Positions 1-64,000 of a DNA stretch of 64,000 nucleotides are shown piece by piece. The position numbers and the translations under genes were made by a program. Every line of letters begins with the position of its first letter. Positions within the stretch are counted from its first letter, which is position 1. The notes below the pieces were generated by a model that saw nothing but the letters and a program-made list of their open reading frames with translations, ran no database searches and was not told the origin of the DNA. This DNA comes from an uncultured Candidatus Altimarinota bacterium. Lineage in GTDB: Bacteria > Patescibacteriota > Gracilibacteria > BD1-5 > UBA6164. The stretch is taken from assembly GCA_963518665.1 (NCBI GenBank), contig CAUQKR010000002.1, forward strand, positions 27 through 64,026, in the 5' to 3' direction.

Positions 1-68
1 AATATAGCTATTATCACTACTACTATTATAAGCTCTACCAAGGTAAATGCTTCTTTTCTCTTTTTCAT
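1..68 (-). CDS. type IV pilin-like protein, N-terminal fragment (gene continues past the left edge)
   Basis: ATG at 68-66. Translates MKKRKEAFTLVELIIVVVIIAI...: a short basic leader, then F-T-L-V-E and a hydrophobic helix, which is a prepilin (class III) signal. Confidence 0.75.
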   Translation of the reverse strand, partial: MKKRKEAFTLVELIIVVVIIAI

Positions 69-135
69 ATATTTTTTATAATTTTTAAAAAATAAAAAAC
101 AGTATCTTCAATGCACTAAAAAATTTTAGATACAT

Positions 136-223
136 CAAAAACAATGTCTTTACTTTTTAGACATTTTTCCCTATTTACGTAGCTTGTTTGTTTGTTGTTT
201 GTTTGTTAACATACTTTCTCCTT
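136..223 (-). promoter_or_regulatory. leader of the pilin gene: SD-preceded 13-codon mini-ORF followed by a terminator-like hairpin
   Basis: On the minus strand: AAGGAG (223-218), 5 nt, ATG (212-210), MLTNKQQTNKLRK, TAG (173-171). Then stem AATGTCT/AGACATT (143-149 pairs with 159-165) and a U-run. The mini-ORF overlaps an 11-bp direct repeat ttgtttgtttg x2 (184-205). Confidence 0.35.
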
Positions 224-333
224 ATCTTATAATAATATAATTATCTTTTTTTGCTAGATTTTGTCAAATATTTTTACCTATTTTACCTTGACTTATCTCA
301 AAAATTTATGTTATAATTAAAATTTTATTTGGC

Positions 334-373
334 AAAAAAACTTCTGAAAAAAATTTTTTTCAGAAGTTTTTTT
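334..373 (-). terminator. intrinsic terminator after rpoC (palindromic, could act in both directions)
   Basis: A7, cttctg, A/T loop, cagaag, T7, lying 10 nt downstream of the rpoC stop codon. Confidence 0.8.
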
Positions 374-382
374 ATTTTTTTA

Positions 383-4417
<4,035 letters not shown>

Positions 4418-4573
4418 TTTTTTATAATTTAGTAAATAATTTTTTTATTTAAAAATTGATTCTTTTGATTTTAAAAATTTTTTAAAAGAATTTTTTTTGA
4501 AAGAAGAAATTTTTTAAAATTTTTTTAATTTTTTTTCTTCTTTCATTTTTACATTATATTTTTTAGAGAAAAA

Positions 4574-8035
<3,462 letters not shown>

Positions 8036-8097
8036 ACAAATAAAAATTTTAAATAAGTAAAATAAATTCAAATATGAATTCAAAGAAGGAAAAGGAG

Positions 8098-8170
8098 CTA
8101 CACAATCATATTTATTCCTTATTTAAATACGCAAAAAACTAGCACAACCTTTCAGAACTACACAATCATA
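8098..8170 (-). repeat. 13-nt direct repeat (ctacacaatcata) x2 exactly 60 nt apart in the rpoB 5' leader
   Basis: Copies at 8098-8110 and 8158-8170. A related ctagcacaacc lies at 8139-8149. Confidence 0.6.
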
Positions 8171-8187
8171 GTTGTACTTAGGTCAGT

Positions 8188-8215
8188 ATTATATATATTT
8201 TCCTTTAAAATGCAA
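8188..8215 (-). promoter_or_regulatory. candidate sigma70-type promoter for rpoBC
   Basis: Minus strand TTGCAT (8215-8210), 16 nt, TATAAT (8193-8188). This would give a leader of roughly 150 nt. Confidence 0.4.
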
Positions 8216-8217
8216 GA

Positions 8218-8252
8218 AAAAAGATTTCTTTTTAAAAAAGAAATCTTTTTTT
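8218..8252 (-). terminator. intrinsic terminator after the large secreted protein gene
   Basis: A-run, agatttc, loop, gaaatct, T-run. Near-identical copy at 12134-12166. Confidence 0.8.
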
Positions 8253-8253
8253 A

Positions 8254-10884
8254 TTATTTAGAAAATCCTTTTGGTGGATTTGATTGGATTTTTGCATCAT
8301 ATTCAATTTTCACTGAATAATAATTATCTTTATCTTCACAATTTATCAAAGGTACTTTTCTAATAAAGTTTAAATCAAATTTTTGAGCTAATTCAAAATC
8401 ATTTGTAGTTTTCCCACCTGGTAGTTTATATTCTCATTCTACAACTGCTCATCAAATTGTATTTTTTGTAAAAACAGTTCATAAAATATCTAATTTATTA
8501 AACAACTTATCATCAGAATAAGGAATTCAATTTTTATCTGCACTTCTTATTGCTCAACTTGCAAAAATAGAAGCTTTTATTGTTTTTACATTATTAGAAA
8601 TATAAATATTTCAAGTTGTTTCATTTCCTAAAACATTGTAATTATCTTTTAAAACAATAATTCATAATTTTTTACCAGAAGTATTTAAATCATTTTCTAT
8701 AAACAAGTTTCAATTTTTTACAATAATTGTTTCAAAATTTAGATTATTACCAGAAATTGTTTCAGTTTTTCATTCTATATATTTGACTCCATTTAAAATT
8801 TCTCAAGATTTCATTCATCTTGTTAGATTTGAAGCATTTTTAGAAATATTTCAAATTAAATCTGCTCTAGATAAATCTGAAATATTTGATTTTTGTCCTG
8901 TTGCTACTGCATTTCATTGAGACTGAGTTCATCAAATAACTTTTACTCATAAAGTAGTAAATTCACAACCATCAAGTTTTGCTCCAGATAAATCATACCT
9001 TGCTTTTCAGTCAAATCAATTATGTTTTATATCATAAGAAATTTTTAATTTATTTTTTGGTATTTCTAAAATAACTTTTGATAAAGCCTCAACTGCTTTT
9101 TGTCATTTTTCTATATTAAATCTCAAACTAAACCCTAAATAAGACCTAAGTACATCAAGTGAGGCAAAAACAAATTTTTTCTCAAATTTATCAATTTTAT
9201 AAATTCAAGTACTTTCATCTTTTTTAATTAAAATATTACCTTGTGCCAACTCTAAATTACCATTTTTTATAGAAGTTCCATTTACAAAATAATCTATTAA
9301 ATTAAATTTATATTTTTGAAAATCTCACAATTTTGGTTTTCATGCCCAAGCTTTTGTTCCATCATCAATAGAAATTCAACTCAATTCTACTCAAGGTGTA
9401 AATTCTTTAGAGTTTGTACTTTCTCAATTAAAAATATAATCAATTTTTCTTCCATCTTTTTTTCATTTTGCATTCCATATATTTACTAAAATAAAAAATT
9501 TTTCTTTAAATAAAAGAGGATTAAAAGAATAAAGTTCTAAAGAATTATCAGTTAATTTATTTGGAATCTTTCAATTTATAAGTTTATCTTCTTTTGAAAA
9601 TCATTCTACATCTCTCAATTCTTCAAAAATTTTTCCAGAAATATTTTTATTCACCTCATTATCAAAAGAATCTTTTATTGTAAAATTATATCTAAAATTA
9701 TCAGCTAAATTTGCAACTGCTGAATTTTTTATTGGTTCATTTTTTAAAATAGTTTTTGCAGTCAAATTTAAATTTGGAACAATACAAATTTCTACACGTT
9801 TTGGTAATCAATCAGATTCTGGGGTTGTAACAGTAGAAATATTATTTTTATCTACATATCAAGCAACTCCTAAATAAAAACAATTATCTTTATCAGCATT
9901 TTTTAAAGATCTATTTGAATCTGGGAATCTTACATTGATTATATCTCCAGTTTTACCAAAAAATGCCACATTACAATTTGGATTATTTCTTTGATCTCAT
10001 GAAGGATATCAACAATAAGTATTACCAAATCTTCAAACTTTTTTAAAAGTAGAAACTTGAAAATCTTTCATTTCTATTGGAGCTCCATCAATACTTGCTG
10101 GAGTAGTTCATATCTTTAATTTTAAAGTATCAGTTGCATAACAATAATATTTTTCACCTTCTTGAATACAATTTGATTCTCCATTTATTCAATTTTTTTC
10201 ATTTACCACAGAAATAGAATTAATTTTCCCAGGATTAAAACCTTGCTTTAAAACTATATTTATATTAGGAATATTAAAATTTCTTGCTTTTAATGGTTCA
10301 CTTGGAGGTAATTTTGTGATAGTTTTTTTAGGATCTGTTGGATCTATAGTTGTAAATTCTCATACACATTCTGAAGGATCAGAATAATCAAAAGTTCAGA
10401 AATCAATATTTGTTGAAGCTCTTCCTAAAAAGGCTTGATTTAAATGATTTCTTCATTTAGCATCTGAAACTAAAAATAATGGTGTTGTAAGTTTTAATTT
10501 TATTCTATCTAAAGGTAATCTTCAAGCTTTTGTAGTAATATCCTTTCCATTTGCAGTAAAATCATACTCTTTTGTAATATAGCCACCTTTAAACTCACCA
10601 ACTCTTACATAATCAGAAAAAAATTTTTTAGCTGGTAAATTAAACTTTTTTCTCAAATATTGTTCTATTTCATTATTACTACTAATATAATTAAAATATG
10701 GGAAAATGTCATATCAACCTCAACTATGGCTAGTTCAACAAGCTTTATTATATAATGTATAATTAGCAAAAACTTGTACATCTACTCATGCTCAATAATA
10801 AATATTATTCACTCTATCCCAATTTGCACTAACTGTTGAAGAAAATAACATTGTAGCTAAAAATATAATAAATAATTTTTTCAT
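8254..10884 (-). CDS. large secreted Cys-rich surface protein (876 aa), paralog of 12169-15096
   Basis: ATG 10884, TAA 8256-8254, length divisible by 3. Signal peptide MKKLFIIFLATMLFSSTVSA. The ORF is open only with TGA as sense. The C-terminal ~250 aa align with the paralog (GNIYISNNV, VFTKNTIGGA, LPGGK, EYDAKIQSNPPKGFSK-stop). Confidence 0.85.
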
Positions 10885-10912
10885 AAAATATTTTTTATAA
10901 ATATAAAATTTT

Positions 10913-12019
10913 TTAATAAATATCTGAAACTATAGCAGTCCAAGTATTATTTTCTGGATCTATTTTTATTTCAGCTTCTTTTTCTATCCAAATATTTTTA
11001 TTTTTATCATATAACCAATAACCATTTTTTTCATTTCAGAAAAAATCACTTTGCATCAAAGCTATATCATCTGGTGATACTTTATAAGTTATTTCAATTT
11101 TATCTCAATTTTTTACTTGTAAAATGTCTCAATTATCAGATATAAAATCTGTAAAAGCCATTCCACCACTTTCTAAATTAACAATTTTTCATTCTTTTGT
11201 AATAGCTCTCATATTTAAAGAAATATTCTCATTAGAATTTACATCTTCTCATTTTATAAAATTTACCTTTGTAGTTACATTTCATTTGAAACATTTTCCT
11301 TCATTATCAACCAAAGAACAAGTTGGAATATTTATAGAAATAGTATCTGAGTCAATTTTTGTTCATTTATCAAGAGAAATTTTCTTTTCTAAATCAAGTT
11401 TTTTAAGTTTTAATTCTCATCCTAAAAAGCTACCTTCTCAATTAAATGAGTTTAAAACTAAAAATCCATCACCATACCCATCAGCTCTACTCATAATAGA
11501 AAATTTTTCTATTCATTTCGGCCAAACAAATGGTTTTTTAAATTCTCAATTCTCAAAATTTCAAAATTTTATTCAATTTAAATAAATTGATCATTTTTTT
11601 ATTTTCTCCCCAGTTTTAGAATCTAAAATTTCTAAATTTAAATCAAAATCTCTTTTTATTTCTACTGGAAGTTTTTCAGCTTCTTTCATAAAATCTTCAA
11701 ATTCTATTCATCAATCAACTCTTTTTGTTAAATCTGCTTTTTTTGTAGAATCGATATTTTCTAAAAATTTTTTTCAAGCTTTTAATAGTGAATTTTCTGG
11801 TTCAGTATTAGAAAAAGCTAATAAATCTATATCATCAGCAGAAATATTAAATCTATTTTCTGCTATTTTTTCTTTAGATGATTCAATAGTTACCCCGTCA
11901 TAAATAGTAACTTTTTCATCTAAAATTTTTGTTCAAGTTTCCTCTTTTTGTTCTTGATTTTTTTGCCAACAAGAAGTAAGAGTTAAAACAAGTAAAAATA
12001 CCAAAATATATTTTTTCAT
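10913..12019 (-). CDS. lipoprotein (368 aa), paralog of 15121-16227
   Basis: ATG 12019. MKKYILVFLLVLTLTSC lipobox. TAA 10915-10913. Exactly the same length as its paralog. The central beta-rich segment ...GSIYLNGIKFGNFENGEF...GYGDGFLVL resembles carboxypeptidase-regulatory-like folds (weak). Confidence 0.8.
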
Positions 12020-12133
12020 AGTTTTTATTTTTTATAAATTAAAAATAATATAATTATATTAAATCATAATTAAAAAAAAATTACAAGAAAAACAACTTGA
12101 CATTTTATTTATATATTTAAAAATATATAAATA

Positions 12134-12166
12134 AAAAAGATTTCTTTTTTCAAAGAAATCTTTTTT
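12134..12166 (-). terminator. intrinsic terminator, copy of the 8218-8252 element
   Basis: A-run, agatttc, loop, gaaatct, T-run, directly after the stop at 12169. Confidence 0.8.
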
Positions 12167-12168
12167 AT

Positions 12169-15096
12169 TTATCTTGAAAATCCTTTTGGTGGATTTGATT
12201 GAACTCTTGCATCATATTCAATAGTAAATGATGGGTTATCTAATACTTTTCCATTTTCACATTTTACTGGAACTTTTCTAGTATTATTTAAATCATAAAC
12301 TCTTGATACTTCATATTTTCAAATTTTTCCACCTGGAAGTTTATTTATAATTGAACCTCAAATTGTATTTTTTGTAAATAAACTTCATTTAAATTTTAAT
12401 GCTTTATTTAATTCATGGTCTTTATAAATAATTCCATTATTATCTGCACTTATAAATCAACCATCAGCATAAATTACAGCATTTATTTCAGTAACATCTT
12501 TATTTACAAAAATATTTCATTTTCCAGAAACTTTTGTTCCTTCAGAATTAATATTTTTAGTTACATCAAAATTATCATTTAAAACAACTATTCAATAAAG
12601 ATTTTTTGAATTTGTAGCTATATCTTTTGAAATATAAATATTTCAATTTCTAACTACAAGAGTTTCAAAATCTCTAAAATAATCATTTCAAGTTACATTT
12701 ACATCACCAACTACATATTTTACTCTGTTTACAACAGCTCCAGATTTTAATCATCTTACAAGATTATTTGCAAATTTTTTAATATCTCATTTTAAATCAA
12801 GTTTTGACATATCTGTAATATTTGCAGCAGAATCTGTAGTGTTTGCTATATCTCAAGTAGCTTGCCCTCCTCAAATAAGTTTTACTCAAAGAGTTTTTAC
12901 TGTACAAGAATCAGCAGTTCTAAATTCATCTAATTTATATTTTATATCTTTTCAATTCTTATGGTAAGAAACATCTAGTCATTTTACTGAAATACTTAAT
13001 CAATTTTTAGCTTTTGAAGAATTTTGTTCTCAATCGATTCACAAAGTAATTCTAAATATATATTCTAAGCCATTTTCTCAATTAAAATTAGTAATTAGTT
13101 TAATCGGTTTTGGTTTAACAACTTCAAATAATTTGAAAACTACTCATTGTGGTAAATTAAAAAATTTTTTAAAATCATCACTTGCTTTTCCTCAAAGGAT
13201 TCAGTTAACAATACTTCCTAAAGCTCATTTATCTTTTACAATAAATTTATATAATTGTTCTCTTCCTATTTCTGGTATAGCATCCCAAGTAGTTCAGTTA
13301 TCATTTGAGATTTCAATTGATTCAGCAGCTAAAGGTTTTTTGAAATTTAAATCTCAAAGATCAAGCATTATATATCATTTTGTAACATTTCAATTTCCAT
13401 TTTTACCATTTCCTGAAGCTCCAAACTCTAATCAGTTTTTGTATCTTCCTTTTCTTTCAGATAATTGATAATTATTTGCATGTTCTGGTATTTTTACCAT
13501 AACTTTTATATTTTTATAATTTTTTGGATGTAAACTTTTTACATTAAAAGCCAAAGTAGATTTTCCAAAACTTTTAGTATCTGAATATAATTTATCTGCA
13601 TCTTCTCAAATAAATTTAACTTCTATTCAAGAAGTATAAGGTATTTCTGGCTCTATTTTATTTTTATATTCATCTTTTATAATTTGATTAATACTATATG
13701 AATCATTTCCATTTGCATATCAACCTCATTTTTTCTGTAAATTTCATTCTTTTTGAACTGTATTTGTTGGAATAATATCAACCTTAACTGATGAAGTAGC
13801 TATTGATGATCAACCAGAAATATAAGAAAAAACTATCATACAGTTTTCACATAATTCTTTTGTAATATTTTCTTTAGGTTTTTTAGTATTCTTTAATTCT
13901 ACACTAAAATCTTTAAAATATCACTCTCATTGATTTGGTATTATAGTAACTCTTCAAGTTCAAATTGTAAAATCATCACTTCTTTTTATTGAAACCTCTA
14001 CTGCTTCAACTTTTAATTCTTTTTTTCAAAATGTACCTATTATTTCATATCTAAGTTTTGAAAAATCTATTTTTCCATCTTTTGCATTTATAAAATATTT
14101 TCCTTTTTCTCAATATTGTCAGTTTATAGTTAAATTATCTGTATTAAATCTTGGTTGTTGTTTAGATAATAAAGTAGCATCATCAAATTTAAATTGATTT
14201 TCCTCTTTTCAATCAGATGTTTCAAGTCATTTACAAGTTATATCTACTGGGTGAAGTTTTATATTTGTTGTAGTATAATTATGCTGAGTATAATCCCAAT
14301 TATATAAATCTGTACAATATCCAGATTGAGGAGCAGGAGCTATTTTAGGATCTGAACAATATCTATCCCATAAATTTTTACCATCTCTAGCTCTATACAA
14401 ATCTACTTGATTTGAGCTTTTAGCAGTTCCAGAATAATTTCTCTCAAAAACTTTATAAATTATTTCTACATTATTGTTTCATGAAAATCTATACTCTAAA
14501 ACATCTAAATTATATTTATTTTTTATTCAATTAGTTAAATTTTTTTCATCTCAAAAAACCAATACTTTATCTACATTATAACTTCATAGAGTATAATAAA
14601 CTCATTTTGATGTAAATCTAAATCTTATTTCATCACTATTTGAAATCTTTATATCACCTCAAAATCTTATAGTTATTCCTTTTTTATCTAGATTTTGAAC
14701 AATAATATTATTTCATTCTTTTTTTATATTTAATCAGCTTCCAATAATTTCAAAATTATAAATTTTTCTTCTTAATTCTTTCCACTCTCAGAATTGCTTA
14801 TTTTGACAAGAATCTAATTTAAATTTACTGCATCCAGGAATAGATAAATTTAAATTTTTTCAAACAGTAGTATGTTTAATGTCTCATATTTCAATAACAC
14901 CAGGTTTTTCAATATAATATTCTCTTTCATATCTATGATGACCTCATAAATTAAATTTTGCATCTAAAAGACAAGTATCAGAATTATATTCCCATTCAAA
15001 AACATTTGTTTGATCTACATTTGCTTTTACTATTCAAGTTAATCAAATACCAAATAATAATAAACTAACAACTAAAATTTTTTTTATTTTTTTCAT
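12169..15096 (-). CDS. large secreted Cys-rich surface protein (975 aa), paralog of 8254-10884
   Basis: ATG 15096, TAA 12171-12169. Signal peptide MKKIKKILVVSLLLFGIGLTGIVKA. C-terminus ...GNIYISKDI...LFTKNTIGGS..LPGGK...EYDARVQSNPPKGFSR-stop. Confidence 0.85.
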
Positions 15097-15120
15097 TTCT
15101 TTATATTAACAAAATAATTT

Positions 15121-16227
15121 TTATTTTTCATAAATAAATTCATAATTTCATTTTTCATCTAAAATCTTCATTTTAGATTCTTTCCAAACTCAATTATCTG
15201 TTAAAACCCAAAATGGAGGAATTCCATATTTATCAAGTTCTGTTTTTCATAAATAAACATTTTTTGGAACATTTTTTAAATCCATATTAATTGCCTTATG
15301 TTGATTTTGAATAATTCAACTTCAAGTAAATCATCATTTTAAATCAAGTTCTTCTCCTTTTTCATTATAAGCTTTTATATAAGGCATTCCAAAAGTTACC
15401 ATAGAAGTCCCTGTTAGAGAACCTTTTTCATCAAATACATCTAAATTAAAAGCATTTGCATCATTATTTGTTTCATCTAAATCAAAAAAATATAATTTTA
15501 CTTTTCAGTTATACTCTTTCCCATCTTTTGTTAAATAATTATTACCATTTGTTTTAAAAGTAAAATTTTCCGTTTTTTCATAAACTCTTTGAATTGAGTT
15601 TTGTTCTTTTTCTAAATCAGCTTTTACTAATTTTGGTAAAAAACTAATTTCATCTCAAGTATTTTTTAAATTTGCTTTAAAATGGAAATCTAAATAACCT
15701 TCTTTTGAATATTTTAATCTATGCGCAAAATTTGGTTCTAAAGAAATTCTTGAAGAATTTTTAACTTCTTTTCCTCAATCAATTGTTAATTTTACATTTT
15801 CTAAATATTTTCAATCTTGATCAACTGGGGAAAAAGATGCAACAACTAAATTTTTATTCTCACAAAATTTTGGATCATTTTCTTTTTCACATAACTCCTT
15901 TCTATTTTTTAAAGCATTTTCATAATCTCAAACAAAAGATTCTAAATAAGTTGCTTTTTGTTTATTTTCGATTTTTTTATCATTTTTTAGAGTTTCTATT
16001 TTTTCATAAAGATTTTGACTTCCTGTTTTTGTGTACATTTCATTTGAAATATCAAACATAGAAATAAATCTAAAATCTTTGGGTTCTTCTTCTTCTTTTT
16101 CTACAATTTGTTCTTGATTTATTCAAGTTTGTGTTGTAGAACTAGCAGTTTCCGGTTTAACTTCCTCTTTTTGTCAGCATGAAGTTAAAAAAGTAATCAT
16201 TAAAAGCACTAAAAAATATTTTTTCAT
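15121..16227 (-). CDS. lipoprotein (368 aa), paralog of 10913-12019
   Basis: ATG 16227. MKKYFLVLLMITFLTSC lipobox. TAA 15123-15121. Confidence 0.8.
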
Positions 16228-16329
16228 ATATTTTTATTATTAAATAATTAAAATACTCATTGTTATATTAAACCATTTTTATAAATATTTTTCAAGAAAA
16301 ACAGCTTGACAGACTCTGTAATTTATTTT

Positions 16330-16357
16330 TAATACTTTATTTTTAATACTTTATTTT
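16330..16357. repeat. 14-nt tandem repeat x2 (taatactttatttt) in divergent intergenic region
   Basis: Read directly from the sequence: 16330-16343 and 16344-16357. Confidence 0.7.
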
Positions 16358-16437
16358 ATTTAAAAAGCTCTACAAAAAGATTTTTTTTAGAAAAATTATT
16401 ATTTTTATTATTTTTTGCATAATTTTAAAAAATTTTT

Positions 16438-16506
16438 ATAATATGAAATATTATTTTTATAATATGAAATATTATTTTTATAATATGAAATATTATTTTT
16501 ATAATA
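16438..16506 (+). repeat. 21-bp tandem repeat x3.3 (ataatatgaaatattattttt) immediately upstream of mltG
   Basis: Identical units at 16438-16458, 16459-16479 and 16480-16500, plus a partial fourth. Each unit holds the inverted repeat ataatat-gaa-atattat, and each unit junction forms TATAAT. Confidence 0.9.
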
Positions 16507-16514
16507 AAATTTTT

Positions 16515-17570
16515 ATGAGTTTTGAAAGAAATAATTTACAAAATAAAAAAAGAAAATGAACTCCTTTGGTTGCAATTTTTCTTATAATTCTATTTTTTAC
16601 TATTATCCCAATAAAAATAAGATACAATAATTTTGTAGAAAATCCTGAAATTCCAGAAAATATACAAATCACAATAAAAAAATGAGATTCCTTAAATAAT
16701 CTTTGAGAAAAAATAAAAGAACTTGATAACAGTTTTTATAGAATTTATTTATCAAATAATACTCCAGATTTAGTTTTAAAAGAATGAATTTACGAAATCA
16801 AAAAAGGTTCAAGTATAAAAGAAATTTTTGAAAGTCTAAAAAAACCGATAAACACAAGCAGCAATTTTACTATTCTTGAAGGTCGGAATATCTATGAAAT
16901 AGATAAAGTTTTAACACAAAAATGACTTATTTCAAAATGAGAATATATTTCTTACGTAACTGACAAAACAAAAATTGATTCTTGGAAAAAATATTTTGAG
17001 TTTTTAAATATAGATAATCTAGAAAGTTTAGAATGATATTTATATCCAGATACTTACAGAATAGATACTAAAAATTTTAAAATAAATAATTTAGTTCAAA
17101 AACAACTTGAAGAGTTTGAAAATCAAGTTTACAACAAAATTTTTAAATGAAAATACAATAATGAAACAATTTACGATGTAATAAATTTGGCTTCAATTGT
17201 AGAAAAAGAAGAATCTCTTATAAAAGAAAATCAAGCAACTGTAGCTTGAATCCTAAAAAAAAGATTAAATGCAAATTGGCAAATTTGAGCTGATGCAACA
17301 GTTTGTTATGCTTATCAAATTCCAACTAGTGAATGTACTCAAAAAGTCGTAAACAAATATGTTTATGAAAAAAATGAATACAACACAAGAACAAAAACTT
17401 GACTTCCTAAAACTCCTATTGCAAATCCAAGTTATACAACTATTTATAATACTTTAAATGACAATAAAACTGAGTATTGGTATTATTTACATAATTTGAC
17501 AACTGGAAAAATTTATTATGCAAAAACAAACCAAGAGCACGAGTACAATAAAGCAAATTTTATGAGATAA
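16515..17570 (+). CDS. mltG: endolytic murein transglycosylase MltG/YceG family (351 aa)
   Basis: N-terminal TM segment, then ILEGRNIYEID, LEGYLYPDTY, ASIVEKEE, YNTRTKTGLPKTPIANPS. TAA 17568-17570. Confidence 0.9.
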
Positions 17571-17601
17571 AAAAATAGAAAAAAATTTTTTCTATTTTTT
17601 T
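17571..17601 (+). terminator. intrinsic terminator after mltG
   Basis: aaaaatagaaaaaa / ttttttctattttt palindrome. Confidence 0.75.
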
Positions 17602-17666
17602 ATTTTTTGCAAATTTTTAATTTTTTTATATAATTTAAAAAAATATTTTATAAAAATTTTAAAATT

Positions 17667-18843
<1,177 letters not shown>

Positions 18844-18845
<2 letters not shown>

Positions 18846-18872
18846 AAAGCACTTTTTAAAAAGTGCTTTTTT
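18844..18872. terminator. bidirectional intrinsic terminator (tgt and the convergent gene)
   Basis: aaaaagcac ttttt aaaaa gtgctttttt. Near-identical copy at 19382-19409. Confidence 0.8.
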
Positions 18873-18876
18873 CATC

Positions 18877-19322
18877 TTAATTTTTCAAAAAATCATAAGC
18901 TTTATAATTTAGTTTTTCAGCTTTTTTATAAAATTTTTCTAGAGTTTCAAAATCTTCTTCTTTTAGAGAATTTTCTTCAAAAAGATAAAAATATTTTTCA
19001 TCAAAATAAAAAGGTTCTTTTTTTAAAATTTCCAAAAATTTTTTGTATCAAGATAAATTTAAATTTTTTAATAAAAAAATTTCTCTAAATCTTTTGTGAT
19101 TTTTATTTCCAAAACTTCTTCAAAATAATTTCAATTTTTTAAATAATTTTCATAATTTTCTTTATAGAATTTTAGAAGTTCAGGAGAATTATTTTTACAA
19201 TAAAATTTTAAATATTCTTCCAAAGTCATTTTTTGAAGTCAAGTTTCTTTTTTCAAAAAAATCATCTTTTTCCAAATTCTCAAAACTGAAATCAAAAAAT
19301 CTTTTACAAGTTCTCTATTCAT
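18877..19322 (-). CDS. hypothetical protein, reading frame interrupted in a T7 run (two halves in different frames)
   Basis: The frame from ATG 19322 stops at 19070-19068. The remainder down to TAA 18879-18877 is open in the adjacent frame and has no start of its own. The switch point is the A7 run at 19073-19079. Confidence 0.45.
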
Positions 19323-19381
19323 AATTTTTTTATAAAAAATATTTTTATAATTATATCCAATACTAAAATTTTTCAAAAAAT

Positions 19382-19409
19382 AAAAAGCACTTTTTTAAAG
19401 TGCTTTTTT
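19382..19409 (-). terminator. intrinsic terminator, copy of the 18844 element
   Basis: aaaaagcac tttttt aaa gtgctttttt. Confidence 0.75.
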
Positions 19410-19420
19410 ATAAGAAGAAT

Positions 19421-19735
19421 TTATTTCAAGACAAGAGAATATATTTTTGTCTGTAAGAAATAAACTAAATCAAAAATCTCTTTTTGGATAACTTGCTCTT
19501 TTGCAAGAGTTTTTTCCAAATCTTCTTGAGAAATAACAGATGAAGCTACAAAATCTCGAAAAGCATTATTTATACTTTTATTATAAAGCCCCGTAAGTTC
19601 TTCCATCAAAGCATAATAACTATTTTTGATCTTAATCCGATCTTTATCTTGACTTATATCAGAAAGAAGCTCTTTTACTTCTTTAATAATATCATTTGAG
19701 ATAAATTTTAGATTTAAATCTTCTAGAATACTCAT
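19421..19735 (-). CDS. hypothetical small helical protein (104 aa)
   Basis: Complete ATG..TAA ORF in the track with no internal TGA. Flanked by a terminator and an AT-rich promoter region. Confidence 0.65.
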   Translation of the reverse strand: MSILEDLNLKFISNDIIKEVKELLSDISQDKDRIKIKNSYYALMEELTGLYNKSINNAFRDFVASSVISQEDLEKTLAKEQVIQKEIFDLVYFLQTKIYSLVLK

Positions 19736-19889
19736 TTAAAAATCTCCTTTACTTTTAGGTTTTATAATTATAAAAGTTTAAATAAAATTGTCAAATTTAT
19801 TTAAGAAAATATTAAGAATAATTTAAAAAAATTTGATTTTCATAAAAAAAATACTATACTTAATATAGTTTATTTTTAACAAAAAAAAT

Positions 19890-21023
19890 ATGGATTATTT
19901 TAAAGAAAGCTTGAAGCTTCATGAAAAACTTCAAGGAAAAATTAATTTTGTTTCAAAAGCTGATTTAAACAATAGATATGACCTAAGTTTAGCTTATTCT
20001 CCATGAGTTGCTGAACCTTGTAAAGAAATTGCTAAAGATCCAGAACTTGCTTATAAATATACAATAAAAGCAAATACTGTAGCAGTTATTTCTGACTGAA
20101 GTGCTGTTTTAGGTCTTTGAAATATTTGAGGTTTAGCTGGACTTCCAGTTATGGAATGAAAATGTGCTTTATTTAAAAGATTTGCTTGAGTAAATGCATT
20201 TCCAATTGTTTTAGATACTCAAGATACTGAGGAAATTATTTCTACTATAAAAAATATTTCTCCAACAATTGGTTGAATAAATCTAGAAGATATCAGTTCT
20301 CCAAGATGTTTTGAAATAGAAGAAAGACTTAAAAATGAATTAAATATTCCAGTTTTTCACGATGATCAACACTGAACTGCAATAGTTTGTTTAGCTGGTT
20401 TAATAAACTGATTAAAAATAACTTGAAAGAAAAAAGATGAAATAAAAGTTGTAATAAACTGAGTTTGAGCAGCTTGAATAGCAATTGCAAAATTATTTAT
20501 AAAATACGGAATAACTGATATAATTGCAGTTGATTCAAAATGAATTATTTATAAATGAAGAGAAAATCTAAATGTAGAAAAAGAAATAATAGCTGAAATA
20601 ACAAATAAAAATTTAGAAAAAGGAACTCTAGCTGATGCAGTAAAATGAAGAGATGTTTTTGTTTGAGTTTCTGCTTCTTGAGTTTTAACTCAAGAAATGG
20701 TAAAAGCTATGACAAATGATCCTATGATTTTTGCAATGGCTAACCCAATTCCAGAAATTATGCCTGATGAAGCAAAAGCTGCTTGAGCAAAAATAATCGC
20801 GACTTGAAGAAGTGATTTTCCAAATCAATTAAATAATGTTTTGGTTTTCCCAGGAATTTTTAAATGAGCTTTACAAAATAGAGTTACAAAAATAACTGAT
20901 GATATGAAAATAAAAGCTGCTGAAGCTTTGGCTTCTTTTGTAAAAGAACCAACTCCAGAAAAAATTATTCCTTCTCCTTTTGAAGAATGAATTGCTGATA
21001 CAATAGCAAATGTTGTAAGATAA
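19890..21023 (+). CDS. NAD(P)-dependent malic enzyme, short form (377 aa)
   Basis: ...LSLAYSPGVAEPC...[33 protein letters not shown]...[31 protein letters not shown]. Confidence 0.9.
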
Positions 21024-21026
21024 AAG

Positions 21027-21057
21027 AAAAATCCACTGAAAAATCAGTGGATTTTTT
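21027..21057 (+). terminator. intrinsic terminator after the malic enzyme gene
   Basis: aaaaatccactga aaaaa tcagtggatttttt. Confidence 0.8.
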
Positions 21058-21204
21058 AAAAAATTTTAAAATCTAATGATTAAAATATTTATCAAAAGAT
21101 TCCAAAAATTCAAAATAATATTTTTCAAAACGTGATTCAAACTTTAAAAGAGTTTTATAATTTAAATAGACTTATATTATAAATACTTTTTTAAAAAATC
21201 AACT

Positions 21205-24200
21205 TTATTTTATCTTATAAACAGCATATTTTCATTTATTAAAATTTTTAACTATTTCATCCTCTGTTTTTCAAATATATTTTTTCAAATAATAAAATTT
21301 TCCAGAATCAAAATCAGAAGAATTTACAAAATTATAAATCTCAGAAATACATTTTTTTATTTTTGTGTTTCTATAAATTTTATTTACATTTTCATCATAA
21401 CATTCATAAGTGCCATTTACAAGGCTAAAAAACTTGGCTTTATCTCCATTTATTTTTTCCAAATCTGTTGCAAACATTAAACAAACACTGTCTGTATGAA
21501 TTATTTCTAAATTTTTTGCAGTCAAGGTTTTCAAAAGTTTTTCATATCTATTTGTAAGTCAATGGGTTTCAGAATCATCAATTGTTGCTGCTCACAAATC
21601 AAGTAAAATATATTCAAAACCAAGTTTTTTCATATTTTCAAAAGTTTTTTCTATATTTTTTTCATCTAAAAGAAAATCATTAAAATAAAATAATAATCAG
21701 TCTTCATAAATTCTTTTTTGATTTTCTGCAACATAATATTTAAAAAATGTTCAAATTCTAAAAATATTTTTTTTATTTAAAAAACTTTTTGGATACAAAA
21801 TTCATTTATAAATATTTTCTAAAGATCTTTTTGCTTTTTCATTTCAATTTCTAATTTGAATTTTTAAAAAATCAATTATTTGTAGAATATCAATTTTTTC
21901 TAAATCAAAATTAGATAAAATTTCAAAATCAACATTTTTTTCTAAAAATTCTTTTTTATTATTTATATTTAGTTCAAAAAATATTTTTTCATAAGGATAA
22001 TGAAGGTCAAAAATATCTACCAAAGAGGAAGTCTTCCAAGTTTTATAATCCAAATATGCTTTTGAAGTCAAATTTGAAACTGTATGAGGAAAAGATGTAA
22101 AAATTATAAAAGCTGAAAAAATAGTCACAAAAATTAAGCTTCAATAATATTTTAAATTTTGATTCTTAAGGGAATAATTTGAAATATAAAATCCTCAATA
22201 TCAAATCATCAAAAGTAAGCAAAAATACATCGTGATTCCATACCAAACAACTCAAAAACTAGAAATCATCCAAAGAAAAATATAAATAAAAGAAAAAGTC
22301 AAATTTTGTCTAAAAATAAAAGTTTCTTCAGATTTTTTCAAAAAATAATTTAAAATTAAAAATGGAATTATGAAAAATAAAAATATTATAAAATAACCAA
22401 AAGGCAAAGTTATTTCAGAAAGCAAATCTTTTATTTTTTGCAAGAAATTTGTATTTTTTTGCCAAAGATTCAAAATCTCATTTTTTTCAGAAATATTTTC
22501 TTTTTCTATTTTATTTTTTAGCTCTGAAATATTTTCAGAACTAAAAATATAACCTTTATTTTTTTCTGTAAATATTTTTTCAATTGTATTTTTGGAAATA
22601 TTTTCTGGAATTTTAGCTACTTCTACAGGAAGTTTAATAAAAAACCAAACTTCGAAAAAAGCAAAAATTATGAAAACAAGATAAAAATTTTTGTTTCTAA
22701 AAAATGGCAAAAATATAAAAATAAGTGGTATCAAAGCAAAAAATATAAAAGAAATTTCTGTAAATTTTCATCATTGATTTACTTGCATTGTTAGATTCCA
22801 AAACATATTTGTATAAGGCAAAATTCCCTCTTCATATCACAAATATCTTTTCAAATCCTCATTTGTTGTTACTGGATCCTCTAGTCTTCTTTTAGCTCTT
22901 TCTCTATATTTTTCATCTATTTCTTCAGAAGAATAAATATTTTTCAAATCAAGTTTTGGGCTATCAATTTTTCAATTCAAAATCCCAGAGATTGTGATAT
23001 TTGGATAAGTTTCAATAATATTTTTTGTAAACCAAGGCAAAAGTGAAATAAAAATTCAAATAAAAAAAATAATTATTATTTTTAAAAATTCTATAAATTT
23101 TTTATTTTTTCTAAAAAATAAAATTCAAAAAATTATTATTCAAAATCATAAGAAAGATAAATTTAAAAGCAAATTTGATGAAATTGCTACATTCATCATT
23201 CACCATAAATTGGCTAAACTAAAACTAGAAAAAAATAAAAATAAAAATCAAAATAAACCAAAAACTCAAAAATAAAAAAAGCTTAAAAGTCCTAAAATAG
23301 AAACAATTAAAAAAAGTGAAGTAAATTTTATAGAAAAGGCAAATCATGTCAAAATTCAAATTATTCAAAAATACCAAAATGAAATTTTTTCTCAATTTTC
23401 ATTTTTTTGCAATAATTTATAAAGAAAAAATACAATAAAAGTCGTAATAAAAAACAATCATTGATCAAGTTTCATATCTTTAGCTGAATGAAAAATACTC
23501 ATTGGCAAAGATAAAAACAAAGTTGACAAAATAATGGGTAAGTTTAAAAATGATTTTTTAGAAGAAAAAATTTCAGAAAAAATTAAATTTAGAGTCAAAA
23601 AACTCAAAAAATATCAAGAAAAATTTAGAAAAAAAGCAAAAACTGGCTCAGATAAAAGATATCAAATAGAAGTAAAAATTTGCCAAGAATACATTTCTGG
23701 GAAATTTCAAACTCAGCTAGAATTAGCCAAAATATTTGGGTAATTCATATAAACTCACAAATCATCCCAACCAATTGGAAATGGACGAACGATCGATATT
23801 ATTCAAGTTCACAGAACAAAAAATGCAAATAAATAAAAAATTTCTGTTGTTAATAATTTTATTCAATTCCCTTCAGTTTTACTTATTTCAAACTTTTTTG
23901 TAAAAAATCATTGCAAAAATCAAAAAATTTCTTTATATGAAAAAATTCAAAAAATAGCTAAAATTCAAAAAACTACAAATAAGTTTAAAAATCAAAAAAA
24001 TGAAAAAATAGTTAATAAAAAAATAAAAGAAAAAAATCATAAATTTAGTGAAAGTAAAAATCTAGTATTTTCAGAAAAATCTTTTATTTTAGGTAATTTT
24101 GAAGATATTTTTTTTCAAAATCAAGTTGTTATAAAAAACAAAAAAACTGGAAAAATTCACAAAAAAATAATTTTTGAAAAAAATAAAATAGAATCTGAAA

Positions 24201-24573
24201 ACAAATCTAAACTAAATTTTCAATAAAAAACATTTAAAATATTTCAAAAAAAGTTTTTAAAAAATGCGAAATCAAAATAAGCTTCACTTAAAAAAAGTAA
24301 AAAAATCATAAATAAAGAAAATATTTTTGCTGGAGTAAAAGTTACTTTTTCTTTATTTTTAGATGAAAAAATAATTTTATAAAAAATATATAAAATTAAA
24401 AAAAATCAAATAAAAAATAAAAAGTTTTTATCCATAGAAAAATATTTTCAAAAAATTTCTACTTTTGAAAAAGAAAAATCATTATGTCCAGGAAAAATAA
24501 CATAATAAAGAAAAAATATCAAACTAGAAAAAAGAGCTAAAATAAGACTCTTTAAAAGAAAAATATTAAACAT
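21205..24573 (-). CDS. 1122-aa polytopic membrane protein, possibly a GT-C-fold glycosyltransferase
   Basis: I walked this frame codon by codon from ATG 24573 to TAA 21207-21205; the only stops are TGA. It joins track pieces 21271-21534, 21844-22128 and 22252-22734. Many TM helices. The acidic loop RPFPIGWDDLGVY sits after an early TM segment, as in GT-C enzymes (inference). Confidence 0.8.
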
Positions 24574-24700
24574 AAAATTTATATAAAAAACTAATTTATC
24601 TTATTTTAAAGGATTTTTCTGATTTGTAAAATTTTTATGTATTTTTTACAAATAAAAAAAAATAATTATAATGTAAAAAATTATTTATAAAAACAAAAAA

Positions 24701-26224
24701 ATGATCGACCAATATAAAAGTTTGAGTGAAAAATTCCTAAAAAAATGATTTTGGTTATATGTTTTTTCACTTGTTATTTGACCTGTTTGATATATCACAA
24801 AAATAATAATTTCTGGAGAAATTACAGTTTCTGAACTTGGAATTTTGTACTGAATAATCAGTCTAGTAACTCTCGTTTCAACTTACAACGATTTGTGAGT
24901 TACAGAAAGTTTGAAACACTTTATACCAAAATTTGTAACAGAAAAAAAATTTGATAAAGTAAAATCTGTTCTATTTTATGCACTTTTTGCACAAATTATA
25001 ACTTCTATTTTTATTGCTTGATTTTTCTTTTTTGGTGCAGATTTTTTAGCAACAAGCTATTTTAAAAGTGAAAGTGCTATTGAAGCTATAAAAGTTTTTG
25101 CTTTTTTCTTCATTTGAATAAATATTTTTCAAACTTTAAATAATTTTTTTCTTTCAGTTCAAGACTCTTTTTCTTACAAAATTACAGAATTTTTTAGAAT
25201 GATTTTTATTTTAATTTCTGTTTTATTTGTATTTTTCTGAGATGCTTCAAGTTTAGCTAATTATAGCTATTCTTGGCTTGTTTGACTTTACCTTTGAATA
25301 TTGATAACTATTTACTTTTTTTACAAAAAATATTATAAAAAATATTTTAAAGAAAGTAAAATTTTATTTGATAAAAAACTTATAAAAACTGTTTCAAAAT
25401 ACTCAATTTTGGTTGCTCTTTGAGCTCAAGTTTCAGTTTTGCTTAGCCAAGTTGATATGCAAATGATTATTTACCTTTTAGACACTGAGAAAGCTTGACT
25501 TTATACAAATTATTTAAGTATTATAAATATTCCTTTCATAGTTTTATGACCAATTTTTATGATTTTGATGCCAATTTTTTCAGAACTTCACTCAAAATGA
25601 GAAAAAGAAAAACTTCAAATCATAAAACAAAATTTTGCAAATATTTTCATAACAATTTGAATAATTTTTAACTGATTTATGTTTGTTTTTTGACCACAAA
25701 TTGCTTCAGTTTTATTCTGAAAAAATTATTATGATTCTGGGATAATTTTACAATATTCTATTTTACTTTTAGTTTTTAACTTTCTTTTGCAAATAAATTT
25801 TAATTTGCTTGCTTGAATCTGAGAAGTGAAAAAAAGAGTAAAAATTCTACTTGTAGCAATATTTTTCAATGTAATTTTAAACTTGATTTTTATCAAAACT
25901 TTGTGAGTAAATTGAGCTTCTCTTGCGACTTGATTTGGTTGGATTTTGATTTGGTACTTAAGTGAAAAATATCTAAAAAAAGATTATAAAACAAGTTTTG
26001 ATATAAAAATTATTTTCAAAAATACAATATTTTTTATAATTTTTTGATGAATTTTTTATTATATTTTCAGCAATTTTATAAACAATTTATCAAGAATAAG
26101 TTGATTTTTTGCACTTACTTGAATTGCAATTTTATGGTTTACTATTTTTATTTTTATAAATAAAAATATGTTTAAACATTTTATTTTAGAAGTTAAAAAT
26201 CTAAAAAAATGAAAAAAATCTTAA
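24701..26224 (+). CDS. polysaccharide flippase of the MOP (Wzx/MurJ) superfamily (507 aa)
   Basis: About 12-14 predicted TM helices and a typical Wzx-like layout. Its 3' end overlaps the next GT gene by 16 nt. Confidence 0.7.
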
Positions 26225-27258
26225 TCAGAGTAGAAAGTCACTCAAAATCTTGAGTTTGATGAATGGAAAGTAGAATTTTAGAATTTTGTAAAATATTAAA
26301 ACATGATTTTTATTTTCTATCAAATTCTAGATTTTTGATTGAAAATAAATTTTTGTGAGAAAAAAATTTATTTTCTGACTATTTTAGTTTTTATTGAATT
26401 TTACAAGATATTTTTAGTTTTAGAAATTTTGAAATTATTGAGAGTAATGGTCTTCGTGATAATCTTATAGCAAGTTTAAATTTTCTAATTTTTTATCCAT
26501 TTTACAAAGTAAATAAAACAAAATTTTTCCTTTCTATTCACGGAAATTTAGCAATTTTGGGAATGAAATGATTGAAAAAATTTATTTACAATTTTATTCT
26601 AAAAATTGGGCTAATTCTTTCAGACAAAATTATTGTTGTTTCAGAAGAGCTAAAAGATTATTTCAGTGAAACTTATAAAATAAAGAAAGAAAAATTTGAA
26701 GTTATTGTAAACTTTATAAATACAGAAAATTTTAACAAAGAAAAATGAGAAAATAAAAAAATTTTGATTGTTTCAAGACTAGATTTTGATAAATACAATT
26801 GAGTAAAAAATGCTATTTATAGAGCTTCAAAAGATAATTTTGAAATTGATATTTATTGAAATTGAGATTTTTTAAAAATTTTGAAAAATGATTTTAAAGA
26901 TTTTCAAAATGTAAATTTTTTAGGTTTCAAAAAACAAACAGAAATAAAATATAATGAATATTTTTTGATTTTTGCTATGTGAAGAGCTTTACTTGAATGA
27001 ATGCTTTCTTGACTTAGAGGGATTTTAATAAATAATCATAAAATAATTTGTGAAATAAATGAGAAAAATTATGAAGATGCAAAATATTCAAATTTTACTT
27101 GAAAGCTAGTTTTTTGAGAAAAAAATTTATATACAAATTTTCATTGAAAAGTTGTTAAGATAGAAGAAATTGATTTATTTTTAAATAAAAAATCTAACTT
27201 AATAAATCAAATAAAATCTGATTTTGATATAAAAAATTTAAAAGATTTTTATAAATAA
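26209..27258 (+). CDS. glycosyltransferase, GT4-like (349 aa)
   Basis: MKKILIRVESHSKSGVGGMESRILEF... and a C-terminal ...FAMGRALLEGMLSGLRGILIN motif. Translationally coupled to the flippase. Confidence 0.6.
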
Positions 27259-27290
27259 AAAACTAGAAAATTTAAATTTTCTAGTTTTTT
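27257..27290. terminator. bidirectional terminator between convergent GT genes
   Basis: aaaaactagaaaat ttaa attttctagtttttt. Confidence 0.8.
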
Positions 27291-28479
27291 AAAGTCTTAT
27301 TTTTGAAATATTTTTTTCCCAAGAAAAATTTTCTTCTACAAATTGTCTTCCATTTTCAGCTATATTTTCAAGAGTTTCAGATTTTCAAATATTTTGTAAA
27401 ATCAAACTTTTCCAAACTTCTGGATCATCACTACAAAAAACATTTTCTCCATGATGAAGAGAAATTCACTCTAAACCAATTTTTGTTGATAAAATAGGCT
27501 TCCCCATAGCTAAAGCATTCAAAACTTTTAATTTTATTCAGCTTCAACTCAAAAGTGGAACAATAAAAATTCTTGCTTTATTAAAATATTCTAAATCTTT
27601 ATTTTTTCAATTTTCTACAATTATCCTATCACTAGCCATTTTTTTAATTTCAGAAGAAGCATTTTTTCAAACAATATAAAATTTTATTTCTTTATCAAAA
27701 ATTCAAATTTCATCAAAAACTTTTTCTTTAAACCATTTTACTGCTTGGATATTTGGAAAATAATCCATCATTCAAATAAAAACAAGATTTTTTTCTGTTG
27801 TTAAATGTGTAAATTGATATTTTTCAAAATCAACTCAAGGAAGCAAAACTTGAGTTTTTTCCATTAAAGAAGGCATTTTATTTAAGAAAAAAGTTTTATC
27901 AGATTCTGAAATCGTAAAAAAATAATCAATAAAATCTAAATACTCAAACTCCAAATTTTCCCAAAAAATAGATTCCCTTTTGATTAAATATTTTTTAAAA
28001 ATATTTTTTTCCTCAGATGCAATTCTTTTTAGAAGCAGATGTTCGACATTATGGCTTCTACTGACAATTTTTACATTTGGATCAATATCTTTTATAAATT
28101 TTGAAAAAGTTGTCATAAAAGCTGATTCAAGCCAAACTATATCATATTTATTTTTTCCCATCATTTCAGAAATCATATTTTTCATTTTTTTTGTATGGTA
28201 TTTTCTAAAAAAATAGCTATCTTTTTTTAAAAAACTCAAAAATAAATATCAAAAATTTTGTTTTGAAACATCTCTCAAATCATAAGAAAATTCATTAACC
28301 AAATTTTTTGCTTCTTTAAAATTATAAGAAAAATCTTCTTTTGAAACATTTGTTAAATAATCAATTTCATTGTATTTTGAGAGCTCTTTTACCGTATTGT
28401 AAAAAACAATTTTTGCTCAATCATTTGCTGGGAAAAAATATCTTGGTGAAATATAAAGAATTTTTTTATCTTTTATCAT
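27289..28479 (-). CDS. glycosyltransferase family 4 (396 aa)
   Basis: MIKDKKILYISPRYFFPANDGAKI... and ...ARIFIVPLLSGSGIKLKVLNALAMGKPILSTKIGLEGI.... Includes track piece 27835-28239. Confidence 0.85.
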
Positions 28480-29281
28480 TTTTGTATTCTAAAATTTTAA
28501 ATAAAAATAAAACAAAACTACTTGGTAAAATATACAAAATTTTTAGAAGAAAATTGCATAAAATATCTGAAAAAGTTGCTTTTATTTTATAAATTTTTCT
28601 TGCTTTATTTTGCACAAATAAAGTATTTTTCAAAGTTTCTTTTAATTTTAAACTTTTGGTCTGTCAGGCTCTAATTCTATGGAAATATAAAAAATTTTCT
28701 AAAACTCCGATTTTATATCATTTTGAAAAAATTTTTAACCATAAATCATAATCTTCAGCATAATTTAAATTATCATCATAGCCTCATACTTCATAAAAAA
28801 CATCCTTTTTAAATCATACACTTCAATTTGAAACTGGAGATTTTTTCAAAATAATTTTTTCTACATTTTGAGAATATTTTCTAAATCAAATTATTTTTGA
28901 ATCTTCATCAATTATAGTACAATTACCTCAAACTACAGCAAAAATAGGATTTTTCTCAAAAAAATCATGGATCAAAGAAAGTCTATTTTTTTCTGAAATA
29001 TCATCACTATCTTGCGGACAAATTATATTTGTTTTTGAGAGAGAAATAAGTTTATTTCTACAAAATGAGATTCACTCATTTTTTTCATTTCTAAAAAGCC
29101 TTATTCGCTTATCCTTTTTTGCAAAATCTTGTAAAATCTCAAAACTTCCATCACTAGAAAAATCATCCAAAATTATAAATTCAAAATCTTGAAAATCCTG
29201 ATTTAAAATACTTTTTATTGCTTCTTCTAAAAATTTTTTTGTGTTGTAAACAGGCATCACAACTGATATTTTTGCTTGCAT
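28466..29281 (-). CDS. glycosyltransferase family 2 (271 aa)
   Basis: MQAKISVVMPVYNTKKFLEEAIKSILNQDFQDFEFIILDDFSSDGS, then QDSDD. Overlaps the downstream GT4 start by 14 nt. Confidence 0.88.
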
Positions 29282-29284
29282 TTT

Positions 29285-29597
29285 TTAAATTATTTTATGT
29301 ATTTTAAGTAAAATAAAAATAAAACCAAAACTATAAAACAAAATAATTATAATCAAAATAAAAAATAAATCATCTTTTTTTAAACTTTCTTGTGAAAAAT
29401 TTACATTTTCATTTATTTCTTCAGTTTTTTCTAGATTTTTTTCTTTTTGCTTTACTTCAACAAAAAATATTTTTTTCTACAATATTTTCTGAATTTTCTA
29501 GACTCAAAAAATTCTCATCATTTTCACTAGTTCAAGCAAAAACGTATGAGAATAATAAAGTAAAAATCAAAAATGTAGAAATAATTTTCTGAAAAAT
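29285..29597 (-). CDS. small secreted/membrane-anchored protein, apparently frameshifted in a T6 run and without an ATG
   Basis: Immediately after the upstream stop: ...KIISTFLIFTLLFSYVFAGTSENDENF... (signal-peptide-like). After the A6 run at 29462-29467 the adjacent frame gives VEVKQKEKNLEKTEEINENVNFSQESLKKDDLFFILIIIILFYSFGFIFILLKIHKII-stop (TAA 29287-29285). Confidence 0.3.
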
Positions 29598-30626
29598 TTA
29601 CTTAAAAAATTTACTAAAAATAATTTTAAAAGCTATATTTATTGCATTAAAAGAAGATTGTCATTTTGATTTTGAGTAATCTGTATATTTTATAACAACA
29701 AAAACTTCTGAAAATTTTATTTTTTTCTTTCTTATCTCATCTATGATTTCTGAAGCATAAGCCATAGAATCCATTTTTAAACTAATTTTTTTTATTGTAT
29801 CAAAAGTAAATCATCTAAGTCAATTATGTGCATCTGTAAGCAATATTCAGCTAACAAAAAATGTAAAAATTTTTCCTAAAAATAAAACTATTTTTCTAAA
29901 AAAAGGTACATTTGTTTGAGATTTATAAAGAAACCTAGATCAAAAAATAGCTCAAAGCTCTTTATCACTTTCAAATTTTTCTATAAATTTTTCTATATCA
30001 GCTGAAGAATGTTGTCAATCTGAGTCAAAAGTTATAACATAATCTATTTTTGCATATCTTCTAATATACTCAAATCAAGTTTCAAGTGCAGCTCAAGCTC
30101 ATCTATTTACAGTATGTTTTACAAAAAATATTTTTTCTCAAAAATCCTCTAAAATCTCTGAAGTTCAGTCAGTTGAGCCATCATCAACAACCAAAATATT
30201 TTTATATCAAGAATTTAATAAATCGTTTATAACCTCAGAAATAACTTGTTTTTCATTAAAAGCTCTCATCAAAATAAGTTCTTTTCAAGTTATTTTTCTT
30301 TTTTCAGAATTATTTATAGAAACTTCTCTGATAGTTTTTGTAAGATTTTCATTTAGATTTACAACTTTTGATAGTAAAAGTAAAACAAAATAAATCAAAA
30401 ATATTACTGAAATATAAACCAAAACATCTGCTCATCTTGTAACTCAAAAAATTTGTCAAAATTGATCAAGTGTTTTTGGGAAAAAAGAAAAAACAAACAA
30501 CAAAATTCAAACTGATAAAAAAACTAGAAAATGTAAAGCATTAAATTTTTGTTTTCTAGCTATATCGAGTGAAATAATAAAAATTATTGTTCAAGAGATT
30601 ATAAAAAAAAAGTGAAGCAAAGTCAT
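29598..30626 (-). CDS. fusion of a DUF2304-like small membrane domain with a GT2 polyprenol-phosphate glycosyltransferase (342 aa)
   Basis: N-terminus MTLLHFFFIISGTIIFIISLDIARKQKF...RGADVLVYISVIFLIYF..., then ILVVDDGSTDGTSEIL and DSDGQH. Confidence 0.8.
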
Positions 30627-30647
30627 TTTTCACCTTTAAAATAATAT

Positions 30648-30723
30648 TGGTATTCCCAAGGGGATTTGAACCCCTGTTTCCACCGTGAGAGGGTGGAGTC
30701 CTAGGCCACTAGACGATGGGAAC
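30648..30723 (-). tRNA. tRNA-Glu (anticodon CUC), CCA encoded
   Basis: GTTCCCATCGTCTAGTGGCCTAGGACTCCACCCTCTCACGGTGGAAACAGGGGTTCAAATCCCCTTGGGAATACCA. The cloverleaf folds: anticodon stem CCACC/GGTGG, loop CUCUCAC. The body closely resembles E. coli tRNA-Glu. Confidence 0.93.
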
Positions 30724-30724
30724 A

Positions 30725-30750
30725 AAAAGATAAGTAAAAACTTATCTTTA
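30725..30750 (-). terminator. intrinsic terminator after rplK
   Basis: aaagataagt aaaa acttatcttt. Confidence 0.7.
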
Positions 30751-30755
30751 AAAAA

Positions 30756-31226
30756 TTATGCTAATTTTGCTCTTACTTCTTCGATAGTTAATCCATCAAT
30801 ATCAGTAGTAACACCAGCAGATCTAGCTGTTCATCTAACAGTCATCATTGCACCTGCTAAGTCAATAGCATTTAAATCTGGCATTTTTTCATTTGCTATA
30901 TCTTTCATTTGGTCTAAAGTTAAGTGACCAACTTTATCTTTATGAGCAACTTTTGAACCAGATTTTAAGTTTAATTTATTTTTAATTAAAACAGGCATTG
31001 GTGGTTGTTTTACAATGAAATCAAAACTTCTGTCTTCATAAACAGTGATAATAACTGGAAGTTTTACTCACATTCTATCTTTTGTAGCTTCGTTGAATCT
31101 AGATGTAAATTCAGGAATTGCTACTCAGTGTTGACCAAGAGCAGGTCATACAGGAGGAGCTGGATTAGCTTGTCCTCAATTGATTTGAAGTTTTATGTAA
31201 CCTTTGATTGCTTTTTTAGGTGCCAT
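30756..31226 (-). CDS. rplK: 50S ribosomal protein L11 (156 aa)
   Basis: [50 protein letters not shown]... Confidence 0.96.
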
Positions 31227-31357
31227 TTTTCTAAAAATTATATTTTAAAATATTTTATTATATTATTTTTATTTATTTTTAAAAAATATCATTCACTTAT
31301 TTTCGGGATAAATAAAATATTTCTTAAAAGTAAATTTTTTGAAGCCAACATATTATA

Positions 31358-31388
31358 AAAAAAACTTGAGAAAAATCAAGTTTTTTTT
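31358..31388 (-). terminator. intrinsic terminator
   Basis: aaaaaacttga gaaaaa tcaagtttttttt. Confidence 0.7.
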
Positions 31389-31785
31389 ATTTTTTTAGAT
31401 TCTTTAAAAAAGCATCTATTTCAAGCAATTTTTTATCATTTGGTTCTACCTTTGCAATCATAGAATCAAGTTGTTTATTTATATCTCAAGTTGTATCCAA
31501 AAAATCAACTTTTTTAATTTTAAAAAATGTTTTATAATTTTGCTCTGTAGCCAAAGAATTATCAAGTAAAAATTGTTTCAAAATTTTTCATTCAGATACA
31601 TAATCAATAAATCAAATTTTTTCATTATCAAAAAAATTTTTATTAAAAAGCAAAATTTCTTTTTCAGTCATCTCCATTTCTAAAAGTTCATTTTTTGTCA
31701 ATTCTTCTTCCAATAAAATAATTTTTTCTTGAATTTCATCATTATTTTCACTCAAAATTACTTGAAGGCAATTTATAAATTTCAT
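31387..31785 (-). CDS. hypothetical acidic helical protein (132 aa)
   Basis: ATG 31785 to TAA 31389-31387 with TGA as sense. Sits directly downstream of the PBP gene. Confidence 0.6.
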
Positions 31786-31805
31786 ATTTTTATAAAAATT
31801 AAATT

Positions 31806-34145
31806 TTATTTCTTACTTTTTGGAATACCATAATAATCAAACAAATAAGTTGCTATTTTATTGAAAATTTCTCAAGAAGTAGCTGCACCATATACATTTG
31901 TTCTAGGTCTTTCAAGTTTTACAATTATCACAAATTTTGGATCTTCTACAGGTCAATAACCTGCAAATGAAGCATTTGTCCAACCTGGTCAGCTTTGATA
32001 TTTTCAGTTATATAAAATTTGAGCTGTTCATGTTTTTCAAGCTAAATTATATCATTCAACTGCTCATTTTTTAGCTACTCAATCAGTAACTCAGTGTTGT
32101 AACATTTTTGTAATTAAAACAGAAGTTGACTCTTTTATAATTCTTCTTCTTTCTTCAGTTTTATTTAAAGCTTCTTGTCAATTTGGATAAATAATTTTTT
32201 CAATAATTTTTGGTTTCACATAAACTCATCAATTAGCTAAAGCATTATAAGCTGTAGCCATTTGTAAAGGAGTTGCTGATATTCATAGTCAATAACTTTT
32301 TGTAAATAAATTTGCCATTGACCACTTTTCCCAAGGAGTCAATTGTCATGTAATTTCACCTTCTAAATCAACTCAAGTTTTTTCTCAAAATCAAAAATTT
32401 TCTAAATATTCTGCTACTAAAGCCTTTCCTACTGCTTGAAAAATTCTAATCATTCAAACATTACAAGAATAATCCAAAGCATGCTCATAAGTATGATATC
32501 AAATACATTTTGTAGAATCATTTTTAATTTCAAATTGATCAATAAAAACACTTCATTTATCTTGATATTTTGAATTTTCATTTATTTCTCAACTATCTAA
32601 TCAAATAGCAACTGTAATGGCTTTCATAATAGACCCAGGTTCATAAACTGAGGAAATTGCATCATTTTTATAAACTCAAGCTCAAAATCAATTTTTATAT
32701 TTATATTTTACTAAAGCATTATTTCAAAGTTCTGAAACTGTTGCCTCTCTTAAATAAATTTCTTTATTATTGTAAATAAACTTTTGTCAATTTTCAGAGT
32801 CTTGAACAAAAACAGGATATCAAAGTAAATCAACTGAAGGATTTGGATACTTTGATGAAGTTACTCTTTCTAACTCATAAACATCAGAATAATTATTTAC
32901 ATCATAAGTTGGATAATTTGCCATAGCAATTATTCTACCAGTTTTTGGCTCTGTAACAACAACCGTTCATTTATTTGCTTGATATTTTGTTACTCAATCT
33001 TCTAAAATTTCTTCAACTTTTTTTTGAATATTTCTATCAATTGTAGTTACAAGTTTTACTCATTCTCAAATCAAATCACTTTGATCAAGAGAAATAGTAT
33101 TTATAATTCTATTTTTTTGATCTTTTCTAGCAATAATTTTTCAGTTATTTCATTTCAAAATATTATTAAAAAATCATTCTAAACCATATCTTCAAATCCC
33201 TGAATTATCTACAAATCATACAATTTGAGCTGCAATTGAACCTTCTGGATAATATCTACTTGGATTTTCTGTCAAAATAAAAAATCAATAAATAGAATTC
33301 TCTACATCCAAAACTTTTTTTGCAATTGCTTCTTTTTCTTCTTTTATCAAAGTTTTTATATTTTCTGAAGAATTTATAGAAATTTTATTAAAAATTTGTA
33401 CATATCTCAAATCCCTTTTTTTAGCCATTGCTTTTATTTCTTCAGCAGAAAAATTTAAAATAGCTCAAAGTTTAGCATTATTTTCATCTACAGAATTATA
33501 TTCTTCAGGATTTATGTAAATGGAAGTTCATTGAACATAAACTCATCTAATTTTTAAAACTTCTACTTGTGAAGCTTGAGTAGTAGAAAAATCACTTCAA
33601 ATTAAAACACTTGTTACTTTTGTTTTAGCTATTCTTGGAATAATTCTTTCAGAAATTTTTTTCTTGATATATTCTGGATTATTTTCAAAATCCTCCAGTT
33701 CTATAACTCTCAAAAATTTCAATAAATTATCTTTACATTTTTGTTTTGTAACTCAAAAACAAGTCTCTGTATAAACCAAATCTACTAAATAATTTCATAA
33801 TTTTTCTTTGTTTCATTTTGCAGCTGGATCAACTGCTATATCATACAAATTTATAGAGGTAGCCAAATAACTCGACTCTTTCATAGAATTATCCTTTTCT
33901 ATAGAAGATAAAATAGTTCATCTATTTGCTGGGACTGTAAAAGTACCAATTTGTTGTTTATCAGCAAGTTGAGTATAAAATTTATAATCAAAAACTGTAT
34001 AAGAAAATAATTTCCAAAGTACAACAGAAAAACAAATTATAAAAAATAACATAATTGTATGAATATCCTGCCATTTATCCATCAAATTATTTACAAATTT
34101 GCTTCTTTTTAGATTATAAACTAAGTTTTCAAATTTTTGTTTCAT
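31806..34145 (-). CDS. class B penicillin-binding protein (PBP2/FtsI-type transpeptidase, 779 aa)
   Basis: N-terminal TM anchor (track piece 33918-34145). SxxK in GSIMKA, SxN in YSCNVG, KTG in GKTGTAQ. Confidence 0.92.
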
Positions 34146-34325
34146 TTTTTAAAATAAGTTAATTTATAACTTAAAAAATATTATAACCATTTTTTATAAA
34201 ATTTAAAGAAAAAAATTTTTTTTCTTGCAAAAATAAAAATTTTGTATAAAATAAAAATATACTTGTTTACTGGTGTATTTTTCTGGTTTACAAGGAAATA
34301 TTTTAATTTTTTAAAAAATACATTT

Positions 34326-34595
34326 ATGAGTATTGCAAAAGATGCAAAAAAATCAATTATTGAAAATTTTGCACCAAAAAAAGGTGATACAGGTTCACCA
34401 GAAGTTCAAATTGCGCTTTTATCAGCAAAAATTGAAAACTTAAAAACTCACTTACTTGACCATAAAAATGATAACCACTCTAGAAGAGGTATTCTACTTA
34501 TGGTAGCAAAAAGAAGAAAATTATTAGCTTACTTAAAATCAAAATCTCAAGAAAAATATAAAGAGGTTATTGAAAAATTAGAATTAAGAAAATAA
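34326..34595 (+). CDS. rpsO: 30S ribosomal protein S15 (89 aa)
   Basis: [60 protein letters not shown]... Confidence 0.96.
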
Positions 34596-34602
34596 TATTT
34601 AT

Positions 34603-34636
34603 AAACTCAAAAGTAAAACTTTTGAGTTTATTTTTT
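34603..34636 (+). terminator. intrinsic terminator after rpsO
   Basis: aaactcaaaagt aa acttttgagttt + T-run. Confidence 0.8.
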
Positions 34637-34697
34637 ACTTGCAAAACAAAAAAAAATATTTATAATTTAAAAAATTATTCATAAAAAAAATAAAAAA

Positions 34698-36224
34698 ATG
34701 CTTATAAATAACACAAAAACTAGAAAATTAGAAGATTTTAAACCCCTAAGTAGCAGAGAAGTAAAAGTTTATTATTGTGGACCAACTGTTTACAATTATG
34801 CTCACATTTGAAACTTAAGAGCTTATGTTTTTGAAGATATTGTTGTAAGAACTTTAAGATTTTTAGGTTACAATGTAACAACTACAATGAACCTAACAGA
34901 TATTGATGACAAAACTATCAGAGATAGTCAAAAAGCTGGAGAGAAACTAAAAGATTTTACAGAAAAATACAGTAAAATTTTTCTAGAAGATATAAAAAAA
35001 TTAAACATAATTCCAGCAAACAACATAGTTCCAGTTACAACTTTGATTCCAGAAATGACCCGTATGATTCAAACAATGATAAATAGAAAAAATGCCTATT
35101 TATCAGAAGATTGAAGTATTTATTTCAATGTTGCAACCTCAAAAAAATACTGAGATTTTGCTAGACTTGATAAAAAAAATATGAAATCTGGTGTCAGAAT
35201 AGACAATGATGAATACGAAAAAGATTCTGCTTCTGATTTTGTTCTTTGGAAAAGCTGGAAAGAAAGTGATGGAGAAAATTTTTGGCTTCAAGAATTTAAA
35301 ATCATAAAAAATGAAAACTTTAAAGAAAGCTCACTAAAAAATGAAAATATAAAAATTTTGGAAGAAAATGAAAAAGAAGCTTTACTAACAATCAAATGAA
35401 GACCTGGTTGGCATATAGAATGTTCTGCTTGTAATATGAAATACTTCTGACAACAAATTGATATTCATATGTGATGAATCGACTTGATCTTCCCTCACCA
35501 CCAAAATGAAATAGCTCAAACAGAAAGTTGTACTCATAAAGAATTTTCAAAATACTGGATTCACTCAGAACATCTAACAATTGACTGAAAAAAAATGAGT
35601 AAATCTCTAAATAATTTTTATACTTTAAAAGATTTAGAGGAAAAATATCCAGATATTTCAAAATCTGTTTTGTACAGAGCTATGAGACTTAGCTATATTT
35701 CAGGGAAATATTCAACTCAAATAGATTTTTCTTTCAAAAAACTGGAATCAAATTTTTCTGCAATTTCTTCTTTTGATGAAGCTCTAAAAACTCTAAACAG
35801 AGAAATAGAAATAAATGAAGATTTAAGAATTCCAAGCAGAGATTTCTCTGAGGAAATGCAATATTTTCTTTGAGAATTTTTGGAAAATATGGAAGAAGAT
35901 TTCAACACTCCAGAAGCTTTTGCAGTGTTTTTCAATTTTATAAAATTTTTAAATACTGGTATAAGAGAAAAACTTTTTTGTAAATCTGAGCTTGTCTCTA
36001 TGCTAGAACTTCTAAAAACTTTTGATCAAATTCTTTGAATTATGGATTTTTCAATTCTAGAAAAAACTGAAATTCCAGAAGAAATTTTTAAACTTTTTGA
36101 AGAAAGAAACAATTTCAAAAAAGAAAAAAATTTTGAAAAAGCAGATGAAATTAGAAATATTTTACTAGAAAAATGATACAAAATCATCGACAATAGAGAC
36201 TGAAGCTTTTTAGAAAGAGTGTAA
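34698..36224 (+). CDS. cysS: cysteine--tRNA ligase (508 aa)
   Basis: [13 protein letters not shown] (HIGH-type motif), [15 protein letters not shown]. Track pieces 34887, 35181 and 35595 are all in frame with ATG 34698. Confidence 0.95.
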
Positions 36225-36240
36225 TTTTTGACTTTAAACG

Positions 36241-36275
36241 AAAATCTTGCTATAATTTATGTAGCAAGATTTTTA
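36241..36275 (+). terminator. intrinsic terminator after cysS
   Basis: Stem atcttgcta / tagcaagat (36244-36252 pairs with 36262-36270), then TTTT. Confidence 0.75.
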
Positions 36276-36307
36276 AATCAAAAAATTTAATTAAATAATA
36301 AAAATAA

Positions 36308-37255
36308 ATGGAAAAAATAGATTCTTCAAAAAGAAAGCTTTTATTTTGAGGTTTGGCTCTTTGAACTCTGGCTTTGGCTGGATGAATAACTGAAGTAAAA
36401 GCAGAAACTTCAAAAAATACAAAAGAAATTTTAGAGTTATCAAGCATAGAAAAATCTGAAAAATTTGTCTGAAAAAATGAAGTAAATAATTTTACAAAAA
36501 TTTTTGCTATTTCTGGAGAAAATGATTTCTCAAAAAGAATTTCAAAAATACAAACTGAAAATTGACTAGAAACAACAGGATTTTTAGATAAAAAAACTAT
36601 AAATTTTATCTATAAAAATTTTTATTCAAAAATGAATTTGGAAACCTTACCAGTCGAAGTAAAAACAAAAATCTCTCTAGAAAAAGATTTTGCAAATTAT
36701 AGAAAATATTCAAATTTACCTTTAAATTGATTAAAAAGCCCTTTTTCTGAAGAATATTTTTACTGAAAAAATATATGAGAAAATATTTCTGGAACTTTTC
36801 TAAATGAAAAATTATTACAAGAAATAAATGATATTTCTATTTTTTCTGATGATTACAACAATTGAAACTCGATTCAAATCGATAAAATAAAAGGAAAATA
36901 TGTTTTAAAAATGTATCTAAACTGAAATTTAGTTGTATTAACTTATGTTTCTCCTGGAACTGCAAGCAATAGAACTCCACAAAATTTTAATTCAAGAATT
37001 GATTCTCTAAATAAATATTATGTTTCTTGAAGTTATCCAAAAAGATCAAGTTGAGTAAACGGTTGAGCTGTGATGCCTTTTGCTTATGAAATTGATGCTT
37101 CTAGATGAATTTATTGACATATCGGAGTTGTAAACTGACACTGACTTTCTCATGGTTGTGTGAGAGCACCATGATTTTATCAATATGGAATTTATGATTT
37201 GTTGCAAAAATCTGGAGAAAAAAATTTCAAAGTAAAAATCTGAAAACTTTATTAA
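36308..37255 (+). CDS. L,D-transpeptidase (YkuD domain) with peptidoglycan-binding domain (315 aa)
   Basis: Signal/TM KLLFGGLALGTLALAGG. PG-binding-like ...ENGLETTGFLDKKT. Catalytic GHIGVVNGHGLSHGCVRAP. Confidence 0.85.
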
Positions 37256-37281
37256 AAATCTCTTTAAAAAGAGATTTTTTT
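37254..37281 (+). terminator. intrinsic terminator
   Basis: aaaaatctcttt aa aaagagattttttt. Confidence 0.75.
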
Positions 37282-37340
37282 ATTTTACTTTTTTTACAAA
37301 AGTCTTATAATAAAATAAATATTTTTTAAAAAATAAAATT

Positions 37341-38576
37341 ATGACTGCAACAAATATTTATATTATTTTTTTGGTTTTGCTTGCTTTTGAATTTTGTGTT
37401 TCTAGTATTTTAAGTTATTTAAACAAAAAAAATTGGAAACTAACTTTGCCAGATGAAGTAAAAGAAGTTTACAATGAAGAAGAATATAAAAAATCAATGA
37501 AATACGAACAAGCAAAATACAGTTTTTGAAAAATTTCAACTTTGTTTTCTAGTTTGATTATTTTTTTACTTGTTTGATTTTGAATTTTTTGAAAAGTTTT
37601 TGATTTCATAGCAAATTTTTGATTTCATGAAATAATCACAAATCTAATTTTTTTATGAATTTTACTTTTATCTCAAACTATTTTAAACTTACCTTTTGCT
37701 TATTATAGCACTTTTGTAATAGAACAAAAATTTTGATTCAACAAATCTACAAAAAAATTATTTTTCATAGATACTATAAAAACTTTTTTACTTGGACTTG
37801 TTATCTGATGAATAATTTTTGCTTTGTTAAATTATTTTTACATACTTTCTAGCTCTTATTTTTGGCTTTTTGCTTGGATTTTTATCACACTTTTTTCTGT
37901 TTTTATGATTTTATTTCATAGTAGTTTGATTGTTCCACTGTATAATAAACAAACTCCACTTCCAGAATGAGAACTAAAAGAAAAAATCACATCTTTTGCA
38001 AAAACTATTGGTTTCACTATCACAGATATTTTTGTAATAGACTGAAGCAAAAGATCGACAAAAGCAAATGCTTATTTTTCAGGTTTTTGACCAAAAAAGA
38101 GAATAGTTTTGTTTGACACACTTATAAAAGATTTGACTCACGAAGAACTTGTAGCAGTTTTGGCTCATGAGCTTGGACACTACAAGAAAAGACATATTTT
38201 ACAAATGTTTATTTTTAGTGTAATCCAAAGCTGAATAATATTTTTTATACTTGGGCTTATTTTGGCAAATCCAGTTTTTGCAAATGCACTTGGAAGCTCT
38301 TGAAATAGCTTTATTTTATGAATTCTTGCTTTTTCTATAATTTTTTCTCCAGTTTCGATGATACTTTGAGTTCTATGAAATATTTTATCTAGAAAAAATG
38401 AGTATGAAGCTGATGAGTTTTCTGCAAAAACTTATAATTCTGAAGCTCTAAGAAATGCTCTAATCAAGCTTTCAAAAAACAACTTAGCAAACTTGACTCC
38501 ACACAAAGCTTATGAATTTTTTTATTATTCTCATCCAGGGATTTTAAAAAGATTAAAAGCATTAAAAAAAGACTAA
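37341..38576 (+). CDS. M48 family zinc metalloprotease, Ste24/CAAX-protease-like (411 aa)
   Basis: Multi-TM N-terminal half, NAYFSGFG, HELGHYKKRH, NEYEADEF. Confidence 0.88.
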
Positions 38577-38595
38577 AAATTTTTAGTCTTTTTTA
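38564..38595. terminator. bidirectional terminator
   Basis: aaaaagactaaaaa tttttagtctttttt. Confidence 0.8.
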
Positions 38596-38598
38596 GTT

Positions 38599-39361
38599 TT
38601 ATTTACATTCTTTTTTAAGTTTAAATACATCTATATATGTATCAAAACAATTAGCACGATAGGCTTTTCTAATATCTAATTTTACATTATTTGTAGAAAT
38701 ATTTAAAGTAACCATTTTTTTAGGGTTTTTATTTTCATTTGGGTAAAAAATAACTCAATTTGTTCAATTTTGATTTTTAAAATATAATTTTCAATCCTTT
38801 TCATATAAATACACATTTAAATTTACAAAAGTCTTATATTCTATACTAGGAGTTCTGTTTTTTTCTATATTATATCAAAATCTTTTTAATATTTCTTTAG
38901 TATTCATTTCCTTATTAGGGCAAGTTGTAGTTTTAGGTGATTCAGGTATAATACAAGTAGTTTTTACTACTTTTTCATCAGAAAATGCTTCTTCTCTACA
39001 TTCTTTTTTTATTTTTAAAGTATTATCTACTGCATCAAAACAATCTCCTCTATAAAAAACTCAAGTAAAATTATTATTTCTTCCCAATTTTATAATTTTA
39101 TTATTTCTTATTGTATTTCCAATATAATAACCATCTTTTTTAGTGTATATTTCAGTAATTATATCATCTACATTATTTCATACTCAATAAAAATTATTCT
39201 CATCTCCTATAATATATGATATATTTTTAGATGATAAATCACCTGTGTAAATATTACATGAGTTTTTGATTTCCACTTTTCAATCTCAAGGTTTATAACA
39301 AGTACCACTAATTAGAGTTGGGGAAGGTTCATTGTGTGGTGTTTCATAATCATTATCACTT
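38599..39361 (-). pseudogene. out-of-frame 3' continuation of the giant pilin-like gene (254 codons, no start codon of its own)
   Basis: The frame is open from 39387 to TAA 38601-38599 and has no ATG near its 5' end. It would join the upstream ORF if the G10 tract were G9 or G12. Cys-rich sequence ...GTCYKPGDGKVEIKNSCNIY...RGDCFDAVDNTLKIKKECREE...RANCFDTYIDVFKLKKECK. Confidence 0.6.
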
Positions 39362-41275
39362 TTAATTCCCCCCCCCCAAGTTTTGGCTTAAAATTCAGGT
39401 TTTTCAATCAAGGATTTTATTTGATTTTATACAACCTTCTTCTTCGTTTTTACGATATTGCGTCAAATATCAATATTGTTCTTTAAAGCACTTTCAAGTC
39501 ACAAATTTTAATCATTCTCAAGGAACATATGCTTTATCTATTGAATTTGTTTTTAGATAATAAACATAAAGTTCTCATCTTTTTAAAAAGAAAACTTTAT
39601 TTACTGCTCCAGATGCCTCATGCTTAGTAATTCAAAAATAATTATCACTTTTAGTTATATCAGAAAAATTTTTTATATTTCTATCAAATACTTTTTTTTC
39701 TAATCAATTTAAAACTTTACTATAATTTTTTTTTACAGCTTCAGGTTGATACTTCCCATCTTTACAAATATTTTGAATTGTATCTATTTTTCATCATTCA
39801 TTACTAGCATAAATTCTAAAACAATTTGCAGAATAATAAATATTATCTGGAGTTTTTACTTTTGATTCTCCAGAAAAAGTTAGTTTGATTTTATCATTAT
39901 CATTATTATATAAATCAAATTTTACTCAAGATTTTGTAACTGGTAAATCTCATTGTCTATTACCATCATTTTTAGACTTATAAAATTTTTTTCATTCATA
40001 AAATTCATCTAAAGATATTTCTAAGATTGTTCTCTCTTCAGAATCAATTAAACTTTCTGATTTCACTGTTCTTTTGATACAGTCAGAATTATAACAATCA
40101 TCTGGAAGCTCATAAACTACTACATCTGGAGCAAGCTCTCAACCTTTGTTTTCTGTTACTTTATTTAGTGGATATGGAATTTTATCTGCTGGTATATCAA
40201 CTCTAATTTTTTCAGTTGTACTTCTTCCATTTTTTATTCTGATAATAAGTCTTTCTCCAGGATTTAATGTTATAGGATTAGAATTTCTTTTTATTATATC
40301 AATTTTTCATTTAACAAGTATAAATTGTTTTTTATCAGCATTTACTCAAAAAACAGTTCATCTAACTGCTGCCGTTGTATCAGCTGTAGTTACAGAAAAA
40401 TCTGATTCAGATTCTCTTTGACTTCAAGCAAAAATCCACATACTTCCAGCATCTAAAAACATTGCTATTTTTGATTTATCATTTCATTTTACAAAAGTAA
40501 ATAAATCATTATCCCTTCAAAAAGTAAGTTTTATATCATCTTTTAAATCAAGTCTAGCTATACTTCATTCTGAAAAATATAAATCATAATATTTTTTTCA
40601 ATTCTCTTCAGTTGCTAAATCTACTATTTTTCAGATTTCTACATTATTTTTAAAAATTTTTCAATCTCTATACTCTAAAACATCTTTTTCTTCAAAAGAG
40701 TTTCAATTTTTATCTGTTGCTGTAAGCAAAACTTTTTCTGGATTATATGGAAGTTTTCCTTCTCAGTCAGCTATAAAATAAGGTCAATTATATTCTCTAA
40801 TTAAACTTATTGTTCATTTATCCCCTGTATAGTTTCCAGATATTTTTGCCAGATAATCAGCTCAGTTTTTTATAACTCAAGCAACTTCAAAAGTTTGTTT
40901 ATCTTTTAGAAGTCCGTAAGCATAATATTGGTTATTTCTTGGATCTCTTGGGATTTCACTCAAAAAATTTGATTGAGATAAAACTCCATAAACTCAGATA
41001 GATTCTGAATCTTTATCAGAAAAATTTTCATGGCTATATCATCACTCTTTGTTAAAATAATTCAAAGTTCCATTTGGAAGTGATAATTCTTTTTTTTCTG
41101 TTATTTCTGAATTTAGTGCAACTCATAAGTTAGAAAGTTGACTTTCTATTGTGGCATTTATAGTTTTTTGTTTTGAATCTCCTGAGATTTTCATCACTAC
41201 AAATCATAAAAGTATCAAAATACTTATAACTATAATTATTTCTACAAAAGAAAATCATTTTTTGTTTCTTTCCAT
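39362..41275 (-). CDS. giant type IV pilin-like protein (637 aa as written; about 891 aa if fused across the G tract)
   Basis: ATG 41275. MERNKKGFSFVEIIIVISILILLGFVV is a prepilin signal with G|FSFVE. The ORF ends 2 codons after the G10 run (TAA 39364-39362). Confidence 0.8.
39368..39377 (-). repeat. homopolymeric G10 (C10 on + strand) inside coding sequence
   Basis: Read directly: tttaattccc cccccccaag. A G/C run of this length stands out in this AT-rich window. Confidence 0.95.
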
Positions 41276-41385
41276 ACGATAAAAATAAAAAAATAATATT
41301 TCAATTAAATTATATCTATTTTTTCAAAAAACAATAAATTTTTTTAAAAATTCTATTGACAAAAAAAGAAAATATTTTTTAAAAT

Positions 41386-41414
41386 AAAAAATCTACTTTT
41401 AAAAAGTAGATTTT
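41386..41414 (-). terminator. intrinsic terminator after the YuiD-like gene
   Basis: aaaaatctacttt taaa aagtagattttt. Confidence 0.75.
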
Positions 41415-41830
41415 TACATAAATTGTAAAATATAAGCAACAAAAACTCACAAAACACTTCAAGCAAAAGCTTCGCTTGGCAAGTGTCAAAGAGATTCTTT
41501 ATATTTTAGTTCTCATAAATTTCTATTTAATTCTTTTGCATGTTGTCCTGCTTCAAATCTAATATTTATTGCATCATAAATAATTATCATTGTAAAAGCT
41601 AAGCTTATAGCAAAAATATCATCATGAATTCCATGTTTTATAGCCATAGCTGTAGTAAGAGAGACAGCAACAGCTGAGTGAACAGAAGGCATTCAACCAG
41701 TTCAAAGTGCTTTATCCAAGTCAACTTTTCAAGTTGTTATTTTTATATAGATTCATTTCAAAAAAACTGTAACCAAAAAAGTTATAGCAGGAACAAGCAA
41801 AATATTTTCATAAAAAAAATTATGTTGCAT
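41413..41830 (-). CDS. YuiD/DUF212 (divergent PAP2) family membrane protein, apparent frameshift in a T8 run
   Basis: ATG 41830 gives MQHNFFYENILLVPAITFLVTVFF, the expected first TM helix. The conserved remainder (KGIYIKITTGKVDLDKALGTGGMPSVHSAVAVSL...) is in the adjacent frame from 41760 to TAA 41415-41413. The junction is the A8 run at 41759-41766. Confidence 0.6.
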
Positions 41831-41837
41831 AAAATTT

Positions 41838-42311
41838 TTATTTAATATCTAAAATTTTATATTCAAAAGTTCCACCTAAAGCTTGAACTTTTACTTTTGT
41901 TCAGATTTTTTTTCAAAGAATTGCTACTCAAATTGGAGATTCATTTGAAATCATTTTTGGTTCAGAAAAAATATCAGCTTCAGTAGAACCAACTATTTTT
42001 AAGTTTTCTACTTCATTTGTTTCTAGATTTTCTACTTCAACCAAAGAACCTATATTTACTCTTCAACCTTTTTCTTCAGATTCTTCGATTATTTCAACTT
42101 CTTTTAATTGTTCTTCTAAATCAATAATTCTATGTTCAACTTGTGCTTGTTCATTTCTAGCATCTTCATATTCTGAGTTTTCTGAAAGATCTCAAAAAGA
42201 AATTGCTTCTTTAAGTTTTTCAGCTATTTCAAGTCTTCTAACGGTTTTTAGGTGTTCTAGCTCTTGTTGTAATTTCTCTAGTCACTCTTTTGTTAAGTAT
42301 ATTTTTGCCAT
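41838..42311 (-). CDS. greA: transcription elongation factor GreA (157 aa)
   Basis: [56 protein letters not shown]... Confidence 0.93.
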
Positions 42312-42322
42312 TTTTGTAAAAA

Positions 42323-42982
42323 TTATTTCTTAAAATTTTGTAATTTTTGTTTTATATTATCATATTCAGTTTTTGGAAATTTTAGTCAAAAAACAAATCA
42401 GTTATTGTCGATAACAATTCTAACTGTTTCATCATTTATATCATTATCAAAATTGATATAAAAAGATTTTTCACCAAAATTATTTGTTTCATTTACAGTA
42501 AATCTATTTTGAATAACTTTGAAAACATCTAAAACTCCATTATAATCTTTTGTTGTAAAAAGATACAGAGTAAATCATTTTTTTCAAGCATATTCGTAAT
42601 AATTATCAGGATATTCATTTGTAACATCAAATAAATTTGCTGAGACTTCAAGTTTTCACAAATCATAATCAGCAAACAAATCTAAAATATCTTGATATCA
42701 TTTTCATAGTTTTACTTCTTGTTTTACTGTAGTTTGTGTATTTTTATTGTCTTCAACTGCTTTTGTTGCTGTCACATTTTTTTCTTCCTCCTTCTTTCTT
42801 TCCTCTACAGTTCCAGAAAAATAATCTTTTGCTATACTTCAAGTTTTTACATTATTTTCTTTATTTGAAACTGTTTTTACTGTTTTTAAAAAATCTCTAT
42901 ACTCTTCTGAAGAATAATAAAAAGCAATATTTACAATAAAAATACTAGCTAGAAATAATATGAATAATATAATATTTTTCAT
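42323..42982 (-). CDS. hypothetical N-terminally anchored protein (219 aa)
   Basis: ATG 42982, MKNIILFILFLASIFIVNIAF, TAA 42325-42323. Frames agree with TGA as sense. Confidence 0.65.
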
Positions 42983-43002
42983 AAATTTTTTTTAAATTTT
43001 TA

Positions 43003-43530
43003 TTAAACTTTTATATCTGCAAATTCTAATTCAATTGGAGTATCTCTTCAAAGAATATTTACATTCAATTTAACAGTTCATTTTTTATCATTTACTTCAG
43101 TGATAATTCACTCATTTCCTTCAAAAGGTCCTTTGATAATAAGTGAAACATCTCAAACTTTATATTTTGATTCAAAAGTTTCTGAGTGTTCTTGAACTCT
43201 TCATTTTAATTGTTCTAATTCTGCTCAAGAAACTGGTACTGGAATATTTCAAGCTCATAAAAATCAAGTTACATTTGGAGTATTTCTAACAATAAACCAA
43301 CTTTCATTTGTAACAACCATATTTACAAGAATATATCCAGGTAAGAGATTTCTTTGTTTTTTTACTTTTTGTCCTCAAGCTCTAACTGAAACTACATCAT
43401 GAACAGGAACATACACATCTAAAATATATTCTTCCATTCACAATCATTCTCTCCTTTGAAAAAGAGATTTTTTTACATTTTCTTCAGTTCCAGAAACAAC
43501 TTGGATAACATACCATTCTGCTTTTGCCAT
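43003..43530 (-). CDS. nusG: transcription termination/antitermination factor NusG (175 aa)
   Basis: MAKAEWYVIQVVSGTEENVKKSL..., plus the KOW segment GDVSLIIKGPFEGNEGIITEV. Confidence 0.94.
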
Positions 43531-43559
43531 TTCTAAATATTTTTATAATCTAAAATTTA

Positions 43560-43859
43560 TTAATTTGCTACTCAAGTAGAAGTAGTTCAAGTAGAGCCAG
43601 TATTTGTTTCAACTGTTCCAGTGTTTACTTTTCCTGTAGAAATAGTTATATCACTAGGTTTAATAACATTAGTTTCAGTTGGATTTACAAATTTTTTGAT
43701 TCCTAGTAAACCTTCAGAAAAAATGTTTGCAAATACAAATAAATAGATACCAAACAAAACTAAAACAGTCACAACTGTGATAAAATATTTCCAAGTATCT
43801 TCTTTTGTAGGCCAAACTACATGTTTTAATTCTCTAATAGAATCTTTTATAAATTTCAT
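43560..43859 (-). CDS. secE: preprotein translocase subunit SecE with a Thr/Asn/Gly-rich C-terminal tail (99 aa)
   Basis: MKFIKDSIRELKHVVWPTKEDTWKYFITVVTVLVLFGIYLFVF.... Immediately upstream of nusG. The track ORF extends 9 codons through a TGA to TAA 43562-43560. Confidence 0.88.
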
Positions 43860-44027
43860 AAATTATTTTCGTTAAAAAATATTTAATAATAAAAAAAATG
43901 TTGCACTATAATATCTTGCAACACTTGTCAAGCATATTAGAACTAAAAAAAAAGATAAATCAATTTTTTTTTTGATTTTTTATAAAAATATATTAAAATA
44001 AAAAAAATATTTTTATAAAAAAATTTT

Positions 44028-44510
44028 ATGTTCTATATAATAGTTTTTTTACTTTTTTTAATATTTATTTACTGCAGTTTTGTTATATTTTTTAGAATGA
44101 AACTGAATGAGTTAGAATATTTTTTACAAATTTTATTTAAAAAAAGAAATTATAAAGTTACTTCACTTTATTTCGCAAGTGAAGATTTTTTAACAAAACA
44201 CGATGAGATTTTTAAAGATTTTATAAATTTAAAACAAAAAGACTTTGAAGAAACAAGACTAAATTTTGCTTTTGAAAATAAATTTAATAGCTACAAAAGA
44301 TTTGATGAAGAGTTAAATTTTATTTTCAAAATTTGTGAAACTAATTCTAGATTGAAACAAGATGAAAAATATAATTTTATAAAAGAAGAAATTTTAAAAG
44401 AAACAAAAGAAGCTTGAAAACAGTACAAAATCTATAAAATCAAATTTGACAAATACAAAAAACATCACAAAATTTCAAAATTTTTCTTAGTTTGATTATT
44501 TTTGAAATAA
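44028..44510 (+). CDS. hypothetical membrane protein (160 aa)
   Basis: Track ORF 44028-44417 extended through one TGA to TAA 44508-44510. N- and C-terminal hydrophobic segments. Confidence 0.65.
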
Positions 44511-44540
44511 AAAAAAGACTTTTTTAAAAGTCTTTTTTTT
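44510..44540. terminator. bidirectional terminator
   Basis: aaaaaaagactttttt aaaagtctttttttt. Confidence 0.8.
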
Positions 44541-45480
44541 AACTATTTTTATTTTTTAGTCAAAAATATCAAGCTGGAAGTAATAAAGCTAAAATCAAAA
44601 TAATAAACATTTCAGGTCAAGTTTGAGGAAGTTCTTCTTTTGTTTTTGATAGAGCTTCTACATTTTTCCCTACATTTGAAGAATCAAAATCTTTTGTAAC
44701 CATAACTCTTCCTGTTGAAGTTTCTTCAGTTGTTTTTGTTTCATTATTTTTTGTTTCATCTGCAGAATTTAAGTCTTTTGAAGGTTCTACAGTTACTTCA
44801 TTTTCAGTTTCTATTTCTCCTCATTTAAATTTTGCTTCGCTATCAACTCAAAATTTTATATTATTTCCAGATTTATCATAAATAGCCAAAACAGTTACTT
44901 TATATTCAACATCTTGTGTAGGAGTTGCATCAAGTTCTAGTTCTACTACATTTTTTTTATTTTCCACTGATTTTGTTTCTTTTACTTTTAGATAATCACT
45001 ACTATCTTTTACAGCTTCGATTTTAAACTCCGCATCCTTAAATTTTGAAGAATCTAAATCTTTTGAAAATTCTAAATGTAAAACTTTTTCAGAAATAAGT
45101 TTAGCTTTTGTTATAGAAAAATTTCCAACATTTGAAGTAGAGTTTCCCAAAGTTAATTCTAAAGCTTGACTTTTAAAAACTTGAGCTCAGTTTTCATCCA
45201 TTCAAATAAGGCTTAAATAGTAAGTTTTTCCTGTTTCAAGTCAGCTTAAATTATAAGAATTTGCTTCAATCATATCTGTTTCTCATAGAGATTTTTTAGC
45301 ATTTACCTCATCACTATAAGTAATTTGATAATATTTTGCTTTTGAGTCTTTATCCCAAGATAATTTTGCTCAAGTTGCAGTTTTTGTTTCTATTTTAAAA
45401 CCTTTATCAGCAAAAACTGAAAATGTAATAAAAAACAATGCTACAAAAGTAGCTACTTTTAGAATAATTCCTTTTCTCAT
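44539..45480 (-). CDS. LPXTG-anchored surface protein with FN3-like domain (313 aa)
   Basis: Signal peptide MRKGIILKVATFVALFFITFSVFA. FN3-like segment GFKIETKTATGAKLSWDKD...YYLSL. C-terminus EELPQTG-PEMFIILILALLLPAGYF-GLKNKNS-stop. LPQTG lies at 44631-44617, and its Gly is a TGA codon. Confidence 0.85.
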
Positions 45481-45572
45481 AAAACTTTTTTAAAAAATAA
45501 TTTGATTTATATTTCTATTAAAATAAAATAACACTAATATATTATTTATTTTTTTAAAATAATCAAATTTTT

Positions 45573-46163
45573 ATGAATAATTTTTTAACTAAAAATAAAA
45601 AGGCTTTTACACTTATAGAACTTGTAATAGTTTTAGCTTTGATTGGGCTTTTTTTACTTTTTACAAATCCTTTTAATTTCAATATTTTATCAAATGAACA
45701 AAAATCAGAAATTTTTGCAAATAAAATAATTTCTACTCTAGAAACAAGCAGAGATGAGGCAATAACAGGAAAAGCCTATAGAAAAGATGATTGAAGTTTT
45801 GAAGAAATTTTTTCTACAAATTTAGAATTTGGAAAAAATAAAAAAGTTATTGAAAATAAATATAAAAGAAAAAATAATGAAAAAATTTCTTCTTCATCTA
45901 TAAAACTACCAGATGAATGAGAAATAGAAAAAATTTATTATAATGATAATTCAAATGAAGCAACAAAAATAATTATAGGACTTTATAATAATTGAAAAAT
46001 TGAAATATTTAAAAACTGAGAAAATCTGCCAAAAATAAATTGAAAAATATTTTTTGTAGTAAATTATAAAAATGCTAGAAATAAAATAACTTTTGACCTT
46101 GTAAGCTGACTTGCTATAAAAGAAAAATGTAAAGAAACTTGTGAAATCCCAGATCAAAAATAA
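45573..46163 (+). CDS. minor pilin / pseudopilin-like protein (196 aa)
   Basis: MNNFLTKNKKAFTLIELVIVLALIGLFLL is a prepilin signal. Track ORF extended through TGA to TAA 46161-46163. Confidence 0.8.
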
Positions 46164-46191
46164 AAAACTCTCAAAAATTTGAGAGTTTTTT
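46162..46191. terminator. bidirectional terminator
   Basis: aaaaaactctc aaaaattt gagagtttttt. Confidence 0.8.
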
Positions 46192-46468
46192 AAGCTATAA
46201 TTTTTTCCAAATCAGAAATCCTTAAAACTTCTATTCTATGACGTCTTTTTCTTTCGTCTTCAAGTTTTAATATTTTTTTATTTGCTGTAAGCAAATTTTC
46301 TTTTTGGTTAATAATTTCTTCTGTTGTTGCTTTTACTTCAGCAAACATTTCTGCGCATTTTTCTGCAAAAATAGGATCTAATCAAAGAGATTTTAGTAGA
46401 TCTAATTTTGTTTCATCTACTTCTCTATTTCTATCAAAAGCTGATTCTAAATTTTTTGTTACCACCAT
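46190..46468 (-). CDS. hypothetical small protein (92 aa)
   Basis: ATG 46468, MVVTKNLESAFDRNREVDETKLDLLKSLGLDPIF..., TAA 46192-46190. Confidence 0.6.
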
Positions 46469-46502
46469 TTTTTTATTTCTTAATTATAAGAGACTTTTAG
46501 TC

Positions 46503-46799
46503 TTACATTTCCCCCTTCAAAAAATTTATTTCATTTTTTGTTTCAAAATCAACTTTATTTTTTCTTTCAGTCAAAATTGATTGCTTTATTTTTTCTATTT
46601 CATCTGACATAAGAATCTCTTTTTCTATTTCTATATCAGAATTTATTTTTTTAACTTGAAAAGCAAAATCATCAAAATTTAACAAAAATTTTTGTTTTCT
46701 ATCTTCAGTAAGTAAGAAAAATATTTGATTTATTTCATACCTATCTTTTTCCGAAAACCTATACTTTTCAAATAATTTTTCAAGTCTTGTGTTTATCAT
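46503..46799 (-). CDS. hypothetical small protein (98 aa)
   Basis: Complete ATG..TAA ORF in the track with no TGA. Confidence 0.6.
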   Translation of the reverse strand: MINTRLEKLFEKYRFSEKDRYEINQIFFLLTEDRKQKFLLNFDDFAFQVKKINSDIEIEKEILMSDEIEKIKQSILTERKNKVDFETKNEINFLKGEM

Positions 46800-46889
46800 T
46801 TTTATTACTTCTTATATTTTATCATAAATATTATATTTATACAAAAAAATAATCAAATTTTTTTTATTTTTTTCGAAGTAATTTATTTT

Positions 46890-48221
46890 TTATCATCAAA
46901 GAACAGAAAGTAATTCTTCTAAAGAAGTCTCTCCAAGCAAAACTTTTATAAGTCAATCTTGCTTTATTGGAACCATTCAATCTCAAACTGCTTGAATTTC
47001 AAGCTGAATTTTTGAAGAATTATTTAAAATAAGTTTTTCCAAACCTTCTGTCATTTCCAAAATTTCATAAAATCAAGTTCTTCATTTATATCCTGTACTA
47101 TTACAATGAGGACAACCTCATTCTTTTGCTTTATAAAGATCAATTTTTTCTTTATTTTTAATATATTTTCAAATATTTTTTATAAAAAAATCTCTTACTT
47201 TATCTGAGGCTTCATATTTTTCCTTGCAATGAACACAAAGTTTTCTAGCAAGTCTTTGTGAAATAATCATTCTAAGAGAAGAAGTTATCAAAAGTGGGTC
47301 AATTCCTAGATTTACAATTCTTTGAATAGTATGAACAGCAGAGTTTGTATGGATTGTAGAAAAAACAATATGTCAAGTTATACTTGCTTCAACTGCAAGT
47401 TTTGCAGTTTCTTCGTCTCTTATTTCTCAAACCATTATAATATCTGGATCTTGTCTAAGTAAACTTCTAAGTCCTCTAGCAAAAGTAAAATTTATATCAG
47501 GATTTATTTGTGTATGATTTACTCATTTTATTCTATATTCTACCGGATCTTCAAGTGTAGAAATATTATTTTGCTCTGGATCAAACTGAGATAAAAGTCC
47601 AAAAAGTGTAGTAGATTTTCAAGAACCTGTAGGTCAAACAGCCAAAATCATTCAATAATTATCTTTTAAATGTTTTTCTATTTTTACCATATTATAAGGC
47701 ATTATTCACAAATCTTGAAGTTTTAGTGCATCTGCCTCTTTTTTCAAAATTCTGATAACACATTTTTCTCAATAAATAGTTGGTATAACAGAAACTCTCA
47801 TATCAACTGTTTTTCAAGCAAAAAGTTTATAAGAAATTTTTCAGTCTTGAGGTAACCTATGCTCATCTATTCTCAAAAAAGACATAATTTTTATTCTAGC
47901 CAAAATCGGGTCTTTTTGCAATAAGCTAAAAGATTTATAGTGAACAAAAGCTCAATCTATTCTAAATCTAATCAAAACATCTTTATCGTTTGGCTCTATA
48001 TGAATATCTGAAGCTCTTTTAGTCAAAGCATTCAAAAAAATATCATTTACAAGTCAAATAATAGCAGAATCTTCAGTTTTATTTCCATAATATTTTAAAT
48101 TTAAATCTGAAGATGTAGCTCATTCTTGTTTTGAAACAACTCAAAAAAGCTCATCAACAGATGATTCTGCTTCTGATTCTTTTTTTCAATTTCAAACAAT
48201 TTTTTTCAAATTAAAATCCAT
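46890..48221 (-). CDS. pilB: type IV pilus assembly / type II secretion ATPase, PilB/GspE family (443 aa)
   Basis: Walker A GPTGSGKST (two of its Gly are TGA), [24 protein letters not shown], and the tetracysteine CVHC...CPHC. Confidence 0.92.
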
Positions 48222-48279
48222 CTACAAAATTTAAAATTAAAACTAAAAATATTTTATCATAAATAAAAAAAATAAGCAA

Positions 48280-48314
48280 AAAAATAACTTATTTTTACAT
48301 AAGTTATTTTTTTT
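48280..48314 (-). terminator. intrinsic terminator
   Basis: aaaaaataacttat ttttac ataagttatttttttt. Confidence 0.75.
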
Positions 48315-48315
48315 A

Positions 48316-48534
48316 TTATTTCAATAACATAAATAATCCAAATAAAACCAAAGTACTTATAATTCATAAAACTATTGAAAAAATTACTGCTTTTGTAGAA
48401 ACTTGATTTGCAGGTTTTCATTCCATTTTTAAAAAATATTTAAATGCAAAAAATAATGCATAAAAATTAAAAATTACAGATAAAACTCAACCAATTGCAT
48501 CACTCAAAGATGGAAAAATTTTTTCCAATCACAT
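48316..48534 (-). CDS. small two-TM membrane protein (72 aa from the first ATG; frame stays open to 48624)
   Basis: MGLEKIFPSLSDAIGGVLSVIFNFYALFFAFKYFLKMEGKPANQVSTKAVIFSIVLGIISTLVLFGLFMLLK. The upstream in-frame codons encode another hydrophobic segment (GFWKSFGIVFGAGLLTAFF) but have no ATG. Confidence 0.5.
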
Positions 48535-48611
48535 ATTAAAAAATGCAGTCAAAAGTCCAGCTCCAAAAACTATTCAAAAACTTTTCCAAAATCAGATTTG
48601 TATTTCTCTTT

Positions 48612-48779
48612 TTACAAGTTCTTTTTAATAATATTTGCTACAATTAAAAGAACTAAAACAGCAGAGATAAAAACTCAAGCTCAAATTATATAAAGTAAAT
48701 TAATAGTAGACTCCATATTTTGTATAACAGGGACAGAAGCCTCTTCAACTGTTTCTATATTTCTTGTAAAACCAGCCAT
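48612..48779 (-). CDS. small membrane protein (55 aa)
   Basis: MAGFTRNIETVEEASVPVIQNMESTINLLYIIGAGVFISAVLVLLIVANIIKKNL-stop. Confidence 0.5.
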
Positions 48780-48885
48780 AATATAAATATAATTAAATAA
48801 ATAAAATTTTGCTCTTTCTAGAAAGCTATATATATTACACCATAAAAAAAAAATCAAGTTTTTACTCGACTTTTTTTATTTTTTT

Positions 48886-51186
48886 CTAAATATCTTTTTT
48901 CTCTATCATAGAAATAGCCATCTTTATATCAAAATAATTTATATCATTTCTTCAAATTGACTCAAGTTTTTCTTTTATAGTTTTTAGTTTTTCCAAATCA
49001 ATTCAAACTTCTTCTAAAATAACTTTTTTTATAATTTTTATTTTTTCTAAATCCAAAAATTTTAAAATCTCAAAAAGTTCCATTTGTCAGTTTACATAAA
49101 CTTCAGCTAAATGTCATCAAACTGTAGTCTTTGCCAATCATCTTTTTTCTGAAATCTCTGTCAAAATTTCCTCTAAATTATTCTTTTGATTTGATAATTC
49201 TCTAAAAATTTTTAGTGTTTCAAGAAAAGTTTCTCATTTTTCTCTTTTTATTTTTTCTACAGAATTTTGTCAAACCTTACTTTTAAAAATATTTTTTTCT
49301 CAGATTTTTTTTCTTATAAAAAATTGTAATTCTTTGTTTTCATTTGAAAGTAAATAATTTCTAACTATTGCAATTCTTCATTTTTCTGTAATTCAAAGCA
49401 TCGGATATTTTCAATCAGTTTTATATAAAAATTCTTGAAAAATCAATGCTTCGATTATATTTTTTATCATTTCAGTTGAAAAATCAGCCAAAGCTCAAAA
49501 ATTTTCATAATTATCAAGTCAATATTCTAAAATTTTTTTGTCTTCACTTCCCCACAAAAATTTTGTAATCATTCAAACTCAAAATCTTTCATCAAATTTT
49601 TTCACAGTTTCCAAAACCAAAGAAAAAACTGAATTTTTTACTAAATCCTCTTCTATTTTATCTCATATTTTATTTTTTTCTATACAAAAATCACAAGTTC
49701 AACAATTATCTCATATTTTTCTTACATCTTCTTCATCTCAAAAATATTCTAAAATAAATCTTTTTCTACAGTGAGGATAAAAAAGCAATTTTTTTATTTG
49801 TTCTAGTTTATAATAAGCTTCTTCTTTTAACATATCTTGATGATGCCAATCAACTGGAATAGAATTTTCTCCTACTTTATCTTTCATCAAAATAATTCAT
49901 TTTCAACGAAAATTTCAAAAATTTTCAAAATTTTCTACTCATCTTTTTACAATTCAATATTTTTCTAAAACTCTCAAAATAGATCAAACTCTTAAATCAT
50001 TTTTAATTCAACTTTCTGAAGCCATTATAAAATAAGTTTTCAAAATATTTGTATTCTTTCACTCTGCTAACTTGAAGTCTTTGTATAAATAATTATAAAA
50101 CTGAACAATTTCTTCTTTACTTGGATAAGAATTATCTATAAAAAATTCTTGGATTTTTGTATCTCAAAAAGAAGCCAAAACAACTCAAAAACTATTTTTT
50201 CAGTCTCTTCCAGCTCTTCAAACTTCTTGATAGTAATTTTCTATACTTCCAGGCAAATTATAATGGATAACAAAACGAATATCTTTTTTATCAATTCACA
50301 TTCAAAAAGCATTTGTTGCAACAATAACTTTGTACTCTGAATTCATAAAATTATTTTGAGTTTTTTCCCTATTTTCAGAATTCATTTCTCAAGTATAAAT
50401 TCAGCTTGAAATATTTTTTTCTTGCAAAAAAGTAAAAACTTCCTGACAAGATTTAACCGAAGCACAATAAATAATTCCATTTCCTGGAGTTTTGTCCAAA
50501 ATCTCCAAAAGTTTAGCTTGTTTTTCTTCTCTTTTTGAGATTTCTCTCACTATTATTCAAATATTTTTTCTTTCAAATCAAGTTGTAAAAATATTTGGGT
50601 TTTGAAGTCAAAGTCTATCTATTATATCAGCTCTTACTTTTTTGGTTGCTGTTGCTGTCAAAGCTATAATTGGGAAATTTTTTACTTTTTTTAATTCTTC
50701 CAAAAAACCTCTAATTTTCATATAACTCGGACGAAAGTCATGTCACCATTGGCTTATACAATGAGCCTCATCAATTGCAACCAGAGCTATTTTTACTCTA
50801 GAAATCACTCTCAAAAAATCTTCACTATTTAGCCTTTCTGGAGCAATATAGAGAAATTTTATACTTCAGTCATCTTTTGAAATATCATTCAAAATTATTT
50901 GTCTATCATAATTATCAATTGTAGAATTTATAAAATTTGCTTTTAAAGAAAGTTCATTTAGCTTATCAACTTGATCTTTCATAAGAGAAATAAGTGGAGA
51001 AATGACCAAAACTAATCATTCAAGAATCACTCAAGGAAACTGATAAGTAAGGGATTTTCAACCTCAAGTAGGCATAAAAACAAGAGTGTCTTTTATATCC
51101 AAAACACTCTTTATAATTTCTTTTTGACCTTCTCTAAAACTCGGAAGTCCAAATTTTTGTTGTAAAATATTTTCTAAATCTTGCAT
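48886..51186 (-). CDS. recQ: ATP-dependent DNA helicase RecQ (766 aa)
   Basis: FREGQKEII, MPTGGGKSLTYQ, AIDEAHCISQWGHDFRP, LTATAT, and the zinc-binding HCRK...CGTCDFC. Confidence 0.93.
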
Positions 51187-51248
51187 TTTTCTAAAATTTA
51201 TTTTTTTGAATTATAATTATTTTTTCAAAAAAATAAATTTTATTTTTA

Positions 51249-52694
51249 TTATTTTGTGAAATATTCTCTAAATTTTTCTAAATCTTCAGTAATAAACATA
51301 TTTTTTCTAGTTTTTCCAGTTAATTTTTGTATAAAATAATAAACTGAAGGATTTTCCCAAATTCAAACTTGTTTTCTAAAATTTGAAGTTGTCAATTTTT
51401 CAAAATTTAATCCATTCAATTCAAAAAATTCTAAAACCCTTTGTTTTTGTTCTTCTTCAGAGAATTTTGTAAATCAAAGTTTTTCTCAAAAAGTTCTCAA
51501 ATCTTCTAAAGCCATATTTGAAATAGTTTTTCAGGTAGTTTTTACTACAAATTCATTAAATCTTTCATAAGATTTTCCTAAAGTTTTTTCTGCTAAAACC
51601 TCTCTTGTTATTTTTTTCAAACCAAAATGTTCTAGAGAAAATAAATCTTCTATTCCATTTTTTTTCAAAATATTTTTTAAAAATTCTTTTGTTTCAGATT
51701 CATCAAAAACTTTTACTTCTGGGATATCTGAAAAACCTATTCTTCTAGCAAATTTTTTTATATCTTCTTCTCTAAATTCTCTTGCATATTTTACTCAAAT
51801 ATCAAAGAAAATTTCTTGAATTTCCCTATTTGACCATAAAAGTTTTCTAATTTCTCTAGTTTTTCAAAAACTTTTTAAAGTTTCATAATCATAAATTCCA
51901 TTTTCTCTCAAGAAATTTTTTACATTTTGAATTATATTTATATTTTTATCTTCAAGTAAGTTTTGTAAAATTTTATAAAAATCTTTATAACTTGATGAAG
52001 TTCTTACTCAAGAATTATAAAAATAAGAATAAAGTAATGGATTTTCTCTTACTTTTAAAAACAAAGATTTTGCTTTTCTAAAAGTTTTTTTTGAGCTATT
52101 AACACCATTTTCATCCAAAAATTTCAAAACTTCTTTTTCAAGTTCTATTTTTCACATTTTTGGAAAATTATATTTTTCTAAAATTTTTGTAATATTTTCT
52201 ATAGAAAAATTTACATATTTTCAATTAACTCAATTTTTTTGAAAAAAATATGCAACTCTTTTATTTTCTTGTATTTTTTTTACAAGTTTTCACATTTTTC
52301 CATAGATTAACTCATTTGTATAATTTACTCAATTTTTTCTAAAAAAATCAAAAACTTCAGCTTTTTGTTCTTCCAAACTTATTCTTTTAAATCAATTTTT
52401 TAATAAAAATCTTATAATTTTTTCTTTTGTAAAATTATCTTTATTTTTAAAATGTTTTAAAACAAATTGATTTTCAGAAGCCAAATCAAATACTTCTTCT
52501 CTTGACAACAAAAGCAAATCTAAATTATCTTTTATTCATTTTGATTTTAATTCCTCGATCAAAGCAAAATTTTCATCCAAAATATTTTCTACTTTTGATT
52601 TTGTTTTATTTATCTCATAATTTAATTTTTCGTGAAATTGTTCATTTTCTTCTTTTGAATAATTTTTATCCAAAATAGTTTCAAATTTTTCCAT
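51249..52694 (-). CDS. hypothetical repeat protein with about seven degenerate (F/L)xxxNG(V/I/F/L) helical modules (481 aa)
   Basis: RFLLKNGFK, DFFRKNGVN, YFFQKNGVN, KFLDENGVN, NFLRENGIY, NILKKNGIE, EFFELNGLN spaced about 35-70 aa apart. No signal peptide. Confidence 0.7.
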
Positions 52695-52754
52695 TTTTAA
52701 AATTTTTTACTTAAAATATTTTTATAATTTTAACATATTTTATTTAAAAAAACA

Positions 52755-52785
52755 AAAAATAGCTTTTTTAAAAGCTATTTTTTAA
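52755..52785 (-). terminator. intrinsic terminator after mnmA
   Basis: aaaaatagctttttt aaaagctatttttt. Confidence 0.75.
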
Positions 52786-53837
52786 TCAATCACTCAACTT
52801 ACAACTAAGAAATCATTTCTATCATAAAGAGCAAAAATTTGTCAGCTTGTTATTGCTCTCTGTTTTTCTTCAAATTTTACACAAAATTTTCATTCTTCAT
52901 TTTGAAATAGTTCACATTTTTGGTCTTTTTGTCTGTATCTTATTTTTGCTTTTCCTGAAAATGGCAAAACAAGTTTTTCAGTCAAAAATGAAATATTTTT
53001 TAATTCTAAATAATCATCATAAAGCTCTAAATCACTTGAAGTTCCAACTATAATTTCATTTTTTTCAATATCTTTTTTAACAACAAAAATTGGCTCTTTT
53101 TGTCATCATATATCAAGCCCTTTTCTTTGTCAAATCGTATAATAAAAAACTCATTTATGTTCTCCAAGGATTTTTCCAGAAGTATCTTTTACAAGCCCAG
53201 GTTTTGGTGAAATTTTTTTCTCCAAAAATTTTGTCAAATCGACTTTTCAAACAAAACAAATTCATTGAGAATCCTTTCTTTTTGCATTTGGAAGTCATAT
53301 TTTTTCAGCTATTTCTCTAACCTCAGGTTTCGTCAAATATCAAATTGGGAAAATAGCTTTGCTAAGCTGAAATTGGTTTAATCAAGCCAAAAAATAGCTT
53401 TGGTCTTTATTTTCATCATTTCACTTTTTCAAAAAATATTTTCAGTCTTTTTCTACTATTTGTGCATAGTGTCACATAGCAATATAGTCAAATCAGTGTT
53501 CCAAAGCTTCATCCAAAAAAACTTTAAATTTTACTTCACTATTACACATTATATCAGGATTTGGAGTGATTCATTTTTGATATCATTCATACATATAATC
53601 AAGAACTTTGTGTGCATAATCTTCTCTATAATCAAAAGTAAAAAAAGGAATTTCCAAAAATTCTGCTACTTTTTTTGCTTCAGCTAAATCTTCTTTTGTC
53701 GGACAATATTCTCATTCTGGAGCTAAATAATTTATCATAAATCAAGCAGTTACATCATATCATTGCTCTTTTAGTAAATAAGCAGAAACTGCACTATCAA
53801 CTCATCCAGAAAGTCAAACTAAAACTTTTTTCTTCAT
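52782..53837 (-). CDS. mnmA: tRNA-specific 2-thiouridylase MnmA (351 aa)
   Basis: [29 protein letters not shown] (PP-loop), NPDIMCN, DQSYFL, DSQGICFVG. Confidence 0.94.
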
Positions 53838-54064
53838 CTTTTTTATATAAAAATTTATTTTCTTTAGTATAAATAAAAAATCAAAAAAATCAATAAATAT
53901 TTTTTTAGAGCAAAATTTTAATCAATTTTTGTTCAATTTTTTTGTATTTCAATAAAAACATATTCTAGACTTTTAAGCTATTTTAAGCAAAAAACTGTTG
54001 CATTTCTATTGATTTTATTAAAAAATTCTTTTATTATTTATAATTTGGTGCTTATGATTATAAA

Positions 54065-54166
54065 ATGGAAGAATATAATAAAAAAGCTGAGGAAGCAATA
54101 AGAAAAATGAATGAACAAAGTGAAAGAACACTAAAAGCAATTGAAGAAGTAGAACAAATGAATTAA
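54065..54166 (+). CDS. 33-aa charged helical mini-protein (hypothetical)
   Basis: MEEYNKKAEEAIRKMNEQSERTLKAIEEVEQMN. Preceded by TTGATT-17-TATTAT (54010-54038) and followed at once by a terminator. Confidence 0.35.
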   Translation: MEEYNKKAEEAIRKMNEQSERTLKAIEEVEQMN

Positions 54167-54196
54167 AAAAAGAACTTATTAAAAGTTCTTTTTTTA
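54165..54196. terminator. bidirectional terminator
   Basis: aaaaaaagaactt attaa aagttcttttttt. Confidence 0.8.
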
Positions 54197-55282
54197 ATTT
54201 TCTTCTTTTGAGAAAACTGATTTTTTACATCAAAAATTTTTTTCTAAAATATCATCATATTCATCAGTTTTTTCTGCATATTTTTTTATTTCATCTAGTA
54301 CTTTTTGTCTGTATTTTTCTTCAAAAATTTCTTTTAGCGGAATTCTATATGAAAATAAAATATTATTTTTATAAATACCAAATCTAAAAGGTGAAACATT
54401 TTCTTTCATCAAAAAATTATACAAATCTAATAATTTTTCGTTTCAAATTGTGTTTATTTCAGAAACAAAATACAAATATAAATTATCATAAACAAAGGCT
54501 CTAATTTCAGAACTTCATTTATAAAATCTCCAATATTCAAAGCCATTTCTTGCAATTATTGGATTTATTCAAAGTGATTTTATTGCTTCTTCTACAAATT
54601 CTTGTAAAAATTCAAGTTTTTTTTCTGCAAAAATATTTACATCTATTTTTGCTCAACAGTTTGGACAATAATTTGTTTTTTCTGTAATCAAGTTTCCACA
54701 ACTATTACATTTTAGAGAAAATTTTTCTCTATCTAGTTCTGAAACTTTTTTTAATTCTTCTAAAAGTTCATAATAAGGAATTGCAAAACCAGTATTATCA
54801 GCCTCTGTAAATTTTGAAGTGTTTATTCAAATAAGTTCTCATTTTGGAGTAACAAGTGGGCCTCAACTATTTCCAGGATTTATAGCTGCATCTGTTTGAA
54901 TCATTTTTCTTCAAGCCACAACTTGTTTAGAATTTGAAATAATTCATTCTGTAACTGTAAATCACATTCCAAAAGGATAACCTAAAACAAAAGATTCTGT
55001 TTTTTCAGTTATTTCTAAATCTAAATTTATTTTTACAACTTCAGCTATTTCTATTTTATTTTCTGGAGCAACAAAAGCTATATCTTTTTCTGGGTTTACA
55101 AAAATAACATTTGCAACAAATTTTTCTTCAGAAACATCTTCGATTGCAACTTGACGATTTCCAGCAACAACATGATAATTTGTAACAATTATATCATAAT
55201 CTTTTAAATAAAATCAGCTTCCAGTTCCTTCTGAAGTTATAACTCTAAAAATTGATTTTTTCAAATTTTGTAAATTTTCCAT
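54194..55282 (-). CDS. trypsin-like (S1) serine protease fused to a zinc ribbon and a YbjN/T3SS-chaperone-like C-terminal domain (362 aa)
   Basis: GTGSGFY..TNYHVV (His), EKDIAFV (Asp), DAAINPGNSGGPL (Ser), CNSCGN-x10-CPNCGA, then ...EYWRFYKGSSEIRAFVYDNLYLYFVSEINTIGNEKLLDLYNFLMKENV.... No signal peptide. Confidence 0.85.
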
Positions 55283-55306
55283 ATTAAAATTTTTTATTAT
55301 AAAATA

Positions 55307-56482
55307 TTATCTTGAAACAAAAATCGATAAAATAAAATCCAAAATTTTTCCTCCAAAACCTTTATCTTCTGACACATATCTAAGTTGAACAACTCCAGCA
55401 ACACTTTCACAAAGAATTCAAGCAACTTTTTCTGGAGCAGATCCTGACCCAATTTTTATCACTCTTTCTATTTCTGTTTTCATATTTTTTCACATTTCTT
55501 TATAATACATAGAATTGTACAAAATATGCATATTCATAACATATGAAAATATTTTCTTACCTTCTTGATAAATTCACAAAGCATCAGTTTGTCCTGGTCT
55601 TAAATAATTTGCTACATCTTCATTTGTAGAAATAAAACCAAAAGTAAAAAATGTATTTACTTTATAAATATTTTTTACAAAATCTTCTTTTAAAGTTTTT
55701 CTAAGTTCTCTCAAAAATTCTTTTCAATTGAAAACTATTGTTTCAAAAGGTAATTGTTTATCATAAAGTTCATTTATTTTGTCTCTGATTCTAAGTCTTA
55801 TAAGTCATTTTACATCAGTTACATAAAAAAGCATTTTGTAAGTTGTACTCAAAACATCCCAAGCAAAAGAATTTTGTCTTTCTTTTTCTAAATCAGAAAT
55901 TATTTCCAGGTTTGTATCAATTATTTCCATAAAAGTTTCATAAAATTTTTCTTGTTCTTCTACAGAATATTCTTCTACTTCAGGATTTCATACAACTTTT
56001 GCTCAAAATTCTTCACAAAATTCGTCTACACGATAAGTTGCAGTCAGACAAATATCTTCCAAAACTCTTGAAATATTTATATTTTCAAAAAGATCAAGTG
56101 GACAACTATATTTAAAAGCAAGTTTTTCTCACTCCAAAACAATCAAAGGAAGTCAATTATTGAAATTTATTTCTAAAATTCTTCTCAAAAGTGGAGTTTT
56201 ATTTGCTTCTGAAATATCCAAAAAATCTGCTGAAATCTCAATATTTTCTCCAGAAAAATCTACATCTAAAAATATTTTTTCATGAGGAATTCTGTAAACA
56301 AATTCTGAAACTTGATATTTTTTTACATCTTTTGCAAAAAACTTTAGCATTTCTTGCATTGCTTTTCTATATTCTCATTTTTCTGTAAGAATATCAGTTT
56401 TATCCCAAGATTCATAACAAAAATTTGCTGGTTTTTTAACTAATGGTTTAAAATATTTATAACCAGTTTTCATAAATGACAT
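55307..56482 (-). CDS. hypothetical protein with N-terminal YbjN/T3SS-chaperone-like domain and unknown C-terminal domain (391 aa)
   Basis: ...YQVSEFVYRIPHEKIFLDVDFSGENIEISADFLDISEANKTPLLRRILEINFNNGLPLIVLEGEKLAFKY.... Lies 24 nt upstream of the protease gene on the same strand. Confidence 0.75.
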
Positions 56483-56544
56483 ATTTTTTTATTTTAAAAA
56501 ATAATTTTCCTTATTATAAGCTTTTTTTACAAAAAGTAAAATTT

Positions 56545-56808
56545 TTATTTATTTATTTTATTTATTTTAAGAACTTTTAATCTAGAAGTTTCTCCAGAAA
56601 TTATAGAAATTTTTGATTTTTCTATTTTTAGTTTTTTACTCAAAAAATTTATAATTTCTTTATTTACTTTTCATTTTTCTGGAACTCACCTCGATTTTAT
56701 TTTTATTGTTCAATCTTCCATCTCTCAAACTATTTCTGTTTTTTGTGAATTTGGAACAACTTTTATTGTAAAAACTCAAGCATCAGAAATATATTTTTGC
56801 AAATCCAT
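56545..56808 (-). CDS. yggU: YggU (DUF167) family protein (87 aa)
   Basis: MDLQKYISDAGVFTIKVVPNSQKTEIVGEMEDGTIKIKSRGVPEKGKVNKEIINFLSKKLKI... Confidence 0.8.
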
Positions 56809-56876
56809 AAAAAATATTTTATTTTTTAAATTTTTTGTATATAATAGCTCAAAAAAATATAATTTCAATAAAAAAT

Positions 56877-57965
56877 ATGAAAATTTGAATTGACTTAAGA
56901 TTTTTAAATAATGATATTTATTCAAGATTTATTTTAAAATTGGTAAAATCGATTGTAGAAACAAAAAAAGAAGATGATTTTATTATTTATACAAATATTT
57001 ATTTACAATCTCTAATTTTAAAAAATACAACTATAAAAAAAGTTGATATAAAAATCGGAAGTTTATCTGAACAAACAAAATTTAAAAAAATTCTGAAAAA
57101 TGATAATCTCTGACTTGCTATTTTTTTCAACCATTTTAAACCAATTTTTTATAAAAAAGATTATATTCTTTTAGTTTGAGATTTAAAAGATTTATATTAT
57201 TCAAATTTTTCTAGTCAAATTGAAAAATATAAATTCCAATATTTGCTTTCAAAAAATATTCAAAATGCTTTTAAAATAATTTGTCTTGACAAGATAACAA
57301 AAAATGAACTAATTGAAAGATTTAATATAAATGAAAATAAAATTTTTATAATTGATTGATTTTTCCCCAAAAAATCTGATTATGATTATGAAATTTTGGA
57401 AGATGAAGAAGAAAATTTTTTGGTAAATATAAAAACAAAATACAATATAAAAAATAAATATTTTGTATTTTCTGCTTGAGATTCGATAGAAAAAAATTAT
57501 GAAAAACTAATAAAAGTTTTTTCTAGACTAAAAACAAATTGATATGAAATTGATTTAGTTTTTTTATGAACAAATATTTGAGCAAATATAAATCTGAGAA
57601 ATATGATTTTAGAGTACTCTTTACAAGAAAATATTTTTTTCCTTTGAAGTCCAGCTTTGAAAGAAAAAAAACTTATCTATAAAGAATCTCTCTGAGTAAT
57701 TTTTCCAAGTTTATATGAACCTTTTCCTTTTAGATTAACTGAACCACTTTATTTTGACACTCCAATCTTGAGTTCAAATTTGAAAAAAATTGAAAGTATT
57801 TTTGGTGATGAAATAAAATATTTTTCACCAATTTCTGTAAATAGTATTTATTCTGAAGTTGAAAATTTTATAAAAAATCCTATTTCAAATCCAGATTATT
57901 CAAAAATAAAAGAAAAATATACAAAACAAAATACAACAAATCAATTTTTAGAAGTAATTGAATAA
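56877..57965 (+). CDS. glycosyltransferase family 4 (362 aa)
   Basis: MKIGIDLRFL... and ...GVIFPSLYEPFPFRLTEPLYFDTPILSSN. Track piece 57768-57965 is in frame. Confidence 0.75.
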
Positions 57966-57966
57966 T

Positions 57967-58656
57967 ATGTTAACCGAAAGAAATATAAAAATTTTAAAAA
58001 TAATTGTAGAAGAATATTTGCAAACTTGAGAAGTTATCTGAAGTAAACTTTTGCTAAAAAAATACGATTTGTGAGTTTCTCCTGCAACTGTCAGAAATGA
58101 TATGGCAATTTTGGAAAATTTAGAGCTTGTTTATCAGCCTTATCACTCAGCTTGAAGACTTCCAACAACAAAATGAATAAGAGCTTTTGTAGATTTTTTG
58201 ATGAAATCAAGCCCAAATTATTTTTTGGAAAATGAAGAAAGTAAAAACTTCCAAAAAGTAGAAAATTTTTATGATTTAGCAAATAAAATAAGTTTTGATT
58301 TAGCAAGAAAAACTGAAGAGATAGCTTTTTTTATAATTCCTGAAAATAATTTACTAGAATATTCTGGAACTTGAGTTTTTTTGGAAAATAATTATAAAAG
58401 ACTTTGAGAAAGTATTTTTTCAATTGTAAAAATGCTAGAAGAAAAGCAAAATTTTATAAAATTTATAAATTCTCATAATTTCACTTCAAATATAAACACA
58501 ATTATTTGAGAAGAAAATATTTTGTCTTTTTTAAAAGATTACACAATTATAATCAAAAGTGTAAATATTTGAGATAAAAAAGTTTTCATATGAATAATCT
58601 GAAGTTTAAAAATGAATTATAGCTTCAATATAAAAGCAATAGAATCAATTTTTTAA
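57967..58656 (+). CDS. hrcA: heat-inducible transcription repressor HrcA, short form (229 aa)
   Basis: MLTERNIKILKIIVEEYLQTGEVIGSKLLLKKYDLGVSPATVRNDMAILENLELVYQPYHSAGRLPT... Confidence 0.8.
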
Positions 58657-58673
58657 AAAAATTGATTTTTTTT
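58643..58673 (+). terminator. intrinsic terminator after hrcA
   Basis: aatcaatttttt aaaaaaattgatttttttt. Confidence 0.75.
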
Positions 58674-58722
58674 ATTTTTGTGTTATAATGAGAAAGCCTT
58701 TAAATAAATTTTTTGAAGGAGG
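58662..58722 (+). promoter_or_regulatory. promoter (TTGATT-16-TGtTATAAT) and 5' UTR with a strong SD for the 35-aa peptide gene
   Basis: -35 at 58662-58667, extended -10 at 58681-58689, GAAGGAGG at 58715-58722 (6 nt before the ATG). aagcct (58694-58699) can pair with aggctt (58720-58725), which overlaps the SD. Confidence 0.55.
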
Positions 58723-58728
58723 CTTATT

Positions 58729-58836
58729 ATGAGCAAATTTTTATTTTTAGGATCTTTGATCTGTGGGGCTTCTTATTTTGTGATTTTATCTTTTACTATT
58801 AATTTAATATTAGAAATGATAAAATTAGTAAACTAA
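58729..58836 (+). CDS. 35-aa hydrophobic single-TM peptide
   Basis: MSKFLFLGSLICGASYFVILSFTINLILEMIKLVN. Has its own promoter, a strong SD and its own terminator. Confidence 0.6.
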   Translation: MSKFLFLGSLICGASYFVILSFTINLILEMIKLVN

Positions 58837-58846
58837 GAAGTTTAAT

Positions 58847-58879
58847 AAAAAAAGAGAATATTTATTATTCTCTTTTTTC
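58847..58879 (+). terminator. intrinsic terminator after the peptide gene
   Basis: aaaaaagagaata tttat tattctctttttt. Confidence 0.8.
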
Positions 58880-58936
58880 TTTGAAAAAAAATATTTTTTT
58901 GTATAATATGAAAAATATTTTTTAAAAAATAAAAAT

Positions 58937-59485
58937 TTGGCAACTTTTAAAGACAAGGCTATAGTTATAAAAGTAAAAAAAATCTGAGAAAAAGATTTAT
59001 TATATACTCTTTTTTCTTATGAATATGGAAAAATTATGGTAAGTAAAAAATTTAATAAAAAAGAAAAAAATATTGATTTGTGATATATTATAAATTTTGA
59101 AATAACAACAAAAGAAAATATTTCAATTCATAAAATCAAAAATGTAAAAATAAAATCTGAGTTTCGTCCAGAAAATAAAAGTTTTTTTGAGATAAATTTT
59201 TATTTAGAAATTTTGAGTTTGATTTTGAGGGAAACTATTGATTGAGTGCAAAATAAAGAAATTTTTTGAATAATCGAACTTTTAAACAAAAAAGAAAAAA
59301 TAGATGAAATAAAACTTATTTTAGCAAAAATAAAAATAAAATTTTTATTTTGAATTTTATGAATAGAACATAAAAACCAAACAATCGAAAAAATACTAAA
59401 ATTTTCTTACAACCACAAAATAAATGATATTTTTAAATTAACTTGAATAAATGAAGATTTGAAAAATATTTTAGAAAAATTATAA
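58937..59485 (+). CDS. recO: DNA repair protein RecO-like (182 aa), TTG start
   Basis: (TTG)ATFKDKAIVIKVKKIGEKDLLYTLFSYEYGKIMV... is a RecO-type N-terminal OB fold. There is no in-frame ATG nearby. The assignment is weak. Confidence 0.55.
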
Positions 59486-59513
59486 AAAAAAGACTTATTT
59501 TAAAGTCTTTTTT
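59485..59513. terminator. bidirectional terminator
   Basis: aaaaaaaagactt atttta aagtctttttt. Confidence 0.8.
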
Positions 59514-60192
59514 AAAAAGTAAGATTTTCTCTTAAATTTTCCATAAGTTTTTTATCCACTGGAGAAATATTTTTTGGCATCAAAGCTTCTATTTTTACAA
59601 TTAAATTTCATTTTTTCCCAGAAATATTTTTTCAAAAATCTTTTACTCTAAACTTTGTTCCAGGTTTTGTTGCTTCTGGAATTTTTAATTTTGCTTTTTC
59701 ACCGTTATATCAAGTTACTTCAATATAACAACCTAAAATTAAATCAAAAATCGGAACTTCATAAATTTTTTCAAAATCAAGGCTTTCTTCCTTTTTTTCT
59801 GTTTTAGTCTCTGTTCCTCAAAATCAAAATAAATCTTCTATATTAAAATTAAATCAAGAACTTCTTGTATTTGTTCTTCTTCAGCTTCAAAAATTTGAAA
59901 AAATATCTTCAAATCAACTAAATCCTGAAGTTCATCAAAATCCTGCTCAATTTCAAGAAAAAGGATTTCCAGAAGTTCATGCATTTCAAAAAGTATCATA
60001 ATTTTTTCTTTTTTTCTCATCTGATAAAACTTCATAAGCTTGTCAAATTTCTTTAAATTTTTCCTCAGCTTCTTTATTTCATTTATTTCTATCAGGATGA
60101 TATTTCATTGCAAGTTTCCTGTAAGCCTTTTTTATTTCATCTTGAGTTGCAGTTTTTTCAACTCATAAAATTTTGTAAAAATCATTTGACAT
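59512..60192 (-). CDS. DnaJ/CbpA-like J-domain co-chaperone without the zinc finger (226 aa)
   Basis: [36 protein letters not shown]..., then a G/F-rich linker in which most Gly are TGA, then a C-terminal substrate-binding-like domain. Confidence 0.88.
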
Positions 60193-60248
60193 TTTATATT
60201 TTTTAGTTATAAATATATATATAATTTTTTAAAAGTAATTTTTTATAT

Positions 60249-60695
60249 ATGAGAAAAATTTCTAGTATTATAATCAGTTTTATAGTTTTTTCAATATTTT
60301 CTTTTACAAATGCTTCTGAATGACTTTTAGAACAAAATCTAGATTTAAACTATTGACCAGAAAGCTTTGAATTAAGTTTAAGTACTATTTGAAATTATAA
60401 ATTTAATAATAAAAATAATCAAAATACTTTTATAAATTTTCAGTACTTAAACAATACTTTGAGAGAAAATCTAATAAAAGCAAATCAGGAATGAAAATTT
60501 ACTTCAAATAAAATAAATTGATTGGTTAGAGAATATAATCTTTTTATTTACCATACAAATAAACTTTTTGAATATATTTCAATAAAAGAAAAAAATCCAA
60601 AATATAGTGATACAAATATAGCAATTTCAAAAAATTATAAATCTGCAAGAAGTTATTTTGAAAAATTAAAAAATATTTTTTATTCAAAAAATTAA
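60249..60695 (+). CDS. hypothetical secreted protein (148 aa)
   Basis: MRKISSIIISFIVFSIFSFTNASE signal peptide. TAA 60693-60695. Confidence 0.65.
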
Positions 60696-60727
60696 AAAAA
60701 TAAGAGAAAAATTTCTCTTATTTTTTT
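60694..60727. terminator. bidirectional terminator
   Basis: aaaaaataagagaaa aa tttctcttattttttt. Confidence 0.8.
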
Positions 60728-63234
60728 GTTTTATTTTTTTGCTTTTGCTCTTTTTGAGATTTTTGTTCTTCTTTTTTATTATTTATATTGTGATTATTTT
60801 CATTTTCAGAAAGTTTTTTTTGCCTTTCTTTTTCTTTTCTTTCTTTCTCTTTTTGTTTAAATTCTTCTTTTTTCTTTTCCCAAGCTTTTTCTTGATTTGA
60901 AATATCCATAATACTTTTATTTATTCTTTCCTCAACCAAAAATCTTGAAACAGAATATTTTTCTCTACTTACTTTCAAAATATTTTCGTATCTTTTTAAA
61001 AAAATATGTTCATCTTTTTGATTCGGAGAAAAAGTTCAAGCAGAAAAAACTGAACTAGGCATTCAATCAATCAGTTGTTTTATATAAATATTATATTTTT
61101 TTAGATTCATCAAATCTTCTTCATTTATTTCTCAAGCTAAAACTTCTTTCAAAATCGAAGCATCATGAAATCAAACTTGAAACGAAACAATCGAACCAAC
61201 ATTTCAAAAAACTGCTCATCTTACACTTTCCTGCATTTGGTCAATATATTGATTTGCCATAACAAGGTTCAATTTATATTTTCTAGCTTCTGACAAAATA
61301 GTTGCAAAAGAATCAGTAGCAAAATTTTGAAATTCATCTACATAAAGATAAAAATCAACTCTCTCACTTTCTGGAATATCTGCCCTACTCATTGCATCAA
61401 GCTGAAATTTTGTAACCATCATGGAACCAAGTAAACTTGAAGCATCTTCTCAAATTTTTCATTTTGAAAGATTTATAATAACTATTTTTTGATTATCCAT
61501 AGCCCATCTGATAGAAAATGTATTTTTTGTTTGTCACAAAACATTTCTCAAAATCGAGCTTGATAAAAATTGTCAAACTTTGTTTAAAATAGGTCAAACT
61601 GCTTCTTGTTTTTGATTTGGAGCCATTTTTTCAAACTCACTTTCCCAAAATTTTTTTACAACTGGATCTTTTACTTTTGCTACAACTTTTTGTCTATAAA
61701 GTTCACTTGTCAAAACCATTGGAATAGAAAGTAAATTTGAATTTGGAACTTCAAGTAAAGATAAAATTGTATTTCTCAAAATATATTCAAGTCTAGGTCA
61801 CCAAGAATCTCCAAAAATTTTTTTAAAAATTCATACAAGTCCAGAAGCAACAAGAGGCCTATGTTCCGGGGAAATATCTTCAAGCATATTAAAAGAAATA
61901 GGCCATTCTGTATCACTTGGATCAAAAATAATTGTTTGATTTGTTCTAGATTTTGGAATAAATCAAATAACTCACTCAGCTAAATCTCCATGTGGATCGA
62001 TAACTGCAACTCATCTTCATTTTCTTATATCATCGATTATCATATTTTCCAAAAGTGTAGATTTTCACATTCAAGTTTTTCAAAGAATATACATATGTCT
62101 TCTTCTATCACTTGGTCAAATTCAAAAACTCATATTTGTTCATCTGAAATTTGTGACTCAAATTGGTGTTAATTCATTTTCTACTTCTATTGAATCAGTT
62201 AAATCTGGATCAATTATTGGTAAATTTGAAGGTGGTTCAAAAGTACGAGCAGAAACCCAATTTATTTGTGGAGTTTTTACATAAGAAGTTGGCAAATGTA
62301 CAAGTCAAGCTAATTCATCTGTAGTCAAAACAATTTTTTCTGAAACTTCTCTATTTTTAGCTGACAAAATATTTTTTTCATCATCAGAAATCTCTTTTAA
62401 AACAAAAGAATTTATTTTTAGGTTATCAAAAATCGTAAAAGTAGAAAAAATCTCTTTTATTGATCATGTTGACTCTATTTTATCCTCTCAAGCATGAATA
62501 ATATTTATTGAAACATTATATCAAATTTTTTTCAATTTTGCTTCAATAATTGCTTTTTTTTCATCTTCTTTTTCATCTTTTTTTTCTTCAACATTTCTAA
62601 AAATTATTTTTATAAATATTTTCCAAAGTATAACAAAAGGAAAAAGTAAGATTTTTATAAAAATATATTTCTTTGAAAGTTTAAAATTTTTTATAAAATC
62701 TGAACTATCAGAAAGTAAAATTTCTATAATTTTTTCACTATTTTTCTTCCATTTTTTTTCATCTTCTGGTTCAAAATTTATTTGAACTGTATTCAGAGTA
62801 TATTTCCCAGCTCTAGAAATAGCAGAAGTAAGAGAAGAATAAGGATCTGCAACTTCGTTTGAAGTTGATTCTAAAACTTCTGTAAAAGTTTTTATAGGAA
62901 AATAAGAATGATTTTTTAAAGAAATTTTTCAAATTTTTATTTTTTCATTTGGAATTTTTTCTAAATAATCTCAAACTTCAATTATTTCCACATTTGAATA
63001 ATGTGCATAAATTTGATTTTGTAAAAAATTTGAATATTTTTCTGGAGACACAATAAAAAACCTGATTCTGTTTGCAATTTTTGTTATTTCAAAAGAAAAA
63101 GCAGAACTATTATCAACATCTTTTTTCTTAAAGTCTTCATAAACTTTATTTAAAATAATCAAAATATGCTCAAAAACAGCAGGTCATTTAACATTATTTT
63201 TATCCACAAGAATTTCTAAAATTTTTTTTGTCAT
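60718..63234 (-). CDS. VirD4/TraG/TraD-like type IV coupling-protein-type ATPase with Lys/Glu-rich tail (838 aa)
   Basis: One internal TM segment. Walker A ILGKTGMGKST, YLYVDEFQNFATDSFATILSEARKYKLNLVMANQYIDQ. All four track pieces (60718, 61216, 61594, 62971) share one frame. Confidence 0.85.
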
Positions 63235-63279
63235 AAATTATTTTTTTTAATTTAGAAAATTTTTTTTATTTTATCATTT

Positions 63280-63732
63280 TTAATAATTTAATGCAAATTT
63301 TTGAGCAAAAATTCAATGTTTACTACATCTAACTCTGATTTCCACATCATCCAAATCATAATCATCAAAAACTACAAAAGTATCATCATCAATTTTTAAA
63401 AATTTTTCTTCAACTAAATCTCAATATTCATCAAAAAGTGATATAGAAAGAAGCCTATGTTCTTCTTCCATAGGATGAGAATTATCTCAAACTATAACTT
63501 CAATTTTTCTATTTTTATAATTTATTTTTATAAAATGTTCAAGCTCAATTCTATCTCTTGTGTTTTCATCTATATAAATAACTTCTTCTTTTACTTGGAA
63601 AAAAGGATCAACTTCAAAACAAACAGGACAACAATCCAAGTCATCAACTCTAGTTCCACATTCTATTTCTTCTGATTCATCTCCAGCAGATTCATCATAA
63701 ACATAACCACAATTTGTACAAAGGTATTTCAT
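63280..63732 (-). CDS. rubredoxin-like domain fused to a superoxide reductase (SOR/desulfoferrodoxin-type) domain (150 aa)
   Basis: CTNCGYVY...CCPVC, then SHPMEEEH and RCSKHG (SOR iron ligands). Track ORF 63487-63732 extended through TGA to TAA 63282-63280. Confidence 0.7.
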
Positions 63733-63796
63733 ATTTTCTTTTGATAAAATTAATTTTTTGATTATTATTTTATAAATATTTTAAAAAAATTCAAGT

Positions 63797-64000
63797 ATGA
63801 AACAAAATTTTGATGAAAAAAATTTTTTAGATTTTAAAAAAGAATTTTCTGTAAAAGAAGATTTCTCAGAAATAGAAAAAAATTATCTAGAAAAAACTTA
63901 TAAATATATTTCCTTTATAAAATGGCTTCCCTGACTAAAAATGATAGGAATATGAAATAGTTTAGCAATGAAAAGTGCAAAAAAATCTTCTGATATTGAC
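63797..64000 (+). CDS. hypothetical protein, 5' fragment; possible nucleotidyltransferase fold
   Basis: MKQNFDEKNFLDFKKEF...IKWLPGLKMIGIGNSLAMKSAKKSSDID (GxGNS...SDID pattern). Runs off the right edge. Confidence 0.5.

Follow-up and report, generated by a model that had tools for sequence, protein, structure and literature searches.

Surface-protein families mostly use the conserved end of the protein for anchoring and the variable end as the functional tip. S-layer proteins tend to be acidic, with a single species present in very large amounts. Polymorphic toxin/CDI systems combine a conserved N-terminal delivery region with a variable C-terminal toxin and an immunity gene immediately downstream, and the MIB-MIP system of Mycoplasma acts on the immunoglobulins of its animal hosts. 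Hardly any Gracilibacteria or Absconditabacteria have been cultivated, and both are presumed to be epibionts or predators of other bacteria; their attachment is so far put down, in general terms, to type IV pili and "large surface proteins". An S-layer, with genes that still await firm assignment, is predicted for CPR bacteria and for Gracilibacteria in particular; the latter are also predicted to be without an outer membrane (PMC6851277).

Here, we analyzed two tandem two-gene cassettes, A and B, in a 64,000-nucleotide stretch of DNA (the window). Their products are probably part of the cell surface and are possibly a means of holding on to other cells. The reading we develop below, and for which we judge the chances to be about even, is that the two proteins of each cassette form a two-component complex on the surface of a Gracilibacterium, an organism without an outer membrane.

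Genetic code and organization of the cassettes

Under translation table 11 the 64-kb window contains 3 ORFs longer than 150 aa and the region of the four cassette genes is without long ORFs; with UGA read as sense, the number in the window rises to 60. The genetic code is code 25 (UGA = Gly) and not code 4, because UGA encodes invariant glycines of RpoB (SALGPGGLTRERA, GRHGNKG and RFGEME) and accounts for 4-6 % of codons; table 4 was discarded on these grounds. The code places the window in the Gracilibacteria, and it is only in this reading that the cassette ORFs can be recovered.

Read in code 25, the minus strand carries the four ORFs that a preliminary description of this DNA had reported, at the same positions. 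In cassette A, lipoA (15121-16227) encodes a lipoprotein, the predicted membrane-tethered partner of the 975-aa secreted protein encoded 24 bp further on by bigA (12169-15096). In cassette B, lipoB (10913-12019) encodes the corresponding predicted partner of the 876-aa secreted protein of bigB (8254-10884), across a gap of 28 bp. Both lipoproteins are 368 aa long and start with M-K-K-Y-x-L-V...L-T-S-C17, as had been described for their length and LTSC lipobox. This sequence conforms to the [LVI][ASTVI][GAS]C pattern of Lgt/LspA substrates and a lipid anchor is predicted for both partners; the matches to Pfam LPAM_1 and to NCBIfam lipoprotein models are confined to the N-terminus. The cleavable signal peptides noted earlier on the large proteins are Sec-type, with cleavage sites ...VKA/NVD in bigA and ...VSA/NWD in bigB. 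The description of these proteins as "giant" does not suit lengths of 975 and 876 aa.

Each cassette is probably a transcription unit of its own: it starts with an upstream element common to both, continues with the partner gene and, after a spacer of 24-28 bp, the large gene, and ends in a hairpin terminator that is likewise common to both. The upstream elements, both on the minus strand, are an 18-nt sequence at 16293..16310 (GTCAAGCTGTTTTTCTTG, followed about 20 nt on by the -10-like box GGTTTAATATAA) and its counterpart at 12084..12101 (GTCAAGTTGTTTTTCTTG, then GATTTAATATAA), the putative promoters/operators of cassettes A and B, respectively. These are the only two exact copies in the window, where 0.5 would be expected even with up to 3 mismatches allowed, and the element is present at both sites in sister strains L001-L004. 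A promoter function is presumed.

Terminators had been placed after both large genes, and an AT-rich, intrinsic terminator-like hairpin with a T-run does occur on the minus strand at each place. The first (12127..12172; dG -20.9 kcal/mol, z -9.8) follows bigA and overlaps its stop codon, and the second (8217..8251; dG -13.4 kcal/mol, z -4.6) lies between bigB and the rpoB leader. Their common core, AGATTTCTTT..AAGAAATCT, is found at these two sites only in 64 kb, where chance would give 0. The hairpins were spotted by eye and then confirmed by folding; a generic terminator scan detected neither, because it demands at least 3 G-C pairs. At locus L012, the single bigA-type gene has an identical terminator and leader on its 3' side. 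Cassettes A and B have both the promoter-like and the terminator sequences in common.

The large proteins and their C-terminal module

The bigA and bigB proteins are 40 % identical (E 5e-56) over some 400 aa at the C-terminal end and have N-terminal parts with no detectable similarity to each other, which agrees with the earlier description of divergent N-terminal parts and a common C-terminal module. Each consists of a signal peptide, a type-specific N-terminal region, an Ig-like rod and a conserved C-terminal module (C-module). The N-terminal region is an A-type domain in bigA, with the conserved sequence ANVDxT...GGHHxYxRxY, and is of B type (ANWDR...) in bigB. The C-module spans about residues 700-975 of bigA (nt 12172-12999, minus strand) and about residues 600-876 of bigB (nt 8257-9087, minus strand).

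A word-index search for bigA homologs returned only the sister-strain copy, and the family was recovered by exhaustive search: it comprises 166 representative clusters among 1.84 billion, with members of 600-1470 aa that have variable N-terminal regions and match up to the extreme C-terminus. The module HMM matches bigA at E = 1e-89 and bigB at E = 2e-101. The conserved part is the C-terminal ~280 aa, with the motifs ...ETL(I/V)VKNGN..., GIIVL, GN(I/V)Y(I/V), YADG, FT(R/K)NTIGG and YDLNYxR, and then Q(S/T)NPPKGF at the very end. A PPKGF-like C-terminal end occurs in 131/151 retrieved members and an N-terminal hydrophobic segment in 89 of the 101 full-length ones. The gene family is restricted to Gracilibacteria/Absconditabacteria, and its members are unnamed or called "hypothetical protein". 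Public copies are mostly mistranslated (code 4, with W for G) or split up (code 11), and the family is therefore hidden from standard annotation.

Clear homology to a characterized family, which would have argued against a new system, was not found in Pfam, NCBIfam, PHROGs or PDB sequences. The C-terminal ~280 aa have no match in any of these, and a search of PDB sequences with two C-module profiles gave nothing beyond a chance-level VCBS-like repeat match. Scans of the four proteins and correctly translated relatives against Pfam, NCBIfam and PHROGs yielded lipobox matches and weak Ig matches only; among the latter, Pfam Big_1 lies below its gathering score just upstream of the C-module in two relatives and is absent in bigA and bigB. 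No description of the C-module family was found in a literature search. The family is undescribed, though its general type is a familiar one.

TM segments, LPXTG motifs and SLH domains are absent from bigA and bigB, and Pfam matches to SLH or CWB2 repeats are lacking in both and in 10 relatives. We considered whether ...NPPKGF is a sorting signal (LPXTG/sortase, PEP-CTERM, PGF-CTERM or T9SS CTD), for which one would look for a short motif near the C-terminus with a TM helix and basic tail behind it, or for a CTD of 80-100 aa. We rejected this, as the proteins end in NPPKGFS(R/K), have no hydrophobic segment there and share a module of ~280 aa. Another protein in the window carries a genuine LPQTG motif with a TM segment, so the organism does use LPXTG. 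The term Cys-rich, applied earlier to the large proteins, is overstated, since each has 10 cysteines (1.0-1.1 %, vs 0.75 % for the proteins of the window); several of these do lie close together, and one pair flanks the C-module (C731/C946 in bigA and C640/C849 in bigB).

Structural models are those of homologs and not of the window's own proteins: the database proxies were P0001 and P0021 for bigA (P0021 has 27 % identity over residues 23-973) and P0153 for lipoB (61 %). The AF2 model of P0021, a full-length bigA-type protein, is a rod of Ig-like beta-sandwiches (pLDDT 84, above 90 in the C-module) with an N-domain modelled as soluble and beta-rich. Its C-module is formed by one helix, a short stack of beta-strands with the GN(I/V) motifs and a ...YDLNYxR...Q(S/T)NPPKGF tail. 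The best PDB fold matches are invasin (1cwv) and intimin (6tpl), both at probability 1.0, together with SiiE (2yn5), the S-layer proteins SbsC, SbsB and Sap, and macroglobulin domains. Searches of PDB and BFVD with the full-length model produced generic Ig-array matches only, and the C-module was not isolated in them. The AF2 model of P0153 (pTM 0.73) has helices followed by transthyretin/CnaB-like beta-sandwiches (TM to target 0.6-0.7).

Potentially, the cassettes could instead encode an S-layer or S-layer-like coat, with the Ig-rich large proteins as the lattice, the C-module making lattice contacts and the membrane-tethered partner acting as a stalk to keep the lattice clear of the membrane, much like the two components SlaA and SlaB in Sulfolobus. 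We consider this rather unlikely. It is consistent with the S-layer predicted for these bacteria, with the matches to SbsB, SbsC and Sap, and with a weak fold match of the lipoprotein model to SlaB (8qox_B). The strong terminators and dedicated promoter-like elements also fit, and the absence of SLH or any other anchor from the large protein makes an anchor in trans plausible. However, the fold matches are of the generic Ig-array kind, with TM scores of 0.10-0.14, family members differ greatly in size and in the architecture of the N-terminus, each lineage having several paralog types, and cassette B is absent at this site in a close relative.

The C-module also has invariant polar residues (T167, N174, N216, N265, T266, D290 and R295 in alignment numbering), and A-type N-domains have an invariant His-His...Asp...His cluster (GGHH...D...H), whereas B-type proteins are without it. 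Either could be a catalytic site, in which case the large proteins might be extracellular enzymes or effectors acting on prey or host envelopes or polymers, with the partner serving as chaperone, as inhibitor or in positioning. In the C-module, the site would lie in a short beta-strand stack with invariant Asn, Asp, Arg, Thr and Tyr; beta-helix-like stacks are common in polysaccharide-active enzymes. The predatory or parasitic lifestyle of relatives such as Vampirococcus (PMC8080830) would also suit this reading. We nevertheless think an enzymatic function improbable: Asn ladders and conserved Gly/Asn are expected equally in purely structural beta-stacks, the His cluster is missing from B-type proteins, and the variable N-terminus, conserved C-terminus and upstream partner are the opposite of polymorphic toxin architecture. 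No enzyme family was matched by sequence, and no enzyme fold was found for the lipoprotein model P0153 or for the whole P0021 model. The preliminary description proposed a surface system for attachment or attack. The surface part is supported by the folds, export signals and fast evolution (see below); the attack part is not: neither the sequence searches nor the whole-model fold searches turned up a fold or motif of a toxin, lytic protein or enzyme.

Pairing in relatives and divergence of the cassettes

All 10 independent C-module loci that we examined have a co-directional ORF directly upstream of the large gene, so that the pairing, the loss of which in relatives would have weakened the proposal, is conserved. 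The gap is 5-31 bp in 8/10 loci, and at L005 and L007, where start calls are uncertain, the genes are adjacent when this is taken into account. In 9/10 loci the partner has an N-terminal hydrophobic segment; the partner at L008 has no visible signal peptide. Homologs of lipoA are found directly upstream of bigA-type genes (L008, L012, L013 and L014) and homologs of lipoB occupy the same position at bigB-type genes (L009 and GCA_013333755.2). A third partner family, with a signal peptide and a C-terminal TM segment, precedes a third type of large protein (L007 and L011), and at L010 the upstream partner is a TM-TPR protein. The lipoA homologs at L013 and L014 have a TM helix in place of the lipobox, so membrane tethering is the conserved property.

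It could be argued that adjacency is a matter of operonic convenience, and that the upstream genes encode unrelated envelope proteins co-transcribed by chance, with no functional pairing. The partners do come from at least three or four unrelated families, and one is without a signal peptide. Yet partner family and N-terminal type of the large protein go together in neighborhoods that differ between genomes (rpoB, murC, glmS/greA, secDF), the pairs move as units, and same-strand gaps are uniformly short where start calls are reliable. This makes chance co-transcription very unlikely. The pairing in relatives is cognate-specific as well as conserved.

In a BLAST comparison of lipoA and lipoB, the match is confined to the signal peptide. 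Compared as families by hhalign, they are collinear over 332 columns (probability 97.9 %, E 4e-13) at 16 % identity, and are thus remote homologs over their whole length. The lipoA family has 18 clusters, every one "hypothetical protein", and the lipoB family 10, for which the sole name given is "hypothetical protein [Candidatus Gracilibacteria bacterium]". HMMs of the two families, used as queries, found none of the partners that belong to other subfamilies, and the partners are therefore not a single family.

The two cassettes are old, diverged copies of one two-gene unit. The claim of a duplicated, diversifying pair thus holds for the duplication, for which the hhalign result and the common promoter-like and terminator sequences argue; the 16 % identity of the lipoproteins points to an ancient event and not to ongoing local diversification. 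The tandem arrangement is likewise real in the window and not fixed elsewhere: a closely related species has cassette A alone at the same site, and another genome has cassette B at a different location. Between two strains with few substitutions, bigA and bigB have pN/pS values of 0.74-0.76, compared with 0.2-0.3 in the lipoproteins and 0 in rpoB and rpoC. The large proteins evolve fast and are weakly constrained. This, together with the Ig-like rod and the beta-sandwich fold of the lipoprotein, fits an exposed surface system.

Proposed complex and comparison with known systems

In the two-component surface complex that we propose, both proteins would be exported by Sec, and the lipid anchor (or, in other lineages, a TM helix) would hold the partner at the cytoplasmic membrane, on its outer side. 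There the partner would dock the cognate large protein by the latter's type-specific N-terminal domain, and the rod of Ig-like beta-sandwiches would end in the conserved ~280-aa module. The function of the C-module may be common to all family members, e.g. wall or lattice contact, oligomerization or partner-cell contact, and the cassettes, as ancient paralogs, would provide two surface specificities. Physical interaction of the partners, the choice of the rod end that points outward and the biological role (host-cell adhesion, an S-layer-like coat or another) are inferred. By the usual pattern of anchor and tip, the C-module would sit at the wall and the membrane-tethered partner would have no evident role, which would count against this arrangement.

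A broader and distinctly speculative view, which we doubt, is that C-module proteins and their cognate partners are the main host-contact/envelope apparatus of the CPR lineages with UGA = Gly (Gracilibacteria and Absconditabacteria), with the C-module as a new distal-tip domain for host attachment or opening and the partner/N-domain pairs as modular, exchangeable docking. If true, this would offer a first molecular entry point to the way in which these uncultivated epibionts or predators interact with their hosts. A concrete gene family is now defined for these lineages, and we propose as a rule that a C-module protein comes with a cognate membrane-tethered partner, with predictions on interaction, localization and abundance.

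Two known systems were discarded as relatives. Polymorphic toxin/CDI systems have the opposite polarity to these genes (here the N-terminus is variable, the C-terminus conserved and the partner upstream), and no toxin domain was found. The likeness to Mycoplasma MIB-MIP is conceptual only and lies in repeated, diverged two-gene surface cassettes in a wall-poor organism with a reduced genome and recoded UGA; no sequence or fold relationship was detected, and the protease domain is absent here.

The beta-sandwich of the lipoprotein model resembles, at the TM scores given above, those of pilins and CnaB/transthyretin-like (CarboxypepD_reg) domains (SpaA 5hts, CnaB2 8bdw, 5aq0 and SusC NTE 9hfj). 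Unlike sortase-anchored pilins, the partner is predicted to be lipid-anchored and has an N-terminal helical region, with neither isopeptide-bond evidence nor a Pfam match. The large proteins share secreted Ig-like beta-sandwich arrays with Gram-positive S-layer proteins (SbsB 4aq1, SbsC 4uj6 and Sap 6qx4), and the pair may be likened to archaeal SlaA/SlaB (8qox) as a large outer protein with a membrane-anchored beta-sandwich stalk encoded by the adjacent gene. The similarity is generic, however, with low TM scores; SLH/CWB2 domains are absent, and there are many paralog types here as opposed to one dominant protein.

The inverse autotransporter adhesins invasin (e.g. of Yersinia) and intimin provide the best specific fold matches. 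They resemble the large proteins in an Ig-like rod, possibly of Big_1 type in the latter, and a distinct C-terminal module, and in the proposed complex the anchor would likewise be N-terminal. At Pfam thresholds the sequences show no homology, and the C-module is not C-type-lectin-like by any sequence test. The N-terminal beta-barrel/LysM region of invasin and intimin is absent here, in an organism without an outer membrane (no outer-membrane beta-barrel domain was matched by Pfam in bigA, bigB or 10 relatives); instead, the anchor would come in trans from a separate lipoprotein or TM protein.

Genetic code and layout of the cassettes

No long ORFs were found in the region under the standard bacterial code; with UGA treated as sense, the window has 60 ORFs longer than 150 aa instead of 3. 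In these genes 4–6 % of the codons are UGA, a share too high for tryptophan, and UGA also stands for invariant glycines of RpoB (in SALGPGGLTRERA, GRHGNKG and RFGEME). Together, its frequency and its occurrence at these glycines indicate that the window, with a GC content of ~23 %, uses code 25 (UGA = Gly), as in Gracilibacteria and Absconditabacteria. The closest named relatives of the lipoproteins are assigned to "Candidatus Gracilibacteria bacterium", and a Candidatus Altimarinota chromosome contributed one distant locus. In public databases, most of the window's proteins are either fragmented or mistranslated with code 4 (W for G).

Read with code 25, the four minus-strand ORFs of the preliminary description fall exactly where it had placed them. 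Cassette A consists of the lipoprotein gene lipoA (15121-16227, 368 aa) and the large-protein gene bigA (12169-15096, 975 aa), and cassette B of lipoB (10913-12019, 368 aa) and bigB (8254-10884, 876 aa); rpoB and rpoC follow downstream on the same strand. The export signals were also recognized correctly: both lipoproteins begin MKKY...LTSC, where Cys17 belongs to a canonical lipobox, and bigA and bigB carry Sec-type signal peptides. The C-terminal region said to be common to the large proteins spans ~400 residues (40 % identity, E 5e-56), upstream of which bigA and bigB have no detectable similarity. Calling these proteins Cys-rich was an overstatement, as each has 10 Cys (1.0–1.1 %) compared with 0.75 % in the window's proteins.

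The proposed terminators are present as AT-rich hairpins with a T-run after bigA and bigB. Their identical core sequence occurs at only these two sites in 64 kb, against a chance expectation of 0. Likewise, an 18-nt element, GTCAAGYTGTTTTTCTTG, accompanied by a -10-like box, is restricted to the sites upstream of lipoA and lipoB. Three copies of a 21-bp unit ('MKYYFYN' x3) lie at the 5' end of yceG/mltG (16414-16505, plus strand) and produce a series of promoter-like hits; in the related species L012 the unit occurs once. The array appears to be a variable tandem repeat within the control region shared by the divergent yceG and lipoA.

A large-protein family defined by its C-terminus

We searched 1.84 billion representative proteins exhaustively with HMMER, using the code-4 database copy of bigA from a sister strain (P0001) as query, and retrieved 166 clusters, 124 of them below 1e-10. 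Nearly all matches cover bigA residues ~700-975 and lie at the extreme C-terminus of proteins of 600-1470 aa. We refer to this conserved region of ~280 aa as the C-module. Its aligned motifs are RKNA (in a helix), ETL(I/V)VKNGN, GIIVL, GN(I/V)Y(I/V), YADG, FT(R/K)NTIGG, LPGG, YDLNYxR and Q(S/T)NPPKGF, and a PPKGF-like motif forms the terminus of 131 of the 151 retrieved members. The W-for-G signature of code-4 mistranslation marks 119 of these 151, with 26 more translated correctly. A hydrophobic N-terminal segment was found in 89 of 101 full-length members. In most members homology continues ~200 aa further upstream, reaching Ig-like domains, and some have weak Big_1, Big_13, PKD or DUF4215 matches before the C-module. 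The C-module itself had no sequence match in Pfam, NCBIfam, PHROG or PDB.

The N-terminal regions sort into types. In the bigA type the mature N-terminus is invariant (A|NVDxT) and is accompanied by a Cys pair and a GGHHxYxRxY...D...H cluster; the bigB type is separate, with a mature start at A|NWDR. Directly behind the signal peptidase site, an A|N-x-D motif (ANVD, ANWD, ANRD, ANSD and others) occurs at the predicted mature N-terminus of bigA (residues 26-30), bigB (residues 21-24) and 28 of the 101 full-length members, conserved although the N-terminal types are otherwise unrelated. Possible functions of this motif are processing, metal binding or docking.

Between the window and the sister strain L001, rpoB and rpoC show 0 nonsynonymous and 12–16 synonymous differences. 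The corresponding counts are 22 and 7 for bigA (pN/pS 0.76) and 9 and 3 for bigB (pN/pS 0.74); pN/pS of the lipoproteins is 0.2–0.3. Ten of the 22 changes in bigA fall at residues 732-875, ~15 % of the protein, where the C-module has its helix and first strands. There is no such clustering in bigB. The pattern in the large proteins, from small counts, fits exposed, weakly constrained or diversifying proteins.

Pairing of large proteins with membrane-tethered partners

We scanned all 260 kb of retrieved sequence with a C-module HMM, and every C-module gene has a co-directional ORF directly upstream. The intervening gap is 5–31 bp at 8 of 10 independent loci, and at L005 and L007 the partner adjoins the C-module gene if uncertain start calls are allowed for. 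Homologs of lipoA directly precede bigA-type genes at L008 (42 % identity), L012 (72 %), L013 (44 %) and L014 (50 %), and homologs of lipoB directly precede bigB-type genes at L009 (54 %) and in GCA_013333755.2. Gene neighbourhoods of the pairs vary (murC, rpoB, secDF, glmS/greA). In the lipoA homologs of L013 and L014 a transmembrane helix replaces the lipobox. L007 and L011 share a third partner family (25 % identity, E 4e-54), which has a signal peptide and a TM helix at the C-terminus and lies upstream of a third type of large protein (27 % identity over near full length), and at L010 a TM-anchored TPR protein lies upstream of the large protein P0035. The sole exception to the rule of membrane-tethered partners is the L008 lipoA homolog (86-1453), which has a ~120-aa N-terminal extension and no visible signal peptide, hydrophobic segment or lipobox; a wrong start site or an assembly fault could account for this.

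By BLAST, lipoA and lipoB are similar in the signal peptide only. Profiles of the two families (17 and 10 sequences, respectively) align end to end with hhalign over 332 columns (probability 97.9 %, E 4e-13, 16 % identity). This homology indicates that the entire cassette, comprising upstream element, partner, large protein and terminator, is an ancient duplication.

L012 shares the window's synteny, yet has cassette A alone before rpoB, so the tandem arrangement is lineage-specific and each pair an independent module. Its single bigA-type gene is followed by the terminator and rpoB leader of the window's bigB. The final residues of its protein (EYDAKIQSNPPKGFSK) also match bigB, not bigA. Taken together, these 3' features suggest a gain or loss of cassette B through recombination at the conserved 3' end. 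A further difference is a NUDIX gene that separates rpoB from rpoC in L012 and is absent from the window. The stretches concerned in these differences are 14440-14680 and 18221-18691 of L012 and 8036-8253 of the window.

Predicted structures and comparison with known surface systems

Models were built from database homologs. That of P0153 (61 % identity to lipoB; pTM 0.73) has helices at the N-terminus followed by beta-sandwiches, one clearly transthyretin-like / CarboxypepD_reg / CnaB-type (TM to target 0.6–0.7). A fold search revealed no enzyme fold in this model. The bigA-type homolog P0021, aligned over bigA residues 23-973, was modelled with a mean pLDDT of 84 (mostly >90 in the final 200 residues). 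It is all-beta to residue ~720, followed by a 14-residue helix, nine short strands and a small alpha/beta tail.

Foldseek matched this model in PDB to Ig-like domain arrays. These include invasin (1cwv), intimin (6tpl), SiiE (2yn5), the S-layer proteins SbsC, SbsB and Sap, and macroglobulin domains of alpha2-macroglobulin and complement C3, with low TM scores, as expected of a flexible multi-domain rod. Phage tail proteins with Big/FN3 domains were matched in BFVD. With the whole model as query against PDB and BFVD, no fold match specific to the C-module was isolated.

The best-supported reading, given the observed gene structure, export signals, folds, homology and pairing, is that each cassette encodes a two-component surface complex. 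We infer that the membrane-tethered partner would dock the type-specific N-terminal domain of the secreted Ig-like rod, whose conserved C-terminal module would do a job common to the whole family; the orientation of the rod and the biological role of the complex are likewise proposals. An S-layer-like role seems less likely than this reading, and an enzymatic or effector role slightly less likely again.

The window also encodes a 313-aa fibronectin-III protein (44539-45480, minus strand), whose C-terminus consists of LPQTG, a hydrophobic helix and KNKNS, a cell-wall anchor of the sortase type. The organism therefore makes use of LPXTG anchoring, which is lacking in bigA and bigB. Of the type IV pilus components, one is a 637-aa pilin-like protein (39362-41275, minus) that combines an N-terminal methylation motif with a FecR domain; the others are a 196-aa pilin-like protein (45573-46163, plus) and a PilB/T2SSE ATPase (46890-48221, minus). 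A 1122-aa polytopic membrane protein without a Pfam match (21205-24573, minus) is conserved in L001 and L012, where its synteny is identical.

Among known systems, the features tested excluded polymorphic-toxin architecture, known sorting signals, and membership of the invasin/intimin or SLH families. In the literature on Gracilibacteria, Vampirococcus and other CPR relatives we found no description of the C-module family or its pairing; type IV pili, S-layers (as predictions) and large surface proteins are treated there in general terms only.

Follow-up and report, generated by a model that had tools for sequence, protein, structure and literature searches.

A poly-G tract of variable length as a very probable slippage switch for the outer end of a large pilin-like protein in Gracilibacteria

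Within the 64,000-base window considered here (the whole stretch of DNA that was analysed), a pilin-like gene carries a run of ten G residues. With a probability that we put at about 0.78, this run is a true simple-sequence repeat of hypermutable character that lies within a single gene of about 891 codons, the product of which would be a large surface protein, modular and related to type IV pilins. As five tract lengths are found in otherwise identical assemblies, the tract very probably acts as a slippage-driven switch that turns the variable outer end of this protein on or off, and the description of the locus as a homopolymer contingency locus is well supported by sequence comparison. Three elements of the window define the proposed switch:

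39368..39377, minus strand: homopolymeric G10 tract, the proposed switch, at an out-of-frame length in the window (sequence; orthologous tract G6-G10 elsewhere)
39362..41275, minus strand: proximal ORF, 637 aa plus TAA at 39364-39362 (code-25 translation)
38599..39387, minus strand: distal frame, shifted by +1 from the proximal ORF and encoding the C-terminal 254 aa that are toggled, with two Cys-rich beta modules (translation; relatives read through; AF2 module model)

Read on the plus strand the tract is a C10 at 39368-39377, corresponding to G10 on the coding minus strand, and it is the sole G/C run of at least six in the 64,000 bases, the runner-up being one C5 at 46511. The window has a G+C content of 23.7%, and the number of G/C runs of ten or more expected in it from base composition is 1.4e-4; the tract is of the kind by which contingency loci are recognised, a coding homopolymer of at least about 7 nt that is over-long for the composition of the genome. 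Glycine in the long ORFs of the window is encoded by TGA (771 codons), GGA (187), GGT (156), GGG (37) and GGC (8), and since GGG represents only 3.2% of these codons, a run of GGG strongly opposes the bias of the genome. ORFs were called with genetic code 25 (TGA = Gly), as required by the 46 in-frame TGA codons of the pilin-like gene, which make table-11 calling useless for it.

Translated from ATG 41275, the proximal ORF ends with the codons TTG GGG GGG GGG AAT TAA (stop at 39364-39362) and gives 637 aa, a product that is recorded in exactly this form (P0088, in code-4 spelling) at NCBI and ENA on contigs of up to 155,651 bp. With G9 or G12 the translation continues to TAA 38601-38599 and yields 891 or 892 aa, respectively, and with G11 it yields 654 aa; a change of one G thus toggles between full-length and truncated products, and the database products of the variants agree. 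On its upstream side, the distal frame is bounded by the stop TAA 39390-39388. The earliest codon in it that resembles a start is the GTG at 39276, 37 codons from the beginning of the frame, at which no Shine-Dalgarno-like sequence was found, and its first ATG lies at 38907. A sequence-only reading of this DNA had pointed to a G10 homopolymer within coding sequence of a G/C-poor window, to a prepilin-type ORF halted just after it, to the extension of that ORF by G9 or G12 and to a distal frame without a start of its own, and all of these observations hold. The tract occupies codons 634-636 of 891, 71% along the gene, so that an out-of-frame tract shortens the product rather than silencing the gene: the last 254 residues are dropped, and the pilin core is retained together with the FecR domain and two mid modules.

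Eleven homologues of 883-908 aa, 64-95% identical to the G9-fused product and covering 95-100% of it, span the junction, from which it follows at the sequence level that the proximal and distal ORFs are one gene of about 891 codons. Gene order at the homologous loci is identical (NusG, unknown, GreA, DUF212, pilin-like gene, convergent M48 peptidase, CysS). The same reading had taken the two pieces for one gene of about 891 aa and had named as its refutation relatives with two separate genes and an independent start for the distal one; comparison of the orthologous locus found relatives that are fused and lie in the same neighbourhood. Two separate genes were therefore rejected, given these fused relatives and a distal frame that has no start. 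Scans for the exact flanks (TGAATTTTAAG-N{8,30}-AATTAAAAGTGATAAT) in genome contigs and JGI metagenome contigs gave 0 matches, as did a scan of genome contigs with a degenerate prepilin N-terminus pattern.

We then consider the orthologous tract as read in 18 further contigs (consensus assemblies). Lengths of G6, G7, G8, G9 and G10 were found across four allele backgrounds, with the window included in the one that bears its name:

Window-type allele: G10 (window), G9 (L001), G7 (L015, L016, L019), G6 (L002)
Allele with AATT shortened to AAT: G7 (L006, L007, L008), G6 (L005, L017), G8 (L018)
L003-type allele: G9 (L003, L009, L010), G10 (L004)
L012-type allele: G9 (L012, L013)

In three of these backgrounds, in-frame (ON) and out-of-frame (OFF) contigs form pairs in which one G is the sole difference over 5.4-8 kb, with one SNP in addition in the pair that includes the window. 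The tract alone distinguishes L004 from L009 over 7878 bp and from L010 over 5447 bp, and L006 from L005 over 8013 bp and from L017 over 3.2 kb; the window and L001 differ by the tract and one SNP over 9854 bp (99.98% identical). Each locus has 34-42 A/T runs of at least 7, none of which differs within pairs; an A9 within the pilin-like gene (39726-39734) is constant in 18 sequences, nearby A10 and T9 runs (43945-43973) are constant in 10 sequences, and a search at each locus for further G/C runs of at least 6 found none besides the tract. The proposal that tract length toggles the gene is borne out by these 18 contigs and by the three ON/OFF pairs.

G7 occurs both before AATT (out of frame) and before AAT (in frame), and in one lineage the frame was restored by a 1-nt deletion adjoining the tract (AATT to AAT), an indication that the full-length product is selected for. 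Each OFF product occurs on more than one contig (P0099 on 3, P0091 on 3 and P0089 on 8, from ENA MEGAHIT, ENA scaffolds and Logan). Since a given run may have been assembled more than once, independent samples are fewer than contigs. Separate BioSamples treated by one pipeline gave G9 (SAMEA10740154), G10 (SAMEA10740343), G8 (SAMEA10740478), G7 in the AAT context (SAMEA10740063 and SAMEA10740879) and G7 in the AATT context (SAMEA10740169). OFF loci were sampled deliberately, and the ON:OFF proportions are consequently not population frequencies. A literature search by accession number gave 0 papers on these samples, whose naming suggests, as no more than a guess, an oral or host-associated habitat. 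Truncations that do not involve the tract were also seen (a nonsense codon in L002, a 1-nt deletion in L011 and a frameshift in P0101), all of them in the distal 40% of the gene.

The protein itself can be divided into a conserved part and a variable one, as follows:

41093..41275, minus strand: prepilin leader MERNKKG/FSFVE and hydrophobic alpha1 helix, aa 1-61 (Pfam, family profile, AF2)
40313..40570, minus strand: FecR-like beta-sandwich domain, aa 236-321 (Pfam PF04773, Foldseek)
38602..40325, minus strand: hypervariable mosaic part, codons about 318-891, tract included (sliding identity, dN/dS, module shuffling)

The leader (MERNKKG/FSFVEIIIVISILILLGFVV) has the composition of a class III signal peptide, being short and basic and ending in Gly, with a Phe at +1, a Glu at +5 and a hydrophobic stretch, and its Gly-1 is encoded by a TGA codon. 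The Pfam N_methyl match is weak (E 0.007, below cut-off); a profile of the family matches solved type IV pilins and GspG over aa 1-61 (E 3.8e-13 to 2e-5), and AF2 predicts a helix at 10-61 (pLDDT about 90) followed by strands at 68-147 (pLDDT 80-94 overall), consistent with a pilin fold. The full-length AF2 model is confident only for residues 1-360; the models were built on the code-4 database translation, which places Trp for Gly at the 46 TGA sites and has thereby probably lowered their confidence. The second domain belongs to the FecR family (PF04773, E 1.9e-8, 35 bits against a cut-off of 24) and resembles the anti-sigma C-terminal domains 4m0h, 4m0n and 6ovk in Foldseek (E about 1e-5), an assignment of domain membership only, which does not imply a sigma/anti-sigma signalling role. 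Values of dN/dS for codons 1-330 are 0.09-0.28, indicating that the pilin N-terminus and the FecR-like domain are under purifying selection, and the leader, the pilin fold, the Cys-rich hypervariable C-terminus and the nearby PilB-type ATPase suggest that the product may act at the cell surface.

From about codon 318 to codon 891 the alleles are 45-93% identical to L003 by sliding identity, against 98-100% in the flanks, dN/dS rises to 0.65-2.0 and modules are shuffled between alleles; many columns of the distal part are nevertheless invariant, Cys positions included. A diversity-generating retroelement was considered as a possible source of the C-terminal variation, in which entire modules are exchanged between alleles. 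The tract probably lies in a linker before the last two modules. The AF2 model of the distal modules has a mean pLDDT of 66.6 and no PDB fold matched it with E below 0.26, and a phmmer search of 1.84 billion representatives with the distal fragment as query gave 0 matches.

The surroundings of the gene include the following elements:

38565..38594, minus strand: AT-rich hairpin with a 13-bp stem followed by U7, just past the distal stop (folding)
45573..46163, plus strand: small type IV pilin-like gene, 196 aa (Pfam N_methyl, E 1.3e-6, above cut-off)
46890..48221, minus strand: PilB/GspE-type assembly ATPase (Pfam T2SSE, E 7e-120)

The ATPase and the small pilin are pilus-machinery genes found among the few window ORFs that were scanned. 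The hairpin (dG -11.3 kcal/mol, z -3.7, 0/200 shuffles as good) probably serves as terminator both for the whole gene and for the convergent gene of the M48 peptidase; it was revealed by folding and missed by the terminator scan, which demands 3 G-C pairs. A sigma-70 scan told nothing in DNA so rich in A+T, with 28 promoter-like sites where 21.8 were expected.

As a mechanism, slipped-strand mispairing during replication would add or remove G residues, and the full protein would be made when the number of G plus the number of following T, modulo 3, equals 2. In-frame lengths would accordingly be G6, G9 and G12 before AATT and G7 and G10 before AAT, and at other lengths translation would end 1-18 codons past the tract. 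The G10 of the window would be an OFF length leading to the 637-aa pilin, a form that would keep the leader, the alpha1 helix, the pilin head, the FecR-like domain and the two mid modules and be deprived of the last two Cys-rich hypervariable modules. Such switching may be reversible and frequent within a population.

Long G/C homopolymers are error-prone in sequencing, and a simpler account would be that the true tract is G9, that the gene is intact and that the extra G is a sequencing or assembly miscall, with nothing toggled in this genome. It is in keeping with this that the nearly identical L001 has G9 (at a coverage of only about 4.9x) and that the G10 product of the window, P0088, is found on only 2 contigs (NCBI and ENA) which possibly derive from one assembly. 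However, differences of one G recur in three allele backgrounds and include G6, G7 and G8, lengths at which short-read homopolymer miscalls should be rare, OFF states are reproduced across different pipelines, and the A9, A10 and T9 runs of the same loci are invariant; even if the G10 call of the window were wrong, the locus would still be polymorphic. We therefore regard an artefact as quite unlikely. Full-length protein could also be obtained from the G10 allele by a +1 shift of ribosomes at the rare GGG codons, where a tRNA could pair again without mismatch in the new frame, or by slippage of RNA polymerase, since homopolymer runs can cause transcriptional slippage. Programmed sites, however, keep their out-of-frame layout in relatives, and here relatives are mostly in frame and the length is variable; moreover, a codon separates the run from the 0-frame stop, which is not adjacent to the slip site, and RNA structure sought by folding near the tract (39300-39400) was not significant (z -0.47). 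A programmed frameshift was rejected on these grounds, the out-of-frame arrangement being unconserved and a stimulatory element being absent from the folded region, and recoding as the explanation of the locus is very improbable, even if some low-level read-through at G10 is possible.

The tract could also be a mutational hotspot devoid of switch function, in distal modules that are under relaxed selection and being lost, with the OFF forms as dead ends. Relaxed constraint would give the dN/dS of about 1 or higher observed over codons 451-900, the truncations of L002, L011 and P0101 suggest that distal loss may simply be tolerated, and the distal module has no detectable relatives. On the other hand, most alleles hold about 890 codons open where a random frame would close within tens, the invariant columns and Cys positions of the distal part speak against decay, the compensating 1-nt deletion restored the frame, and the in-frame tract persists in four diverged allele families despite the AT bias and the preference for TGA as Gly codon. 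In addition, OFF variants are identical to ON variants elsewhere in their sequence, so that they must be very recent and are not accumulating further damage. A hotspot without function appears unlikely to us, and a slippage-driven switch remains our reading of the tract.

Poly-G phase variation of Neisseria pilC, by frameshifts in a G tract of this pilus-associated adhesin gene, was reportedly described by Jonsson et al. in 1991. As in pilC, a coding G homopolymer is found here in the gene of a putative type IV pilus-associated adhesion protein, its length shifts the frame and it differs among strains. By contrast, the pilC tract lies in the signal-peptide region and its OFF state gives no protein, whereas the OFF state here gives 637 aa with the pilin core, and the Gracilibacteria protein, made by a CPR bacterium with code 25, is a pilin-like subunit in its own right and has a class III leader. 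Campylobacter jejuni and Helicobacter pylori have low-GC genomes with poly-G/C contingency loci, and resemble the present case in being AT-rich, with G/C homopolymers that are rare, concentrated in surface-structure genes and first apparent as assembly frameshifts; their tracts vary both between and within strains. Their genes are however mostly those of glycosyltransferases, flagella, capsule and restriction-modification, and the present comparison concerns one tract (64 kb plus flanks). Streptococcus sanguinis PilB and PilC are reported to be modular type IV pilins (Raynaud et al., 2021) and likewise combine a pilin N-terminal module with extra functional modules in a bacterium without outer membrane; these modules are vWA or lectin there, and a FecR-like sandwich and orphan Cys-rich beta modules here, and we know of no phase-variable tract described for them. 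Within the same candidate phylum, Sieber et al. (2019, PMC6851277) described a hypervariable repeat gene, probably for a surface protein, in a marine Gracilibacterium, and also noted numerous GspG/pilin-like proteins of exceptional size. That locus also shows simple-sequence-repeat hypervariation, but by in-frame 9-nt repeats (PTD units) that change the length of the protein and not its frame, with neither homopolymer nor ON/OFF logic. Full-text literature searches found no report of homopolymer phase variation in CPR or Gracilibacteria; the mechanism is classical and, in CPR bacteria, apparently unreported.

A stronger proposal, which we put forward tentatively and at somewhat less than even odds, is that the locus is an isoform switch and not an on/off switch, with a long form whose tip is Cys-rich, hypervariable and specific to the lineage and a short form that lacks this tip, that it would be the first documented contingency locus of the CPR/Patescibacteria, and that selection maintains its poly-G in at least four mosaic allele families in spite of the extreme AT bias and the TGA-Gly preference. 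If so, switching may be adaptive: alternation of long and short forms could change the partner cell or surface that is bound, or permit escape from phage or host antibody, and selection for the short form would explain why independent truncations outside the tract cluster in the distal 40% of the gene.

For annotation, apparent G/C-homopolymer frameshifts in AT-rich code-25 MAGs should be neither silently repaired nor called pseudogenes, and gene callers set to code 4 or 11 conceal such loci. Few if any Gracilibacteria or other CPR bacteria have been brought into culture; they probably live attached to other cells, by proteins that are for the most part unknown. With its pilin anchor, its mosaic and hypervariable tip and its probable slippage switch, this protein is a strong candidate attachment determinant, whose state could be followed without culture in existing metagenomes, as per-read tract length across people, households and time.

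At the junction between the two pieces of the gene, the minus strand (inspected over 38500-41400) reads ...AAC TTG GGG GGG GGG AAT TAA..., the ten G's occupying 39377-39368 and appearing as C10 on the plus strand. The G+C content of the window is 23.7%, and no second run of six or more G or C occurs within its 64 kb, the runner-up being a single C5; only 1.4e-4 runs of at least ten would be expected from base composition. Translated with TGA as Gly (code 25), the ORF from ATG 41275 terminates in the G10 state at TAA 39364-39362 (637 aa); G9 and G12 carry it to TAA 38601-38599 (891 and 892 aa) and G11 yields 654 aa. The distal frame, which encodes the toggled 254-aa C-terminal stretch, is closed upstream by TAA 39390-39388, has no start-like codon across its first 37 codons and meets its first ATG only at 38907. 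The sequence-only reading had described the run in a G/C-poor window, both stops and the lack of a distal start; every factual statement in it proved correct, its observation is confirmed and its interpretation is supported.

The gene contains 46 in-frame TGA codons and is therefore unreadable in the standard bacterial code. Code 25 is supported over code 4 (TGA = Trp) because TGA exchanges with GGA, GGT or GGG 11 times between allele pairs and never with TGG, because four of the five TGA codons of ribosomal protein L11 (30756-31226, minus strand) stand opposite conserved Gly of E. coli L11, and because distant homologues carry the NCBI name 'Candidatus Gracilibacteria'. With TGA as Gly, the N-terminus reads MERNKKG/FSFVEIIIV..., a prepilin cleavage motif in which Gly is required before the cut. 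TGA supplies 771 of the 1159 Gly codons in the long ORFs of the window. Database proteins of this lineage are mostly written with Trp at TGA sites, which distorts identities and models.

Using the G9-fused product as query, we recovered eleven proteins of 883-908 aa (64-95% identity, coverage 95-100%; the 95% of database protein P0001 is merely Trp-for-Gly spelling at TGA), all of which continue without a break across the junction. Their loci share the order SecE, NusG, unknown, GreA, DUF212, pilin-like gene, convergent M48 peptidase, unknown, CysS and S15, so that the claim of a single gene is borne out. Folding revealed one further element at its end:

38565-38594, minus strand: hairpin with a perfect 13-bp AT-rich stem followed by U7 (z -3.7), directly after the distal stop, in the gap where the pilin and M48 peptidase genes converge.

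This hairpin is a probable bidirectional terminator, overlooked by the consensus terminator scan because it has fewer than three G-C pairs. Since folding found no comparable hairpin after the G10-state stop, the proximal and distal pieces look like one transcription unit. Some assemblies' gene calls begin 29 codons upstream at a TTG (MSIEFLKKF...; 41276-41362, minus strand), a frame also open in the window; given the logic of the prepilin leader, this extension is probably a gene-calling artefact and ATG 41275 the true start.

The orthologous site could be read in 18 further contigs (L001-L019, of which L014 is the same contig as L005), and comparison of these relatives, which the sequence-only reading had proposed, revealed a tract polymorphic from G6 to G10, the window included.

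Tract length and predicted state by allele (on, in frame; off, out of frame)
Window-type (...CAA AAC TT-Gn-AATTAAAAGT), G10: window, off
Window-type, G9: L001, on
Window-type, G7: L015, L016, L019, off (...LGGN*)
Window-type, G6: L002, length in frame, yet CAA>TAA nonsense three codons 5' of the tract
AATT shortened to AAT, G7: L006, L007, L008, on
AATT shortened to AAT, G6: L005, L017, off (third frame)
AATT shortened to AAT, G8: L018, off (...LGGE*)
L003-type (...CAA GAA AT-Gn-AATT), G9: L003, L009, L010, on
L003-type, G10: L004, off
L012-type (...AT-Gn-AACT), G9: L012, L013, on

The tract of L011 is interrupted (GGGGTGGG), and protein sequences indicate that several more alleles lack it (P0002 ...KLWESK, P0006 ...NLGEIK). 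All cases are consistent with one rule, the frame being open if the number of G plus the number of following T, modulo 3, equals 2.

Among near-identical loci the tract is the element that changes. One G is the sole difference between L004 (G10) and L009 (G9) in 7878 bp, between L004 and L010 in 5447 bp, between L005 (G6) and L006 (G7) in 8013 bp and between L017 and L006 in 3.2 kb; in the 9854 bp compared between the window and L001, a single SNP at 39555 accompanies the tract difference. Such on/off pairs support the earlier proposal that tract length toggles one ~891-aa gene. None of the 34-42 A or T runs of at least seven per locus differs within the compared pairs. The A9 inside the pilin gene (39726-39734, codons KKN) is constant in 18 of 18 covering sequences and the intergenic A10 and T9 runs (43945-43973, between secE and the 44028 gene) in 10 of 10 covering loci, making these runs useful internal controls of homopolymer stability.

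The proposed mechanism is slipped-strand mispairing, which would lengthen or shorten the G run in steps of one or two bases, presumably far more often than background mutation acts, because the tract is the sole difference between otherwise identical loci. In-frame lengths would give the long four-module pilin; at other lengths translation would end 1-18 codons past the tract. Such a short form is predicted to lack modules 3-4 but to keep modules 1-2, the FecR domain, the pilin head and the leader, so an out-of-frame tract probably alters the form of the protein and does not silence the gene.

Off products recur on several contigs (P0099 and P0091 on three each, the distal fragment P0089 on eight) that span ENA MEGAHIT-style contigs, ENA scaffolds and Logan, and tract lengths differ among scaffolds of different BioSamples within a single pipeline. 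Short-read homopolymer errors should be rare at G6, G7 and G8. For these reasons we regard the polymorphism as real. The G10 call of the window itself is less secure, because it lacks a replicate that is clearly independent; that this call is an artefact is unlikely, and such an error would leave the polymorphism of the locus intact. Slightly less improbable, though still doubtful, is the reading of the tract as just a mutational hotspot at a gene end in decay; against it, intact alleles exist, one frameshift was compensated, distal columns stay invariant and the off variants arose very recently. As the main route, programmed frameshifting or slippage during transcription is very improbable, since the out-of-frame arrangement is not conserved in relatives and RNA folding near the tract showed no stimulatory element; low-level slippage on ten G's is possible.

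Several features are evidence, at sequence level, for selection on the full-length form. G7 followed by AATT is out of frame and G7 followed by AAT in frame, both in closely related backgrounds: a 1-nt deletion adjoining the tract restored the frame (net -3 relative to G9+AATT). In-frame lengths are the most frequent state in cluster listings, and the many invariant columns of the distal part include Cys positions. GGG, the codon of the tract, makes up only 3.2% of the window's Gly codons, and four diverged allele families have nonetheless kept the tract.

Truncations that arose outside the tract were seen three times, independently, and each lies in the distal 40% of the gene, with none in codons 1-520:

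L002 (2816-2870): CAA>TAA nonsense, the one preceding its tract
L011 (about 4800): 1-nt deletion about 25 codons before the interrupted tract
P0101: frameshift at about codon 524

These three events, a pattern spotted post hoc, hint that loss of the distal modules is tolerated or sometimes favoured.

Residues 1-61 comprise the prepilin leader and hydrophobic alpha1 helix. Pfam N_methyl matches only weakly (E 0.007); a profile built from 86 members of the family hits solved structures of type IV pilins and GspG over exactly these residues (E 3.8e-13 to 2e-5). An AlphaFold2 model of the database spelling P0001, made with 86 sequences, has good confidence over residues 1-360 (helix 10-61, beta head 68-147, beta sandwich 199-358), the sandwich being a FecR domain (Pfam E 1.9e-8, above cut-off; Foldseek 4m0h, 4m0n and 6ovk, E about 1e-5). 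The model is poor for residues 361-891, where four C-F-x(13-18)-C motifs (485-504, 596-615, 745-759 and 876-890), each ending a beta-rich stretch, suggest four repeated modules of low mutual sequence similarity. The tract codons (634-636, Gly-Gly-Gly) lie between motifs 2 and 3, in a stretch (583-675, pLDDT about 30) with almost no predicted secondary structure, which fits a linker, though the low confidence may also come from a shallow alignment there. The toggled part has no PDB fold match (best E 0.26), and no sequence relative of the distal module (P0089; 38602-39276, minus strand) turned up among 1.84 billion cluster representatives, even though the 90% collection contains full-length relatives. 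The module thus seems restricted to one very narrow lineage; alternatively, the representative of its 50% cluster has another C-terminus. Two further genes lie nearby:

46890-48221: PilB/GspE-type ATPase
45573-46163: small pilin gene

Comparing the window with L003 gives 98-100% identity for the genes on either side and 45-93% for the pilin-like gene itself from about 40325 to 38600. Its dN/dS is 0.09-0.28 in codons 1-330 (dS 0.03-0.09), 0.65-0.94 in 331-450, 1.1-2.0 in 451-620 and 1.0-1.9 in 621-900 (dS up to 0.30), averaged values near 1 being compatible with diversifying or relaxed selection alike. Segments are shuffled among alleles: codons 621-900 of the window nearly match those of L006, with differences in 331-620, and L003 and L009 share 451-900 exactly and differ in 331-450. 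The pattern is that of a conserved anchor with old, recombining, fast-evolving outer modules, which would suit an exposed interaction surface.

Other spots in the window were also recorded:

45115-45414: also strain-variable (85.7% identity, 41 gap columns against L003; neighbours 98-100%), within 44539-45480, minus strand, the gene of a secreted protein with an Fn3 domain and a terminal LPQTG sortase-type anchor
16443-16505, plus strand: three tandem copies of the 21-nt unit ATGAAATATTATTTTTATAAT at the 5' end of ORF 16443-17570 (MKYYFYN x3), which may be an in-frame repeat or ambiguous start sites
8254-12019 and 12169-16227, minus strand: two tandem pairs of paralogues, in both of which a 368-aa lipoprotein follows a large secreted protein (876 aa in one, 975 aa in the other, C-termini alike)

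Classical poly-G/C contingency loci are known from Neisseria (pilC), Campylobacter and Helicobacter, and the proposed mode of working is the same here. Judged by the excess length of its tract, the frame logic and the polymorphism between genomes that are nearly identical, the locus would qualify as a contingency locus; unlike the classical ones, its tract would act as a C-terminal module switch, its protein is a giant modular pilin that carries a FecR-like domain besides orphan modules, and its organism is a code-25 CPR bacterium. A full-text search of incomplete coverage found no phase-variable homopolymer locus in the literature on Gracilibacteria, Candidate Phyla Radiation, Saccharibacteria and Patescibacteria, so that such a locus is provisionally unreported in CPR bacteria; the nearest published case, from a marine Gracilibacterium (PMC6851277), is a gene with in-frame repeats of 9 nt. 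The mechanism is textbook and the evidence unusually clean for an organism known only from metagenomes, and the locus offers a candidate determinant of host interaction for a lineage in which hardly any is known.

Follow-up and report, generated by a model that had tools for sequence, protein, structure and literature searches.

The window, which is the whole 64,000-nucleotide stretch of DNA analysed, contains a protease gene and a partner gene on the reverse strand. When the window is read with table 11, both genes are broken into short ORFs, and this table was rejected. Under table 25 (TGA=Gly), both have open reading frames. The active-site motif of the protease reads GNS*GPL in table 11 and GNSGGPL when TGA is translated as Gly. 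Five of the 12 TGA codons in the protease gene (G113, G140, G152, G210 and G256) fall in Gly columns that are at least 95% conserved among 72 homologues. Table 4 (TGA=Trp) was rejected because TGA occupies these conserved Gly positions. The use of code 25 is thus supported by the sequence itself. The locus has the following layout:

54194..55282, reverse strand: protease gene, 362 aa under code 25, with 12 in-frame TGA codons read as Gly

55283..55306, reverse strand: 24-nt, operon-like intergenic spacer between partner and protease, from the gene coordinates

55307..56482, reverse strand: partner gene, 391 aa under code 25, with 10 in-frame TGA codons read as Gly, from the ORF and its translation

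56513..56540, reverse strand: promoter-like site TTTACT-16-TATAAT (10/12) just 5' of the partner start codon, from a consensus scan

The original prediction of two co-directional genes 24 nt apart stands when code 25 is used, and every motif that it quoted is present in the code-25 translations of the two proteins. The promoter-like site is weak evidence, as the consensus scan returned 31 sites of this kind against 22.7 expected in this AT-rich region. A terminator scan at the locus found none.

The protease consists of three parts:

54758..55282, reverse strand: HtrA-like (S1C-type) chymotrypsin-fold protease domain, residues 1-175, with the triad His37/Asp67/Ser139, from Pfam, TIGR02037 and PDB matches

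54644..54721, reverse strand: CxxC-x10-CxxC zinc ribbon, residues 188-213, from sub-threshold Pfam zinc-ribbon matches

54218..54628, reverse strand: C-terminal TY-chaperone domain, about residues 219-355, from an AlphaFold2 model, Foldseek and a profile match

The catalytic domain matches Pfam Trypsin_2 (E=4.7e-23) and contains the motifs TNYHVV (His37), EKDIAFV (Asp67) and GNSGGPL (Ser139), in agreement with the chymotrypsin-fold protease with an intact triad that had been proposed. Its sequence matches in the PDB are Deg1, HhoA, HtrA2 and DegQ (E=1e-25 to 1e-20). The TIGR02037 Do family matches residues 16-173, which is the protease region only (E=4.9e-39). The triad is retained in 71 of 71 alignable homologues. 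The predicted zinc ribbon was found at C192-x2-C195-x10-C206-x2-C209; all of its matches to zinc-ribbon families in Pfam are sub-threshold, and its four cysteines are conserved in 72 of 72 homologues. With the triad and zinc cysteines invariant and under purifying selection, the protease looks catalytically active.

The protease is not a standard HtrA/DegP orthologue. It scores 134.5 bits against TIGR02037, where the cut-off is 416.2 bits, and falls far below all of the NCBIfam Do/HtrA/DegS/DegQ equivalog cut-offs. No PDZ domain was found in it with Pfam at E of 1 or below. Inspection of the sequence found no hydrophobic N-terminal segment that could serve as a signal peptide, either in this protein or in its homologues, and the protease domain is reached by about residue 16-21. 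A chymotrypsin fold, a His-Asp-Ser triad and GNSGGP are shared with the HtrA family (MEROPS S1C: DegP, DegQ, DegS, HhoA and human HtrA2), as is a C-terminal peptide-binding domain after the protease domain, here predicted from the TY-chaperone fold. Unlike members of that family, the window protease lacks a signal peptide and is encoded with an obligate partner gene. Where HtrA proteins usually have PDZ peptide-binding domains, it has a zinc ribbon followed by a TY-chaperone domain.

The C-terminal domain of the protease required a fold search to be settled, because Pfam searches with the isolated domain gave one weak CesT match among ten sequences. Its AlphaFold2 model (pLDDT 85.1) has the order alpha-beta-beta-beta-(beta)-alpha-beta-beta-alpha. 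The best Foldseek match is 2plg (E=3e-5), followed by SrcA, SycT, SycH, ExsC, SigE, CesT, SycE, SicP and YbjN, and the domain profile also matches 2plg (E=3.6e-6).

The partner likewise has three parts:

56003..56371, reverse strand: N-terminal TY-chaperone (T3SS class-I chaperone/YbjN-like) domain, about residues 38-160, from DSSP and Foldseek

55373..55975, reverse strand: all-helical C-terminal domain, about residues 170-370, with about nine confident helices in the AlphaFold2 model

55310..55366, reverse strand: C-terminal low-confidence linker and hydrophobic/amphipathic tail (…EDKGFGGKILDFILSIFVSR), from AlphaFold2 and a comparison of tails

The N-terminal domain of the partner, which carries the motif LLRRILEINFNNGLPLIVLEG, is made up of H38-49, E57-59, E62-67, E70-75, E80-89, H95-108, E113-117, E120-128 and H134-159 by DSSP. 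Its Foldseek matches are SycN-YscB (1xkp_C), 2plg, ExsC, SigE, CesT and YbjN (6vu7), with a probability of about 1.0. Nearly all of the top Foldseek matches for both domains are T3SS chaperones or YbjN proteins. Of 51 partner-family members, 34 match Pfam TY-Chap1 at E of 1 or below (best 1.6e-5); the scores listed for family members are 18.6-22.3 bits and lie below the gathering score of 27. The window's own partner has no Pfam TY-Chap1 match, so that it is assigned from the model and from the family profiles. TY-Chap1 (PF22551) was defined in systems centred on ADP-ribosylglycohydrolase (Iyer et al. 2022, PMC9503650). Unlike those systems, the window pair has no ADP-ribosylglycohydrolase context, and no genes for this enzyme are among the neighbour families identified across 88 loci.

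The two TY-chaperone domains are detectable as paralogues at the level of sequence profiles. In hhalign, the protease domain aligns with partner residues 49-165 with a probability of 92.7% (E=4e-7). An HMM of the protease domain matches partners of a divergent subfamily (E=6e-12 to 3e-9) and one partner ORF (E=8.6e-4). In the confident models, both domains adopt the characteristic alpha-beta-beta-beta-alpha-beta-beta-alpha TY-chaperone fold. The original prediction had described YbjN/T3SS-chaperone-like domains in both proteins, with the partner starting with the same kind of domain as the protease; Foldseek on the AlphaFold models bears out the first point and hhalign the second. The fold is that of the T3SS class-I chaperones and the YbjN superfamily (SycE, SycT, CesT, ExsC, SycN-YscB, YbjN, AmyR and Tll0839/2plg), among which SycN-YscB is a precedent for a heterodimer of two paralogous chaperone subunits. 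Unlike in the T3SS chaperones, one of the domains here is joined to a protease and the other to a novel helical domain. The organisms that carry the pair are not known to have a T3SS.

The partner belongs to an unannotated family of 642 clusters at 50% identity, and its AlphaFold2 model has a pLDDT of 90.6. Pfam, NCBIfam and PADLOC searches with the window's partner returned no matches, a PDB sequence search gave nothing significant and a BFVD viral fold search gave nothing at E of 0.001 or below. For the helical domain, neither PDB nor BFVD gave a match, and Pfam gave none that was consistent. When the isolated helical halves of eight diverse partners were searched against Pfam, there was again no consistent match; weak Hypoth_Ymh and DUF4197 matches were dropped, as they did not recur apart from one DUF4197 match at E=0.03. 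The linker that follows the chaperone domain is conserved, and A161 and K162 are invariant.

At both N-termini, the claim that neither protein has a signal peptide or TM segment is correct; it needs to be qualified for the partner, which ends in a short hydrophobic/amphipathic tail. In this tail, the pLDDT is below 50 at residues 373-382 and 388-391, and a helix is predicted at 376-389. The segment GKILDFILSIF has a mean hydrophobicity of 0.59 and a hydrophobic moment of 0.56. The hydrophobic moment does not discriminate between tails, since MinD's own sequence reaches only 0.45. The tail is too short for a TM helix and could nevertheless bind a membrane. In a comparison of tails across clades, partners of the Chitinophagales/Sphingobacteriales type end in (K)KGFFSKLFG(G) after a flexible linker. 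The membrane-targeting sequence of Escherichia coli MinD is KGFLKRLFGG (PMC5471200), and the extreme C-terminus of the Chitinophagales-type partners resembles it and is predicted to target the membrane. The remainder of the partner is unrelated to MinD, and the MinD-like tail, which many Bacteroidota partners have, is specific to certain clades of the family. Flavobacteriaceae and Bacteroidales partners have Met/Gln-rich tails instead, while the more hydrophobic Gracilibacteria tail, KGFGGKILDFILSIFVSR in the window partner, is amphipathic and only loosely similar to the MinD motif. One partner is fused to an apparent TM segment, from reading of its sequence.

The protease and partner genes are strongly conserved together, the outcome that the original prediction required. 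Among 80 loci in GTDB species genomes, 69-70 have the protease directly downstream of the partner on the same strand. The same arrangement occurs in seven of eight loci of the divergent subfamily, in which the partner is ~22% and the protease ~32% identical. Annotated gene spacing is 24, 63 and 56 bp in loci L001, L002 and L005, and the Bacteroidales and Flavobacteriaceae loci listed have same-strand gaps of 2 to 28 bp between the partner and protease ORFs. Two natural fusions, P0201 and P0134, join a full partner to a protease-type chaperone domain, for which the domain E-values are 1e-33 and 5e-30; one of the two sits in a locus without the protease. Were there no interaction between the two proteins, their genes would be neighbours only through co-regulation or shared descent, and the chaperone-like domains would homodimerise separately, as T3SS class-I chaperones and YbjN proteins mostly do. 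The eight of 80 GTDB loci in which the genes are non-adjacent fit this explanation. We consider it very unlikely, since adjacency persists down to the identities of the divergent subfamily, both genes are encoded in seven of seven searched genomes in which they are separated, the natural fusions unite the partner with a protease-type domain, and the two genes moved jointly into the Gracilibacteria.

The pair has a patchy distribution. It is present in 18 of 301 Bacteroidota species sampled (about 6%). Carriers are gut Bacteroides and Alistipes, marine Flavobacteriaceae, Chitinophagales and one oral Gracilibacteria genus. The partner occurs in one of 301 genomes of the window's phylum and in three of 151 genomes of its order, all from a single genus, and the pair is found in one of the 45 genera of the order. 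An association across CPR, which the original prediction had raised, was rejected on these counts; the home of the pair is the Bacteroidota. In the Gracilibacteria, the pair is inserted between yggU and mnmA, which adjoin one another in sister genera. The cassette was apparently acquired horizontally by this one genus, and the donor was most likely a member of the Bacteroidota. The two genes have been inherited and transferred together. Within the Gracilibacteria genus, the partner evolves fast, as its sequences are 41-46% identical while those of mnmA are 87-95% identical. The Bacteroidota tree mostly tracks orders, with almost identical proteins in related genera.

This distribution bears on whether the pair is a general cytoplasmic quality-control machine, in which an HtrA-like chaperone-protease and a co-chaperone act non-specifically and have no dedicated client. 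Proteases of the HtrA family, to which the catalytic domain is nearest, serve in quality control. TY-chaperone domains are binders of unfolded, extended peptides. The Gracilibacteria pair is sited among the housekeeping genes hrcA, dnaJ and mnmA, and the protease gene is the sole HtrA-like match in the reduced 0.99-Mb genome. Such a machine would be expected to be widespread, yet about 94% of the sampled Bacteroidota species lack the pair, as do 44 of the 45 genera in the order. The large conserved helical domain and the clade-specific tails also suggest a specific role, and we regard general quality control as improbable.

Across the 88 loci, the only conserved genes are the two themselves. 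The neighbour families identified include LemA, DUF3137, response regulators and a histidine kinase with TPRs, alongside several further recurrent families without an assignment. In about 14-16 of 80 loci the pair has LemA-DUF3137 membrane genes directly next to it, and this adjacency occurs with two gene orders and in two bacterial orders. The Gracilibacterium genome has neither family. No sigma or anti-sigma genes are conserved next to the pair. The pair is not located in defence islands; the genes around it have housekeeping or regulatory functions or encode membrane proteins. No copies turned up on phages or on plasmids. PADLOC matched the protease to an RT-Protease (type XI) defence gene, and this was rejected: the match is confined to the protease domain (profile positions 334-502), and Pfam finds no reverse transcriptase domain in the protein.

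These neighbourhoods bear on the suggestion that the partner is a substrate of the protease, with cleavage freeing or activating the helical domain as an effector or regulator in conflict/defence, toxin activation or signalling. The patchy spread and the transfer into one Gracilibacteria genus resemble those of accessory or conflict genes, and the fast evolution of the partner and the invariant A161 and K162 in the linker are compatible with such a switch. One partner-family member is fused to a SUKH-1 domain, and domains of the SUKH type commonly provide immunity in polymorphic toxin systems. Set against this, neither the PADLOC match, the neighbouring genes nor the search for phage and plasmid copies offers positive evidence for the conflict, defence or toxin-activation system that the original prediction had raised. 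The order-level structure of the Bacteroidota tree and the near-identity of proteins in related genera are not what arms-race genes would show. No toxin-like match was obtained for the helical domain, and partner fusions without the protease are kept as intact ORFs. A substrate switch is therefore an unlikely account of the pair.

The reading that we favour, with about as much confidence as reservation, is that the pair forms a self-contained cytoplasmic regulated-proteolysis module. The TY-chaperone domains of the protease and the partner would pair with each other, as those of the heterodimeric chaperone SycN-YscB do, and the partner would therefore be an adaptor or regulator docked on the protease. 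The paired domains may hold an extended stretch of a client and either present it to the protease or gate access to it, a role like that of the PDZ domains in DegS and DegP. In concept only, this resembles DegS with OMP peptides and RseA, or CalpL-CalpT-CalpS, in which an accessory peptide- or ligand-binding domain controls the cleavage of one particular partner or client. Unlike these systems, the pair has no SAVED or nucleotide sensor, and its homology is with the DegS protease domain only.

The regulated-proteolysis complex probably acts at the membrane. The KKGFFSKLFG tails, the TM-like fusion and the LemA-DUF3137 adjacency all suggest a membrane link, and the C-terminal tail of the partner may place the complex on the inner face of the membrane. 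In the Gracilibacterium, the module would work without the LemA and DUF3137 genes that flank some Bacteroidota pairs. A further and highly speculative extension is that the partner senses the state of the membrane, with the MinD-like tail keeping the complex attached for as long as the membrane is energised and intact. Once the membrane loses its potential or its integrity, be it to envelope stress, phage lysis proteins or a competitor's attack, the partner would come off or change its arrangement, and the paired TY-chaperone domains would then activate the protease. If true, this would be a new, portable two-gene proteolytic response triggered by membrane damage, a cytoplasmic mirror image of DegS.

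No published description of the protease-partner pair was found in the literature, consistent with the original view that it is not a described system. Several carriers are culturable (among them B. cellulosilyticus, Zobellia and Maribacter), and its function is therefore directly testable. HtrA proteases are extracytoplasmic quality-control and signalling enzymes that are regulated by PDZ domains. Here the HtrA catalytic engine is redeployed in the cytoplasm with a regulator of the T3SS-chaperone/YbjN fold, two paralogous copies of which are split between enzyme and partner. The intact cassette was apparently transferred into a genome of ~1 Mb with a reassigned stop codon and has been kept there, which argues that two genes are enough to perform a useful function. 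The pair offers a concrete and testable role for TY-chaperone domains outside secretion systems.

Under the standard bacterial code (table 11), this interval contains short ORFs only. NCBI table 25, in which TGA encodes Gly, opens two long minus-strand ORFs separated by a 24-nt spacer. Both lie exactly where the original prediction placed them, and every motif that it quoted is found in the table 25 translations. The features of the two genes, the upstream partner and the protease, are as follows.

56482-55307, minus strand: partner ORF, 391 aa, 10 TGA codons (table 25)
Partner residues ~170-370: all-helical domain of about nine helices
Last ~19 partner residues: low-confidence linker and hydrophobic helix, as modelled
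55282-54194, minus strand: protease ORF, 362 aa, 12 TGA codons (table 25)
Protease residues 1-175: Trypsin_2/HtrA-like domain (Pfam E=4.7e-23)
Protease residues 188-213: CxxC-x10-CxxC ribbon

With table 11, the active-site motif of the protease is translated as GNS*GPL. Five of its 12 TGA codons fall on Gly columns that are at least 95% conserved among 72 homologues. Judged from the sequence, the TGA=Gly recoding in the window is real. The G+C content of the window is ~23%. Among named relatives, Candidatus Gracilibacteria bacterium HOT-871 is the nearest.

The predicted catalytic apparatus of the protease is intact. Each of the 71 alignable homologues keeps His37, Asp67 and Ser139, and all 72 homologues keep the four cysteines of the ribbon. 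The nearest PDB relatives of the protease domain are Deg1, HhoA, HtrA2, DegQ and AlgW, and the protein is the sole HtrA-like match in the 0.99-Mb genome (92.6% complete). The catalytic domain groups with the HtrA family, but the protein lacks the other features that define the family. Pfam finds no PDZ domain, no N-terminal hydrophobic segment for export is seen, and the match to the TIGR02037 Do family (E=4.9e-39) reaches 134.5 bits against a cut-off of 416.2 bits. This is congruent with the original prediction, which set the protein apart from a standard HtrA/DegP protease. A general role of the pair in quality control is unlikely.

Protease residues 210-362, modelled from a 16-sequence alignment (pLDDT 85.1), have the element order alpha-beta-beta-beta-(beta)-alpha-beta-beta-alpha. 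The first Foldseek match in the PDB is 2plg (Tll0839; E=3e-5), which the sequence profile of the domain also recovers (E=3.6e-6). The matches that follow are almost exclusively type III secretion (T3SS) class-I chaperones (SrcA, SycT, SycH, ExsC, SigE, VecA, SycE, CesT, SicP, Spa15 and InvB) and E. coli YbjN. The partner, modelled from a 51-sequence alignment (pLDDT 90.6, pTM 0.86), is predicted to have the same fold at residues ~38-160, where the leading Foldseek matches are the SycN-YscB heterodimeric chaperone (1xkp_C), 2plg, ExsC, SigE, CesT, SicP and YbjN. Searches of the partner against Pfam, NCBIfam and PADLOC return zero matches. Below threshold, 34 of 51 partner-family members match Pfam PF22551 TY-Chap1 ('T3SS (YopN, CesT) and YbjN peptide-binding chaperone 1'), a family defined by Iyer et al. 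2022 from ADP-ribosylglycohydrolase-centred systems (PMC9503650). Structurally, the accessory domains belong to the TY-chaperone superfamily. The helical domain of the partner has no match in the PDB or BFVD and no consistent match in Pfam.

In a profile-profile comparison, positions 30-146 of the protease C-domain align with partner residues 49-165 (probability 92.7%, E=4e-7). In a divergent subfamily of pairs, the HMM of the protease C-domain gives direct matches to the partners (E=6e-12 to 3e-9). It follows that the two chaperone-like domains are paralogues, as the original prediction had proposed in describing them as domains of one kind. The architecture and folds of the pair and the paralogy of its two chaperone-like domains are established. 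Large Bacteroidia genomes (6.7-6.9 Mb) also have 147-aa proteins that stand alone and match a TY-chaperone domain of the protease type (E=3e-12 and 4e-11; G452:C18:68133-68531 and G451:C41:18614-19000, as genome:contig:positions). They are possible unfused chaperone paralogues of the module.

At 50% identity, the partner family falls into 642 clusters (E<=1e-3; 1.84 billion proteins). With each GTDB species represented by one genome, a partner-profile scan recovers 197 relatives, from which 80 loci were kept. Of these, 79 are from Bacteroidota, including Bacteroides, Mediterranea, Alistipes, Muribaculaceae, Prevotellaceae, Porphyromonas, Chitinophagales, Sphingobacteriales and Flavobacteriaceae (e.g., Maribacter, Zobellia, Aquimarina, Flagellimonas and Aequorivita), and one is from Gracilibacteria HOT-871. 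In 69 of the 80 loci, or 70 with one partial copy, the protease is the next gene downstream, in the same orientation. Two loci end too soon downstream to judge, and the protease is absent despite downstream room in eight. Seven of those eight genomes were searched, and in all seven the protease is encoded at another site, C-domain included (E ~1e-63 to 1e-67). A partner homologue is present in 18 of 301 evenly sampled Bacteroidota species: ~8 clear orthologues and ~10 members of the divergent subfamily (ORFs of 423-482 aa). The latter share ~22% (partner) and ~32% (protease) identity with the main family. A same-strand downstream protease (360-374 aa, same C-domain) is present in seven of eight fetched divergent loci, directly adjacent in six and ~350 bp off in L100. 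Across the 88 loci, the partner and protease are the only universally shared genes. The two are strictly co-inherited, and the co-conservation in other genomes on which the original prediction depended is borne out. The partial copy, from Bacteroides reticulotermitis JCM 10512 (L060), looks truncated, with a start inside the domain and a match to residues 134-358 only; it may be a pseudogene, or its draft assembly may contain a frameshift.

In two independent partner-family clusters, P0201 (537 aa) and P0134 (521 aa), a full partner runs into a chaperone domain of the protease type (E=1e-33 and 5e-30), and neither the protease domain nor the ribbon is present. At the P0134 locus, no protease gene adjoins the fusion. 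These fusions argue that the partner and the protease C-domain act together physically. The two proteins are very probably functionally coupled in some way, and a lack of any interaction between them is very unlikely. Another cluster, P0221, joins the partner to a SUKH-1 domain.

The C-termini of the partners differ by clade. Chitinophagales/Sphingobacteriales-type tails read (K)KGFFSKLFG(G), a near match to the membrane-targeting sequence of E. coli MinD (KGFLKRLFGG; PMC5471200). Flavobacteriaceae and Bacteroidales tails are Met/Gln-rich helices, and Gracilibacteria tails are more hydrophobic, that of the window being KGFGGKILDFILSIFVSR. In cluster P0220, the partner carries a putative transmembrane segment, read from sequence, and in addition an extra C-terminal region that matches no family. 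The membrane-protein genes LemA and DUF3137 adjoin the pair in two orders: LemA-DUF3137-partner-protease (Bacteroides, Mediterranea and Alistipes) and partner-protease-LemA-DUF3137 (Aequorivita). In Aquimarina, some of the four genes are separated by other DNA. Neither LemA nor DUF3137 was found in the window's genome, and they may be optional third and fourth components. The tails, the P0220 segment and LemA/DUF3137 together point to action on the cytoplasmic side of the membrane, with no one feature universal.

LemA/DUF3137 lie beside the pair in ~14-16 of 80 loci, in Bacteroidales and some Flavobacteriaceae (e.g., L037 4384-5986; L029 8352-10050). In Chitinophagales and Sphingobacteriales, a divergently transcribed response-regulator gene lies immediately upstream (L021, L022, L036, L038 and others; about -750 to the partner); the one at L005 2982-3638 has a GerE-type output domain. 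In Flavobacteriaceae, genes for a TPR-repeat histidine kinase and a LytTR response regulator precede the pair by 2-6 kb, in the same orientation.

The TY-chaperone domains of the two proteins may heterodimerise, for which SycN-YscB is a precedent and the fusions are support. The partner would serve as adaptor or regulator, PDZ domains would be replaced by the chaperone domains in peptide binding and gating, and the complex would sit near the membrane. This composite has about an even chance of being correct as a whole. That the partner is instead the cleaved substrate of a switch is improbable. A defence role, also raised by the original prediction, finds no positive evidence in PADLOC, the gene neighbourhoods or the phage and plasmid searches, which recover no copies of the pair.

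Among 301 sampled genomes of the window's phylum, only the window's genome contains the partner. In its order, the partner is present in 3 of 151 genomes, all from one of 45 genera. In this genus, yggU and mnmA flank the pair, whereas they are contiguous in sister genera (GT1-yggU-(~0.8 kb)-mnmA); the pair is thus a clean two-gene insertion. It was transferred as a cassette. With the divergent subfamily as root, the Bacteroidota orders are mostly monophyletic in the protease tree, which is open to long-branch effects. The Gracilibacteria copies are united in one clade (SH-aLRT 94), placed next to the whole set of main-family copies from Bacteroidota, so the tree names no donor lineage. The phyletic pattern favours movement from Bacteroidota into Gracilibacteria. 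Chitinophagales bacterium AC1.39 contains two pairs (L015 and L042), and the L015 protease falls inside the Flavobacteriales clade, which suggests some transfer within Bacteroidota. Within the window's genus, identity is 41-46% for the partner, 55-59% for the protease and 87-95% for mnmA; the pair evolves far faster than its neighbours.

Other members of the genus (L010, L011 and L012) have ~880 bp from yggU to the partner, and two small ORFs (93 and 107 aa) are annotated in this gap at L001 4195-4918. The window lacks that ~0.9-kb stretch, with 62 nt from the end of the yggU-like ORF to the partner start. The yggU-mnmA gap in module-free sister genera is of similar size (~0.8 kb). In one such genus, a different trypsin-like gene lies by mnmA on the opposite strand (L116 2958-3425; 32% identity over ~155 aa). 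Between recQ and mnmA, a 481-aa repeat protein (51249-52694, minus strand) is ~31% identical to its HOT-871 (L012) counterpart, and the adjacent mnmA is 87% identical; the repeat protein is evolving very fast.

No paper on this protease-partner pairing was found in the literature. The protease is classed as HtrA-type, equipped with a new regulatory module and paired with an obligate partner.
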